Shown piece by piece: positions 1 through 64,000 of a stretch of 64,000 nt of DNA. The stretch lies in the NCBI GenBank assembly GCA_046563655.1, contig CM102286.1, positions 1,984,001 to 2,048,000 on the forward strand, read 5' to 3'. The position numbers were made by a program, and so were the translations under genes. The stretch is from Yuukianura sp. NJ FZ-2021 (Eukaryota). The notes beneath the pieces were generated by a model. It was not told where the DNA came from and did not search any database. It worked only from the letters and a program-made list of their open reading frames with translations. Position 1 is the first letter of the stretch, and each line of letters opens with the position of its first letter.

Positions 1-414
1 ATTACGATTAATTTTCCTATTAATTAAATGTTAAATCGTAACCCCCAGATAATGGATTAAAAGTAACGTGTACACCGCATAACTTACTGACCTCATTTGT
101 CGAAACTTTTGAACGATTTTGGCGGTAAAGTTCTTAGTTCATGATTGAATTTGAGGATTTGTTTTGATTGTTCTCTTCATTTGTTTCATTTTTTTTTAGA
201 AAATCAAACAAGTCGGTGAGTCAAGTCTCAAGTGGAGGACTGTTTCAATCGTACACGTTGAACACCACTGGAAAATCGTCGTCAAATAGCTCAACGAACG
301 CATCAATCTCTGTTTTTTGGGTAAGCCTACGCGACGGCCCGGCATTTTGTAAAATTACTTTCACGAGATGTCTACCGTTTTCAGTCTAACAACTTGTTTG
401 TCTTATTTTTCAGA

Positions 415-1384
415 ATGGACGGAAGAGAGAGCGATGACGATGACATTCCCCAACTTTCTGATGCAGCACTTGCAGCACTTCGGGAATTAAGCCTTTTAGC
501 AGAGTGCCAAACCATCACTGATCCAGATAGTATTTCTGAACTAAAAGGCGGTGGTCTTATAAGTCCATACGATACTGATATGGATAAAATGTTTCCAGAA
601 AATTGGGTAAGGAATTCGTAAGTCGCTTCCTCGAACAAATCTTTTAGCATTTAGCAATAATCACCGTTTAATTCGTTACAGCAAATGAGTCAATTCTGGT
701 ACGATGATGCCACGTCTGAAACTTTAGCAGAGGTTGTCGGGAGAGCCAGTGATTCATTTGAAAAGAAGGTTGCTTGCATCAGTTGTCCTTCTGTGTTTCG
801 GGCGATTGGTGACTGCTCAGAGTCCCAATCAGGTATAAGCTCAACTATAGATATTTACGCTCGGTTTGAACTGCTAACCTGTAATTCTCTCTCATTTTCA
901 GTGCATCTTTATGAATATGATCGTCGTTTTGCAAGATTTGGAGAGGCATACTTTTTCTATGACTACAATTTTCCTGAAGAAATTGGAGCAGACTACATAG
1001 GATTCTACGACATTGTCATTGCAGATCCGCCATTTCTGTCTGAAGAGTGTTTAGAAAAAGTATCGATCACGGTAAAGAAGATGCTCAAACCAGGAGGCAA
1101 AATCATCCTATGCACAGGTAATCGTTTCCGAATAACGTCAAAACACATAATCCATTTACATCAATCAACCTTAAGCTAAACCAAAGTCATATTTAGGAGC
1201 TGTAATGGAAGAAAAAGCTGCAGAATTCCTGGGATTACACAGAACGTCATTCATTCCAACCCATCAGAAGAACCTGGGCAACACTTTTGCCTGTTTTACC
1301 AATTTCCCGCTTGATCTGGAACAATCGACATCGACATGTGGATGTGAAAAAGTTGAATTGACTGACGATAATACTAAAAAATAG
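415..1384 (+). CDS. EEF1AKMT1: EEF1A lysine methyltransferase 1 (N6AMT2 family); 4 coding exons 415-606, 682-832, 902-1117, 1197-1384
   Basis: Spliced translation gives DDDIPQLS..., ENWQMSQFWYDD, IACISCPSV-like motif, YEYDRRF, FYDYN, DPPFLSEECL, ILCTGAVME, PTHQKNLGN; GT-AG introns keep the frame; TAG at 1382-1384. Confidence 0.92.
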
Positions 1385-3680
1385 TGGCATTGACTACGAA
1401 TAAATTGGCAACTGGAACATTTGAAGCTGTCGGAAGATCTGTTCTCGACCTTGTCCTTGGACAATGGTCAATTCGCTCATACGTGACCCACTAAACTTTT
1501 ATGTAATCCATTTCTATATTTCTTTTTACCCGATTTTCAGATCTGTCGAGTGCACTTTCATGCAGGTCCGTCGCTTATTGTATTGGTGCACTTCAAAGAA
1601 ATTGGTTTTCAAAGGACAAATCCCGCTTTTAGAAAAAAGTTGAGCCTAAATTCAAGGTTAAAAGCAGAGTTTCTATTCTAACCGGCGTTTTAGGCAACAC
1701 GGCTAAGCTTAACAAGAGATTTCGGTTTTTCGTGTTTTTTTTTAAAAACCTGATCTAAGCCTTGTTGTCTTTTTTAAAAAACGGGATTTCGGGTGACCAT
1801 GATTGATCGTGGACGGAATTGTTTGACGGATTAACTGTCACCTACCTTTCAATTTTGAGGTAAACTAAAACTGATCTCCTTTGTTCACACAAAGTTCGTC
1901 TTCCATCTAAAATCATGAACGTTTACTGTACCAAAGTGATTCGGAAATTGCATTTTTGCATAAGGTTTTTGCACTCTTTTTGATTTTGTGTTAGGTTAGG
2001 CGTCATCCACATCCCCCCTCACACCTAAACTTCGACGCCGCCAAAGAAGAGAATCTTTTGGCCTGGACTAAATCCTATGCCAACATCCCAACAAGCGTTC
2101 ACTCCAGTTTTGGCCCCGCAAGAAACAACACGATTTCGCAAATTCACTCATTTTTCAGTTTTTTTCCAAAAGTATCAATTGAATTTGACATTTTCCGTGT
2201 TTTTACTAAAAGAGCAAAGTCAAAGTCATAGATGTTCGAAAAACAGATTTTCAAACAGTAGTGTTTTGAAAAAAAGTTTTGGAAGAAGGAAAGCGTCTGA
2301 GAAATTTTGAGGCGTCGTAGGCGTCATCGCTGAACTTTCTTGGAATTTGTTTCTACAACGTTAAAAGTTACCTGCGAAAGCATCTAAGTTACTCCGCTTT
2401 ATTATTTACACTTGTTAATTAGTTTTGAGGTTTGCGTGGAAAGTTTGATTGCAAAATTAACACCTCCTCCTTCGTTGTAAAGCGTAGTGTTTAAACATTT
2501 TACTTCTGGACAAACAAGGTAACAAAAGCAAACATAATTTATTATGAAACTCAAACGTACTAAGAATTAGAATTTTAGAGTTGGTTTTTAGCGGAGTTTC
2601 ATAAGTGTAGGTTTTCAAAAATTTAAGAAACAGAAAAGTGATACTACTACACATCTTATTCATTTTTTGAAAAGTTTGAACTAACTTTTAAAGTTAGTTT
2701 TGAAATTTTGGAAGTTACTAATTACTGTATAACTTTCAAAATTTGAAAAGAAAAATTGCAACTTTGACTTCCCACTGACGCTGTATTGTTTTACCAAACT
2801 TTTTTTTTTACATTGTGCAGAAAAATGCCTGTTTTTTTCGAAATTTCAAAACTTGTGTGGATTCTACAACAAAAGCAGTTTTTGTTTTCCAACAGCCATT
2901 AAAACTAACGCAAACTTGCAGTTATCGCTTTCTTTCACACTAAAAATTAAAATTTGTTTTGATTTCCATTAACTTTCTCTTGGCTCGTGCTTTGCTCCCT
3001 TCCAGCCCACTCACTCAAAAAAAAAATTTTTTTTAATGTCTTTTTTTTTAACTTTTTAAACCTTTTTTTTTATAGACACCAACTTTAGCGTAAGCGTTAT
3101 AAATTGCTGTTTTCTGCAATGCGACCTTGACCCTCCCACCTTTTCACGTTTCCGGTTAGATCTTAATTGAAATCTGCAAAAATATTGCCAAAAGCGTGCA
3201 AAAATTGACGTTTAAGATTAGTTAAACTATTGCTAACAGGAAGATCTTAACAAGCAACCAGTTGAATGTCCATTACACACCTACTTTTCTAAGCATAACT
3301 TTAAGTTAGGTTTGTTAGTTTAGTTTGAGACTTGGATGGATGCGTGAATAATTCATGTCCACTTTATTTGTCTATTTCTAGGTCTCTCTGGAGACTCCAA
3401 AATGGATGGATGCGACTCAAAAGTGGTCGTAACGAACATAAGTGGTCCAATTACCCACAACACGAAACAAAACTAACATTTGCAAAAAAAAAACTTAATT
3501 ATTGCGAAGTTCCAAAGCAAAATAGTCGCGGACGAATTTTTTTGCAAATTGCAATTTGCAACTCCAAAAGTTTGACACTAGAGACATAACCTCCCTTTTC
3601 GAAATTTAATTTTCAAAATGGAGTCGTGACAACATGGAAACATTCAAGCCATGGCAGTAAATGTTCATCTGCTGAATCAA

Positions 3681-3753
3681 AAGCAGCGGTAAGATTTGAA
3701 AGTTGAATGTAAATATGTAAGCAGCGGTAAGATTTGAAAGTTGAATGTAAATA
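3681..3753. repeat. Tandem duplication, 35-bp identical unit with 38-bp period
   Basis: AAGCAGCGGTAAGATTTGAAAGTTGAATGTAAATA at 3681-3715 and 3719-3753. Confidence 0.9.
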
Positions 3754-6202
3754 AGTTCAAAAGCGCTAAGGTTCAAAATGTTGTTGAAACAAAAGGCTCT
3801 GCTTCGGAAATGCTCAAAACGTGATATGGAATGGACTAGAAATTAATTTTTGGATTTTGAAACATGACAAGGAGAACATTTTGGTTCAACTGTCGCCTTG
3901 TTGGCAAAAAATTGCGATCGTTTATGACGCAAACTGTTGCAAAAATTTTGCACCAAACTACATTCCGGCATGTAAGGTGGCATTTCGGAAAATTTTGGAA
4001 GTGCTAATTTCCATGCAGAAAATTTCCGAAATTCCTCGCCTGCAGAAAATTTTCGTTTTTTGCTTGTCTTTGTCACCCAAAGTGAAAATAACGACTGTGA
4101 AACACTTTTTCCTTTTCTTTTTAAAAAACAAGTTTTTCTAAACGGCTCATTTTAAATTCTACGAAAAAGCTGCGTCCTGTTCAGAACAAAACGGCTTCCG
4201 TAATTAATATTCTCTTTTAAGCTACACGAAAAGTACTCGACCTTTGGCCTGAAAAGCACAAAGGAAACTTCAAGTAGCTCTTTGTGCTTTTTGGTTTCAA
4301 GAGTTTTTCATTATTTAAGAAAATTAGTTTCAACATACTTTTTCAAAAAATGGCAGTAATTACATCTAATTTTGAAGTATTTACTACCAAATTAAAAAAT
4401 TCATTGACGTTCCAAAGAAAAACTGACGTTTTTCTCCTTCGCATTTTTACTGGCAACTCTTTTTTGGTACACTAAATTTTTTTTTGTCCCATTTTCGTTT
4501 TTTGCCTGATTGGAAATTTAAGAAAAATTGCACTTTTTTTCTCCAAAAAGTTTTCTTGTTGCAAAAAGACAAATTCCTGAAAGGAATTGAGATTTTTAGT
4601 TTTGCCAATATTTCATTGTGAGTGTTTTGATGAAGTTGTGTGGGTCGTGTTGACCAAAATTCCAAACAATTACATTCAAAATTACATTTCCTTAAAAGAG
4701 ACGTCACAAAAAGAGGCAGATATTGCACAATAGATGACAGCTTTAGTTGAATTATGAGTGTATATAGTACAGTGAGCTTAAATTTCCAAAATTTTCCCTT
4801 GGATAGTTCAATTGATCTTGAAAATTGAATAATTTTGGGTTTGACCTCTTCATTAGTCTAATTGTTTCAGAAGTTAAAGGTCACGCGTGTCAATGGATTC
4901 AAAAGTCAAAGTCAATGGAATGTAGAAAGCCTTGGAATGGAACAAATACAAATCATTTTGACGTCTCTCTCCTCTTGAAGCTTTAACTTTTGAAATGAAA
5001 ACTAAATTCAAATAGTTTCATAAAAAATCTCTTCTTCTTTTTTTTTTTTTTTTTACAAAACTTTAACTCAAAAGGTACAAAATCAGTAACGTGACGTTGT
5101 ACCTCTGAAAAATTACATGCCATTTACATTGATGGTTTGTTTTAAGTGCCGAAGCGAAGTAGTAAAGTTTTGTTTTTTACATAAAAAGACAAACTGCTAA
5201 CGGCCCCGCGGGCATACTTTCACTAAAACTGGAGCAAAGAAATTGAATTAGCGAGAAAAGTAAGTTTTTGGGAAAGTGACATGTTTGGTGTACTATTTTG
5301 AGGTCACGAATTAATTAAAGAGGAAGTGCAGGCTCCAATTTAGGTTGTTTGGTATGTCATTTGAAGTGACATTACGTAACTACGAGGTTAATAGAGTTAC
5401 AAACGTGCTTCACTTATTATTTATAATTAAGTAATCACAATTAAATTAAATGAGCTAATCAACCCACCACTGTCACACCCTAACACACCTAACTTTTCAA
5501 ATGACCTCTCAAAAAAGGCGGCAACAGCAACATCTATTCAAAAAATGCAATTAATAACACCGTTCATTCAAACAAAAAGTTTAGACTTTCATCGAAAAAA
5601 ATAACATTAAAAAATTAGTCGCGCTAAACTTTCCCACATCTTGTTCTTCAAAGTTGAAAAAATTTTTTTAGCTTGTTCAATATTTGAAAAGTTTTTCCTG
5701 GTTTAGAATTTGAAAAAATTGATAAGTTTGAGCAATTTTGGCCTCAAAATTACATTTTAGACATGAAATATTCGAGGAAGTGCGAAAACCTGTAACGTCT
5801 GGTTTGGAACACACAGACTATAAGTAGTGTGAAGCTTCCTTAAGTACATTTGACACCCTTTGCTGTCAGTTTAAGTGGTGAAAGTCAGAGGCAGTTAATT
5901 TGATAACCTCCGCGAAAGTGAAAGTCATATTGCTGCTGGATCGTTTGGTTTAGACACGAGCTAAGGTCAGAATCGGGGTCAAAGGCCCCATGTCTCAGCA
6001 AGGGTCCGGCACTTCAGGACCAAATTAACCCTAGTCAAAGGGCCATGAATCCCTTGGCCTCTTCTGAAAGGAATTTGATTTGAACTTTCCGCGCTTTTCC
6101 TAAAGTCATCTTATGGTCGTGGAATGTCACAAGTATTTGTTAATAAATAAGATTTGGAGACCACTGGATCATCCCATTAGCAGAGGAAAGCAAGATGACA
6201 GA

Positions 6203-6340
6203 AAGTGGGCCTTTATTAATTTCTTTTCCGCTAAATCACTTTTACCGTAAAACTCCAAATAATAACAATCAAAGTCGTTAAAGTGGACCATTATTATTTT
6301 CTTTTCCAATGAATGACTTTTACCGTAAAACTTCAAATAA
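6203..6340. repeat. Diverged tandem duplication, about 78-bp period
   Basis: AAGTGG...TTTCTTTTCC...CTTTTACCGTAAAACT(C/T)CAAATAA present at about 6203-6262 and 6281-6340. Confidence 0.7.
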
Positions 6341-6695
6341 GAGCATCCAAAGTTGTAAATTTCAAATAAGCTCACTTCAATTCAAACCCAAAACCGCACT
6401 TGCAGGAATTTTACTGTACTTTCACGAGTTTTATCTAAATTATTAAAGTTACTTTTTTTTCTACAAAATTTTTGCAAAAATTTTTCAAGTTAGGCTATTT
6501 TTAGTAAATTTTGGTGAAGTAGCCTGCGTTATGTCGAGTGCCCTTGATTCTTGAACAGAGTACTTGAGCTAATGCTAATGCTATGGAATGAATGGAAACG
6601 AGTTGAAAAGCTGTTTAGGAGCTCTGGAGTGATCTTGATAGAACTTTTGCGGTAACATTTGTGAACACTTAGAAACTTTTGTGCCTAGGTTGTCC

Positions 6696-9600
6696 ATGTA
6701 CTGCTCTCCAACTTGTAAATCTTCCAAGCCCAGCTCCATTTCCAAGAAACCGGGAAGCCGCGGGACTTTCGCCATCACTTTCTACTTTCTTTTGCTTTCT
6801 TCCCTTCCAAGTCCATCCTCTGGAGCCTCTCAGAAGCATCAAGATGTTGACAGAATCCAGCACTCCGGTGGCACTTTCCTCCGACCCTCAAATGCTTTCC
6901 AAACAGGTGATGTCATGCATCAAGGTTCCTTGACAACAAAGTTAATTTTCTTTAACAGTGTGGGTACTACATCGCTTGTTGCCAAAAAACCAAAAAAAAA
7001 AAATTGTACCAATAATTTAGTACCAGTCCAAGGATTTGGTACCAATTCGTAAAAGATACTTTTTGTTTTGCAAAATCGAAGAAACATAAGGTATTACCCA
7101 ACCTGGCAAAGAAAATCAAAATCAAATGTCAACAAACCTTGGTCATACATGGTCCAAATTTCAAATTTCCCGGAAAAATTATTTTCGAATTTCCACTTTT
7201 CTAGTTTCACTTGACCTCAACTTGAGTAGTTTTGTTTAAATTTTGTAGAAACTGGATTTATGACGTTACGGACAATGCCGACGCGCCGAAGCAGTGGCAA
7301 CTATTTTGGATCTCTGTTGTCCTCCTCCCTGGATGACCCGTTTCTAGGTGACGATGGACGTGGTGACCTTGACCCCGGAGCGGCCGATGACCTCCTAGCA
7401 GGTCCCCCCATTTGGACGGACACTGAAGGATTTTGTAGTTGTTGGAACTCCACTGATGGCGGTAAAGTTCGAGAAGTTGAGTGCAAATGTAATGGAACCA
7501 TGAACCAACTCATTACAACGCTACCATCCGATGTCCATCGAATGTAAGTAACATAAAAAATTAGAGTTTTTTGATTACTTTTCGTATATTGGGTAGGACG
7601 TGACCTGTGATGACCTTAAAATCCGAATGACCCACAAAAAACTAATTTTGGTTTAGCTATAAAAGGAAGCTAGAAATCAAATTAATTTTTACCTTTTCAT
7701 CAAACCTTACCGAGAAACTAAAAAAAAGGAAGGTGTCAAAAGACTAATCAAAGAAGTCTAATCAAAACCTAGTTAAAAAGAAGTTCTTTTTTTTTCAAGA
7801 AAAATATTAGATCGCGTCTCTAGTTATTGCCTCAGACGTTGAAAAAGTTTCCGAAAAAAAAAGCGCACGAACTTTCACTTTTATGGAACAAACTTTCACT
7901 TTTAGTAAAAGAGGGATGATATTGGTATTATTCTGGACGGAAGTCAATTGAATTGATTTTTTTGACATTTTGTCCACAGAAAAAAATTATTTTTCAAAAA
8001 TTCTATACTTTGAGTGACTTCACTTTTTTTTATATGTTTAAGTCGTCCAAATGGACTTAAGGACCCTGCGTCCTTATTCCTCATGGCCTAAAATCTCAGC
8101 TTACTTTTACTAAAGCTTTCTCTCTTGGGATAAAAAAAAAGCTTTTTGAAAAAAAAATATCTTTTTCTGTAGTTTTGTAAGTCAAAATTAACTCAATCTC
8201 TTACTATTCAATCTTGAAAAAAGTTCTTATGCAAAAACTGAGTATTTTTAGCCCATTTTAGACACTATGCTAGCCTATTTTAGACTATTTTGGTTTCATA
8301 GTACATCGCAATTCGCAAATGTGGAAGGTTTTATATAAAAATTTCTTTTCGTTTAAGTAATTCTTTTTTTGTTAATTTTTTAGTGTCATCAAAGACGGAC
8401 TGAATTTTACAATGCTGAAAAACGAAGACTTGAAGTCTTACCGTGAATCCTTGAGGGAACTGTAAGTGACTTTTTTGCGTAACAACTTTTTTGGTGTCAA
8501 GTTTTTTGAAAAAGTCAAAAAATATAGAGGGTTTTGGTGTAAATTTTTTAATTTTCAAACTCTTGTCATGTTCTCATTTCTTCGTTAAGTACAGAGTGCG
8601 TGACAAATTAGTCAAGTCAAGGCTTTTGTTTTAAAATTAAAATCCCACGAAGACTTTATTTTTAACAAAATTTCCTTTTAAAATTTAAAAAACTTCACCA
8701 AAATCGAAAGTGACTTTTCAGGAAAAATTGAAAGCGGCAGCATACTTGATTTTTAGAAGAAGAAAATGATTTGTGGTGAAAGTTTTTTTGTTTATGACTT
8801 TACGAGGTTATTGAATTTTTCATATTTTAAAAAAGTAGGTCAAAATTTGTTGTTATTTTTAAAAATTGAAAGTAACAGATGCCTAAAACCAATAAAACGT
8901 TTTTGTAAAAACGCTAGTTTTCAACAAAAATTTTGTTTTCGTTGAAAATCTGTTTGCTCAATAACTTTTACTTTCATTTTGTGCGTGTCAAAATTGAAAG
9001 CAAAAATAAAAAGGACAATGACTTCATATTTTTATAAATAAGAAAAACAATTTTTTTTTAGATCCCTCACAGATTTGCCGCACTTTCAGGGAATTAAGGA
9101 CGGAACTTTTAGTGGAATGCTAAATCTAGACACCATGTAAGTAATATTGACTTTCACTTTTGAAACTTTTGCACTATTTTTTCATTTTTTGTATTTCCCA
9201 CTTCTTCCACCCTTAAGAATGAGTTTCACAATTTCAACTTTAATACACGCACCAAACTTTAGTAACGCCTTAGGAAACTTTTTTGTTAAACAGAAACAGT
9301 CAAAACTTACTAAAACTTTTAAACTTTTTTAAACTGAATAATCTAGACAGGAAGCAGTCTTCACCATTCTTTGCAAATTGCAACTTTTTAACTTTTTCAC
9401 GCCTTTCTCTAAACTCGAGTTCAAAGTTCAAGTTTTTCAGTGCTTCTCAGTTAATTCAAGTCTTAAGTGTTTAACTTTAACGTTTACAACTCAACTAGCA
9501 TATTTATCATATAAAATTATACAAAATCTCCTAACATCCTCAAAATTTTTGTAAATTTTTGAAAATCTAATACTTTGCATTTCAATTTTTAGATACATTA

Positions 9601-12600
9601 TGGAAATGCCCGCACTCACAAATCTTTCAACAGGCGCCTTTACCGGGTTTCTGCCAAAATTAAAAACAATGTTAGTATTTAAAACTTCAAAATTCAAAAT
9701 TTCAAAGTTCAAAATTACTCTGACCTCATGTTGCCCTTTGACTTCAACTAAATCTTGGTAACAATTTCAGACGAATTTCCCATTCGGCTTTAACTGTCGT
9801 GCCAAATTTGAGTGGATTGAACACTTCACAGCATTTGGATCTTTTGTAAGTTCAAATAGAACCAATTTATTTTCTATATTGGTAGGTTTGTAAGAAAATC
9901 AAAGGCGTCATCGTGCCTTTTTCGGAAACTTGACTCAATTTCCGTTGTTCAATTCAAGAAATGTATGACATTAAAGAAAAAACTAGTATTTGGTGGTGAT
10001 GATACGTCTATTGTCAAATGTCACTTCGGCAACATAAAATGGCGGATGAGAGTCATAATCCAAGCGGAGGAGTTTATAGCACAACATGGATTACCGTAAA
10101 ACTTCTCATAAACGCCTAAATTTAACAAGCACCAATGTCCGTGAGCAAAGAAAATGCTTTTTCTACAACAGGTTGTCCAATAACTCGGGTATTTTGATTT
10201 AGTGTAAAAATTTTCGAAGATGAAACCGATTGAACTTCACCTCCATCTCTATGGCAATTTTTAACTTGTTTTTTTATTCCTATGCGATTTAGTGTTCAAA
10301 GTTTGAAAAACTAATTGAGGGGCTTAGACGAAGAAGGGCGTATATCGTTGCTACGGAAATTCTTTAGCAAATAAGTTTGTAAACAAGCAATTTTTGCAAT
10401 CGAAATCAACGCAAAAAAGTATCGAAAGTTAGAATTCACTTCGGAGATCATTAAAGACATTAACGATATTAGCTTTTACCAGGGTTGTGTGGTTTTTGTT
10501 TTTGTTTAAATTATAACCAAAAAATTGGTTTTTGCTTTAAATCAGGTTTTTTTATGATTAATTTTTATTATTATAGGCAAGGCAAATATATCCAAAAGTT
10601 GAATTTCAGCTGAATTTTTCAAAATTCCAATTCCTCAAAAAGTAAGTGTACAAGTGAATTTTTCAAAATTCTGTCACGTCAAAAAGTTGGAGAACAGGTG
10701 AATTTCTCACGAGACCAACATTTCGAGACGGTAGAGTACGCGTGAATTTTCGGCAAGGCAAATATATCCAAAAGTTGAATTTCAGCTGAATTTTTCAAAA
10801 TTCCAATTCCTCAAAAAGTAAGTGTACAAGTGAATTTTTCAAAATTCTGTCACGTCAAAAAGTTGGAGAACAGGTGAATTTCTCACGAGACCAACATTTC
10901 GAGACGGTAGAGTACGCGTGAATTTTACTGTGAACCGGACCTTGCTAAGTCCCTGGAAGAGAAAAATTTTTACTGTGAACCAGACCTTGCTAAGTCCCTT
11001 GAAGAGAAAAATTTTTACTGTGAACCAGACCTTGCTAAGTCCCTTGAAGAGAAAATTTTTTACTGTGAACCAGACCTTGCTAAGTCCCTTGAAGAGAAAA
11101 TTTTTTACTGTGAACCAGACCTTGCTAAGTCCCTTGAAGAGAAAAATTTTTACTGTGAACCAGACCTTGCTAAGTCCCTTGAAGAGAAAATTTTTTACTG
11201 TGAACCAGACCTTCCTAAGTCCCTTGAAGAGAAAATTTTTTACTGTGAACCAGACCTTGCTAAGTCCCTTGAAGAGAAAAATTTTTACTGTGAACCAGAC
11301 CTTCCTAAGTCCCTTGAAGAGAAAATTTTTTACTGTGAACCAGACCTTGCTAAGTCCCTTGAAGAGAAAAATTTTTACTGTGAACCAGACCTTGCTAAGT
11401 CCGTTGAAGAGAAAATTTTTTACTGTGAACCAGACCTTGCTAAGTCCGTTGAAGAGAAAAATTTTTACTGTGAACCAGACCTTGCTAAGTCCCTTGAAGA
11501 GAAAATTTTTTACTGTGAACCAGACCTTGCTAAGTCCCTTGAAGAGAAAAATTTTTACTGTGAACCAGACCTTGCTAAGTCCCTTGAAGAGAAAATTTTT
11601 TACTGTGAACCAGACCTTGCTAAGTCCCTTGAAGAGAAAAATTTTTACTGTGAACCAGACCTTGCTAAGTCCCTTGAAGAGAAAATTTTTACTGTGAACC
11701 AGACCTTGCTAAGTCCCTTGAAGAGAAAATTTTTTACTGTGAACCAGACCTTGCTAAGTCCCTTGAAGAGAAAATTTTTTACTGTGAACCAGACCTTGCT
11801 AAGTCCCTTGAAGAGAAAAATTTTTACTGTGAACCAGACCTTGCTAAGTCCCTTGAAGAGAAAATTTTTTACTGTGAACCAGACCTTCCTAAGTCCCTTG
11901 AAGAGAAAATTTTTTACTGTGAACCAGACCTTGCTAAGTCCCTTGAAGAGAAAAATTTTTACTGTGAACCAGACCTTGCTAAGTCCGTTGAAGAGAAAAT
12001 TTTTTACTGTGAACCAGACCTTGCTAAGTCCCTTGAAGAGAAAAAATTTTACTGTGAACCAGACCTTGCTAAGTCTCCAGAGTATGAAAAATTTTACTGT
12101 GAACCAGACCTTGCTAAGTCCCTTGAAGAGAAAATTTTTTACTGTGAACCAGACCTTGCTAAGTCCCTTGAAGAGAAAAATTTTTACTGTGAACCAGACC
12201 TTGCTAAGTCCCTTGAAGAGAAAAATTTTTACTGTGAACCAGACCTTGCTAAGTCCCTTGAAGAGAAAATTTTTTACTGTGAACCAGACCTTGCTAAGTC
12301 CCTTGAAGAGAAATTTTTTTACTGTGAACCAGACCTTGCTAAGTCCCTTGAAGAGAAAAATTTTTACTGTGAACCAGACCTTGCTAAGTCCCTTGAAGAG
12401 AAAAATTTTTACTGTGAACCAGACCTTGCTAAGTCCGTTGAAGAGAAAAATTTTTACTGTGAACCGGACCTTGCTAAGTCCCTTGAAGAGAAAAATTTTT
12501 ACTGTGAACCAGACCTTGCTAAGTCCGTTGAAGAGAAAAATTTTTACTGTGAACCGGACCTTGCTAAGTCCCTGGAAGAGAAACATTTTTACTGTGAACC

Positions 12601-15600
12601 AGACCTTGCTAAGTCCCTTGAAGAGAAAAATTTTTACTGTGAAACAGACCTTGCTAAGTCCCTTGAAGAGAAAATTTTTTACTGTGAACCAGACCTTCCT
12701 AAGTCCGTTGAAGAGAAAGATTTTTACTGTGAACCAGACCTTGCTAAGTCCCTTGAAGAGAAAATTTTTTACTGTGAACCAGACCTTCCTAAGTCCCTTG
12801 AAGAGAAAATTTTTTACTGTGAACCAGACCTTGCTAAGTCCCTTGAAGAGAAAAATTTTTACTGTGAACCAGACCTTGCTAAGTCCGTTGAAGAGAAAAT
12901 TTTTTACTGTGAACCGGACCTTGCTAAGTCCCTTGAAGAGAAAAATTTTTACTGTGAACCAGACCTTGCTAAGTCCCTTGAAGAGAAAATTTTTTACTGT
13001 GAACCAGACCTTGCTAAGTCCCTTGAAGAGAAAATTTTTTACTGTGAACCAGACCTTGCTAAGTCCCTTGAAGAGAAAAATTTTTACTGTGAACCAGACC
13101 TTGCTAAGTCCCTTGAAGAGAAAAATTTTTACTGTGAACCAGACCTTGCTAAGTCCCTTGAAGAGAAAAATTTTTACTGTGAACCAGACCTTGCTAAGTC
13201 CCTTGAAGAGAAAATTTTTTACTGTGAACCAGACCTTGCTAAGTCCCTTGAAGAGAAATTTTTTTACTGTGAACCAGACCTTGCTAAGTCCCTTGAAGAG
13301 AAAAATTTTTACTGTGAACCAGACCTTGCTAAGTCCCTTGAAGAGAAAAATTTTTACTGTGAACCAGACCTTGCTAAGTCCGTTGAAGAGAAAAATTTTT
13401 ACTGTGAACCGGACCTTGCTAAGTCCCTTGAAGAGAAAAATTTTTACTGTGAACCAGACCTTGCTAAGTCCGTTGAAGAGAAAAATTTTTACTGTGAACC
13501 GGACCTTGCTAAGTCAGTGGAAGAGAAAAATTTTTACTGTGAACCAGACCTTGCTAAGTCCCTTGAAGAGAAAAATTTTTACTGTGAACCAGACCTTGCT
13601 AAGTCCCTTGAAGAGAAAATTTTTTACTGTGAACCAGACCTTCCTAAGTCCGTTGAAGAGAAAGATTTTTACTGTGAACCAGACCTTGCTAAGTCCCTTG
13701 AAGAGAAAATTTTTTTACTGTGAACCAGACCTTGCTAAGTCCCTTGAGGAGAAAATTTTTTACTGTGAACCAGACCTTGCTAAGTCCCTTGAAGAGAAAA
13801 TTTTTTACTGTGAACCAGACCTTGCTAAATCCGTTGAAGAGAAAATTTTTTCTGTGAACCAGACCTTGCTAAATCCGTTGAAGAGAAAATTTTTTCTGTG
13901 AACCAGACCTTGCTAAGTCCGATCGAACGATCAACGGGTCTTGCAGAAATTAAAAAAAAAATTTTTTAAAGCTCGTTATTATTGAGTACGTTTTCCCCTC
14001 CATGTTTACAAGTTTTTGTGAAGTTGTGAGACTGCAAAATAGCGTCACGTTGTTAAGACAGAGAAACGAGCGCCCTCTATTGGTACTGTAGGGACAACTC
14101 TTCCACTTCTCATCTTTTCATTACCAAGTCAAAAGCCAGGAAAAAACACAAACTCAACCACAACTAATTAATTGAATTTTAACTGAAGTTAGGGACTCCG
14201 AATCATCTCAAACTTAGTACTAATCAACTCCTAATCGAAAGTTGATTAGTACTAAGCACAATTAGTATCAGCTGCTATTTCCTCTGTTGTTTGAAATTAG
14301 GGAATGAGTGTATGGATGAGATTGCCTTTTTCATGGGAGAAGGCAGCTACAGGCAATCTTCCATACACTCGGGACCCAGTCATGCTGCCGGATCAAGAAG
14401 ACGTCACAGGTACGGTGGACAGTGGTGAGATAACTTGCCTGCCACCAGATGGTTCGAATGTTGGAGCTAACCTGACATTCTCGTAGGGCTCGGCGGATTA
14501 GGGTTCGGCGTTTTCGTTTCATTCCGTTTCCGTTTTCGTAAAGTACCGTTTCGTTTTCGTTTCATTTACCGTTCAATCTACGTGGTTTTCAATTAGAGTT
14601 TTCTCATTTGGTTTTTCACAATTGGTTTTCACATTAAGTTAACGAGTTGAGCGCGGGAAAGCGGCGCGGCGCGGTTTTCTCTTTTGGTTGTTTGGTTTGA
14701 ACTCACAACATCTCAGTCTCATGTCACGGGGTTGGTGACCCTTTAAATTGCTGTGTACCGCGGCATGAATTATTGGTAGTTAGTACTGGTTGGTTCGTGT
14801 GGAGTGTTGGTTGGTGCGGCACTGGGGTGCGGGATTCTGGATTTTCGGGCTGGAGTACTCGAGATCAATAACGGGCTGGAGTAGCTGATCAACTGAGGCC
14901 AAATTCTATCTACTACTACCAGAGGTAAAAAGGGGGGTCAAGTCGTGACCTCGAGTGACCGGTCGGCCCTTGGAAGGGAAGAAACCCCCTTCTAAGGTGA
15001 AACTGCTAAGGGCCCGGGAAAAAACGTAAGGATAGGAACGGAAACGGGGGGTTCAAAGTAGAGCGGAAGAGAAGTCCCTTAATTTAACCACTACGAAAAT
15101 TCCTTATCTTACAACATGGGGGCTCAGACGGGAATCCTTAAGCGGTAGATCGGTCAGACGAAGAGATGTCAGAGTTCAAGGCCAAACAATGATTTGTCCA
15201 CTACGCGCGTAAAGTCAAAGTTAAAGTCAAAAGATGGAAAGGAGGTCGCGCAGAGGTAGAGCGCAGGGAAATGGTTGTGCTGAGGCAGTGACCCGGACAA
15301 AAAAGATGGCTGACAAAGTACCGCAAGTGGATCGGAAAATTTTGAACCGGAGAGATTGCCCTCTGCCGAAGTTTGATGGAAGCTACTGCGTACAACCGTA
15401 CGAGTATTTGCTGAAACTGGAACGATACATGCAGGTTTGGGGAATCTGCGAAGAGGACATGATGGAGCAAGTACTTCCGGTCGCATTCTCAGGGAGGGCT
15501 GCAATTTGGTACCAATTCATTTACAAGATCCTGGACAGTTGGAGTACGTTTCGGTCAGAATTCCGGCGCAAGTTTGAACCGCCAGGCTACCAGCGTGAGC

Positions 15601-18600
15601 TGAAGAGAGCACTTCTGGATCGCTACCAAGGCAGAGAAGAAAAGTTGACCGATTATGTGCTGACAATGTGCTCACTATTCGACAAATTGGAAGTTGCACC
15701 AAGTGAAGAACAGAAGGTCATGCAGGTCATTGAACTGATGAACCCAGAATCGAGAGAAAGACTCAGATGGATCGGCCAACGCTTTGCAGACACAAGGGAA
15801 CTGTACAAAGCAGCCGAAGAAGTTGAAAGAAGAATTGCTCTGGACAGTATGTACCATGAGCCAACAACATTCAATGTCATTGACCCTGGACTCTCCTACC
15901 ATGGGAGTAATCATTCCACAGACGCTGATTCTGGATGGATTGACAGGCATGGACGGAAGGCTCGAGGTCAGAGGGAGAAGTCAAGTTTTGGCGGGGCTTC
16001 TCAAGGGCTTTCAAGGCAGTGGGGGAATGGTATAGACCCAAAGGAATTGGCAGTTCCTGTGGACTCGTACGTTGGCGATTCGTCGGCGGTATCGTTTGCT
16101 CCTATGTCTTCGGAAATTCAGAGTGGGATCTACAAGGGAATCACGAGTGAGCGCCCTACTGTAGGAAATGATTGGAAGGGCGGTGATGAGCCTCGTACTC
16201 ATGCGCAGACCCAGGAGTCTGGCACGACGGTGGTTCTCGCTTCACACTCTTCGACGCTTGAAACTGGAATGGACATGGAGCAAGAATCTTTGGAAGATTC
16301 TGAGGTTGATTACTGTGGACTGATTGATGCCTTTGAGAATTGCACAAGCCTTTCATCGAGCCAAGACGAAGTTACTTCGGAAACTCTGACTCGAGGGACG
16401 GAAGTTTCATGTTTCCTGTTGGATTCTCCAGAAGAAAGCCATTGTCAGTTTGGAACGGCGGCATTGGGCGACAAAACTTCTGAAGTTTGGGAAGAGATTA
16501 CTGGAACTTTTGGCTGCAATTACGAAGAATGCATCGCCACAGAAATTGACGACTGGGAAGACTGGGAGGAAGTGTCTGTTGTCAGTACCGAGGTTATCAC
16601 AGATTCCGGAGTAGCTGTCATGTCACTGTCCAGCATTGAACCGTGTCGCGAGAAAGTGGTGGACAAAGGCACGCAACCGCAGCGCTTAAATTTAAATCAA
16701 TTAAATGACTACACCGATCATGACTCTAATGCTCGTCTTTTCTCTGAGTTCCAGACAACTCAGTTGGACATGGACAGACGGAAACGAGCTATACTGGATT
16801 TGACTAAGACGACGGCGCGTTTTCCCAGAGATGGATTCGTGCAGAGGAAAAGAGATGGGACTTGGCCTTTCCGAGGAAAGATGCAACTGGATGTGGACTG
16901 GAAATGGAAAGATGGCCGCCAGAAACGGAGACTGTTGTCTGGACGAGTCACTGCGGAAGGAGAAGACCCTGGAGGCTTCTGCCTGTAATCGAATTGGAAT
17001 GAAAACTGGATTGGACATTGGAGACGGTGAGTGAAACGTACTCTGATTCTAGAAAATGATTCTAGCTACAATACTGGTACTGTAGGTTCATGAGGGTGCG
17101 TTTTGTATTCTGGGCTAACGTATTGTGCAGTGTTTAAACAAACTGAAACAATTCGAAATGAAGCAAAAATCGGACTTGTCAATGTGTTCTAGATATTTTT
17201 AAACATTGTTTTGGCTGTTCTGAACATGTTCTAGACATTGCTAGTTTGTTCTGAACATGTTCTAAACATCGCTAGCTTTGTTTTGAACATGTTTTAAACA
17301 CCGCTAGCTTTGTTCTGAAAATGGCCTGAGTCTGAATATAAGGTTGCGGTGATCAAAATTTGTTCTGAAAGAATTAGCGAATTTGAATTGCTACTTTTGT
17401 TGTTTGTCACCAGCCCCACAGTCAGAATACGTTCCTGAGACATGTTTTGCGGAATTGCAAAAAATACTGTAGAATGGATTCTAGAAGTTCCGCTACAGTC
17501 TAGAATACGTTTCTAGAATCAGAGTACGAAAAACTCACCGTCTCTATTGGATTACCTACTACTGGATACCCTCCCTTGTAAATTTTTCGTTTTCGTCCTA
17601 AAAGAATTTTTGTCCCCGTAGTTTTAATCACAAATTAATTTTTCTTTTGAATTTTTGGAAATGTTAAAGCTCAAGTTAAATCTAGAAGTTAAGATTACTT
17701 GTAAATATTTTAAAATGGAAATGGGAAGTGGGTCAGAGAGAGAAAAACTGAATAAGAAGTGTACTGACCGCTTCGTGGCTTTGTGAGGGGGGATGTTGTG
17801 AGACTGCAAAATAGCGTCACGTTGTTAAGACAGAGAAACGAGCGCCCTCTATTGGTACTGTAGGGACAACTCTTCCACTTCTCATCTTTTCATTACCAAG
17901 TCAAAAGCCAGGAAAAAACACAAACTCAACCACAACTAATTAATTGAATTTTAACTGAAGTTAGGGACTCCGAATCATCTCAAACTTAGTACTAATCAAC
18001 TCCTAATCGAAAGTTGATTAGTACTAAGCACAATTAGTATCAGCTGCTATTTCCTCTGTTGTTTGAAATTAGGGAATGAGTGTATGGATGAGATTGCCTT
18101 TTTCATGGGAGAAGGCAGCTACAGGCAATCTTCCATACACTCGGGACCCAGTCATGCTGCCGGATCAAGAAGACGTCACAGGTACGGTGGACAGTGGTGA
18201 GATAACTTGCCTGCCACCAGATGGTTCGAATGTTGGAGCTAACCTGACATTCTCGTAGGGCTCGGCGGATTAGGGTTCGGCGTTTTCGTTTCATTCCGTT
18301 TCCGTTTTCGTAAAGTACCGTTTCGTTTTCGTTTCATTTACCGTTCAATCTACGTGGTTTTCAATTAGAGTTTTCTCATTTGGTTTTTCACAATTGGTTT
18401 TCACATTAAGTTAACGAGTTGAGCGCGGGAAAGCGGCGCGGCGCGGTTTTCTCTTTTGGTTGTTTGGTTTGAACTCACAACATCTCAGTCTCATGTCACG
18501 GGGTTGGTGACCCTTTAAATTGCTGTGTACCGCGGCATGAATTATTGGTAGTTAGTACTGGTTGGTTCGTGTGGAGTGTTGGTTGGTGCGGCACTGGGGT

Positions 18601-21600
18601 GCGGGATTCTGGATTTTCGGGCTGGAGTACTCGAGATCAATAACGGGCTGGAGTAGCTGATCAACTGAGGCCAAATTCTTTCTGCTACTACCAGAGGTAA
18701 AAAGGGGGTCAAGTCGTGACCTTGAGTGACCGGTCGGCCCTTGGAAGGGAAGAAACCCCCTTCTAAGGTGAAACTGCTAAGGGCCCGGGAAAAAACGTAA
18801 GGATAGGAACGGAAGGGTGGGTTCAAAGTTAGAGCGGAAGAGAAGTCCCTTAATTTAACCACTACGAAAATTCCTTATCTTACAAAGTTGCTCATAGCAA
18901 CGAATTTTTGGCGTTTCCTTTCTGGTGGTACACCCTGTATATCCAAAAGTTGAATTTCAGCTGAATTTTTCAAAATTCCAATCCCTCAAAAAGTAAGTGT
19001 GCAAGAACTTTTTAACTTTTGCAATAATAACTACAGATTTCAATTGGAACGGACAGACCGACAATATTTTTCATACATTAGCACTTTCACTTCGAATCAA
19101 CAAATGGAATTAAATTATTTTCTTGGCAACGATATACGCCCTTTTACGTCTAAGCCCCTCAATTGGAAAAAAGAATAAACAAAATTGGTGTACAATTGGT
19201 GCAATAAGTTTGAAGTAAGATTTTTGGAAACACAGACTTATTGGGCAACCTGTTATAGAAAATACAATTCTGTTGTCAAGGAACCTTGGACAGGCAATAG
19301 GGTGTTTATCAGAAGTTTTACGGTAACATTTGCATAAGTTAGGCCTACATTTATATGGGTCAAAAACACTAGAGATTCTTTTGACAAGATTCCGTTGCTT
19401 TTTGATGTCTCGCTTTCGCTTTTCTCTTGTCTCTGCTTTCGCCTCTGCGTATTACAAAATTTTGGAAAATAGAAGTAAACTTGTGGTTGGAAGCGATTAT
19501 AATTATCCTGTCCTTTCATCATCAGTTTGTCGCTCCCGGTTTTGTTTAGTGTTGGACCAGAGGGTGTTTTAGTCTTCTAGTCATATTCTTCACAGATTAT
19601 CAGCTCAAAACTACCCGCCATTTCATTTTCCCTTTCATCTCTTTACTCCCTGCTTTCTCTCTTACAATGTGATCCAGTTCTGCAGAGACAGAGGAGTCAA
19701 GTTCCAAAAAGCATTTGAAAGCTCCTCTCGGAATGTCAAAAGCTGATAACGTAGCCGTCCACGTCCAAAATTCAAATTTTGCGCCATATTTTCCCTGGGG
19801 CATTTTGAGATCTAGAGTTGTGCGCGTCTCAAAGTTGTATCCTTCCAAGTCATTTCAATATCTTTCATCCTGGACATCGTTACTTTTCACTTTCAAAAAG
19901 CACTTTCTTTATGTGATGCTGAATTTTGAATTTCAATTGAAATAATATCGAGACAAGAACGTACGAGTCGAAGTTTCCCGCAAAAGTTATATTTTTTCAG
20001 CTGAAGATTCAGAATTTTGGAGAAATTGAATCCAGAAACTTAAACATTTTTTGAATTTTTTAATGAGCTGACTCTTCAACTGTCTTGGAAGAACAACAAT
20101 AATTTGAAAATAAGAATTCTGTTTCTACAAAATTTACTTTTACTCATTTCAATAAAAAAAAGTTTGTCACAATTCAGGGTACGCCGATTCCTCTGTTTTT
20201 GTCGGATGTCTCACAAACTTTGGCGGTGGATAACTCAAATTTTTCAAAATTAAGAAAAAAACATTCATTTTAATTGAATTATTTTATGCTTGGAAGTTTT
20301 TTGTTGTTTTTTTTACTTCGTCCCCACTTTTAAGCGGGGATCCAGTTTACCCTGATCAGAAAAACAGAAAGGACTTGAACGTTAGTTTCTTAATGAGCGA
20401 GTACTTGGGGTAGTCTTGTTTTTTAGTTTTCAACTTTAAGTTTTGAAAACAGAAGTTTTACTTAAAAGTCTTCTTAAATTGAAGGCGCATCTGGAACTTT
20501 CTAGTGTTTATTGACTTTCTAAGATTCTTAGTCTTGAGTAACATTAAGACAGTCTCCAAAGTCTGCTTTACTCAAGGATTAGTCAGCTCCTCTTTTCCCA
20601 AAAACACAGTTTTCTTATGGAGATCTGCTTTTAATGTTCAATTGAAGCAGCCACTTCCTCGTCTGTCGTCGTTTCCTTGATTAACCAAAATTTTGCTTTT
20701 CTAAAACAGAAGAAGCGGAAAGCAGCAAAGAAAAGACAACGGCAGCTGCTTCTGTCTTGCTCAGCTTGCTGTTCCGAATGAATGAAAAGTGTTACATTTT
20801 TTTCAGAAAACGATTTTCAAAACAAGAATTGAACACATGATTGAAAATTTAGAAAATCACAGAGTGAGTCGGATTGGCAAATCAAAGTGAAGTGAATAGG
20901 GCATTTGTTGCCTTGTTTTGAAAATAGACGGCTATATTGACCTCATTTGGCCTTATTTAAACCAGAGTTTGTTTTATCCCAATTTGAAAATGATGGCGTT
21001 CTGTTCTAAAATTGCAAAATAAAATTGGTTCATGAACCACATGCTGCAACTACGTTCTTTTGGTTGAAAATCTTGAAACCACTTCATGATAAGTATACAC
21101 AGAACATACTTTGAAGTGTTTCGTAAAAACATATTTTGGAAAAGCTATATTTACCAAATCCTAGTCATTATGCACACTTCAATGCATTTTATCATCAAAA
21201 GTCGAAACCAAAAAATTTCTCAAAAAGGAGAGGAGAAAACCTTTTTTATAGTACAAAGAAAATTACTGACCTAAAAATGAAATTTGGCTTTTTCCTTCCA
21301 AAATTTTTAGGCTAAAACGCTAAACAATAAGTCAATGCTACATGTAAAGCCAACCTAAAAAAAATGTTTTCAACAGATTTTGAAATTGAATTTAATTTAT
21401 TTTTTCATTTTATACAGGGATTTGGAAAACAATAAAATCAGCAGCTTGGAACCCGGTTGGATCAAAAATGTTGAAATCAACTACTTGTAAGTCTATTTTT
21501 TTTCCAAATTTTAATGAAATTGTTTTATTGCCTGGTTTTTATAGCGCTTAAGTTTTTTCTTGAATGTAAAAAACAAAGTAAACTAACAAAACTAAAAAGA

Positions 21601-24600
21601 ATTTTTTTTCAAGAATACTTTAGTTTCTCTTCAAAATCTGCAAATCGAAGTCTCTTTTTGTTAGTGTGTCACTGACCCGATTTGACCTAGGTCAACAGTG
21701 AACTTTTTGGAAAAGAAAGTGCCATAAAAATGCAGTGAGAACTGGAAAGAAAAGTACAAAAAGTGAAAGCAATAAACCCATTGCACTCCAATAATTCAGT
21801 AGACTTTTCTCCTTTCTCCCACAGTGAATCATGCATCCATTTCATTTTATAGCACTTTCGTTTCTACTAGTCAACACAAGTCCATATCACATTTACAATC
21901 TTTGATTTAAGACCCAAGTAACTTACTGTACCGTCTTATAACTTAGTTTTTGCTCTAATTTTAAAAAAATCCGATTTTCTTTGTGATGCATAGTACATAT
22001 CTCACAAAACGTTGACTTTTAATTTAAAATAATGCTAACTTATGTTAACAAAGAAATTTCTTTGACAGATCTCTGAGCTACAATCGATTGGAAGAAATCG
22101 GGCCAAATGCATTCAGTGGGTCAACAATTTCCAGACTGTAGGTTTAGCCAAAGCATAAAATTTGAAACCAGAAAAGTTTTTCTTGTATTTGTTTTTATGA
22201 AATGTAAAATTTCGAAAGTGCTGACGCTGTTTGTTGTTTGTTTTTGGGAAGAACGCTGAAGGGGAACCATGGTTTGGTTCATCTCCATCCAGATGCATTT
22301 TCTGGAATCCAGCACCTCTCTGAAATGTAAGTTTTTTTTTTGAAAAAGTCTCCGACAAGGCCACTTCGAAGGACTTGAAGTTGACAGGGAGGACAGTGTG
22401 ACGCAATTTTTTGATTTTCAAAAAAAAAAAAAACTTTTTTTTTCTTTTTTAAAAAGCCAATTTGAAGGGGATTGTTCCGACACTACTATGGAGTCCTTCA
22501 AAATCTTGAACAAAGAATGCTATAAAGGTTCTTTACTTTTTAGCAACTTCAGCGAGTACTGCGCATCCTTTTCGTTTTTACAATAGAAGAAAATTTAGGA
22601 TTGATTTTTGTTGTCCTTGACAACCACACTATAAAGTTACGCTACAAATTTTCCAGTTGAATAGGACATATGGATACCCTTTTTGTGTCTCGCTTCTTTC
22701 TCCAGAAACAAAAACAGTTTTCATGTTCTTCCCGAGAAAAACAAACCTTGAGACAAATTCTATACTCAGATTTTGTTTTCGTTTTTCGTAAAGTTTTAAA
22801 ATATTTTCCAGTTCCGTACATATCAGTTCACTTTATCGATCAATGTCAATCTGTCGAAACGAATTTTCCAAAAATAGCGTCTGCGTATCAATTTCTTCAT
22901 TACGAGCCATGGCATATAACATGACTCAAGGATTGGTCGCATAATTTTACAATTTTTACTTAATCTTGGATAATCTTTCTACAACAGGATGTCCAATAAC
23001 TCGAGGTTTTCAATTTTGTGCAACAATTTTCAAAAATGAAACTGGTACATCTAGATCTCGCTTTCTATGGCAATTTTGTCTTCTTTTTTTTGTTCTTTGT
23101 GGTAGTAGCCGACAAGTTAGAAAAAATTGGAGGAAACAGAAATGAAGTACAAAGTTGTTTCCTTTCAAAAAATTTGAAGCAGGACAACTTGTTGTAAAAA
23201 TTACAATTCGGATGTCAAGGAACCTTGGACTACATGGTCAAAGGTCAAAGACCCAAAACTGGGTCGTTCCGCGTAAATGACCTCCGTGAGACCTTGTTAG
23301 CTAACCTTAAGGAAGGTGTTGGGTGACAAATTGAAGTATAAATATACTGCCAATACTGCTCGCCTCAAGTTCTAAAGGCTGTAATGAAACTTAATCTTAT
23401 GAGAAAAAGGAGATGGCTGGAGATGTGCCGAGAATGATTGATTTCTCCGCCACTTTTACCATCTTGTGCAAATAGGATTTGAGTTTTCCCGCGCTTCCAG
23501 TTTCCGCTTTGCCAAAGGCAGGAGAAACTGAAGATTGTGTTAGTATAATAGGAATATCCTATTAGGAATGTCGTCTATTGTACTACTAGGCTAGAAGAAC
23601 GCCGAAGCGTTTAGTTCAACGGACGATCACATTCTTTCAATTTTTTTCACACTTGACAGGTTTCACTTTTGGTGAAACACCAAAATTTCGACACGTGATA
23701 TCCCATAGTTCATTTTCTTTTTACTTTTTCAAGCAAAAACAAAGTTTAGCGGCAAACTTTCTTCAAAAAAATTGGCTGTTGAAGTTTCTCCTAAAACTTT
23801 TAGTTCTTTCCAACCTAATCTAATTTTTATAGGTTTCAGGTTTGAAGTTTTGAGTTTCTTCTAGTAATAACTTTCTTTGACTTGAAGGTATACGTTTTTT
23901 TTTTCAAAAAATTTTTTCTGTAATATTATGTTAGAAAGTATAAACTCAATAAACTTTTCACTTTTCTAGTTTCTCCTAATAATTTCATTTTTTGACAAAA
24001 AGTGAAGGCTACACAGTAATCAATTTTTAATCAATTACCTTCCCGTCGTAGTAAGAAGTTTGTTCCACCGTGTCACAAAACCTAACAAAAATTTTCAAAT
24101 CGAAAGTTTTTTTAATAATTTTAATTTTTAATCTTTTTTGAAAATTTGTAGACACAAGTTACTCTAATTTCAGTTTTTTGAATTTTTAAAACCGGGTGAA
24201 ATTTATAGTTTGAGCGAACGTGAGAAGTGGAAAAGTTTTCGAGTACAAATGTTTGGGTTTTGAAATTTTTGGAAAATTAGGATAACTGGTAAAGCGATTT
24301 GTCAAATTTTGAACTAAAATGCGGAGGATGTGAGGAGTTTTTAGTTTTGAAATTGAAATTTATCGAGTGTTGTCGGTTGGTCCCAAGAGACATTCAAGCC
24401 GTTTTATACTAGCACTTTTATAGTAGGAGGCACTGTAACATTATATTTTTAAATCTGGCGCTAAAATGACACTAATCGCATGCGTTGATTCAATTTTAAA
24501 AATGATTTGCTTGTTCTACTTTTCAGTGATTTGTCGGAGACAGCCATCACACATCTTCCAATTCAAGGACTTCAACACATTGACAAGCTTCGACTTCAAA

Positions 24601-27600
24601 ATGTCTTCTCCCTGCGTGTCATTCCTTCAATTTACAATTTTGACGTAAGTTTTTGAATTTTTTAAAACTTTTTTAAACCTTTTTTTTGTTTTAAATTTTG
24701 AATTCCTCATTATTACCTTGCGGTTTCAAAAACTCTTTTTTAGGATTTCAGTTTTACAAGTGTTGTGCTGGCTTCATTAACAGCGGAATTCAAATTTGAA
24801 ATTTCCCACCAGTGGCTATTGTTTTTTGTATTGACATTTTCAATTCCTCATTCACTTGGAATTTCTCCTCTGATTCAGTATTGTTCAGTGTGGGATGAAA
24901 AGGTTGAGGTTGAATGAGAAATTGAAAAGGGGGCAAAATGAGATTTGAACCGTGAAATGTAAACGTGGTCTCCGATTTTGAATTTGAATTTTGTTGTTTA
25001 CAGAACATTCAAGCAGCAAATTTTCCTTTCAAGCGGATCGAGCCCTTAGGTTTTTCCGCTAAATTCAAAATCGAAATTGTCTTTGAAACGGGATTTCGGA
25101 AATGCAGCGTTTTTTTTTTGTCTTTTTCGATTGCTGCTGGTTGTTAAAATTTTTCAAGTCGTATTTGATTTCCTCCCGGTAGGATTTGGAATGATTTTTC
25201 TGTTCTTTCATCTTCCCTCAGATTTCATAATCATGTTTGTTCTAATTTTTTTTTCTTGTACTCGAAATAGATAGAAAAAGCGATATTCTACCCCTATCCC
25301 TAGAGACATTTTATTTGCTCACTTTTCTAAGAAACTGTCGTACTGACTGACAGAACGCCCGTTTCACGTATTTAAAAAAATTGAAAAAAAAATTGGAAAT
25401 AAATCCGGTTGTAATCTGGAATGTACGAAAGTAGCGCAGCAAGAGATGGCGTTGCATTAGCAAACAGCTGATAACAACGGCACTAATGAACAGCAGTGTA
25501 ATTTAGTTAAATATGTTAGGCGAAAAAAAAATTGACCCGTAATGTCATTTATGGTGACATAGTATACCTATGTAGACGTTATTTGTCTCGATGAGATGAA
25601 CAACTTTTGTAAAGCTAATTTTCGTGTTACCGGAGATAAACACACTTGACCTTGACCTTTGACCCGAAAGAAGTTGACCCCTACCAGGATAATGTTCAAT
25701 AGCACGGGTCACGCGCTGCTCACTAGTGAAAACAGATCGCGGAAATGTCAAAACGTTTTCATGAGAATTGCCGTTGACAGACGGACAGACAAACAAGGTC
25801 AAACCATAAAGTAGCATAGCTTCGCTGTTTAAAAATGGGTTGAATTTTTGTAAACTCAAACCCAACCGCGGAACTAATCTTAAAAAACAAATTTTGTGCA
25901 ATACTGTACGAGAAAAGCGAAATTTTTTATGGTTGATTAATATATGACTTCTTTTGTCAAATTGTGTCCTCATTCAAGAGTTATAATTTGTCTCTTTCCA
26001 AAAACCGGGAAACATTTTTTCAAAACTTGGCTCCCCAAATGCTCCATGTACATTCAGTTAACATAATGTTTTGAAATACGTTGAAAATTTTTGAAATGGA
26101 GTGTTTAGCCAGGATGAATACTTTTAAAATGAGAGCGTTTAGAAAATTATGAAAATTTTAGAATTTGTTTGGCTGATGTGTTTAAACTGAGCATAAAACA
26201 AGCAAAACCTGACTTCAATGAAAGCAGATTTGCACTTTCAAGTTTTTAGTATAAAATCTTTTGACACTTTTGTGGAGTGTTGGTGTTTTCAATGACAAAT
26301 GGAATATTTTGTGGCTTCAAAATGTAATGTCCTGGCCTACCATTTTTCTGAAAGGAAAATCTGAATCTCATTTTCATAAATTTGTGTTTATGCGGCTCCT
26401 TTTTTTCTGAATTTGAAATACGCTTTTGATTTAAAATTTGGAACAAACTATTTTACTTTGTCAAAATTTAAAAGAAAGGTTGCTATTTTTTTTCAGAATT
26501 TAAAAGAAGCTTGGTTGACCTTCCCCTACCACTGTTGTGCTTTCCAGTTTCCAGAAACACACAATCCAGAGGAATACGCTAAGCATCAGGTAAAAAAAAT
26601 TTCCAATAATAAAAACAGTCTTTCTAAAAAAAACTCTTTTTTGATTTTTTTTATTCCTGGGCAAATCGTTCTAAAATTTGAAGGTTAAAAGGTTATATTT
26701 TGAATCAAAATTTTGACCTACCTTACTCAAAAAGTTTTTTGATTTTCGAGATTTCTCGTTACAAAACCTTGGCAAATTTATTCTGATATTCTCATTTTAT
26801 GGATTCAAATTCAAAATTCAAAAATTCGAGTAATGGGAGATGAAATTTCCTTTGTCGCAGGAAGAAGAACAATTTTTTGGAATTTGCAATTTGAAACCCA
26901 GAATTTGCTTAAGTAGAAAGCCTTGTCGTCAAGAGGCGAAGAAGACTCGAAGTGAAAATGGGAAAAAGTAGTTTCGTTTTTTTGAAAAAGTAAAAAGTGG
27001 AGAAGGAGATTGAAAGGCTTTGGCTCATTTAGTTTCCAAATGAGGAAGAAAGCCGTAAATGAAGAAAAATAGGATCTTAAACCCGAAAATCCGCCGACTG
27101 ACTCCCAAAGCCCCGGAAATTATCCACATAAGAAACCATGGCTTCCTGTCTTCGTCTCCTTTCCACATTCAAAGAAAATTAAAAGGTCCCGCCAAGGCAA
27201 CTTTTACTTAAAAGTCATGTTTGGAACGAATGCTAAGTCCAAAGACAAAGCACTTCCTACAACTACGATTGTGTCCTCCTTCTGTCTGTCTGTTGGCGCT
27301 TCTGGAAAGGACAATCGACACTGAAATACATTTATTTCACTCTCAACCAATTTCAAATTCTTCCGCTCTTTCTTCCACTTTCACTCTTCAGAAAATCATC
27401 AGACGCTTTTGTTCTACTTCCACAAGTAGTTCGGTAGTAATGGACATTTAAGTTCCTCCGAAGAGCTAATGTTAGACAAAGACGAGGGCTAAAGTTACGT
27501 TTTTCGAAATTTCGAAAAATGTCTTTTGAAAACGCAAGTCTAGGGCAATGTAACGTCTAATGTCAAGTGGAAAGTACCAGAAAACTATTAGTAGTTGTCG

Positions 27601-30600
27601 CGTGACACGAGTTTTTGGTAAAAATTGCAGCTTGCAGCAGCAGTTTGGAAGTTGCTGGGGTCATGGGAGGTCACACCGCACGGTTTTTATTTTTAGACAA
27701 AAAGTTGAAAGTTGGTACACAATGGACCAAAATTTAAAAAAAAAATTGGGAACCAAATTTTTAAGTATGTTGAAGTACGCATTGACATCAAAATCCATCG
27801 ACAACAGTTTTATATGACAAAAAATCAAAAAGAAAATTGTTTTTTATCAAATCTTGGTTTTTGATTAAAAACTGAAAATTTGCAGAATTTGTGTTTACGA
27901 GCTAATTTGATGAAATGTAAAAATTCATTTTTGTTTTTCTTTCGAAAGAAATGTAATGAATATTATTGTGAAAGAACTTTGATTTTTGAGTAGATGCCAA
28001 AACCATTTCTTTTATGCTGCAATTTGCAATTGAGTATGTCAGTATAGCCAATAATACACTTTGCGGATTAGAAAATAAATCTCTCTCCTTTTCTAATTTA
28101 AATTGGATTGTCATCATTTTTCAAATTTAAAAAAAAGACTGTAATTTGAAAAAAAAGTTCTTTAGAAATAGAGTTTTGCTACTAAGGAGTCACTCATCCC
28201 TGATAAAAGGAAGAACAGGATTCAATTGTAAAGCCGTTTTTTTTCTTTCTGCGAAGTGAAAGTGCGAACAGATTGGCTTTCACTTGACAACTGCTGCCTA
28301 GCTATTTCCTGTTCTTTTCTTCAAAGTGCTAATTCTCTCTCTTGGGAGACATAATAGAAAAAAGTATCTCAATGCTTCAATTCAAGTCTGCACTTTTTCA
28401 AACGACGACACTCATTTTGTTCGGCACCTTCAATGCCATTTTTTCTATCACTTGACCTTAAACTTGGTTCAAATTTTGAATTTCAAGCTTTCCCGCTAAA
28501 AATGTACGAAGATTTGTGTTTACGAATTTCCCGCAAATATTTTTAGTTAGTAATTTTCGTCGGTACTGCTTTTAAATTATAACAAAAATTCCTGGAAACT
28601 TATTTCGAGTTAAGTGTTTTTGATTGATGAGGGGTAAAACGCGCCACTTTGAAAAACTTTTTGAAGTAAATATACGTCAATAGCTAATTTGAATTTAATC
28701 AAAGCCCTGCTGGTCCCGGTACTTGTTGATTTGTACATTGACTAATTTAGGTTTCAATTAAGCATTTGACATTTGAAATTAAGTTTTAATTGGCCTCTTG
28801 TCCTAGGAGTTCATCAACACTTTGAAGGAGACTTGTGTTGAAACTAATCCGGATGTCAACAAGTCTTACGGAAATGGTAGTGCGCAGAAAGACAGAACCA
28901 GAAGACAACTGCGCATGAGCTCTCACAACAAAACGTCTAAAGATCCTTCACGCGGTACTTGAACTTTGTCCTTGATTTGCAAATATTTAAAAAGAACTTG
29001 ATTACTCTTAGTGAAAAACCCAAAATTTTCAACTTTTTGAAAATTTTTGAAAAGGACGACGACAGAAACCAAGCGCGGTAGAAGAATTCGATCCGTTTGC
29101 ACTGGAACATGACAAATCCTTTGGTAAATTCTCTAAACTCACTTTTTCAAAGTTTCAACCAGAAGTTAATTTTTATGACTTTGTAGACTAGCTTTTTCCT
29201 AAGTCCTGTTTTGAACTTTTTTTTCTAAGGTCACCTCCCTGCCCCCAAAGATGTCAATTCTCAAGGTCAAGGTCACCGTGCAGATTCACGACAAGATGAC
29301 TTCGGTACGTTTCACTCCGACGTTATCACTGGTCCACCTCCGACACGGATTGCCCACTGTGGACATGTGACACAACGCAAAGCGCCAATCGTCGACTGCC
29401 AACCACTTCCAGACGCTTTTAGTCCCTGTGAAGATATCATGGGCAACGCGTGGCTCCGAGGAGCCGTTTGGTAAGTGTCGACAAAAGAAAAACAATTTCA
29501 GCAACACTCTCGTCCATTTCTCTCGTTTTTCAAAAATTCGCGGCCCGAAGACGCTGTATCAAAATGCCCCAAAGTTTGCTTTTAAAATTATCTTTGGTGT
29601 AAGTTGCACATTGACGATAAATATTCCATTTTCTGTAACAAAAACAACCACAACAGCTCAAAAACAACTAAAACTGTCAATTTTTAGAACTTTTAGGTCA
29701 TAAACATAACTTTTTACGATGTCATAGTTCAGAAGAAAACATTTCAAAATCATTTAAGGCCTCTTTCTAATCTTAAGTGACAAAATGACAAGCACTCCAA
29801 ATTGATTTTCCATAAAAAAAGACAAAAAGAGACAATAGCGTTATAATTTTTAGTCAAAAACTTCTAAAATCTCAAAATTTTCCTGAAATCCGTCTCGAAC
29901 AATTTGTTTGAAATTGTGTATAAAATTTTGAAATTTTTGAAATCTGGACAGGGTGGTCGTGTCACTGGCTTTAGTTGGAAACACTGCTGTGCTGGTCGTT
30001 CTAATTTTAGCGCCAGGCAGAATGTCCGTTCAGCGCTTCCTCATGGCCAACCTGTCATGGGCTGATCTGTGCATGGGAATTTACTTGTTGATGGTCGCCA
30101 CACAAGACTTGGTGTCACTTGGATCCTACTTCAACTATGCAATTGACTGGCAGTTGGGCTGGGGATGTCAACTGGCTGGATTTTTCACAGTGTTTGCATC
30201 TGAACTGTCAGTATTTACATTGGCAGTTATCACTGGAGAGCGGTGGTACGCTTTGACACGAGCACTCCATCTTACCAAGCGACTTACAATTGCAAAAGCA
30301 GCGAAACTCATGTCGCTCGGCTGGTTCTGTGCAATTGTGCTGGCAGCACTTCCGCTAGTCGGAGTTTCGTCATATTCCAGAACAAGGTTAGATTTCAAAA
30401 TTTTCTGAAATTAAATTTTCAAGATTTTTCAAAATCTTGACTTTTTGTGTCCAGTATTTGTCTCCCAATGGAAGCTACAACGGTAGAAGCCCAAGCGTAT
30501 CTCGTTTTTCTACTGATCTTCAACGGCGTTGCTTTTACGTTGGTTGCCTACGCTTATATGCAAATGTACCGAGCAGTAGCTGGACATGGCAACATGGGCA

Positions 30601-32215
30601 GTGGAGCCCCGGCAGCACATTCGGCTGATGCTGCCATTGCCAAGAAAATGGCACTTCTCGTTTTTACAGACTTTGCATGCTGGGCGCCAGTCGCGTTCTT
30701 CGGCTTGACGGCAGTAGCTGGAGCTCCACTCATCGGTCAGTGCCAATTCTTGGAAGAAAAATTTGCAAATTTGCAAAATTTTTGCAAATTTCGATGCTAA
30801 ATATTCATTATAACTTTTGTTTCTAGGTGTAACGGACTCGAAGATCCTCCTGGTTTTCTTCTACCCTTTGAATGCATGTTGTAATCCATACTTGTATGCC
30901 ATTATGACAAAACAGTACAGACGAGATCTTCTTCTTCTGCTGAGCAGGTAAGCTACTGGGCTTTCATAAGGAATAACAAATTCCTTAAACACATAAGACC
31001 AAAAACTACTTAAGCCTAAGTGCGATTAACCATCTTAATTACTACTTAAGCTTTAACACTTCACCTTAAATGCTTTTCTCAGAACCCTCTTAAGGCGTCC
31101 TTTTGTTCTCTACTTTCGCTTCTCTTTGATCCACTTCCACCTCCGCGTCTTAACACGAGCCAGTGATGTCATCTTTCACTTCGGAAATGCTGTTTAATTA
31201 AAATTTTCTAAATAAAAGTAATTTTTAATTTAAAGCCAAGACTTTTAAATTTAATTCTCAAAAATTTTCATTTTCTAAACACTTTACCTCAACTCACATC
31301 ACTTTTGAATGTTTTTTTGTTCGAAGATGTTTGTTTTTGCCAGACTGAGAGACAGACAGACAAAGAAAAGCTGAATGCATAAAGTGGGTTTCACTATTTA
31401 GAAATCCAAAGTTACCAACTTTTGAAAAAAAAAATTCTGTTTTACAGTTTCTTTTCTAAAACGAAAGAAAAACTGAATTTTTGAAACTCAGTTTTTCCGA
31501 TGAAGTTTTGGCATTTTGATGAATCCAAAGTCCCCGTCCTTTGCATGGTGCTTGGGCACCTACAAAAAATTCTAAAATTACTGAAACTTTTTAAGAACTT
31601 TTTTTCTTTGTTTTTAATTCTTTTCATTGTTTACCGCGATTTGGTGAGCGAAGACACGGGATTTGTACGAAACGAGCAGCACGCTACAAAACTGGCCAAA
31701 CAGGTTCCACCAACAACACAATGCACACGATGCAAACGATCCTGCGTCTGGGATCTGTCGCTGAAACGAAAGTGGCCAATGGGCAAGGGCGGATCTCCGT
31801 TGGGAGTATGGGTGGGAACTCACTTCAGTCGGGAGTGTCAACTTGTTCCAGTGCTGTGACCTGCTTGCCCAGAGTCCCCAGTGCCACAATTGTCACTACC
31901 GGGGTTGAATCAAGCCAGAAGTCACCCGTTTGTTCCATTATTACTGAAAAAGAAGTGGACGACGACATGAACGACGCTGGAACTGATAGACTCTTGGCTG
32001 AAACCAGTTTTGTTTCCGTTCCAGCGGAGACGCTGATTGGTGGAAGTGGAAGTCACGTGAGTATGAAGAATATTGGAAAGCAGAAACATGTGAGAATCAG
32101 TACTGGATCTTCTCCGGAAGACGATTCTGTTTTCACCAAGGCGTCTAAAGGTGCTACTGAAAATTGTGCTGATTCAGAACATGATGTGTCCGAGTCCACT
32201 CCTTTTTGTCCTTAG
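6696..32215 (+). CDS. Lgr1: Type A LGR / glycoprotein hormone receptor (FSHR/LHCGR/TSHR-like, GPA2/GPB5 receptor family), about 1030 aa, 18 coding exons: 6696-6906, 7249-7543, 8384-8461, 9062-9136, 9593-9670, 9771-9845, 21418-21486, 22069-22137, 22252-22326, 24527-24644, 26497-26589, 28807-28954, 29055-29123, 29230-29470, 29952-30386, 30455-30735, 30827-30947, 31654-32215
   Basis: Phase-consistent GT-AG exons sum to 3093 nt. Signal-peptide-like N-terminus; Cys-rich LRRNT (CSCW...ECKC); 69-78 nt phase-2 LRR exons (e.g. [28 protein letters not shown]); hinge [14 protein letters not shown]; 7TM motifs [64 protein letters not shown]. First exon is the least certain. Confidence 0.9.
10577..10926. 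repeat. About 175-bp tandem direct duplication inside the Sola-like element; partial third copy at about 18938-19005
   Basis: GGCAAGGCAAATATATCCAAAAGTTGAATTTCAGC...GTAGAGTACGCGTGAATTTT at 10577-10750 and 10752-10926. Confidence 0.9.
10921..13920. repeat. 45-bp tandem repeat (minisatellite/satellite), about 66 near-identical copies
   Basis: Unit ACTGTGAACCAGACCTTGCTAAGTCCCTTGAAGAGAAAA(A/T)TTTTT; the line pattern recurs every 180 bp; there are no unique spacers. Confidence 0.97.
14025..15113 (+). repeat. 5' LTR (1089 bp)
   Basis: Starts TGTGAG, ends TTACA; near-identical to 17797-18884 at an offset of 3772. Confidence 0.95.
15117..15134 (+). other. Primer binding site, tRNA-Pro-like (imperfect)
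   Basis: TGGGGGCTCAGACGGGAA begins 3 nt after the LTR; resembles the canonical tRNA-Pro PBS TGGGGGCTCGTCCGGGAT (first 9 nt and CGGGA match). Confidence 0.75.
15234..16988 (+). CDS. gag: Retrotransposon Gag (Ty3/Gypsy, Arc-like capsid domain) with long acidic C-terminal extension, 584 aa
   Basis: LPKFDGS...[39 protein letters not shown] (major homology region-like); ORF lies between PBS and PPT; no CCHC knuckle seen. Confidence 0.88.
   Translation: MERRSRRGRAQGNGCAEAVTRTKKMADKVPQVDRKILNRRDCPLPKFDGSYCVQPYEYLLKLERYMQVWGICEEDMMEQVLPVAFSGRAAIWYQFIYKILDSWSTFRSEFRRKFEPPGYQRELKRALLDRYQGREEKLTDYVLTMCSLFDKLEVAPSEEQKVMQVIELMNPESRERLRWIGQRFADTRELYKAAEEVERRIALDSMYHEPTTFNVIDPGLSYHGSNHSTDADSGWIDRHGRKARGQREKSSFGGASQGLSRQWGNGIDPKELAVPVDSYVGDSSAVSFAPMSSEIQSGIYKGITSERPTVGNDWKGGDEPRTHAQTQESGTTVVLASHSSTLETGMDMEQESLEDSEVDYCGLIDAFENCTSLSSSQDEVTSETLTRGTEVSCFLLDSPEESHCQFGTAALGDKTSEVWEEITGTFGCNYEECIATEIDDWEDWEEVSVVSTEVITDSGVAVMSLSSIEPCREKVVDKGTQPQRLNLNQLNDYTDHDSNARLFSEFQTTQLDMDRRKRAILDLTKTTARFPRDGFVQRKRDGTWPFRGKMQLDVDWKWKDGRQKRRLLSGRVTAEGEDPGGFCL
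17021..17544. repeat. About 45-bp imperfect inverted repeats enclosing about 31-bp tandem repeats, in the 3' non-coding region of the LTR element
   Basis: GAGACGGTGAGTGAAACGTACTCTGATTCTAGAAA at 17021 pairs with TTTCTAGAATCAGAGTACGAAAAACTCACCGTCTC ending at 17544; internal TGTTCTGAACATGTTCTA-type units at about 17216-17320. Confidence 0.85.
17785..17793 (+). other. Polypurine tract
   Basis: GAGGGGGGA just upstream of the 3' LTR. Confidence 0.8.
17797..18884 (+). repeat. 3' LTR (1088 bp)
   Basis: TG...CA; followed by the AAGT TSD. Confidence 0.95.
18889..18937. mobile_element. Right terminus of a Tc1/mariner-like element (continuing from about 13921-14024 across the LTR insertion); left end not found
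   Basis: Ends ...GGTGGTACACCCTG followed by TA, the TA lying at the TATATCCAAAAG position of the 175-bp repeat unit. Confidence 0.5.
22977..23230. mobile_element. Diverged uninterrupted copy of the MITE-like family at 10131/19291
   Basis: TTCTACAACAGGATGTCCAATAACTCG...CTATGGCAATTTT...GGACAACTTGTTGTAAAAATTACAATTC...TGTCAAGGAACCTTGGAC is colinear with 10161-10312 joined to 19165-19291. An inverted fragment also lies at about 6920-6960. Confidence 0.65.
25520..25830 (+). mobile_element. Possible Helentron-associated (HINE/DINE-1-like) non-autonomous element
   Basis: GC-richer island with GACCTTGACCTTTGACCC, a GACA/GACG microsatellite (GACAGACGGACAGACAAACA) and a small terminal hairpin ATAGC-TTC-GCTGT. 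Boundaries approximate. Confidence 0.4.
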
Positions 32216-32682
32216 CAGTATTCTCTGTAACCAACAAAACAATTAACAAAGTTAACTAATTAACATTTAACACTGAGTTAATTAAGATCTAAAGAAGATA
32301 TTACCTTTTTGAACAAAAGTATTACCGTTTGGGTGTTAGATTTACACGTTTGAGGCTGAATCTACAAAATATTAGGCTTTACATGTATTTCTTTTAGCCC
32401 CACCCCATCATACCTCTGAACAAGTTTCATCTCTGTCCTAAAATTTTAGTAAATACACGAATTTGTAACTGTAGATTGTAATTTTGTGTAAATTGACCGT
32501 TGACTGTATTGCATTTTAATCGTTACCGTATCCGAACAAAAGTACCTCCGAAGTACTTTTCGAAAAAGTACTTGTAACAAATTATTGATACATATAGTGT
32601 CGTGCGTCATGTATTTCTTAGATCTAGTAACTCTCTCACCGAATAAATTAAAAGTACTTTGTTGTTTTCGATTTGGATATAA

Positions 32683-35600
32683 TCACAAACTGTCACTCAG
32701 TTGCAACAGCTCTTCGGCTAACTTAAAGTCGTAGCTGGATTCTGGAATAAGCTGAAGGATTTGCACCAGCATTTCACCAATTGACTCCTTCGAAAATCTT
32801 AGACTGTGGAGGTTACTGTACTCCTAAAAGGAAATCCAAAAGCATTTTCAAAACTAAAATTTTGAATTCTCTTTCAAAAATGTTTTTGCTGTAAGAAACC
32901 TTACCAACATGTCCAACCACTTGGAAAGATTTGTGCTCACAGCAGCGATTACGTCTGTGATATTTTCTCTCCTTTGGTTTACAATGTAACTCGTCCTCAT
33001 TCCAGCAATAAGAAGCAGCTTGGTGCCCAGAATGTCTCTGGCTTGTACTAACGGAATTGCCTTTAAAAAAGTAAAACCAAAAATAAATTATTAATACCGA
33101 AAAATACATTAATTGAGTTAATGGTAAATTACCTCAACGCCAAGCAAATCCCAACCGCACGAGTACAGTCCACAGGCATAAGTTATCCTCAGCCCATCCA
33201 AGTCCATTCGCCATGTCCTAGCCAGGTCCAGACACTTCGTAACCCAGTTTTCGCATTCCTTGACTGAAACTATGCTCGGTTCAACCTAAAAACATTGAAA
33301 ATGGATCAAAAATCGATCAAATGGCTGAATTGTGATTTTTTTTTCTAACTCGTTTGAATTCTGCAACTGAAGAAGTTGGTGACGGTGGGACCTCTGCTGG
33401 TTTTTCTTCAGAAATAGCTCGAATGGCTCCACTGATTGTACGACAAAGAAAATCTTCCCGAAGTACCTTCAAGGCCAAATCCACTTCAAAGTGGGAAATC
33501 GGCGTTGGATTTTGTAAACTTTGGAACAGCAGCATGGAACACTAAAAAACGAAAAACGTGAACTTTCAACATTCTTTTCGTTTTTCTATGTGAATTTTTA
33601 GTTAGAATTCTTAGAAAATTACCTTAGTATCAAACAGATTTGTCGGTTTCATGGTGCCTCTTAGCCGAAAAGTGTAGAAAAACTGGGCACACAGAGCCAA
33701 TTGATAATGGAGTAAAATCATATCGAAGTTTGGAAGTGGCTGAAGCAGCGCCAAGTCTGTAAGTGATGCATTGCTATTTGCCTCATTTGACCAATGATTC
33801 TTAGGTGCTGAATGGGGTGGAGGTAAGGTTCCATCACAAGCACTACTTGCTTCCATGAATAAGTCCAAAAACTGGACACATTGGTCCAGAAAACTCAGCT
33901 TCTTCTCCGGAGTGGTGAATCCACCAGTCTTGTCTGCAAGTTTTTCACGACTCGTCTTTGAAATGTTTACCACCGCTGCAAATTTCTTGCTCACGAAAAT
34001 AGTCCACATCATGGAAATCATGCCTTGACGAATATAAGGAGAACTGATTGATCCAGCACACTTCACTGCTGCTGCCAAGTATTCCACATTGTCTGTCTCA
34101 TTTTTCCATTCCAAGCAGTACTCCCAGCAGTAGTTTGATAAAATGATGCTTGACGAAAGGCTCACCGAGAAATTCTCACGAAGTGACCTTAGCAAATCTG
34201 GAACCAAAAAATTCAAAATTAGCTTCCAGCATTTCAGCAGCTGAAATGGCAAGCATAACAAGCACATTCCGAAGTTTACCAAGTACATGCTGGGAGCTTT
34301 GATCTATATCAAGCGGCTCTGTGCCACTTTCAACTTCATCTTGGATTGCTTCCGTCTTGGATACCGCCGTTGAAGGGCTTTGCATCTTCTCGTTCTGAGA
34401 AAAACGCGCCAATGATTTTGTGATTAACTGAGGTTCAATTCCAATAGTCGTCAGCCAGCGACCGACAAGTTCAGCAATGCACCCTGCCATAAAATTTTTA
34501 AACACAAGTTTAGAAATTTCGAAATCGAATTGACTTGTGATGAAGTTTTTCAAATTGCCTTTTCCTTTGTCCAGTAACTTGATGACAGTGAGAGATTCCA
34601 CTTGTCCTTTGAGGACTGGTAACTGCGGTGTATCCAACTGTGGCTTCTGCACCAAAATGGAAGATAACAGAGACAAGTCTTCAATTTGCTTCAAAAGAAT
34701 ATTCCACTTCAACAAATCCAGCGAAATGTTTTCGAAATCTGCAGCGATCGAGGTAGTAGAAGTTCCTTCAACGGCTGAAGAAGAGGATTCGCCTCCAATT
34801 GCTTCAGAAGACTCCGAAATACCCGCATTTTCCTTGACCTTCTCCGATTTGCTTGTCAAATCCTAAAATTACAGGGAAAAATATTAATAAAATTTGAAAA
34901 ATTTGTAATCCAGAACACAATTACTTGTCGCTGCTGCTGTTGATAATCTATGGCGACACCTCTGCAAACAATTGCGAAACTGTAAATCGGGAAAATGTCG
35001 GAGCTACTTGAAATTTCCTTCCGAATTCCCTCCCACCATGTACTGACTTGGTTGAAATCACTAATCACAGAAGTGTAACCTAAAAAAATAAAATTACATA
35101 AGAAAAAAACTTAATAAAATTGAAAAAAAGATGCTTACTACGATAAAAAATACGTTTTTAGTATAAGTTAGTTCTACCTTGTAAATCACAGAGACATTTG
35201 AGAACATGGTAGAGCTTCTCCATGTACATGACATAATTGCTACTCAGCATCGTGTTTTGGCACCAATACTTCAGCGCTATCACTAACAACTCAGCCGCAA
35301 CCAAACCAGCATCCCGCAACTTTTGCTCCCAGTCAATCAGATTCGTAGTTCCATTGAGACAGCCACAAAATAGTAGTTCACCTAAAAGTTCAACAAATGA
35401 AAAAAAAATTAGTCGTTTAAAAGTTTAGACTGAATTTAATTAATCTGTGCAGTATTACCAAACTTATCGACTCCGTCATACTTGAAGTTGATTGGGGATG
35501 TCAATGTTGAGTTGGCAGCACTCAAGGCTTTGATTTTGTTTGGATCAAATTCGAGTGCGAAACAGCCAAAGAACTCATTCAAGTTCCAGTCTCCCGAGTC

Positions 35601-38338
35601 ACTTTCAAATGTCACCGCTTTTGGTCTTGGCGGTGGCTGTTCATCCAGTACTTCTTTAGCCATCTTCTCCAAAATCGTTATTTCCTTTTCTGATGCATGA
35701 AGACAATAAATAAGGCTCTGCCGATTTGGAATAAAAGAAAATTGTTAAAATTTATTAGTAAAGTTACCATAAGTCACTAATTTTACCTTGTCATTCTTCA
35801 AATCCATTTCACTCTGTGTGTAAGATGGTGGCGCTGCCTGTGAGAAGACCAACGACTGATAAAGTTCCAGGAGTGAGCCAATTTGAAAAACGACAGTAAG
35901 ATCTTTGTCATCTATAAACCAAATTTTGAAATTTTTGTATAAAAATTCACATTTCTGTCAATTATCAATGATAATTTATCATTTTAGTTACCGTCTTTGC
36001 AATATCTGTCTGAGTAAGTTTGCAATACTTCGTGCAGGACATGGGCTTTGGTACACTTTTGTGTTAGAATGCGGAACCCTTGGTTTAACATGCTCTGTGT
36101 ACGCAGTTCTCCTACAATGTCCAAGATGCTGGCAACATTATACTGGCCTTCGCGAAGTAGCTTCTGTAAGGCTTTGAGCAAATGCAGATCCTTCACCTTA
36201 CTACTGCCCTTGTCACTAAAAATCCAAAAATATTTTTTACTTCAGATTCAAAAACTGCCGTGGAAAGTAACAATTCTCACCATAAACCCAGATGAAACGG
36301 TATGTTGACTGTAAAAACTTGGCCTTCGCAGTCCATGAACAGACACTCGATGAGGGGCTTATTCTTGCCTTTCTGCTGTTGAACGTTATTCAAACCCATC
36401 ATTCCAAATGTTGCAGACAAAAGTCTGAAAACCAAAATCAAAATTTTAAGAAATGTAAAAAAAATACATAAGAACTGACATTCATGTAGAATTTCATGTT
36501 GACCTTACCGTCCATGTTGCTTCATTTGGAAATTGGCCACTTTCGGACCCTGTTGCATAGCAAAAACTTCCAAGCGCTCTTGACGTGGAGCATAAATGAC
36601 CAAAAACAATGCCGTCCGATGCTCCTTGTCCTTTCCTTTGCCTCTAGAACTCAAATGCTCGTCAACTTGAACCCAAGCACACTGCGCATCTCGGTATCCT
36701 TTCCATAAGCGAACGACCAAACCACTTAAATTGTCGATTAATGACACTCTACCGAGTCCGTCTGTCACTACCGATAGATTCCGAGTAGGAGAACACAGTA
36801 TGGATGTGCCGTGACGACGATGATCTGCTATTACCGATCTGTCAAAAAAGTTTTTCCAAATTATGAACTGCTGAAAACTTCCAATAATTGTTATGTTTAA
36901 CCTCAAAGACATAGGTGTTGGAACTTCGAATGTTTTGATTTCCTTTGCAGGATTGGCGGGAGTTGACGCTGCACTGGAACCGCCAAATCCTAACCATCCC
37001 GTTGCTGCATTGAGAATACTGGATTTTACTTTGGAAGCAACGGCATACGCCATTTCAGTCAATACAGGCGGTGCTTGATTCTCTTGGGCATGATGAAAGG
37101 CAAGAAATGGCTTACGACCGACAGTCGTAAATACACTGGCTGTTGGTGGATTCTGATTTGGAGTGGCATGGAATCCACCCAACACTGAGGCAGTAAATAG
37201 ATGATCAAATGTGCATGGAGTGATGAGGCCATTAGCTTCGCAATCTACAACTGTTTGTTCGTTTTCGAATCCCCATTTCTTGGAAGACAGCACTGGAGGC
37301 TCGATGATACTTTCCGTGGCATTGGCTTTCACTAAAAAAAAGAAAATATAGAGAATAAGGTTATAGGTTTATAAATTGATTTTACTTAGAAAAAAAAGGT
37401 GACTCACTTCGTGCAAGGTGATTCCTGCACCCTCGAAGGGTTTGGAAAAGTCCGAAACCGTCCAATGTCACCAATACAGAGCGGTAAATCACAATGACTT
37501 CTTCTAGCTGATCATGTTGTAACGATACTCTTGATTGGATAAACGAACGTACTTTGAACGACTGGACTCTCTCGTTATGAAATTGCTGCGAGACGAGTAA
37601 ACTTCCGGTTTCGGTGTATATCCGGACGAATCCGCGACTAAATCCTACGACAAAACAAGTCCAGTCTGGAGCCCCAGGAGAAGTTCGTTTCTGAGATACC
37701 AAAGGAATGCAGGCTATGCTGGTAATAGTTTCACTAAAAGTCAAGATATACAAGTATATAAAGTTGATTAAATGTTTATCAATTGTGCTTAACTTTAGCT
37801 GATCACTCACCCATCTTCTTCGCTTAAAATCCCTTGAAAACACTTGGAATACTTCACTCGGTCAGTATTTATGTAGGATTCACCTATAAATGAAGGATTC
37901 CTTTTTAATTTTTCAAATAAGTTATACCTTTTAACAACGTAAGATGATTATAAGACTGTACTTGTGAAGAAAATGGCCTTGGGTCCTTTGGCAATAGCAA
38001 GGGCATCGCCAACTGGTGAATACGCAATGACACACTCGTCTATCCATGATGTAGATGAGGGCTTATCCAAAACGGCAGAATTCTCCTTTTTGTCTGCTAG
38101 TTGACTAGCATCCGATGTGTCATCATCGTTTCCCCAAGAACCCCAACCAGTATTACTCCAGTCTACGGATTTAAATGTATCATTAACAAGCACACCTTCA
38201 AACAAATTCAAAAACTCATTGAAAAACCTTACCACTCTCTTCGTTGTCAGTGTCAGTGTCACTCTCAAACAAAAACTGTCGAATGGCCTCCCAATTTTCA
38301 ATTTCTCCGTGTATTTCTAGTTGGCCAGCAGCACTCAT
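32683..38338 (-). CDS. RAB3GAP2: Rab3 GTPase-activating protein non-catalytic subunit, multi-exon
   Basis: IPLVSQKRTSPGAPDWTCFVVGFSRGFVRIYTETGSLL, VVTDGLGRVSLID...VVRLWKGYRDAQCAW, ALFLVIYAPR..RLEVFAMQQGPKVA; ATG at 38338 (MSAAGQLEIHG); TGA at 32683-32685. Confidence 0.93.
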
Positions 38339-39216
38339 TGCTACTCAATCCCACTAAGAAATTGATGGTTTATGAAACTGAAACAAAAGGTTAAGTTCAA
38401 TTAAATCAACATCCAACTTAACAACAAGTAAATTGTAAGTTCACTCACAGTCACACACACCTCGCTGGACCAATAACAGCTGATTGATAATTTTGATTAC
38501 TGAATCACCTGTGTTGTGTTGTCAAAGCTGATAAATCGTAATCATGACGCATGCGAAGCGCATGTTTGACGGTTAGACAAAATATTCCTTCTTAGATTGT
38601 CATCGGGCATACATGTATGGACAAGAATTTAATTTGGCAGTTCGGCAATCGGTAGTTAGAAACAATGAAAGTAGTGCTTACAAGAAAACTCAATCACGTA
38701 AATTAAATTTGTTATCCCAATAACATAATACTTGAAAAACTGTGCACTAATAGAGTATTAGTTATCTTATCACAATTAAAGACGACAAATGAATATTCTA
38801 CTTATCGTCTTCGCCGTTTTGCATTTTAGAAATCGTAGCTGCTTACGATTTCTAAAATGTAATGCTAAATGCTAATACACAATTTTTAGAATTATGTGTG
38901 TAAAGTCTGGAAGGCTTGTTCCATGAATGTTTTATTGTTAGTCACCTTGAAGGAAACGGGAATTGTAGTCAATTAACGCATCAAATAGTAGCGAAATCTT
39001 CAATTCAATTTAGTAGCCCTTTTTAATTTCATTGAAACTGACTGCCCAAAAAAGGGTGTGGCAATTCGGGAGTGAGTAACTTTTTGTTGTACCGAGCGGT
39101 GCGGTGTCAAAACGGGTTGATCATCGTGTGTTCTTCTTTGTAAGCTGTTGAACTTTGACCGTGATTTTTAATTAATTAAATTGTTATTTGGCATTTTTAT
39201 TAAACCTAGGAATATC

Positions 39217-40169
39217 ATGGCATCAAGACGAGAAGAAGCAGAGGCACTTCGTGAGGACATTCACCAATTCCTGGGAACCGTTGAAAGGTCTTACTTTTTA
39301 AAATGTTGCTTGTCAAATGATTTGGTTTAGGAAAATCGTACTAAGCCCTTCCAGGCTCTTTTTAACTTAAATTCTGACGAATTTCCACAGGTACAATGCG
39401 AGCAACCTCCCGGCACTGGAACGATATGTAGAACTTCAAGTCTCGGAGAACGTTTACGATCTGGAAGCGAATCTGTCTATCCTGAAGCTGTACCAATTTT
39501 TTCCGCATTTTTACAAGGCCGAAATTGCTTGTTGGATTCTACTCAAAGCCATAGCCAATCTACCACACACCGATTTTGTACTGTGCAGATGTCTGTTGGG
39601 ACCAGGCCAGGTAGAGTAGAGTACTGACTAACCGTATAATTTCTTATTTTACAATTTAGAATCGTCTGTAACTTGATTGTTTTAAATTAACTCTTATGTA
39701 GCTGGATGACTTGAATATCGTGCGAATAACGTTTTTGGCGAACTTGTTGGAGCAGTGCCAGTTCAAGCACTTTTGGCAAGAGAAGAATAAGGATCAACAG
39801 CTGATCTCAGAAATCAAAGGATTTGACGATTCGATTAGGAAGTTCGTGTGTCACGTTGTGAACATCACTTACCAATCTCTGGACAAGAGTATTCTGAAGG
39901 ACTTGCTTGGAAACATTACCGGTAAAGTTACATTACATTACATTCAGAAAGATACATGATAGCAAAATTAGAGTTTTACCTTGAACTTTTCTCATTGTTG
40001 TGTTTGAACAGAGGCTGAATTAAAGACATGGATGGCCAAGTATGGCTGGAAAGAGGAACACGACACTGTTTACATTGCGAACCAGGAGGACATTATCAAA
40101 ACGAAGAACATCACTGAAAAAATTTCATTCGAGACCGTGTCTGTCGTCATGTATCCACTGGCAAAATAA
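39217..40169 (+). CDS. EIF3K: Eukaryotic translation initiation factor 3 subunit K, 4 coding exons
   Basis: ERYN...LERYVELQ...YDLEANLSILKLYQF...ILLKAIANLPHTDFVLC; GFDDSIRKFVCHVVNITYQ; IANQEDIIKTKNITEKISFE; TAA at 40167-40169. Confidence 0.95.
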
Positions 40170-40483
40170 GATCGCAGCCCTTTCAGCGACACTATAAGGT
40201 ATGTATGCTACTATACTAAGACACCAAACAACTAAAGCATAGTTTAGCATTTAAATTGCTAAATAAATGTTGATATAAGCTACAATTTAGCTGTCAGATA
40301 TTTTACACTTGAAGTTTTTGCTTTCCATAATAAATTGGTGGGATATTTATTTACCTGGTTTGAATATATTAGTTAACTAAAACTTTTTAAAATTAGATAA
40401 ACACATCCAACATGCTTACTTTTACGTTTTTTACAGCTTCCGTTAGATTGGAAATAGCAATCTTCTTTATGTATTTGAAAAAG

Positions 40484-40976
40484 TCAGAACCGTACGCTGA
40501 ATGAGCGAAATTCTTGTCTCGTCATGAATTCCCAGTTGCTAAGTTCTAGTTTGCTGATTTTGCAACCTGGACTTCCAGTCTTCGCCAACCAATGGACTCT
40601 GTTGATCAAAATTCAAACTTTTACTTTCAAAAACCAAAATTTTGAAAACAAAAAAAAAACATGTGTTTCTTTACATTTGGTCAACAGCGTGCCTTGTCCC
40701 TTGAATTTTTCCAACAATTGTTCCAGCTTTGGAATTTTTTATCCATCCTCCAACTCCGAATTTCTCACAAATTTCTTTACAATGTTTTGTGAAAAAGCAA
40801 CCTATGAAGCATTTTCAGAAATAATTTCAAAATTTCATAATTTTGGAGTCTTTTTGAAATTCTATTTTCAAAAATTACTGACCTTGTACTTGTCCAAACA
40901 CTTCGAATTCAACTGAAACGATTGTCCCTGGTGGATCAGCGCTTAGTGACGCTGGACCAGGGCTTAGCGTATTCAT
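40484..40976 (-). CDS. Acyp: Acylphosphatase-family protein, 111 aa, 3 exons (40976-40883, 40801-40675, 40598-40484); not in the ORF track
   Basis: Spliced translation MNTLSPGPASLSADPPGTIVSVEFEVFGQVQGCFFTKHCKEICEKFGVGGWIKNSKAGTIVGKIQGTRHAVDQIVHWLAKTGSPGCKISKLELSNWEFMTRQEFRSFSVRF; 336 nt; GT-AG introns. Confidence 0.92.
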
Positions 40977-42080
40977 TTTTTTTCTTAAAGTAAGGCACTT
41001 AACAACAACAAAATTCGGTTTTTTAAGCGCTCTTGAGACTGCAAAACGCTATTGGCTATTGGCAGACTGTTCATAAAAACTTACAACTTGTAGGCTTTTA
41101 CATATGTCCTGGACGTGGATACCTCTGTAGCTCGTTTTAGAAAAACAGAACTATTTTGGCACAGGTCCAATTGAATCTTTTACATAACCACCAAGTTCGT
41201 CTTGGCTAACCGCTAAAGTTTTAGTAGGAAGCGATGCACACAAGCGCATCACATCAAAGTTCCATTATCATTGTTCAAAACATAAGCTATGTCATGTCTT
41301 TACTCTTATTTTTTAGCTGCCAGTGACACACAATACCAAATTGTTTAATGACGCTTTGAAATCTCTTAGCGTGAGAAACATAAACTTACCGGAAGTACTT
41401 TTTTAGAATATTTTGATAAACTTTTCCAATTTGCAGCTTTTGTGGGTCTCTGCAACTTCGAATCGTTTAGACTTGGTTTATACACTTTGAAAAAAGAATT
41501 TTTTTTAAAACTTATTCAAATCATTTCGTCACTGTTTTCATTTTTTAGCTTGAAACAAAATCAAGAATCTTGATTAATTGTTGTGACGTTGTTTTATTTC
41601 TACACATTATTAGGAGCACCATTCGTATTTTGTAAAACTTATTTTTTTTTAAAATACACCATAAAAATATAAATATACACTAACTTAACTTACAATTAAA
41701 AGTATATAGGAATATTTTAAACACTTTGCATTTTCATATTTTGAAATCTTTTTAGCAAATGTTAGAAACTTTCGATTTACGATAAAACGCTGCGAGGAAC
41801 TTTGAGGTATTACGAAAGTTAAGTTAGGTACATACATTGGTGACTTCAAGGTTATATACTAGCTTAACTTCTTAGTAACATTCAAATTAAGTAGAACTAA
41901 TTACAGATCTTGCTTGATTAATGAGGAAATTAACCACTAATTAAACATATGCGAACGTCCGGAAACGAAGAATTGAACTTTAACATTAATTTGGTAAACC
42001 CGGAATTGGACTAATTGCGGTTCAGAGGAAATTGGCAATTGGCTTAATCGACTTTTCAAAATTTTAATTGAAGAATTTTG

Positions 42081-44564
42081 TCAACAATTTTTGTTACTGT
42101 TGTCAGGTAGTTGTAGCTTTGACCTTGGCTCAACATCAAAGTGATCAACGTAAATAGAATTGTTAGAGTAGAGATTCAGCGGATGCTGTTTTTCTTCATC
42201 CAGCATCTTGGAAGGCGGGGGAATGGAGAAGTTGGCACTCGTTGGCCCTAGGGCACTACTGCGCCTGCGTTGTGTCAACGGTTCGGTCATGAGCATGCGC
42301 TGTGAAAAAAAAGTATAAATATTATAATATTTATATACCTTTACATTTTTATATCTTTATAATAATCAGGGTTGTCAAAAATATGTGCCAAAAACCTCCG
42401 AAATATTGACAAAAAAATATTTAAAAAAAATCACCCAAATATTTACTTATTTAACATGAGTAAATAAATAAATATGTAGCAACAAAAACCCCGCATGAAT
42501 ATTTTTTTTGTTAAGATTATGGACATGGGGACTAAATATTTTTGACATCCCTGATAATAATAGATGGTCTAGTACTTGTGAAGTAAAGAGGTATCGAATG
42601 AGCCATGGTTCTGGAAAGGGAATTCCATGATGTCGTTTTTTCTGGAGCAGGGAAATGTAGGATATCGGCCATTCTGTGGATCCGTCACCACTGTCTTCCC
42701 CGTCAATAGTAATTCCACGAGCAGCTACTGTAGACAAACAACCCAAGATTATGCACCCCACTGTTCCTACGATAGTCAGAAACCACTCGTTGTAGATTTG
42801 CTCAGTCGCTGGATCTGGAAATTTTGACAAAATTTTAAGTCACAAGTTCAAAATTTTGAAAATGAAGCATGTTTCCAATTCATACCGAAGATGGTTACAA
42901 GGTCGTAGAGTTCCCAGTTGCCACGCCAGGCCAAAACGCAAGCGAGAAAAGCCCAGGTCGTGACTAAATCAAAAACGGCAACGCGCATGATCCCATGCAG
43001 TTTGATCATGAACCGGAAGTAGCACGGCTGAAGAATGGACAGGATGATGGTAATTGCTGCTCCAAGGGCCTAATCATCCAATTTATTTTTTCATTTTATA
43101 GATTATTATAAAGTTATTTGATTAATTTATACAAAACCTTGGGATATGCACAAAGGACTAAACCTACCAAGGACATACTGGCTGCTAAAATTGGCTCTCC
43201 TGGATAAATCAAAAGCACAGTCAAATTCCAGCAACCTCGCCAGGCCAGTGCCACCAAATTTTGAATGACAATGATCGACCAGAGCACGTCAAAAAAGTAC
43301 TTCCACTTTGACGTAATCTAACACAAAACAATTAAAAAATATATTATAAACTTGTACAAAAAATTGTGCAAATTATCGAAATTATAGAAATTAATTATTA
43401 AAGGTATAGAAATTATAGGAATTATACAAAGTATAGAATTTATACAATTATAGAATTTATGCCCAGTGGTGACGTCACTTTCAAATAATAGGGAGTTTGC
43501 GTTTCATAAATTTCCATAACTGAAAAAAGTTTTGTAACGTCACAGATTTGAATCGACCAATCGCGGGAGCCGTCACAAAAAGGGGTGGTGGAATTCGTCC
43601 ATATTTCAAGATTCTATAATTTTCATAATTTCTATAATTTATTTATAACGCAAACTCCATAATTTATAAACTAACCATTTAATAAGTTAAGTTGTTAAAT
43701 TGTTTGTTAAATACATACGGGTGTTTTGAAGGCCAACTGACAGTCATGGATACTCGTAGCTTCGTCGACTCCAACGAAAAGCGGTGTTGCCAACACATTA
43801 CACAAAGTCTTCAGTCCAATCAATCCCGTCATGCCAATCAGCATCGATAAAATTGACAGTTCAGAGCCCACCCCCGTTTTTGCATCCAGGAGTTCCCAGA
43901 TACCCCGCCAGAGGTTAATCTGTGCAAAGGCATGCGCAAACAACAGTGTTCTGGAAATGGTATAGAACAGGATGAAGTTCATCTTCGGAGGGAGTGGAAC
44001 CCACTCTTTGATAGTCTCCTGGAACCCATACTGCACCAGCAGCATTCCATTGCCCAGTATGATGGATATCCATGGTTCAGTGTAGTAGGCCATCACATTC
44101 CAAATTCCCCGCCACATTGCAATGGTCAACGGAAGAAGAATGCACAGTGACACGGCAACATCCGACATTCGGAAACACAGCAAAGTCGTTCCTTTGGCCA
44201 GAGAACTTCCTAGGGAATTTGTACTTTGTTTTCTGGGCCGACTAAAACTCGGAACTTCAACAATTGAAACCACCGGAAGAGGAGCACTAAAACTCGGAGT
44301 TGTCGGATTCGGTGCCGCCTGAACTTCAACAATTGATACCGGAGGTGGTGGATCTTCTGGAATTTGTTGTTCGTGGTCTTCGTAGTGAATTGATCTTGTT
44401 GTTCCCACATGTTTGGTGTGAATTGGATCCAAATGTGGCAGTGTTGTATTAGGACCGGCAGTTATAACGGAATCGACCACCGTTGTTGTAGGATTTAGTT
44501 CTGATTGTGGTTTTACTGTATTAGAGGAACAATGCGTCGTTCCCTCTGCTTGTTCTGATTCCAT
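42081..44564 (-). CDS. fusl: Fuseless-like multi-pass membrane protein, multi-exon
   Basis: Repeated WRGxW motifs (MWRGIWN, LWRGIWE, AWRGCWN, AWRGNWE) with hydrophobic segments and HxxGxxxL-type C-terminal region; exons about 44564-43718, 43317-43168, 43069-42886, 42812-42574, 42300-42081. Confidence 0.75.
42367..42553. mobile_element. hAT-type MITE in a fuseless-like intron
   Basis: TIR CAGGG(T/A)TGTCAAAAATAT; 8-bp TSD ATAATAAT at 42359-42366 and 42554-42561. Confidence 0.85.
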
Positions 44565-45947
44565 TCTGATGTGTATTCCCCTCTTTGCTATGCACTTGTA
44601 CACTAAAACGCGCTAAGGATTCCGAATTTAGCTTTGCATTTCAAAATGTAACTTTAGGTATTCGGTAGCCATGAAAAGAAGGCTTTTGTTACTACAAATA
44701 GGACCCTATCAATTGTGGTTTCTAAAAAAAATTTCAGAGGGTCGCAGTATTTGTGTATGTCAATGGTCTAAATCCATTTTTTAAATCAGAGTTTTTTAAA
44801 ATCATTTCACTATATTACTTTTTATAGTAAAATTTCATAATTTGAATCAAAATTTCAACAAAGTTGCTTATGAATCCAATCGGAATGAGAATGATAAGCT
44901 TGCAGTGCTTTGGCAACAAAACGTGCCAATAAATATGATGTCACTTGCATTCGGAAATCTTGGCGTTCAGGCGTTTGTTGTTATGCGCGCTGGAAACGAT
45001 GTTTGAACTCGTTTCGAAAAATTCGCATATTCTGAGAGTGCGCTTAGATGATTCAATGCACTGAACTTTTTTTTTTTTGAAAATCTTTTTCAAAATTCTG
45101 AACAATTTTTGGTGAGTTTGGAGGGTTTGATTTTAAGTAGCACTGCTCTTTCACTTTCAAAAATAAGGTTACAGTTAATTTGATTAAAAAAATAATAGGT
45201 AGAAAGAACTGTTCACAAAAATACAAGAAGAAAATTTGAATGAAATTTTGAACAATTTCGAAGTTTTGGAAACAAGAACTTAGGTTTTTTAAAGTATTGC
45301 TCAGTGTTTTTGAAAGATGTGTGGTGGTGATGTTCTTAAAGAGAACTGATTCAGTTTAGGTTTGTTTGTCCAATGTCCAAACTGGACTCCGCAGGGAGTT
45401 CCTGGACAAATCAAAAGTGATATCCGCCCAAAAAGACTATGGGATTCTATAGACCATTTTTCGTCTGGAACGCTATCGCATCTTTTGAGGCTATTGCGGA
45501 TTGTGGTCATAGTTCAGCACATGTAGTACAGTTCCTGGACTCATAATTTCGAAGTTGTATTGTTGGACGCAGTATTTAAAAAAAAACATTTCATCGTTAT
45601 CCATTTGTTTCAGTTTTTGTGAAACTTTTCATTTTTTTTTCATTCTAGCAAAAAAAAAAGGTTGTGCCATCCGAATCCAATTCAAAGTGTTTCAATTAAA
45701 AGTTATCGTTAATTGAAGCTGATGGCTAGTAAAAAGAAGGTTTGAACTGACCGCAGTAGCACACTAAACTAAATTCTATTGCTAGTTATGTCAATAATAA
45801 ATTGATTGATTGTGTTTTTAAGCGTGTAGCTTTAGTATGTTTGAATTTACACCTCACTCGACAATAAAGTTGGACTGCAATTAAACTTAATTCGGATTTT
45901 GAAAACGGTAATTAATCCACTTTTCTTAAAACAAAGTACCAATATGA

Positions 45948-46288
45948 GTGATTCCATGCCATTGCTCCGAATCAATTAGTCCGAAATGAATTTCTCCGAA
46001 ACTATTTGCTAGGAATTGAATTGCTACGAATCCAATTACTCCGAATGGCAAATTGCTCCGAAAATAGTTGTATTATAATCTATTAACTTAGCGTAATGAT
46101 TTTATAACTCAAACGAGTGTAATCTTATATGATATTTAGTATGTAGATATGTACTTAAGTCTAAACCAAACCTACCTTTACTTGATCTGGCTGACTTAAT
46201 TACAATTTCGGAGCAATTGATTTCGTAGGAACCCATTCTGAGGAATTCGCTTCGGCGCATTACATTCGACGTAATGGCATTCTATCAC
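45948..46288. mobile_element. Degenerate foldback/MULE-like non-autonomous element; TIRs built of about 15-bp subrepeats
   Basis: Left arm of ATTGCTCCGAA-type units; right arm of TTCGGAGCAAT-type units; GTGAT...ATCAC ends; central CTAAACCAAACCTACC. Confidence 0.55.
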
Positions 46289-48246
46289 CAAGGTTGCTAT
46301 TGACTTATAAACATCAAACGTGCCTTAAATATGTTATGTTGAATATGTTAAATACTACCGTATGTAATGATAGATTGCAAATGTACATGCAACCTTAACC
46401 TTAACCTTAAAGATGAAGCTTAAGGAATTAGTGAAATATGGATTCGTAAATAGTGAATGTAATCTGCTGGAGTAATGATGACCCTACAGTCAAAAAATTG
46501 CAGTCCTCGTGACACAAGTTGTGTCCACATTAATCATAAATAACAAGATCATTTTAGTAAATGACTCGGCTTAAAATTTATAGTCTTTGGACTTTTAGCC
46601 TACAAGTGTCACTATCAACATTCCTAGCAATATTTTCCCAAGAATATGACATTTTGTAATAAATTTTCCAGCATTCATGAAGAAAAACCTACGTATTTAA
46701 AAGTTAGTTATTGAACCACACAAGACATGTTTTTGATAGGGTTGAGTTGAATTTTACTTGATTTGAGAATCTCAAATTTGGTAATTGTGGATGTTCTACA
46801 TCAACTTGATCCATTGAGGTTCCAGACAATTTCTTGCTACTAATTGATGATGATTATGAAAACGAATTGACGTCCATGGTCACATAAATTATCTTATTTT
46901 CATACAATTAATCCTCATTTTCAAGTCCAAGTTCTACAACTTACTGTAGCCAATAGAAAGCATCCGATGCTCTTGATTTTGTGGTGAGGATCATCATCAC
47001 TTTGATATCTTTTGTTTTATACAATCTTTCAAACGAGAAAAGTAATTTGAAACATTTTTTTGTGTTTAAAATTCAAAACTTATCATTTTTTAATTATTGT
47101 TCTGGGCATGATGCTGTAGCAGTTCTGATTGACAAATGGCGTAATTGGAATCCTTATTGTGTAAAATCATGAAATTGCCAAATCATTTGTGTGAATGACA
47201 ATAAGAAATTTTTGGGCATTGAAATTGTGAAATTGCAAATTTGCAATGAAAATATTTCTTTGTGCAGATAACAATCGAAGATCATCAATTCATCTTTTGT
47301 TTTTTTTTATAAACTTGTCCTTCACTTTTTTTTTGTTTGGCGTGACTTTTTCAATATTATTGTTTCAAAAGATAATTAAAAACTTAGTCATTTTAATTAA
47401 CAAATGATGAGAGAAAATTAAATTATATGGCGTGGGTCCAGGAACAAAAATGCTACTTACCTGCCATCTCTCGAGTAGATTAGAAATATTCAACAAAATA
47501 TCAGTTTAATTTTTTTTTGAATTTTTTTCGCGCGCTTTTTGCTGTTGTAATGCGATAATGAGAGAAAGCATATCGCAAAAAACAGTACGCTACTACGTAT
47601 GCTAATTTGTACCGTAGGCTATACTGTTTTTGTTGCTTTTATGAATTTTTTCAGGGAATTTATAGTAAAATATGTGTAGAGGACAAATGGTCGAATTTTG
47701 GTAAAAAAACCACAATTTTGAAACGTTTTCATTGTCGATTTAGTTGGCAGTGGCACTTGTTAAATTGAAGCTTCTAAAAACCAGATTCTTAAAGAGGAGA
47801 AAAGCACAACTTCGAACTACCGCCTACGTTTTAACTTCCAGACGTACGTTTGTGGCATATTAACATCAGCGGATTGACAAGACGGTAACTAAACAAATTC
47901 TTGTAGTATTTGTTAATTTGTGATATGTTAACATTCAATTGTCGATATTGTTGCGTTATGGCAATGGCACGCTACGATTACTGATTGTTTCGTGTTGAAA
48001 ACAACAGTTGTTAAGGGGAGCAACAGACTTTACCGGAAGATTTTTATTACAGGTCGATCATGCTCTTGTGACAATCGAATGCAGTACTAGCAAAAATTCA
48101 GCTTCCATCGTTTTTAATCCGTTTTTAAAGAAAGACAAGGAATTCAAACGTTGTTATAAGGTATTTTTTTGAAATACTGCTTGAGCTAACCTCATCTGTT
48201 TTGTACTCATTGACTGATTCATTTTTCAGTTGCTACGCACGAAGCA

Positions 48247-49661
48247 ATGGAGCATATGCTTCCAAGTCCAAGTTTTAACATCCCCAGTATTGGGACACCT
48301 CTGCATCAGCCGGAAGAAGACCTCATTTTACCGCATGCACAGCATCAGCAGAATATTGGGCTGGGCGGCCATCATGGAATCGGTCATGCATCTCCGTCCA
48401 TGGGATTGGGACTTGGCGGAGGCATTCCCTCTTTTTCGTCTGGGTTGACTCCTCATCCCCACTCGGGGTTGACTCCAGCTCATTCTGGTATGACACCGCA
48501 TTCTGGGCTGACACCAGCACATTCAGGATTGACCCCGCATTCAGGCCTCACACCTATGCCTCACTCCGGACTAACTCCTCATTCTGGATTAACTCCACAC
48601 AGTCTAATGCAACCTCAAACTCCAGTAAGTCATGTCTCCATATCTCCTGTATATGTTGAAGTTTAACTGGCCCTAAACTTTTTGCTGTCGTTTTAGCAAA
48701 ATATACTGTCACCAGCCCTAGTCGGTTCTGGACCAAACATTCATCAGCCAATGAGCATCGGACAGCAAATGAGTATGGGCCAGTATGGCGGACCTCCCAC
48801 ACCAGGGGGACCGATGACACCGATGATGAGTCCCATGACTGGTGGCCCCTCATCAGCTGATCCCGGAATTGTGCCACAATTACAGTAAAGACATTACATT
48901 GTCATATACGCAACTGAATTCAACCAATGAATAACGTTTTCATGTCGATTTTTCAGAAATATCGTCTCCACAGTCAACCTCGGATGTAAACTAGATTTAA
49001 AGAAGATAGCCCTGCATGCTAGAAATGCCGAATACAATCCAAAACGTTTTGCTGCCGTTATCATGCGTATTCGTGAACCAAGGACAACAGCTCTAATCTT
49101 CAGTTCAGGAAAAATGGTCTGCACTGGAGCCAAGAGTGAAGAGGATTCCAGATTAGCAGCAAGGAAGTATGCTCGTATTGTTCAAAAGTTGGGATTTCCA
49201 GCAAAGTTCCTTGATTTTAAAATTCAAAATATGGTGGGAAGTTGCGACGTAAAGTTTCCAATTCGACTGGAAGGATTAGTTCTTACACATAGTCAGTTCA
49301 GCAGGTAATTACTAATTAACTACAATTAGTAATTAATTAATCAATTACTAATTAATACGGATGCTAATCAGGTTCATTTCAACTAAACTCTGTTTTGCTT
49401 CTTTTCAGCTACGAACCAGAACTTTTTCCCGGTCTAATTTACCGCATGGTCAAACCCAGAATTGTGCTCCTCATTTTTGTGTCTGGTAAAGTTGTACTGA
49501 CTGGTAAGTTTTTCAATTCAAAAAAGAAATTCAATTTCCAATTTCAAATGTTGACAATTGCAGAATTATCTTTTGTTCTGATAGGTGCAAAAGTACGTCA
49601 AGAAATTTACGAAGCCTTTGAGAACATCTATCCCATTCTAAAAAGTTTCAAGAAGCAATGA
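48247..49661 (+). CDS. TBP: TATA-box-binding protein, 5 coding exons
   Basis: [128 protein letters not shown]. Confidence 0.98.
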
Positions 49662-50026
49662 AGTCTTTCGACTCTAAATTCTACAAATCGTCTTTTTTGT
49701 TTCGTTTTTGTAAGTGACTGTTTAACTGACTTATTTAAGTATTATACATCAAAATTTATAGTGTAGCCAACCAAACTCAAAACCGTTTAAAAATCATAAA
49801 AGTGAGTGTGATCCCTTAAGATTGCGGTTTCAAATTTTTCGTGCTATAAGGTCATCTTCCACTAGATTTTTTGTTACCTTATACTCACAACTTTTTATAA
49901 ACTACAAGTTCAACGTTGCATTTCACGTAATAATTTACAACCCTTAGGTTTAATTGAATCAAAAATAAATTAAATGTATCACAATTGACTTTTTTGATCT
50001 TGCTAAAACTTGCTATTTTCGAATTA

Positions 50027-50415
50027 CAGAAAAACCCCTCATTTAGCAACTTTTTTTTTTGGCGAATTACGGTAAAATTCTTCTTTTTACGCAGTTTTCG
50101 AGGGAGCTAAACTTAAAACAAATGTGGTTGAGGTAAGAATTGACGACCGTAATTATTGCCGCACGGTGTAGCCATTCCAGCCATCTTGTATATGGCTACA
50201 CTTACTGGCAACATTTGTAGCCACCGTAACTTAGAAAAAAAATAATCTAAAGCGGTAACAAATGTTGCCACTTATTGCACCCACAAAGTGGCTACAATGA
50301 CGGCCGTCACGTCAAATTTTACCCAACCGCTTAAAAGATAGATCAGAGAGTTTATGGTAGGCTCGCCCGTTTACCAACCAATCAGAAGCAAGTTGCTAAA
50401 AGAGGGAGTTTTCTG
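50027..50415. mobile_element. Tc1/mariner-type MITE (TA TSD) with a second internal inverted-repeat element at about 50124-50332
   Basis: TA|CAGAAAAACCCCTCATTTAGCAACTT versus AAGTTGCTAAAAGAGGGAGTTTTCTG|TA (3 mismatches); inner GGTTGAGGTAAGAATTGACG versus CGTCAAATTTTACCCAACC. Confidence 0.75.
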
Positions 50416-50645
50416 TACTACTAAGGTAATTTAGGAAATAAGCTTTACAATTATTAATATTGATAATTTACAATAATTGTAAATTATCAATATTAATATT
50501 AATATTATTGTAGCTAGTAAACAGATTGTTGTTACTCCTATTAGGTTAATATGTAACTTGGCTTCTACAATAATCGACGTTTCAGGTCAAGGTCATTGAC
50601 CCGTCAATCTGGGAGGTCAAGGCCATTGACCCGTGAATCTTGAAG

Positions 50646-52833
50646 TTACAGTTCTCCAGCAGCACTTAGCCGTTGTTTCTTCTGACTTGTTTCTTTTTCT
50701 TCTCGGATTTGCTTAGTTTCTTCTTTGGTTTCTGCGTCGCTTGTGACAATTACCAAGTCACTTTTTTCTTGTAGCTTTTTTAACTTTGTTGGAGGTGGAG
50801 GTCTATGTGCCGTAATAAATTCAGAGGCATCGATAAGTCCGTAGTCACTTGTAGCCGAGGATAAGAGGCTACAAAAGAGTCCTGACTCTACAGTCAAAGT
50901 GTACTCACAAGTTTTAGGCTCTAGGAGATACAGAGACACGGCAGAAGGATTAGGATGTTCGACACAACGAAGTTTCACTTCGACACTGCGCGGTTCCCCA
51001 GTGGCATCACAGGAAGCTCCACCGCTGTAGTAGTGGTAAACAGTTCGCTTGAGGGTGGTCAACGGTGGCTTTTTGTGTGGATTTTGGTCCAGGTATTCCT
51101 TGTGTTTCTCAACGTCCCACTTCCCTAACATAATTTGGGTTCTACTGCCGCCAGGTTGCTCTTCATGGTACTGCAGGACATGCTTCCCGTAGCAGAATTC
51201 AAATTTCCACCAATGAGAACCCTGGAATAAAATATTGGAGACTATGCAGTAGCGGAATTACATGTTCTCATTAGTATACAGATTGAGAGTGTGACGATTA
51301 ATTAGCAGTTTAAGCTGAATTGATTTTTTAAGTTTACCCCCGTGAGACATTCCTTTCCTTCCAGAAATGCTGCCAAGAAAGCATTGTCGTAAACAGGCGG
51401 GAGCCCAGAAGTGACTGGCGTCATTGTTATTTTGGCCTTGGACAGAACTTCGTCTTCCTCAGAAAAGTATTTCTTTTCACTTTTAATTTTTGATTCCAGA
51501 AGAGACTCAAGGTTTTGCTGTAATTTTTTGAAAATTATGAACAGTAATCCCTTTAATCCGGAATTGGACTGCTTACCAATAAGTTTTCATGCTTAATTTT
51601 GAAGCTTTCGTTGTCCAGTTCAGAAAGAGCTTTAGGGGTTTGCGGTGAATTGTCGGTGGAGTAACAGTTGATAACTTGGTCTCCAACATCCTTAGACCTA
51701 AAAAAGGCAAACTCGTTTAAAGGTAGCAGAAAAATCATTTGTACTGTTCGAAAAGTGTTGGTTCTTACTTGAAGAATGGATGCTGGCAGAGAAGCGGAGA
51801 CAGGACGACAATTTCGTATTCACAAGTTGACACTTCTTCTAACGAATGCAGTTCGTGCTTCCCCCTGGGATCACAGACGTACAGAACGCGAGTATTCCTA
51901 GGTTCACCGTTGAGATCACACATCGTACCGTCACTCATATTCAACTGCAAAGCAGGCATATTCACACCATCGATCTTCTTCACAGGAAGATTTGCTTCGT
52001 ACTCAGGATTCGCAAACTCTTTCTCGAATTGTATACCTATTGATTCATGAACAAAAATATAAGGTTTAAAGTTTCGTAGGATTAATGTTAGTTTGGAATT
52101 GGTTGATAGTTTGAACATACGAGCTGTATTTAGATCCTCTTTGTCCCATCGCCCAAGGTAGTACTCCTGTAGTTTAACTTTCTTGCCATCTCGATCCTCA
52201 TGATATTGCCGGATGTATTTCCCATGACATAACTCATAAGCCCAAAACGTCTCCAACTAAAAAGATCCAGGATAACTGTTGAATGGGTGGGATGACAGTA
52301 AAAGTTCGATATCCAGCAAGGCTAGGTTGACAAAAGTTCTCTACCTTGAACGTACATACGAATTGACTGAACAAAGGGGAAATCAGTTCAAATGGATTGG
52401 GTCCAGTGTAGCTATTCTTGTCTTCCTGAAAGAGAAAACATCTTAAATGTGAATGAATTCATCTAATTAAAAGCCAAGATTCATTTTGTTTCAGGCAAAG
52501 TTCTGCTGTACCATGGACGAATCTTGTGGCTTAGGTAAAACGCATTTGTATTTTTCATTCCTAGCAGATGTCATTGATACTGTCACCAACTTTTCGTCCT
52601 AAAAATAAAAATATGGTATAGTAATGACAATGAGGGAAAGTTGTTGACCGAAAATCAAGAATTTTATATAGACGGGCTGATTAGTTATTTACCACAAGAG
52701 TATCTTCCAATAAGTTCCCAGCCCAGTTAATTTTATGGAGAACATTGTCATCGATTGACTCATAGAAACTGGCCGATACGTAAAGCACAAACCCGAATAC
52801 AAGCCAATACTTTCCAACTCCGATTGAAGTCAT
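50646..52833 (-). CDS. ERLEC1: Endoplasmic reticulum lectin 1 (XTP3-B/erlectin), two MRH/PRKCSH domains, multi-exon
   Basis: Signal peptide MTSIGVGKYWLVFGFVLYVSA; ETFWAYELCHGKYIRQYHE, GTMCDLNGEPRNTRVLYVC, EEVSTCEYE; second domain WWKFEFCYGKHVLQYHE, GASCDATGEPRSVEVKLRC, EPKTCEY. Confidence 0.93.
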
Positions 52834-53508
52834 TGATAGATGGCTTTCCTTCCTGAATCCTGATAATTTCTGTAAAAGCGAAAACGAATAAATTAAACTG
52901 ACTGTAAAACTTTCGCTTTAAGCAATATGGAATACCACTGACCTCGTACACTTATGTTTTAACTTTATTTGTGTTTCAGTGGTCTATGAATTTTTTTTGA
53001 CAGACTTCCAATAAATTCAACCAGAAAGAAGAAAGTAATAAAACTTTAAACTCAAAGCACTAAAGTGGGAGTGCGCCTAATTTCCGGAAACTAGGTATGG
53101 AGAAAAAGGACTGATGCGAGGGGTTTGTACCAGCTAACCAACGAATTAGTAGCAATAACCTTATCATTAACAGCATCATTGATGTTTTCATTATTTCTTT
53201 ATATTTTATAAACTTGAAATTTTTCGATACACACAACCATGCTTATCCTTCTTCGCAATCGCAAGCTTTGTTTTTGTTGCCAGATTGTCATCGGATATCT
53301 ACATTCTATTCCGGGGAATAGGGAGATACCATGGTTAAACTTTTTTTTTTGCATTTACAATAATCTTGAAGAATTTTGATGATTTCGCGGATTATATTTG
53401 TGGGAGTTCTTCATTAGTTCCACGCAGGGTCACATGATGCGACATACTCACTCTGTTGCCCCACGAAGCATGCCAATCGGCCAATCACAGACAGTAAACA
53501 AGGGATCT

Positions 53509-53772
53509 GACTAAAAGTAGGATCTCGGATTCTACTGATTTGTATGAGGGCATACAAACTAAACTGTTATGTTGGACTCGAATTTTTAAAAGTCACATCT
53601 GAACAGTCGCCCGCGTCTAGACTCCACCAGCGTGAGGTTATACTTCAATGGTTACGTTTGCTAAGGTTTTTTCTTCTAAAGTAAACTTCAACTCTTAGGT
53701 TTTTACCGTCCGAAGAATGACAGTATGTACCCCTCATACAAATCCGAGGAATCCGCGATCCGACTTTTAGCC
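53509..53772. mobile_element. MITE-like element with about 47-bp TIRs; its right about 125 bp is duplicated at 53807-53866 plus 54273-54338
   Basis: GACTAAAAGTAGGATCTCGGATTCTACTGATTTGTATGAGGGCATACA is inverted to TGTACCCCTCATACAAATCCGAGGAATCCGCGATCCGACTTTTAGCC. No TSD recognised. Confidence 0.7.
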
Positions 53773-53866
53773 AGCCCCGGGGACACACATCTCTCTTTAT
53801 GTAGATGATGGTTACGTTTGCTAAGGTTTTTTCTTCTAAAGTAAACTTCAACTCTTAGGTTTTTAC

Positions 53867-54264
53867 CAGTGTTGGTGGACGCTTAAACGTCCAGTGGCTT
53901 AATTGCCACTTCCAGTGGATATCCACTGGAAGAAACGCACCCCAAATGGACGAAACTAAAAGTGGATGGAAGAAATCACAAATTTTGCGCGAAATTCAAA
54001 TCAATTCAAATTTAAATTTACGAAATGATATCAGAAAACTTTACTTTCGCGATTATAGTTAATATATTATTTAAAACGTATTTAAAAAGAATATATACAT
54101 AGTTTTTGAACTGTGTTTTCACGTTTTTTAGTTGTTTGTAGTCAATTAATTCAAATTCAGAGGGTAAAGCTCCGCCCCTTTGGATTCATCCATTTCGTCC
54201 ATTTCTTCCACTGGATATCCAGCCGTGGATGAAATGCCGAAAAAGTGGATATCCACCAACACTG
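53867..54264. mobile_element. hAT-type MITE
   Basis: TIR CAGTGTTGGTGGA...TCCACCAACACTG; 8-bp TSD GTTTTTAC at 53859-53866 and 54265-54272; subterminal CCAGTGGA/TCCACTGG motifs. Confidence 0.9.
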
Positions 54265-54510
54265 GTTTTTACCAAGCGAAGAATGACAGTATGTACCCCT
54301 CATACAAATCCGAGGAATCCGCGATCCGACTTTTAGCCGGACCTGGAAGCAGATGACAGACGGAGGGATTTCATTGTTAGCTTTTTGAGTTTGTTTTCTC
54401 GATTAACCGTTGAGTGTTGATATGAATTGAGTTGATTTTTGGTTTACAATTGGTTGAACTATCTAAACTACGAATTGATTGCGAACGGGCCGAAGCCGAA
54501 TTTGAGAATA

Positions 54511-56618
54511 ATGTCCGAAAACAGAAGACGTCGTAGTTCGGTATAAATCATCAAGGAATCTGATTTCATTTTTAACTTTGTACTACTTTGTACTTACATA
54601 GTGATTAGATTACTGAGTATTCCTAGTCCGGGTAAGGCGTTTTGTATTGATGAGTGATGACTATGATTTTCATTTTAAGATTTTGAAGTCTCGGAGTTCT
54701 TTAACTGGATCTGCGCAAATTGTTGACCCGAATGTCACGCAGCACTTTGAGATCGGGACGGATATGATGGACATGGACGTAGACTCTGATAATACCACCA
54801 AAATATCCAAAATTCTCAGAAGTAAAAGAGTCAGTTTTGCTGGGACAGGAGATTCCTCTGAAGATGGGTAAGCATACTAGTCATATTTTGGCTTTTGAGG
54901 TAAATTGATTGAACAATATTCGTTTCAAGCAGGAAGAGTACTGCTAAATCTGACACTGTCGTGGAACTATGCACAACAAGATACTTCGACCCAATCGACT
55001 TGTGTACAACGGTATATCCTGATGATGGACACAATATTGTGATTCCGAACGGCCAAAGCGATGAGGCAGATTCGCAAGCGGATGCCAATCGTCTAGTTGA
55101 CAATCAACTGACGACGACGATTCTTCAAAATCAAACTATGGATCTTACATGTTACGCTATTTCGTAAGTGACATATTCCTTGAATCTTAAGTCACTTTAC
55201 ACTTGATGAGGCTTATAAAACGTTTTTAGTTTCCATTTTTAACGAAAAATTTTCTATACAGCGTGGAATCCGAAACGGATGAGCCTGTGAAAGCCAAGAT
55301 CAGCTCAAGCACAACACTGGATAGGAAAAATTCACGTTATGGTCCTTTCGCAAGTGTGAGAACTCCCTACCAGAACCGAAACAAAGTCGCAAAGCGCCAT
55401 CGACGTTATGGTGGAGGACTTCTTCCTCTGAAAATTCAAGAACTGTCGACGATTTTTTCAGAGTGCAGTGTGACAGAAAGGAGTACGCTTCCGTTGCCGC
55501 TCAAAATCAAAGGGTCAGTTTCAACAGAAGTTCCGTCTTTGTCATGCTCCGTATTCCCTCCACCGTCACTTGGGGCAAACCCTCCATTTCCAACGTCTGT
55601 ACCGCCTCATGCCAATGCTCCTGTTCCGGTCTTGACAAAGTCCCTGCCAGTGGAATCCCCTACGAGATTTGAGGCCAAGCCTCCACCATCATCACTGCAT
55701 AATGCTGTTACTGCTCCTCCTCCACTCGTTACCAATTTAGCGTTTGTGGAAGATCCACTGCCAATTTCAATTCCAGCACCACCCGCAACACTGGTACGAC
55801 ATCCACTGCCAATTTCAATTCAAGCACCGCCAGCAACACTGGTACAAGATCCACTGCCAATTTCAATTCAAGCACCGCCAGCAACACTGGTACAAGATCT
55901 ACTGCCAATTTCAATTCCAGCACCACCCGCAACACTGGTACGACATCCACTGCCAATTTCCATTCAAGCACTGCCCGCAACACTGGTAGAAGATCCACTG
56001 CCAATTTCAATTCAAGCACCGCCCGAAACGCTGTTAGAAGATCCACTGCCAATTTCAATTCAAGCACCGCCCGCAACACTGGTAGAAGATCCACTGCCAA
56101 TTTCAATTCAGGCACCGCCCGCAACACTGCTAGAAGATCCACTGCCAATTTCAATTCAAGCACCGCCCGAAACGCTGTTAGAAGATCCACTGCCAATTGC
56201 AATTCAAGCACCGCCCGCAACACTGCAGTTGCACTTGAAATCATACCCAACATCACATGACAGAGAAAGGGCCAAGTGCCTAAAAGCAATCGAAAAGGAA
56301 TTGGAAGAACCGGCTCCACCATCATCATTACACGATGTTACTCCTCTTCCAGTCATGACCAATTCAGCGTTTGTGGAAGATCCACTGCCAATTTCAATTC
56401 AAGCACCGACCGCAGCACTACAGTTTCACTTGAAATCATACCTAACTTTACATGGCAGAGAAAGGGCCAAGTGCCTAAAAGCAATCGAAAAGGAGTTGGA
56501 AGAAATGACTCCAGCAGTTCTACGGAGATTTTTGCAGTACTCGGGTTCCATTTTTCCTGAACGATGGATCCAAACGACGGAAATGTGTATCCGAGTAGCA
56601 GAGAAGATGTTCAACTAA
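54511..56618 (+). CDS. KNL1/Spc105-like protein, about 600 aa: N-terminal SILK and RVSF PP1-docking motifs, MELT-like motifs, Pro-rich tandem repeats; exons 54511-54540, 54680-54867, 54930-55163, 55262-56618
   Basis: Spliced start MSENRRRRSS|ILK, then KRVSF, then VELCT, IDLCT, TMDLT; introns are GT-AG and phase-consistent; TAA at 56616-56618. Confidence 0.7.
55746..56225 (+). repeat. Coding minisatellite, 10 x 48 bp (16 aa: VEDPLPISIQAPPATL)
   Basis: Ten consecutive in-frame units; an eleventh sits in the duplicated module at about 56316-56503. Confidence 0.93.
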
Positions 56619-56848
56619 GATATCCATCAACATTAGAGAAGCCATGACAAAGTATAATCCAATATCCAGTTAAGTGTTATGTTTATTATTCATTCTTTTG
56701 TTTACATATTTCATTTTCTATAAAATACAATGATCTGACTACTATTAACGAATTTCAATATTTCGGATCCAGAAACTTTGCTGGAGAAACTGGATGCCCA
56801 TCCGTTTCTGTCACGGTGACAAGGGAGAATGTGCATTAAGAAAATGAA

Positions 56849-57110
56849 GGCTAGGGTAATCCTGAATTGCCTTCATTGTAACCACCCACTGTAACCATCG
56901 ACACCATTTTTTTTGTATCATTGCGTCTTCTCAGTGGTCACAATGCTTGGTTACACTAGGTGGTTGCATATGTAACCGCTGGTTAGATTTTTTGAAGGTG
57001 TAAAATGGCTGTCACATTCTTATTTGTAACTACCCGGTTTAACCACTGCGTGGTAACGAAAATGTTCGCGGTGGTTACAACGGATACAATTTACGTTCGC
57101 CTCAACCGAA
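56849..57110. mobile_element. Degenerate palindromic repeat relic, resembling the inner element at 50124-50332
   Basis: Repeated TGTAACCA / TGGTTACA motifs in both orientations; CCTCAACCG end is similar to GGTTGAGG at 50126. Confidence 0.35.
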
Positions 57111-57442
57111 ATGAAAACTGAAACTATCACTTTCAAGGTTAGGGACGGGATGGACTATACTTTTTGTACTCTAGGGTTATAAAATTGTCTAAAAGCGAGG
57201 AGTTATTTCGTTAGTGCAGTTTTCCAGTTGTTAGGCACGAGTTGTTAGGGAGGTCGAAGTCTCAAACCACTCATTCGCACTGTGATAACCTCGGGATACA
57301 TGACATAAGAACACACTTTGGTAAAGTGAAGTGGACATCGGCATAAGAGCGCTAGAACTGTTTCGACTCCACCTCAGTTGCCTTCCGTCTTCGGGTCCGT
57401 TGGATTAGTGCTGTCAGTTGTTAACATTTTTCTAGAATAATC

Positions 57443-58823
57443 ATGGTAAGTAGAAATTGACATCTATGGAAATTGCTGTCGTAATGAACAATGTGATTGA
57501 TTATACTAATCTCGTATCTTTGATTTTCTTAATTCTAGAAAGAACCAATTCGTGTAGCCGTTACCGGAGCTGCCGGTCAAATTGCCTATTCCCTTCTGTA
57601 CCAATTGGCCAAGGGAGATGTGTTCGGTCAAGACCAACCACTCTACCTTCATTTGTTGGATATTCCAGTTATGATGGGAGTCCTGGATGGTGTCGTCATG
57701 GAGATCTTGGACTGTGCTCTGCCACTGATTCGTGGAGTTCTTCCCACTGCTGAGTAACATGATCATTTAAGTGTGACACAATCAAAGCAAAGCATCCTAA
57801 CTTCTGTTGATTAATTGCAGTCCAGAGGCTGCGTTTAAGGACATCGATGCTGCCTTTCTCGTTGGATCAATGCCGCGGAGGGAGGGAATGGAACGTAAAG
57901 ACCTACTCGCCGCCAACGTGACGATCTTCAAAGTTCAAGGTAAAGCGTTGGATCAGTTTGCCAAGAAGAACGTCAAGGTCCTGGTGGTCGGAAATCCAGC
58001 AAATACGAACGCTTTGATGTGTTCAAAATACGCACCATCGATTCCCAAAGAGAATTTTACTGCAATGACACGCTTGGATCAAAATCGAGCTCAGGCTCAA
58101 ATTGCTGCTCGACTGAACACTGGAGTCGAGAATGTCAGAAACGTGATCATTTGGGGCAATCACTCTGCTACTCAATATCCAGATGCCAGATTTGCTCTTG
58201 TTCACAAAGGATCAGAAGAAATTAAGCTTCTCGATACGTTTTCGGATAAGGCGTGGCTTCAAGATCAATTCGTTACGGTACTTCAGTCAACTTAACAATT
58301 TTAACAATTTGTAACAACTTTAAGAATTTTTGGGTTATTATTTTTTCAGACGGTCCAAAAACGTGGTGCTTCCGTCATCGCTGCCCGGAAAATGTCATCC
58401 GCCATGGTAAGGTTTCTTTACAAATCAGGTGACACTTGAGTGACTTACAGCTGACTTACATTTTACATGTTGTTTCCAGTCTGCTGCCAAAGCTGCTTGC
58501 GATCACATGAGAGACTGGTGGCAAGGAACTGCTCCAGGCACTTGGGTGTCTATGGGTGTCATCTCCGGTGGTCAATATGGAGCTCCACAAGACGTCGTGT
58601 TTTCGTTTCCAGTGACATGTTCAAATAAGGGATGGACCATTGTTGAGGTAATGAATTGTTGCAGATCAAGATTTTCAAGTTATCAATCATTTGTTACGAT
58701 TTCATAATTTATGTTATTTTTCAGGGGTTGGAAGTTGATGACTTCAGCAAAGGAAAACTTGAACAAACTGGTCAGGAGTTGGCTGAAGAGCGAGAAGAAG
58801 CTTTGCTCGTATGCAAAGACTAA
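57443..58823 (+). CDS. MDH1: Cytosolic malate dehydrogenase, 6 coding exons (first is ATG only)
   Basis: [105 protein letters not shown] at 58821-58823. Confidence 0.97.
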
Positions 58824-59301
58824 AAACCTCAACGTTACTGGAATATTATACTTCTATTAATCTAACTCAATCTCCAGACGACTCCTACCAGCAAGAGTCC
58901 ATCACATCAACAACAAACGGTAGATCAGAAGTAATTGAGGTGTAGTTACTTTTAGTCAACAGTGGAATTTTCCTTGTGACTCAGCTTTAGAAACTGTTCC
59001 TTCCTTATGTCTAACATATTGGCCAACATCAAACTAATATCAAAAAGTTGTACAAATATCAATCCATTTAAAAAACGACTGATGATACTGTTCGATCCAA
59101 TCCTAAATCTTACCGTGTTACATCTAGAACAACTTATTTTCATTGGTGGTTAGGCAAATGTGAAATAAATTATAGTGTTACTGGTAATGACTACTACGGT
59201 GCTACATACTTGCGCTTTTAGCGATGAGAAGCGTTTTTATTTACGAGCAGGTTGCGCTGCTCACTAATTGGTCCCGTCGAATGTTTTTTTTTTGTGTGTA
59301 A

Positions 59302-60022
59302 TTACTCCTTGAGAGCTGCTTTTTCAATGAAATTGGCCATTTTGATGTCCAGTGCCGTTATGCCCTGAGCATCGTGAGTTGCCAGTGTGATTTGTACTTT
59401 GTTGTAAACATTGAACCATTCTGGATGATGGTCCATTTTCTCAGCCAAAAGAGCCACACGCGTCATGAAACCGAATGCCTATGTGTTTGGATAACGGAAT
59501 TTTACATTTTTAAAAACTTTTTTATAACTGTAGTTTTTTAATGCAAAATTCTTACCTGATTGAAGTTTGTGAAGATAATTTCTTTGTAAATAGCATCCCT
59601 TCCGGAAGTAATTGTCCAGCCAGCCTTGAGCAGTGGTTCCAGCACCTCCTTCCTTTCGTCTTCAGTCAGTTTTGTTCGTGGTGCCTAAATCAACAAACAT
59701 TTTGATACAAATAAACCAAATATCAGAATAATACTTATAGTGTAACATTTTGAATTTATTAGCTTACCATTTTCTTGACAGTTTTGTTACAACTGGTTGT
59801 ACTGGTACTCAGGAGACGTAACAAATGACAGGACTGGAGAAGAAACTTGTCTGGACGACTGACGCTAGCGGTGGGAGTGGATGAGCTACTGAGGTCGACC
59901 GTCCTTGAACTGTTGAGATTGCGTAACCTGGATAAATGATGATTTGTTGCAGAATAAGGAGAGTCAGATGTTAGCCTTTGACAGATACGGAGTGACCTTG
60001 AAGTCAGTTGCTGGAGCAGCAT
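59302..60022 (-). CDS. PCBD: Pterin-4-alpha-carbinolamine dehydratase (PCBD/DCoH) with N-terminal presequence-like extension, 3 coding exons
   Basis: GWT...[50 protein letters not shown]....[12 protein letters not shown] at 59302-59304. Confidence 0.93.
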
Positions 60023-60398
60023 CCCTTCCCTGGAAGAAACAAAATCTTATAACACTTTAGAGGTGCCGAATGAGTCCAAGAAAGACCGATCCCGATCATA
60101 TTATAAGCAAAGCATAAGCTATAACGTGTGCTTCTTACGGCAATAGACGACGATTGGTATACAGAAACTTGTATGTAGAGTTTCTGGAACGTTAAAAGCT
60201 AGTAACGTTAAGTTGTTAGACTGATCTCTTGCATTATGGAAGCCTACAAGGTCAAAGATTAATCGGGTGTAGTTGCTATTGGATAATTGATTAAGCATTA
60301 AATTTCAATTAGCTGATGAAATGGATGAAGTAAAGCACAACTTTCGATTGCAAACTTTATTCTTTTCAGCCAAAGAGAAATGCTAAGAAAATGGCTTC

Positions 60399-60428
60399 CA
60401 AAATGGCGGTTTGGTCTGGCGCATGCGC
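60399..60428. promoter_or_regulatory. Candidate bidirectional promoter motifs between PCBD and POLR1E: YY1/Pho-like AAAATGGCGG and NRF-1/Ewg-like GCGCATGCGC
   Basis: CAAAATGGCGG at 60399-60409 and palindrome GCGCATGCGC at 60419-60428, between two divergently oriented genes. Confidence 0.5.
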
Positions 60429-60828
60429 TGTTAAAAAACTATGAACAAAAAATAATCTTTTTTTTTTTACCAAATTATGCTTTGTAGGGTGACAGAGTTT
60501 GTCGTGTGGGGTGTCTTATAGATGGACACAAATATTAAAATGTTGGATTTGTTTTGTTTTTTCAATTTCAATCAAATTCCACGTGTTGCTGCGTTTTTAA
60601 CCAGCATGAAGTTGTAATTGATTAATTATCACTTCAGTCTACTAATTAGTGCACGTAAGACTTACCCGATACAGCTACCACGGTAAGTTATTTTGATGGT
60701 CATCGCAGCGCGAAAGCACCAATATGACAGGAACAGGCTGTTTAGATTTTCAAAATTATAAGTTGATATGACGTTGATATGTCGTTTGCGCCTGTGCAAT
60801 AAGCTAACTTTTTCAAAATATTGCAGGA

Positions 60829-62305
60829 ATGTCGACGAAGGTGAAAGTTCGGAAGGTCGTTGAGAACACGAATTGGGGTGAGCCAATTCTCGTAAATTTT
60901 GAACATGGTAAACTCAACAAGGCAGTGGACACCAGCACTCGGCTCGTCGGGGCAGTTTACGAATCGGGTACAAAGGCTCCAATCAGTATACCGCTAGGAA
61001 CACACGTTGCTCACATGCGAAAACGAGTAGCCGTTGTGCAAGGAGAGAATATGACATACGTTGGTGAATCTGATGGATTACTCAATTCAAACACCAATGG
61101 ACTCAAAACGTTTCTGGCAGTTCGACACAAGAACAAGCTGAAATTATACGAAGCCCACAGACTTACAGTTTCACCATGCCTAACCAACCGAGCTCATCTG
61201 GACGTTAAGGAGTCAAAAAAGGCCGAAGACGTGGAAGAAAAACGAAAAGCGGCAGCAGATTTAGTCAAAGCATTTGGGTCCAAACAGAAGCGACTGTCTT
61301 ATGAGCGTCAAGAAAAAAATGAAATTGACAGTGAACATATGAATGAGAGCATCAATGTTGCTTCAGAAAAAGCTGTAATGCCAACAAAGGTTGGCAGTAC
61401 TGAAGTCATTTCGGATTCGGACATAACTCCACCCTGCAATCGTGATACTAAGGATATTACTCAAGTCTATTCACTCGATGACATTTTAACACCAGAAGAT
61501 TTAGATAACATGGAAGACATGGCTCATGGCTGGCTCGATGCTGATGACACCCAAATCACGGCCTGGAAAATGTCTAAAACGTATGTAAAAATTCATTCTT
61601 ATTCTTAATCCTTAGAAGACTCTTCTAACCTGTTTGTGTTTTCTAGATTTTCCGACTACTTTTTTGCAATGCATCGTCGCCTATCTCCTAAAAAGTCCAA
61701 CTCTAGTGTTGTCCACACCGCAAAATTGGTCATTTACACTGAACTTCTAATCTGCTTAATGAAACTGAAGTATCACGAACTTCGAAAATCAATCATACCA
61801 TTTCCAAGCGAATTCCCAAGATGGCTGGTAGACAAGGCCTTGTCCATTTTCACAGTGATCAACGCTCACAAAATACGGTAAAATTAACTACTCAAATTCA
61901 AGATTAAGTGCAAAACTATAACCAACAATTATCTAATTAATGTAAAATATCTGTTTTCCACTTCTAGCACTCGTTCAGAAGCACTCAGGGACAAAACATG
62001 CTGCTACATTATGGTCCTGGTTTTAATGGCAAACGACTTTCTATTTGACGTACAATTGATGTCAACCACTCTCCAGATTCATATTAACAAGTATGTAAAA
62101 CAAAAGTAAAAAAAACTGTAAATCAAACAGTTTATGTTAAAAATTAAAAAAGTTGACATCCATTAGGTTGTTGACACTGACGAGGGTGGTTGGAATCACA
62201 ACTATTCTAAATCCAGCCACCAAGGAATACCGCGGTCTCTTAAAGTTTCCACTTACAAAACCAATTGAAAGGAGAGCAACGAAGAAGAAATCAGGTGGAA
62301 AATAA
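60829..62305 (+). CDS. POLR1E: RNA polymerase I subunit RPA49/PAF53 (A49-like), 4 coding exons
   Basis: PILVNFEHG, MTYVG, LVKAFGSKQKR, PPCNRD....VYSLDDIL, DKTCCYIMVLVLMANDF, LKFPL; TAA at 62303-62305. Confidence 0.85.
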
Positions 62306-62529
62306 TTATATTTTTGTACACCTAATTTAATACACCAGAAGTTAAATAAAACGTTGAATTTTTACAGCCAATGCTTAATAGAGTTTTAGTAAATTCCAGG
62401 TTCAAATTAAATTAAACAATTCCAGTTAAAAAGTTAGACTTCATATTAAACGTGTGATATTCTTAATTGACCATTATAGATACCGTCTTCGTCCCAGTTT
62501 CACTTTATAAATTAAAAAAAATTGACTTT

Positions 62530-64000
62530 TTAGTCACGATCACGCTCCCCACGTTGCATTCCCGGTGGGATTGAGTAGCGAGCCACGGTGAGACCTTGTT
62601 GCTGTTGCTGGGAATGCGGTGAGCTGGACAGTTGACCGCCGTGACTGTAGCTCAGTCGCTGCTGACTATTGCCAGCATAAATCACCTATAAACCAACGCC
62701 GAAAGTATAAAGTATTCAGACCTGACATCTGCCAAAGAAAAAAACGAACGAAGAACGTTTTTGTTAAAAATCTCACATCACCCCAACTGCATTGGAAATT
62801 GTTTGAACAATATAATAAAGTTTAAAATGTTTTGAATTAATTTAAGAAATGGCATTTTAAAAAACTGAAAAGTAAATTATAAACTTTTCTGCTTTTTAAA
62901 ATTCATCTTTAAATTCATTTTCAGTATTTTTAACTTTTTTTTAATTAATTAGCTTGTTATTGTTCAAAGAATTTCGAACAATGTTGGGGTGTTTTGAGAT
63001 TTTTCCAAAAAACGTTGGTTTTTCGCTGATCGCTCCGTAGAGAAAGACCAAGGGCTTTCAGATTAGGTTTATAGCAACAATATTTACCTGTGGCGACGGT
63101 GGTCGTCCTTGAAACGCAGTTGCGGTAGGTGTCGTCCGAATCGGATATCCCGAAGTGATACTTCCAGCTGAAGATCCCTGGAATGAAATCGGTCCTTGCA
63201 TACTAGAATCCTTTTTATTTCTGGCTTCGTAGCCTACTACTACCTGCTGCGACGGTTGAATGTTCAGTGATGGATGCAAGTTCATGTGACTTCCGCCAGT
63301 ACGAAGCAAAGTCATTTGTGTCGGGGGTGGATAGTACTTCGGACTGTCATCTTGCGTGAATTTGGAAATTGGAGAGCCATGCTTAAAAGTTAAGTTTTTA
63401 GGAGTTATACTGGCAGTACAATTCCTGATGTTTGTTTAAAACTTACCTCCATTGGATGCAAAACGTTAACATATCCTCTGGAGATTGATGGTGGGCCCAA
63501 GTATATTCCACCATGAGCCTGGATTTGCTTCGGTGGTTCATCACGACTTGTCTGATTACTGCCACTGCTGCTCCCACCAGTCGACGGGTAAGTAAACATT
63601 GACGGAGCTTGAGAATGGTGGTTCGGATATGCTGCTGAAATGAGCGATGATTGCCCCTGTTGTTGCGAAGAGGGCGATGAAGAGTAGTGTACGCCCATGG
63701 GGGGTTCTGCGAATTGAGTAATTATGTGGTTAATTCATGATTAATTGAACATGTCATTGGATGTTTCTTTGGTAAGTTCGAACTATGCGGATATGCATGG
63801 ACAGCATGTGGTGGAGGCTTGAATGGCCCGAATCTGTAATTGTGTGCTGGAGGAGAAGGGCTTCTGGACCTCTTTACTCCCTAACGGGAAAGCACATGTT
63901 TAGATACTGTGTAGATATTAGTAATTGGATTATAAATAATGAATTTTCTGAATTACTTGTGGAATCAACGTAGGTTGTCCATGTTGCTGCAAGTGCTGAG
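62530..64000 (-). CDS. 3' exons of an unidentified low-complexity S/Q/P/H-rich protein; gene runs off the window
   Basis: GT-AG-bounded coding exons at about 63447-63708, 63088-63357 and 62530-62685 (VIYAGNSQQRLSYSHGG...RGERDRD*); no recognisable domain. Confidence 0.55.

Follow-up and report, generated by a model that had tools for sequence, protein, structure and literature searches.

A gene with a KNL1-like head and a Pro-rich repeat tail is a candidate partial KNL1 duplicate lacking the kinetochore anchor

KNL1 is treated as a single-copy protein whose docking of PP1 and the Bub proteins works only as its C-terminus holds the docking sites at kinetochores. Its RRSSILK and KRVSF motifs dock PP1 and are both switched off by Aurora B, and its MELT motifs, once phosphorylated, dock Bub3-Bub1. 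What, then, is a gene that carries these words near its N-terminus and continues into an array of Pro-rich repeats, as one does in the window examined here (the whole 64-kb stretch of DNA analysed)?

The gene lies on the + strand at 54511-56618 and is modelled from its splice sites as four exons (54511-54540, 54680-54867, 54930-55163 and 55262-56618), separated by introns of 139, 62 and 98 nt that all begin with GT and end with AG. Its coding sequence is a single open frame of 1809 nt, or 602 aa plus a stop codon (56616-56618); this agrees with an earlier note on this DNA, which had proposed a product of about 600 aa and a first-intron splice that creates RRSS|ILK, and intron 1 (54541-54679, phase 0) indeed falls between RRSS and ILK. 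Exon 1 provides the ATG and a basic N-terminal patch, MSENRRRRSS, with no in-frame ATG upstream; an in-frame ATG within intron 1 permits an exon-1-less model that would read KILK instead of SILK, and a tandem AAG/CAG acceptor in intron 2, with its alternative site 3 nt downstream, yields 601 or 602 aa. All exon segments are stop-free in the proposed frame and most other frames hold several stops. The first part of exon 4 (55262-55673), for which no homologue was found, is open beyond chance, with a probability of ~7e-5 that its 161 non-repeat codons would stay open. The GC content of exons 2-4 is 42-50%, against 31% in intron 1 and 29% in intron 3 (intron 2 was unscored), and is similar to the 40-46% of neighbouring coding exons; codon usage, scored for each frame, did not favor the proposed one over the others. 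A sediment metatranscriptome (0.06 word share) gave five contig pieces over 53500-62500, without joints and none on the gene, a cover too thin to judge expression, and one 256-nt contig piece from it is identical to an MDH1 exon. The four-exon gene thus appears intact as sequence and is a putative functioning gene.

The motifs of the N-terminal part, or head, were found where the earlier note had placed them. RRSS|ILK occupies aa 7-13, and KRVSFA (aa 59-64, with KRVSF at aa 59-63 and 54824-54838) follows ~45 residues on in exon 2, which also supplies the ILK of SILK; R-x-S sites sit at both the SILK and the RVSF motif. Exon 3 encodes VELCT (aa 84-88), IDLCT (aa 95-99) and TMDLT (aa 142-146), and a basic patch comes after them at aa 172-200 (55323-55409, in exon 4). 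Among 700 simulated 64-kb windows, matched in dinucleotide make-up and allowed a free choice of splice sites, a loose SILK or GILK upstream of RVxF turned up in 175, a count in which stops left of the junction were not excluded, whereas R.S[SG]ILK together with RVxF was produced by no splice in any of them (0/700). The pair alone is therefore cheap, and only the full KNL1-like context is informative.

This context was set, by eye, against 43 of the 110 published KNL1 orthologues (first 400 residues of each), taken from the available part of a survey supplement (PMC4558858). RRSSILK is exact in 11 of these 43 N-termini and an RVSF-type motif stands at a similar distance in 38; RVSFAG is common to the gene and the KNL1 of Daphnia, Rhodnius and Pachypsylla, and the Thr-x-x-Ile lead-in to RVSF resembles that of arthropod KNL1. 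MDLTC agrees with the arthropod MELT consensus given in the survey, including the Cys that follows. The Panagrellus and Anoplophora entries are interrupted precisely at SS|ILK, which suggests that the gene may share an intron position with KNL1 in these two species. Motif context, as read by eye from the orthologues and from the simulation, supports KNL1 ancestry of the head well, and the KNL1-type head first proposed for this gene is probably rightly named.

A feature of KNL1 heads is missing, however. In all 38 RVSF-bearing heads of the comparison (by eye), a V/I-x-x-F/Y motif starts 4-6 residues after the Phe of RVSF; the gene reads AGTGDSSEDG there, and exon 2 holds no GT donor from RVSF to 54868. 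In the available text of one study, KNL1 contacts PP1 via RVxF and a hydrophobic pair (PMC9813921), and the missing motif is probably this hydrophobic-pair contact; its loss points to relaxed constraint. The Bub arm is also reduced. VELCT and IDLCT belong to an 11-residue stretch present twice in tandem (VELCTTRYFD / IDLCTTVYPD) with TxxY in each copy, the self-repeat score of which is equalled by 3 of 400 exon 3 shuffles and by 15 of 400 shuffles of the whole head; both have Cys where MELT has its phospho-Thr, so that no more than one MELT can safely be taken as usable. The sole canonical MELT-like repeat is MDLTC (55138-55152), Pfam returned no MELT match, and KNL1 orthologues in the consulted part of the survey span 0 to ~35 repeats (PMC4558858). 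The SILK/RVSF/MELT signature claimed for the head therefore holds in its SILK and RVSF part, while its Bub arm is weaker than had been implied.

Beyond the head, exon 4 continues from the basic patch through two LPLKI words (55422 and 55494) and a Ser/Pro-rich linker, and the self-repeat score of aa 152-288 is no better than that of shuffles (139/400). The tail that follows consists of two copies of a ~65-residue unit. Unit 1 (aa 289-501, 55674-56312) has been expanded internally by ten 48-nt/16-aa Pro-rich repeats (55749-56228; a repeat finder counts 9.9 copies at 55749-56225) ahead of the first helical module, and unit 2 (aa 502-566, 56313-56507) comprises one 16-mer, the eleventh copy, at aa 523, and the second module. 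This bears out the description of ten 16-aa repeats and a duplicated helical module, which spans 141 nt at 90% identity. Over these 141 nt, the units differ by 5 synonymous and 12 non-synonymous changes (dN/dS 0.72, P 0.36 vs neutral), and the 16-mers differ among themselves by 5 synonymous and 9 non-synonymous distinct changes (dN/dS 0.69); the tail copies diverge near-neutrally, with a deviation from neutral that is not significant on few changes. The unit lengths (48, 195 and 633 nt) and the single 6-nt indel are all multiples of three, and the frame is kept. The pattern LP[LI]xI[QKP] occurs 13 times in exon 4 (55422-56393), two of them outside the recent repeats with silent differences, and may be a short docking motif. 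It presumably resembles the yeast Crz1 site; reading it as a calcineurin PxIxIT-type site is very improbable, given that Leu-Pro at positions 1-2 is atypical. Position 1 of such a site can be Ile, according to the accessible part of a report on AKAP79 (PMC6728138).

Structure prediction for the tail gave short helices and nothing longer. The C-terminal ~73 aa (56397-56618) were modelled from two sequences as four short helices without strands (pLDDT 68.7, pTM 0.52), helices throughout are predicted at 9-16 aa, and two moderate-confidence models show short helices only; the longest stretch free of Pro and Gly after the repeats is 20 aa, and aa 474-602 are charge-neutral (17 K+R, 17 D+E). Fold searches with two tail models returned generic helical-repeat matches, the best being a CLASP2 TOG domain (Z 6.9 and 7.6, rmsd 3.1 and 2.8 A over 73 residues), and Foldseek gave no E below 0.99. 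RWD and histone folds are not among the fold-search matches listed, in searches of a kind that excludes neither.

The claim that the KNL1 C-terminus is absent is supported on size grounds, for both the long coiled coil and the tandem RWD. Only 129 aa follow the repeat array, partly a second copy of the module, compared with the ~200 aa of the vertebrate RWD pair in the accessible part of its description (PMC5579357), which leaves room at most for a short remnant; a long C-terminal coiled coil cannot fit a tail so broken by Pro and Gly. A check for further exons ahead of MDH1 found no open frame for another domain between the stop codon and MDH1. Short likenesses of the tail to vertebrate and Drosophila KNL1 C-termini, in the sequences available, are visible by eye. 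We considered the tail as a remnant of the KNL1 RWD helices and rejected this, since by eye the registers conflict and the conserved Tyr-Leu and Gly are missing. Lacking the V/I-x-x-F/Y after RVSF, the coiled coil and the tandem RWD, the gene would not be classed as a KNL1 orthologue.

Database searches, within the length and sensitivity limits stated for the tools, did not identify a relative of the gene. Neither exon 2 nor exon 3 retrieved a KNL1 in any of them, as expected for short exons in a family that BLAST misses, according to the consulted part of the survey (PMC4558858). The tail (aa 466-602) against proteins of 248-790 aa gave 2019 candidates with none at E 0.1; exon 2 against longer proteins gave 16 candidates with none at E 10; and exon 3 against 1.84 billion representatives gave two matches, both unrelated tandem-repeat proteins that summed weak stretches. 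The ESM Atlas, queried with the tail and exon 2, held no homologue, nor did the PDB sequences or viral contigs searched; Pfam yielded only sub-threshold LDB19 and DUF629, with no FHA, MELT or histone match. Two loci in prokaryote genomes had one short word in common with the gene and were judged to be chance, and there is no second copy within the 64-kb window. A literature search over titles and abstract openings found no natural anchor-less KNL1 paralogue, although subscription papers and the rest of two supplements may differ, and a search of the same type turned up neither a fusion of KNL1 with a histone nor a study of KNL1 in springtails.

One comparison of the tail deserves separate treatment. 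A profile of both tail copies against the PDB gave an ungapped match to H2A.Z chains over 28 columns (E 1.3-1.8), extended by alignment trimming to as many as 41 columns (E 1.2-1.6, 5 of 7 matches; not significant). Counted by hand, unit 2 and H2A.Z are identical at 16 of 41 positions, among them HLKS and T-x-HGR of the H2A.Z-specific loop, and the alignment, which takes in the first 41 columns of the C-terminal ~73 aa, covers helix 1, loop 1 and helix 2. Of ten PDB searches one gave this match, which ranks no better than an unrelated Spc42 fusion (0.88) and Bop1 (1.2-2.1); the matched chains represent one protein and not independent matches, and with single-copy tail queries H2A.Z was not among the matches listed. 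As a proxy for a direct test we used five viral H2A-like proteins, which lack the H2A.Z-specific loop and are thus weak evidence both ways. In a fixed-register test on the part beyond that loop, 282 of 5000 shuffles scored equally well, a borderline value (P 0.056). The other comparisons with viral H2A were not significant: BLASTP gave E 6.1, shuffle tests gave 981 and 440 of 5000 as good, a profile-profile comparison gave P 0.46, and an HMM and a residue count were equalled in 339 and 1699 of 3000 shuffles, respectively. Of 25 mismatched columns, 12 are one base from the H2A.Z residue where ~9 are expected (P 0.14). The middle of the would-be long helix 2 is charged and contains a Pro, the two-sequence model, of moderate confidence, gives four short helices where a histone fold has short, long and short ones, and a predicted complex between the tail and a viral H2B stand-in scored 0.01, uninformative either way. 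A pattern scan of the viral contigs for an H2A.Z gene gave none, and a plasmid search gave no H2A. On these data, a histone ancestry of the tail is unlikely, and a working chromatin tether less likely still. Among the giant-virus-like contigs, by eye, one (L083) has separate H2A and H2B genes, three (L085, L087 and L088) have H2B-H2A doublets and another (L086) has a longer H2B-H2A-H3-H4-like fusion.

The gene has an ERLEC1-like gene (on the minus strand, with PRKCSH domains) on one side and MDH1 on the other. MDH1 starts ~820 nt beyond the stop codon, and after it come a PCBD-like gene and the gene for RNA polymerase I subunit A49; ERLEC1 and PCBD are names that we assigned from domain and sequence. 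The closest relatives' sequences found were an A49 at 56% and an MDH1 transcript at 87%. MDH1 and the PCBD-like gene are convergent at 57443-59700, and the two closest metatranscriptome contigs (L001 and L002) have the same arrangement, so that this gene order is conserved in relatives. Elsewhere in the searches, MDH1 by eye ends long single frames (L023, L027 and L052) that start GAPDH-like (988 aa), peroxiredoxin-like (535 aa) or phosphoglycerate-mutase-like (1420 aa), which could be either true enzyme fusions or chimeric assemblies. A 398-bp element at 53867-54264, ~250 bp upstream of the ATG, is bounded by terminal inverted repeats of 13 bp, has a target-site duplication whose 8-bp length is hAT-like, and is nested within another inverted-repeat element (53507-54341). 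A 45-bp minisatellite of 66.7 copies (95% matches) at 10923-13920 holds open frames, the longest of 996 codons on one strand and of 622 codons on the opposite strand, and a 587-codon frame at 15225-16985 is retrotransposon gag-like by eye.

We tentatively favor the reading that the gene is a partial KNL1 duplicate under relaxed constraint, with a predicted product that acts as an unanchored PP1 adaptor or buffer. In this proposal, the front end of KNL1 was duplicated, at the DNA level because the introns are kept, and then joined to unrelated coding sequence, a normal full-length KNL1 being assumed elsewhere in the genome. The product would bind PP1 via SILK and RVSF, gated by Aurora B at the R-x-S sites, and more weakly than KNL1 does because the hydrophobic-pair motif is gone; in the accessible text of one study, RVxF is the key PP1 site and SILK adds affinity (PMC8886820). 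Without the coiled coil and RWD it would not be held at kinetochores, and with a single MELT left and Mps1 acting at kinetochores it would bind Bub3-Bub1 only weakly and contribute slightly to checkpoint signalling. The basic N-terminus perhaps contacts microtubules, as that of Drosophila Spc105 does (PMC8886820, same portion). The Pro-rich array would serve as a disordered spacer, little constrained and lengthened by unequal crossing-over, and the four C-terminal helices, if active at all, would decide where PP1 is taken. The likeliest role would be that of a lineage-specific, Aurora-B-gated PP1 adaptor or buffer at microtubules or chromatin in dividing cells. The earlier note had left the choice between a radically remodelled KNL1 and a chimeric paralogue; the paralogue is favored over a sole, remodelled KNL1 because a motif present in 38/38 heads has been lost and the tail copies are near-neutral. 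On the other side, KNL1 ancestry is read from short motifs by eye, and near-neutral divergence over few changes fits a decaying gene equally well.

Such decay is a possible but rather less likely explanation, in which a young partial KNL1 duplicate is barely expressed or dispensable and its frame is open as little time has passed. Loss of the V/I-x-x-F/Y motif, otherwise invariant in the KNL1 heads available for comparison, would suit it, as would the absence of the phospho-Thr from two of the three MELT-like motifs, the dN/dS of ~0.7 in the tail and the transposon-like insertion close upstream of the ATG; however, 602 codons free of stops and frameshifts, with every unit length and the indel in multiples of three, argue against it. 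The exon 3 pair and the two LPLKI words also keep their amino acids while differing silently, a pattern that selection by protein likeness would give as well. That the gene is instead the animal's only KNL1, anchored by the helical tail or another protein or with its coiled coil-RWD part in a separate gene, is improbable, even though the family is normally single-copy with fast repeat turnover in the part of the survey consulted (PMC4558858), which reports one homologue per genome, and although the Daphnia KNL1 entry has just 504 aa and the C. elegans and Brugia entries available end coiled-coil-like with no obvious RWD by eye. In these short or RWD-less orthologues both the V/I-x-x-F/Y and a long coiled coil are retained, the gene has neither, and an essential anchor should not diverge near-neutrally between copies. 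The housekeeping neighbourhood counts for a sole KNL1; so compact a cluster would be equally in keeping with an ancestral locus and with a duplicate.

Two further readings are each quite improbable. In one, the KNL1 head is joined to a degenerate, H2A.Z-derived histone-fold tail that would hold PP1, and perhaps Bub3, at chromatin or on a histone chaperone; the ungapped profile match, the hand-counted identities and the borderline fixed-register value speak for it, and E values above 1, the non-significant remaining comparisons and the Pro and charges in the helix middle speak against it. We give equally little weight to its fullest form, a natural expressed fusion that would bring PP1/Bub3 docking sites to chromatin independently of the Mis12 complex, whether it served as a second scaffold or was the sole KNL1. 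In the other, the gene encodes an unrelated, fast-evolving PP1 regulator in which SILK and RVxF are convergent and the MELT-like words chance. SILK and RVxF do occur in other regulators, for example RRP1B in the accessible text of its description (PMC9813921), the loose pair is frequent in simulation and KNL1 was returned by no search; but the RRSSILK at the extreme N-terminus, RVSFA, their order and spacing, and MDLTC jointly match the arthropod KNL1 entries consulted, the strict context never arose in simulation, RRP1B has its SILK after RVxF, and Ki-67 and bridgin, as described in the text available, carry an FHA domain that was not found in the gene. Among these explanations, we retain the partial KNL1 duplicate acting as an unanchored adaptor as the preferred one.

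Unanchored KNL1 heads are known from engineered constructs in the parts of two reports available (PMC3871444 and 10.1101/154054), and a natural one, if this reading is true, would test whether a free KNL1 head tunes checkpoint silencing or chromosome behaviour. If the gene were the sole KNL1 copy, the outer kinetochore would be anchored in a novel manner; a decaying duplicate would be no more than a curiosity.

Measured against known systems, the gene is closest in its head to KNL1/CASC5/Spc105, which is defined in the consulted part of the survey by SILK/RVSF, MELT repeats, a coiled coil and RWD (PMC4558858). With the orthologues available it has in common a basic N-terminus, RRSSILK, KRVSFA, MDLTC with TxxY/L nearby and fast-changing repeats, but its own repeats are Pro-rich without MELT, its canonical MELT is single and it has no anchor domains. 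Daphnia pulex KNL1 (504 aa) and C. elegans KNL-1, in the entries available, indicate that a short length or the lack of an obvious RWD can be tolerated; both retain the V/I-x-x-F/Y as well as either an RWD-like region or a long coiled coil, and the gene has neither. In general layout the gene also recalls bridgin, Ki-67 and Repo-Man, which in the accessible text (PMC7794384) are mostly disordered, dock PP1 near the N-terminus and continue through a long spacer to a C-terminus that may face chromatin. Unlike bridgin and Ki-67 as described there, it has no FHA domain and no basic C-terminal domain, its N-terminus opens with a basic patch and SILK and its C-terminal 129 aa are charge-neutral, so that the analogy is functional only. 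The engineered fragments are unanchored one-MELT heads like that of the gene, but they are forcibly tethered constructs. In the available parts of those reports, human KNL1 1-261 tethered to LacO, with one MELT and KI motifs, recruits BUB1 (PMC3871444), and in a cytosolic eSAC phosphodomain a single MELT signals poorly even with Mps1 forced onto it (10.1101/154054).
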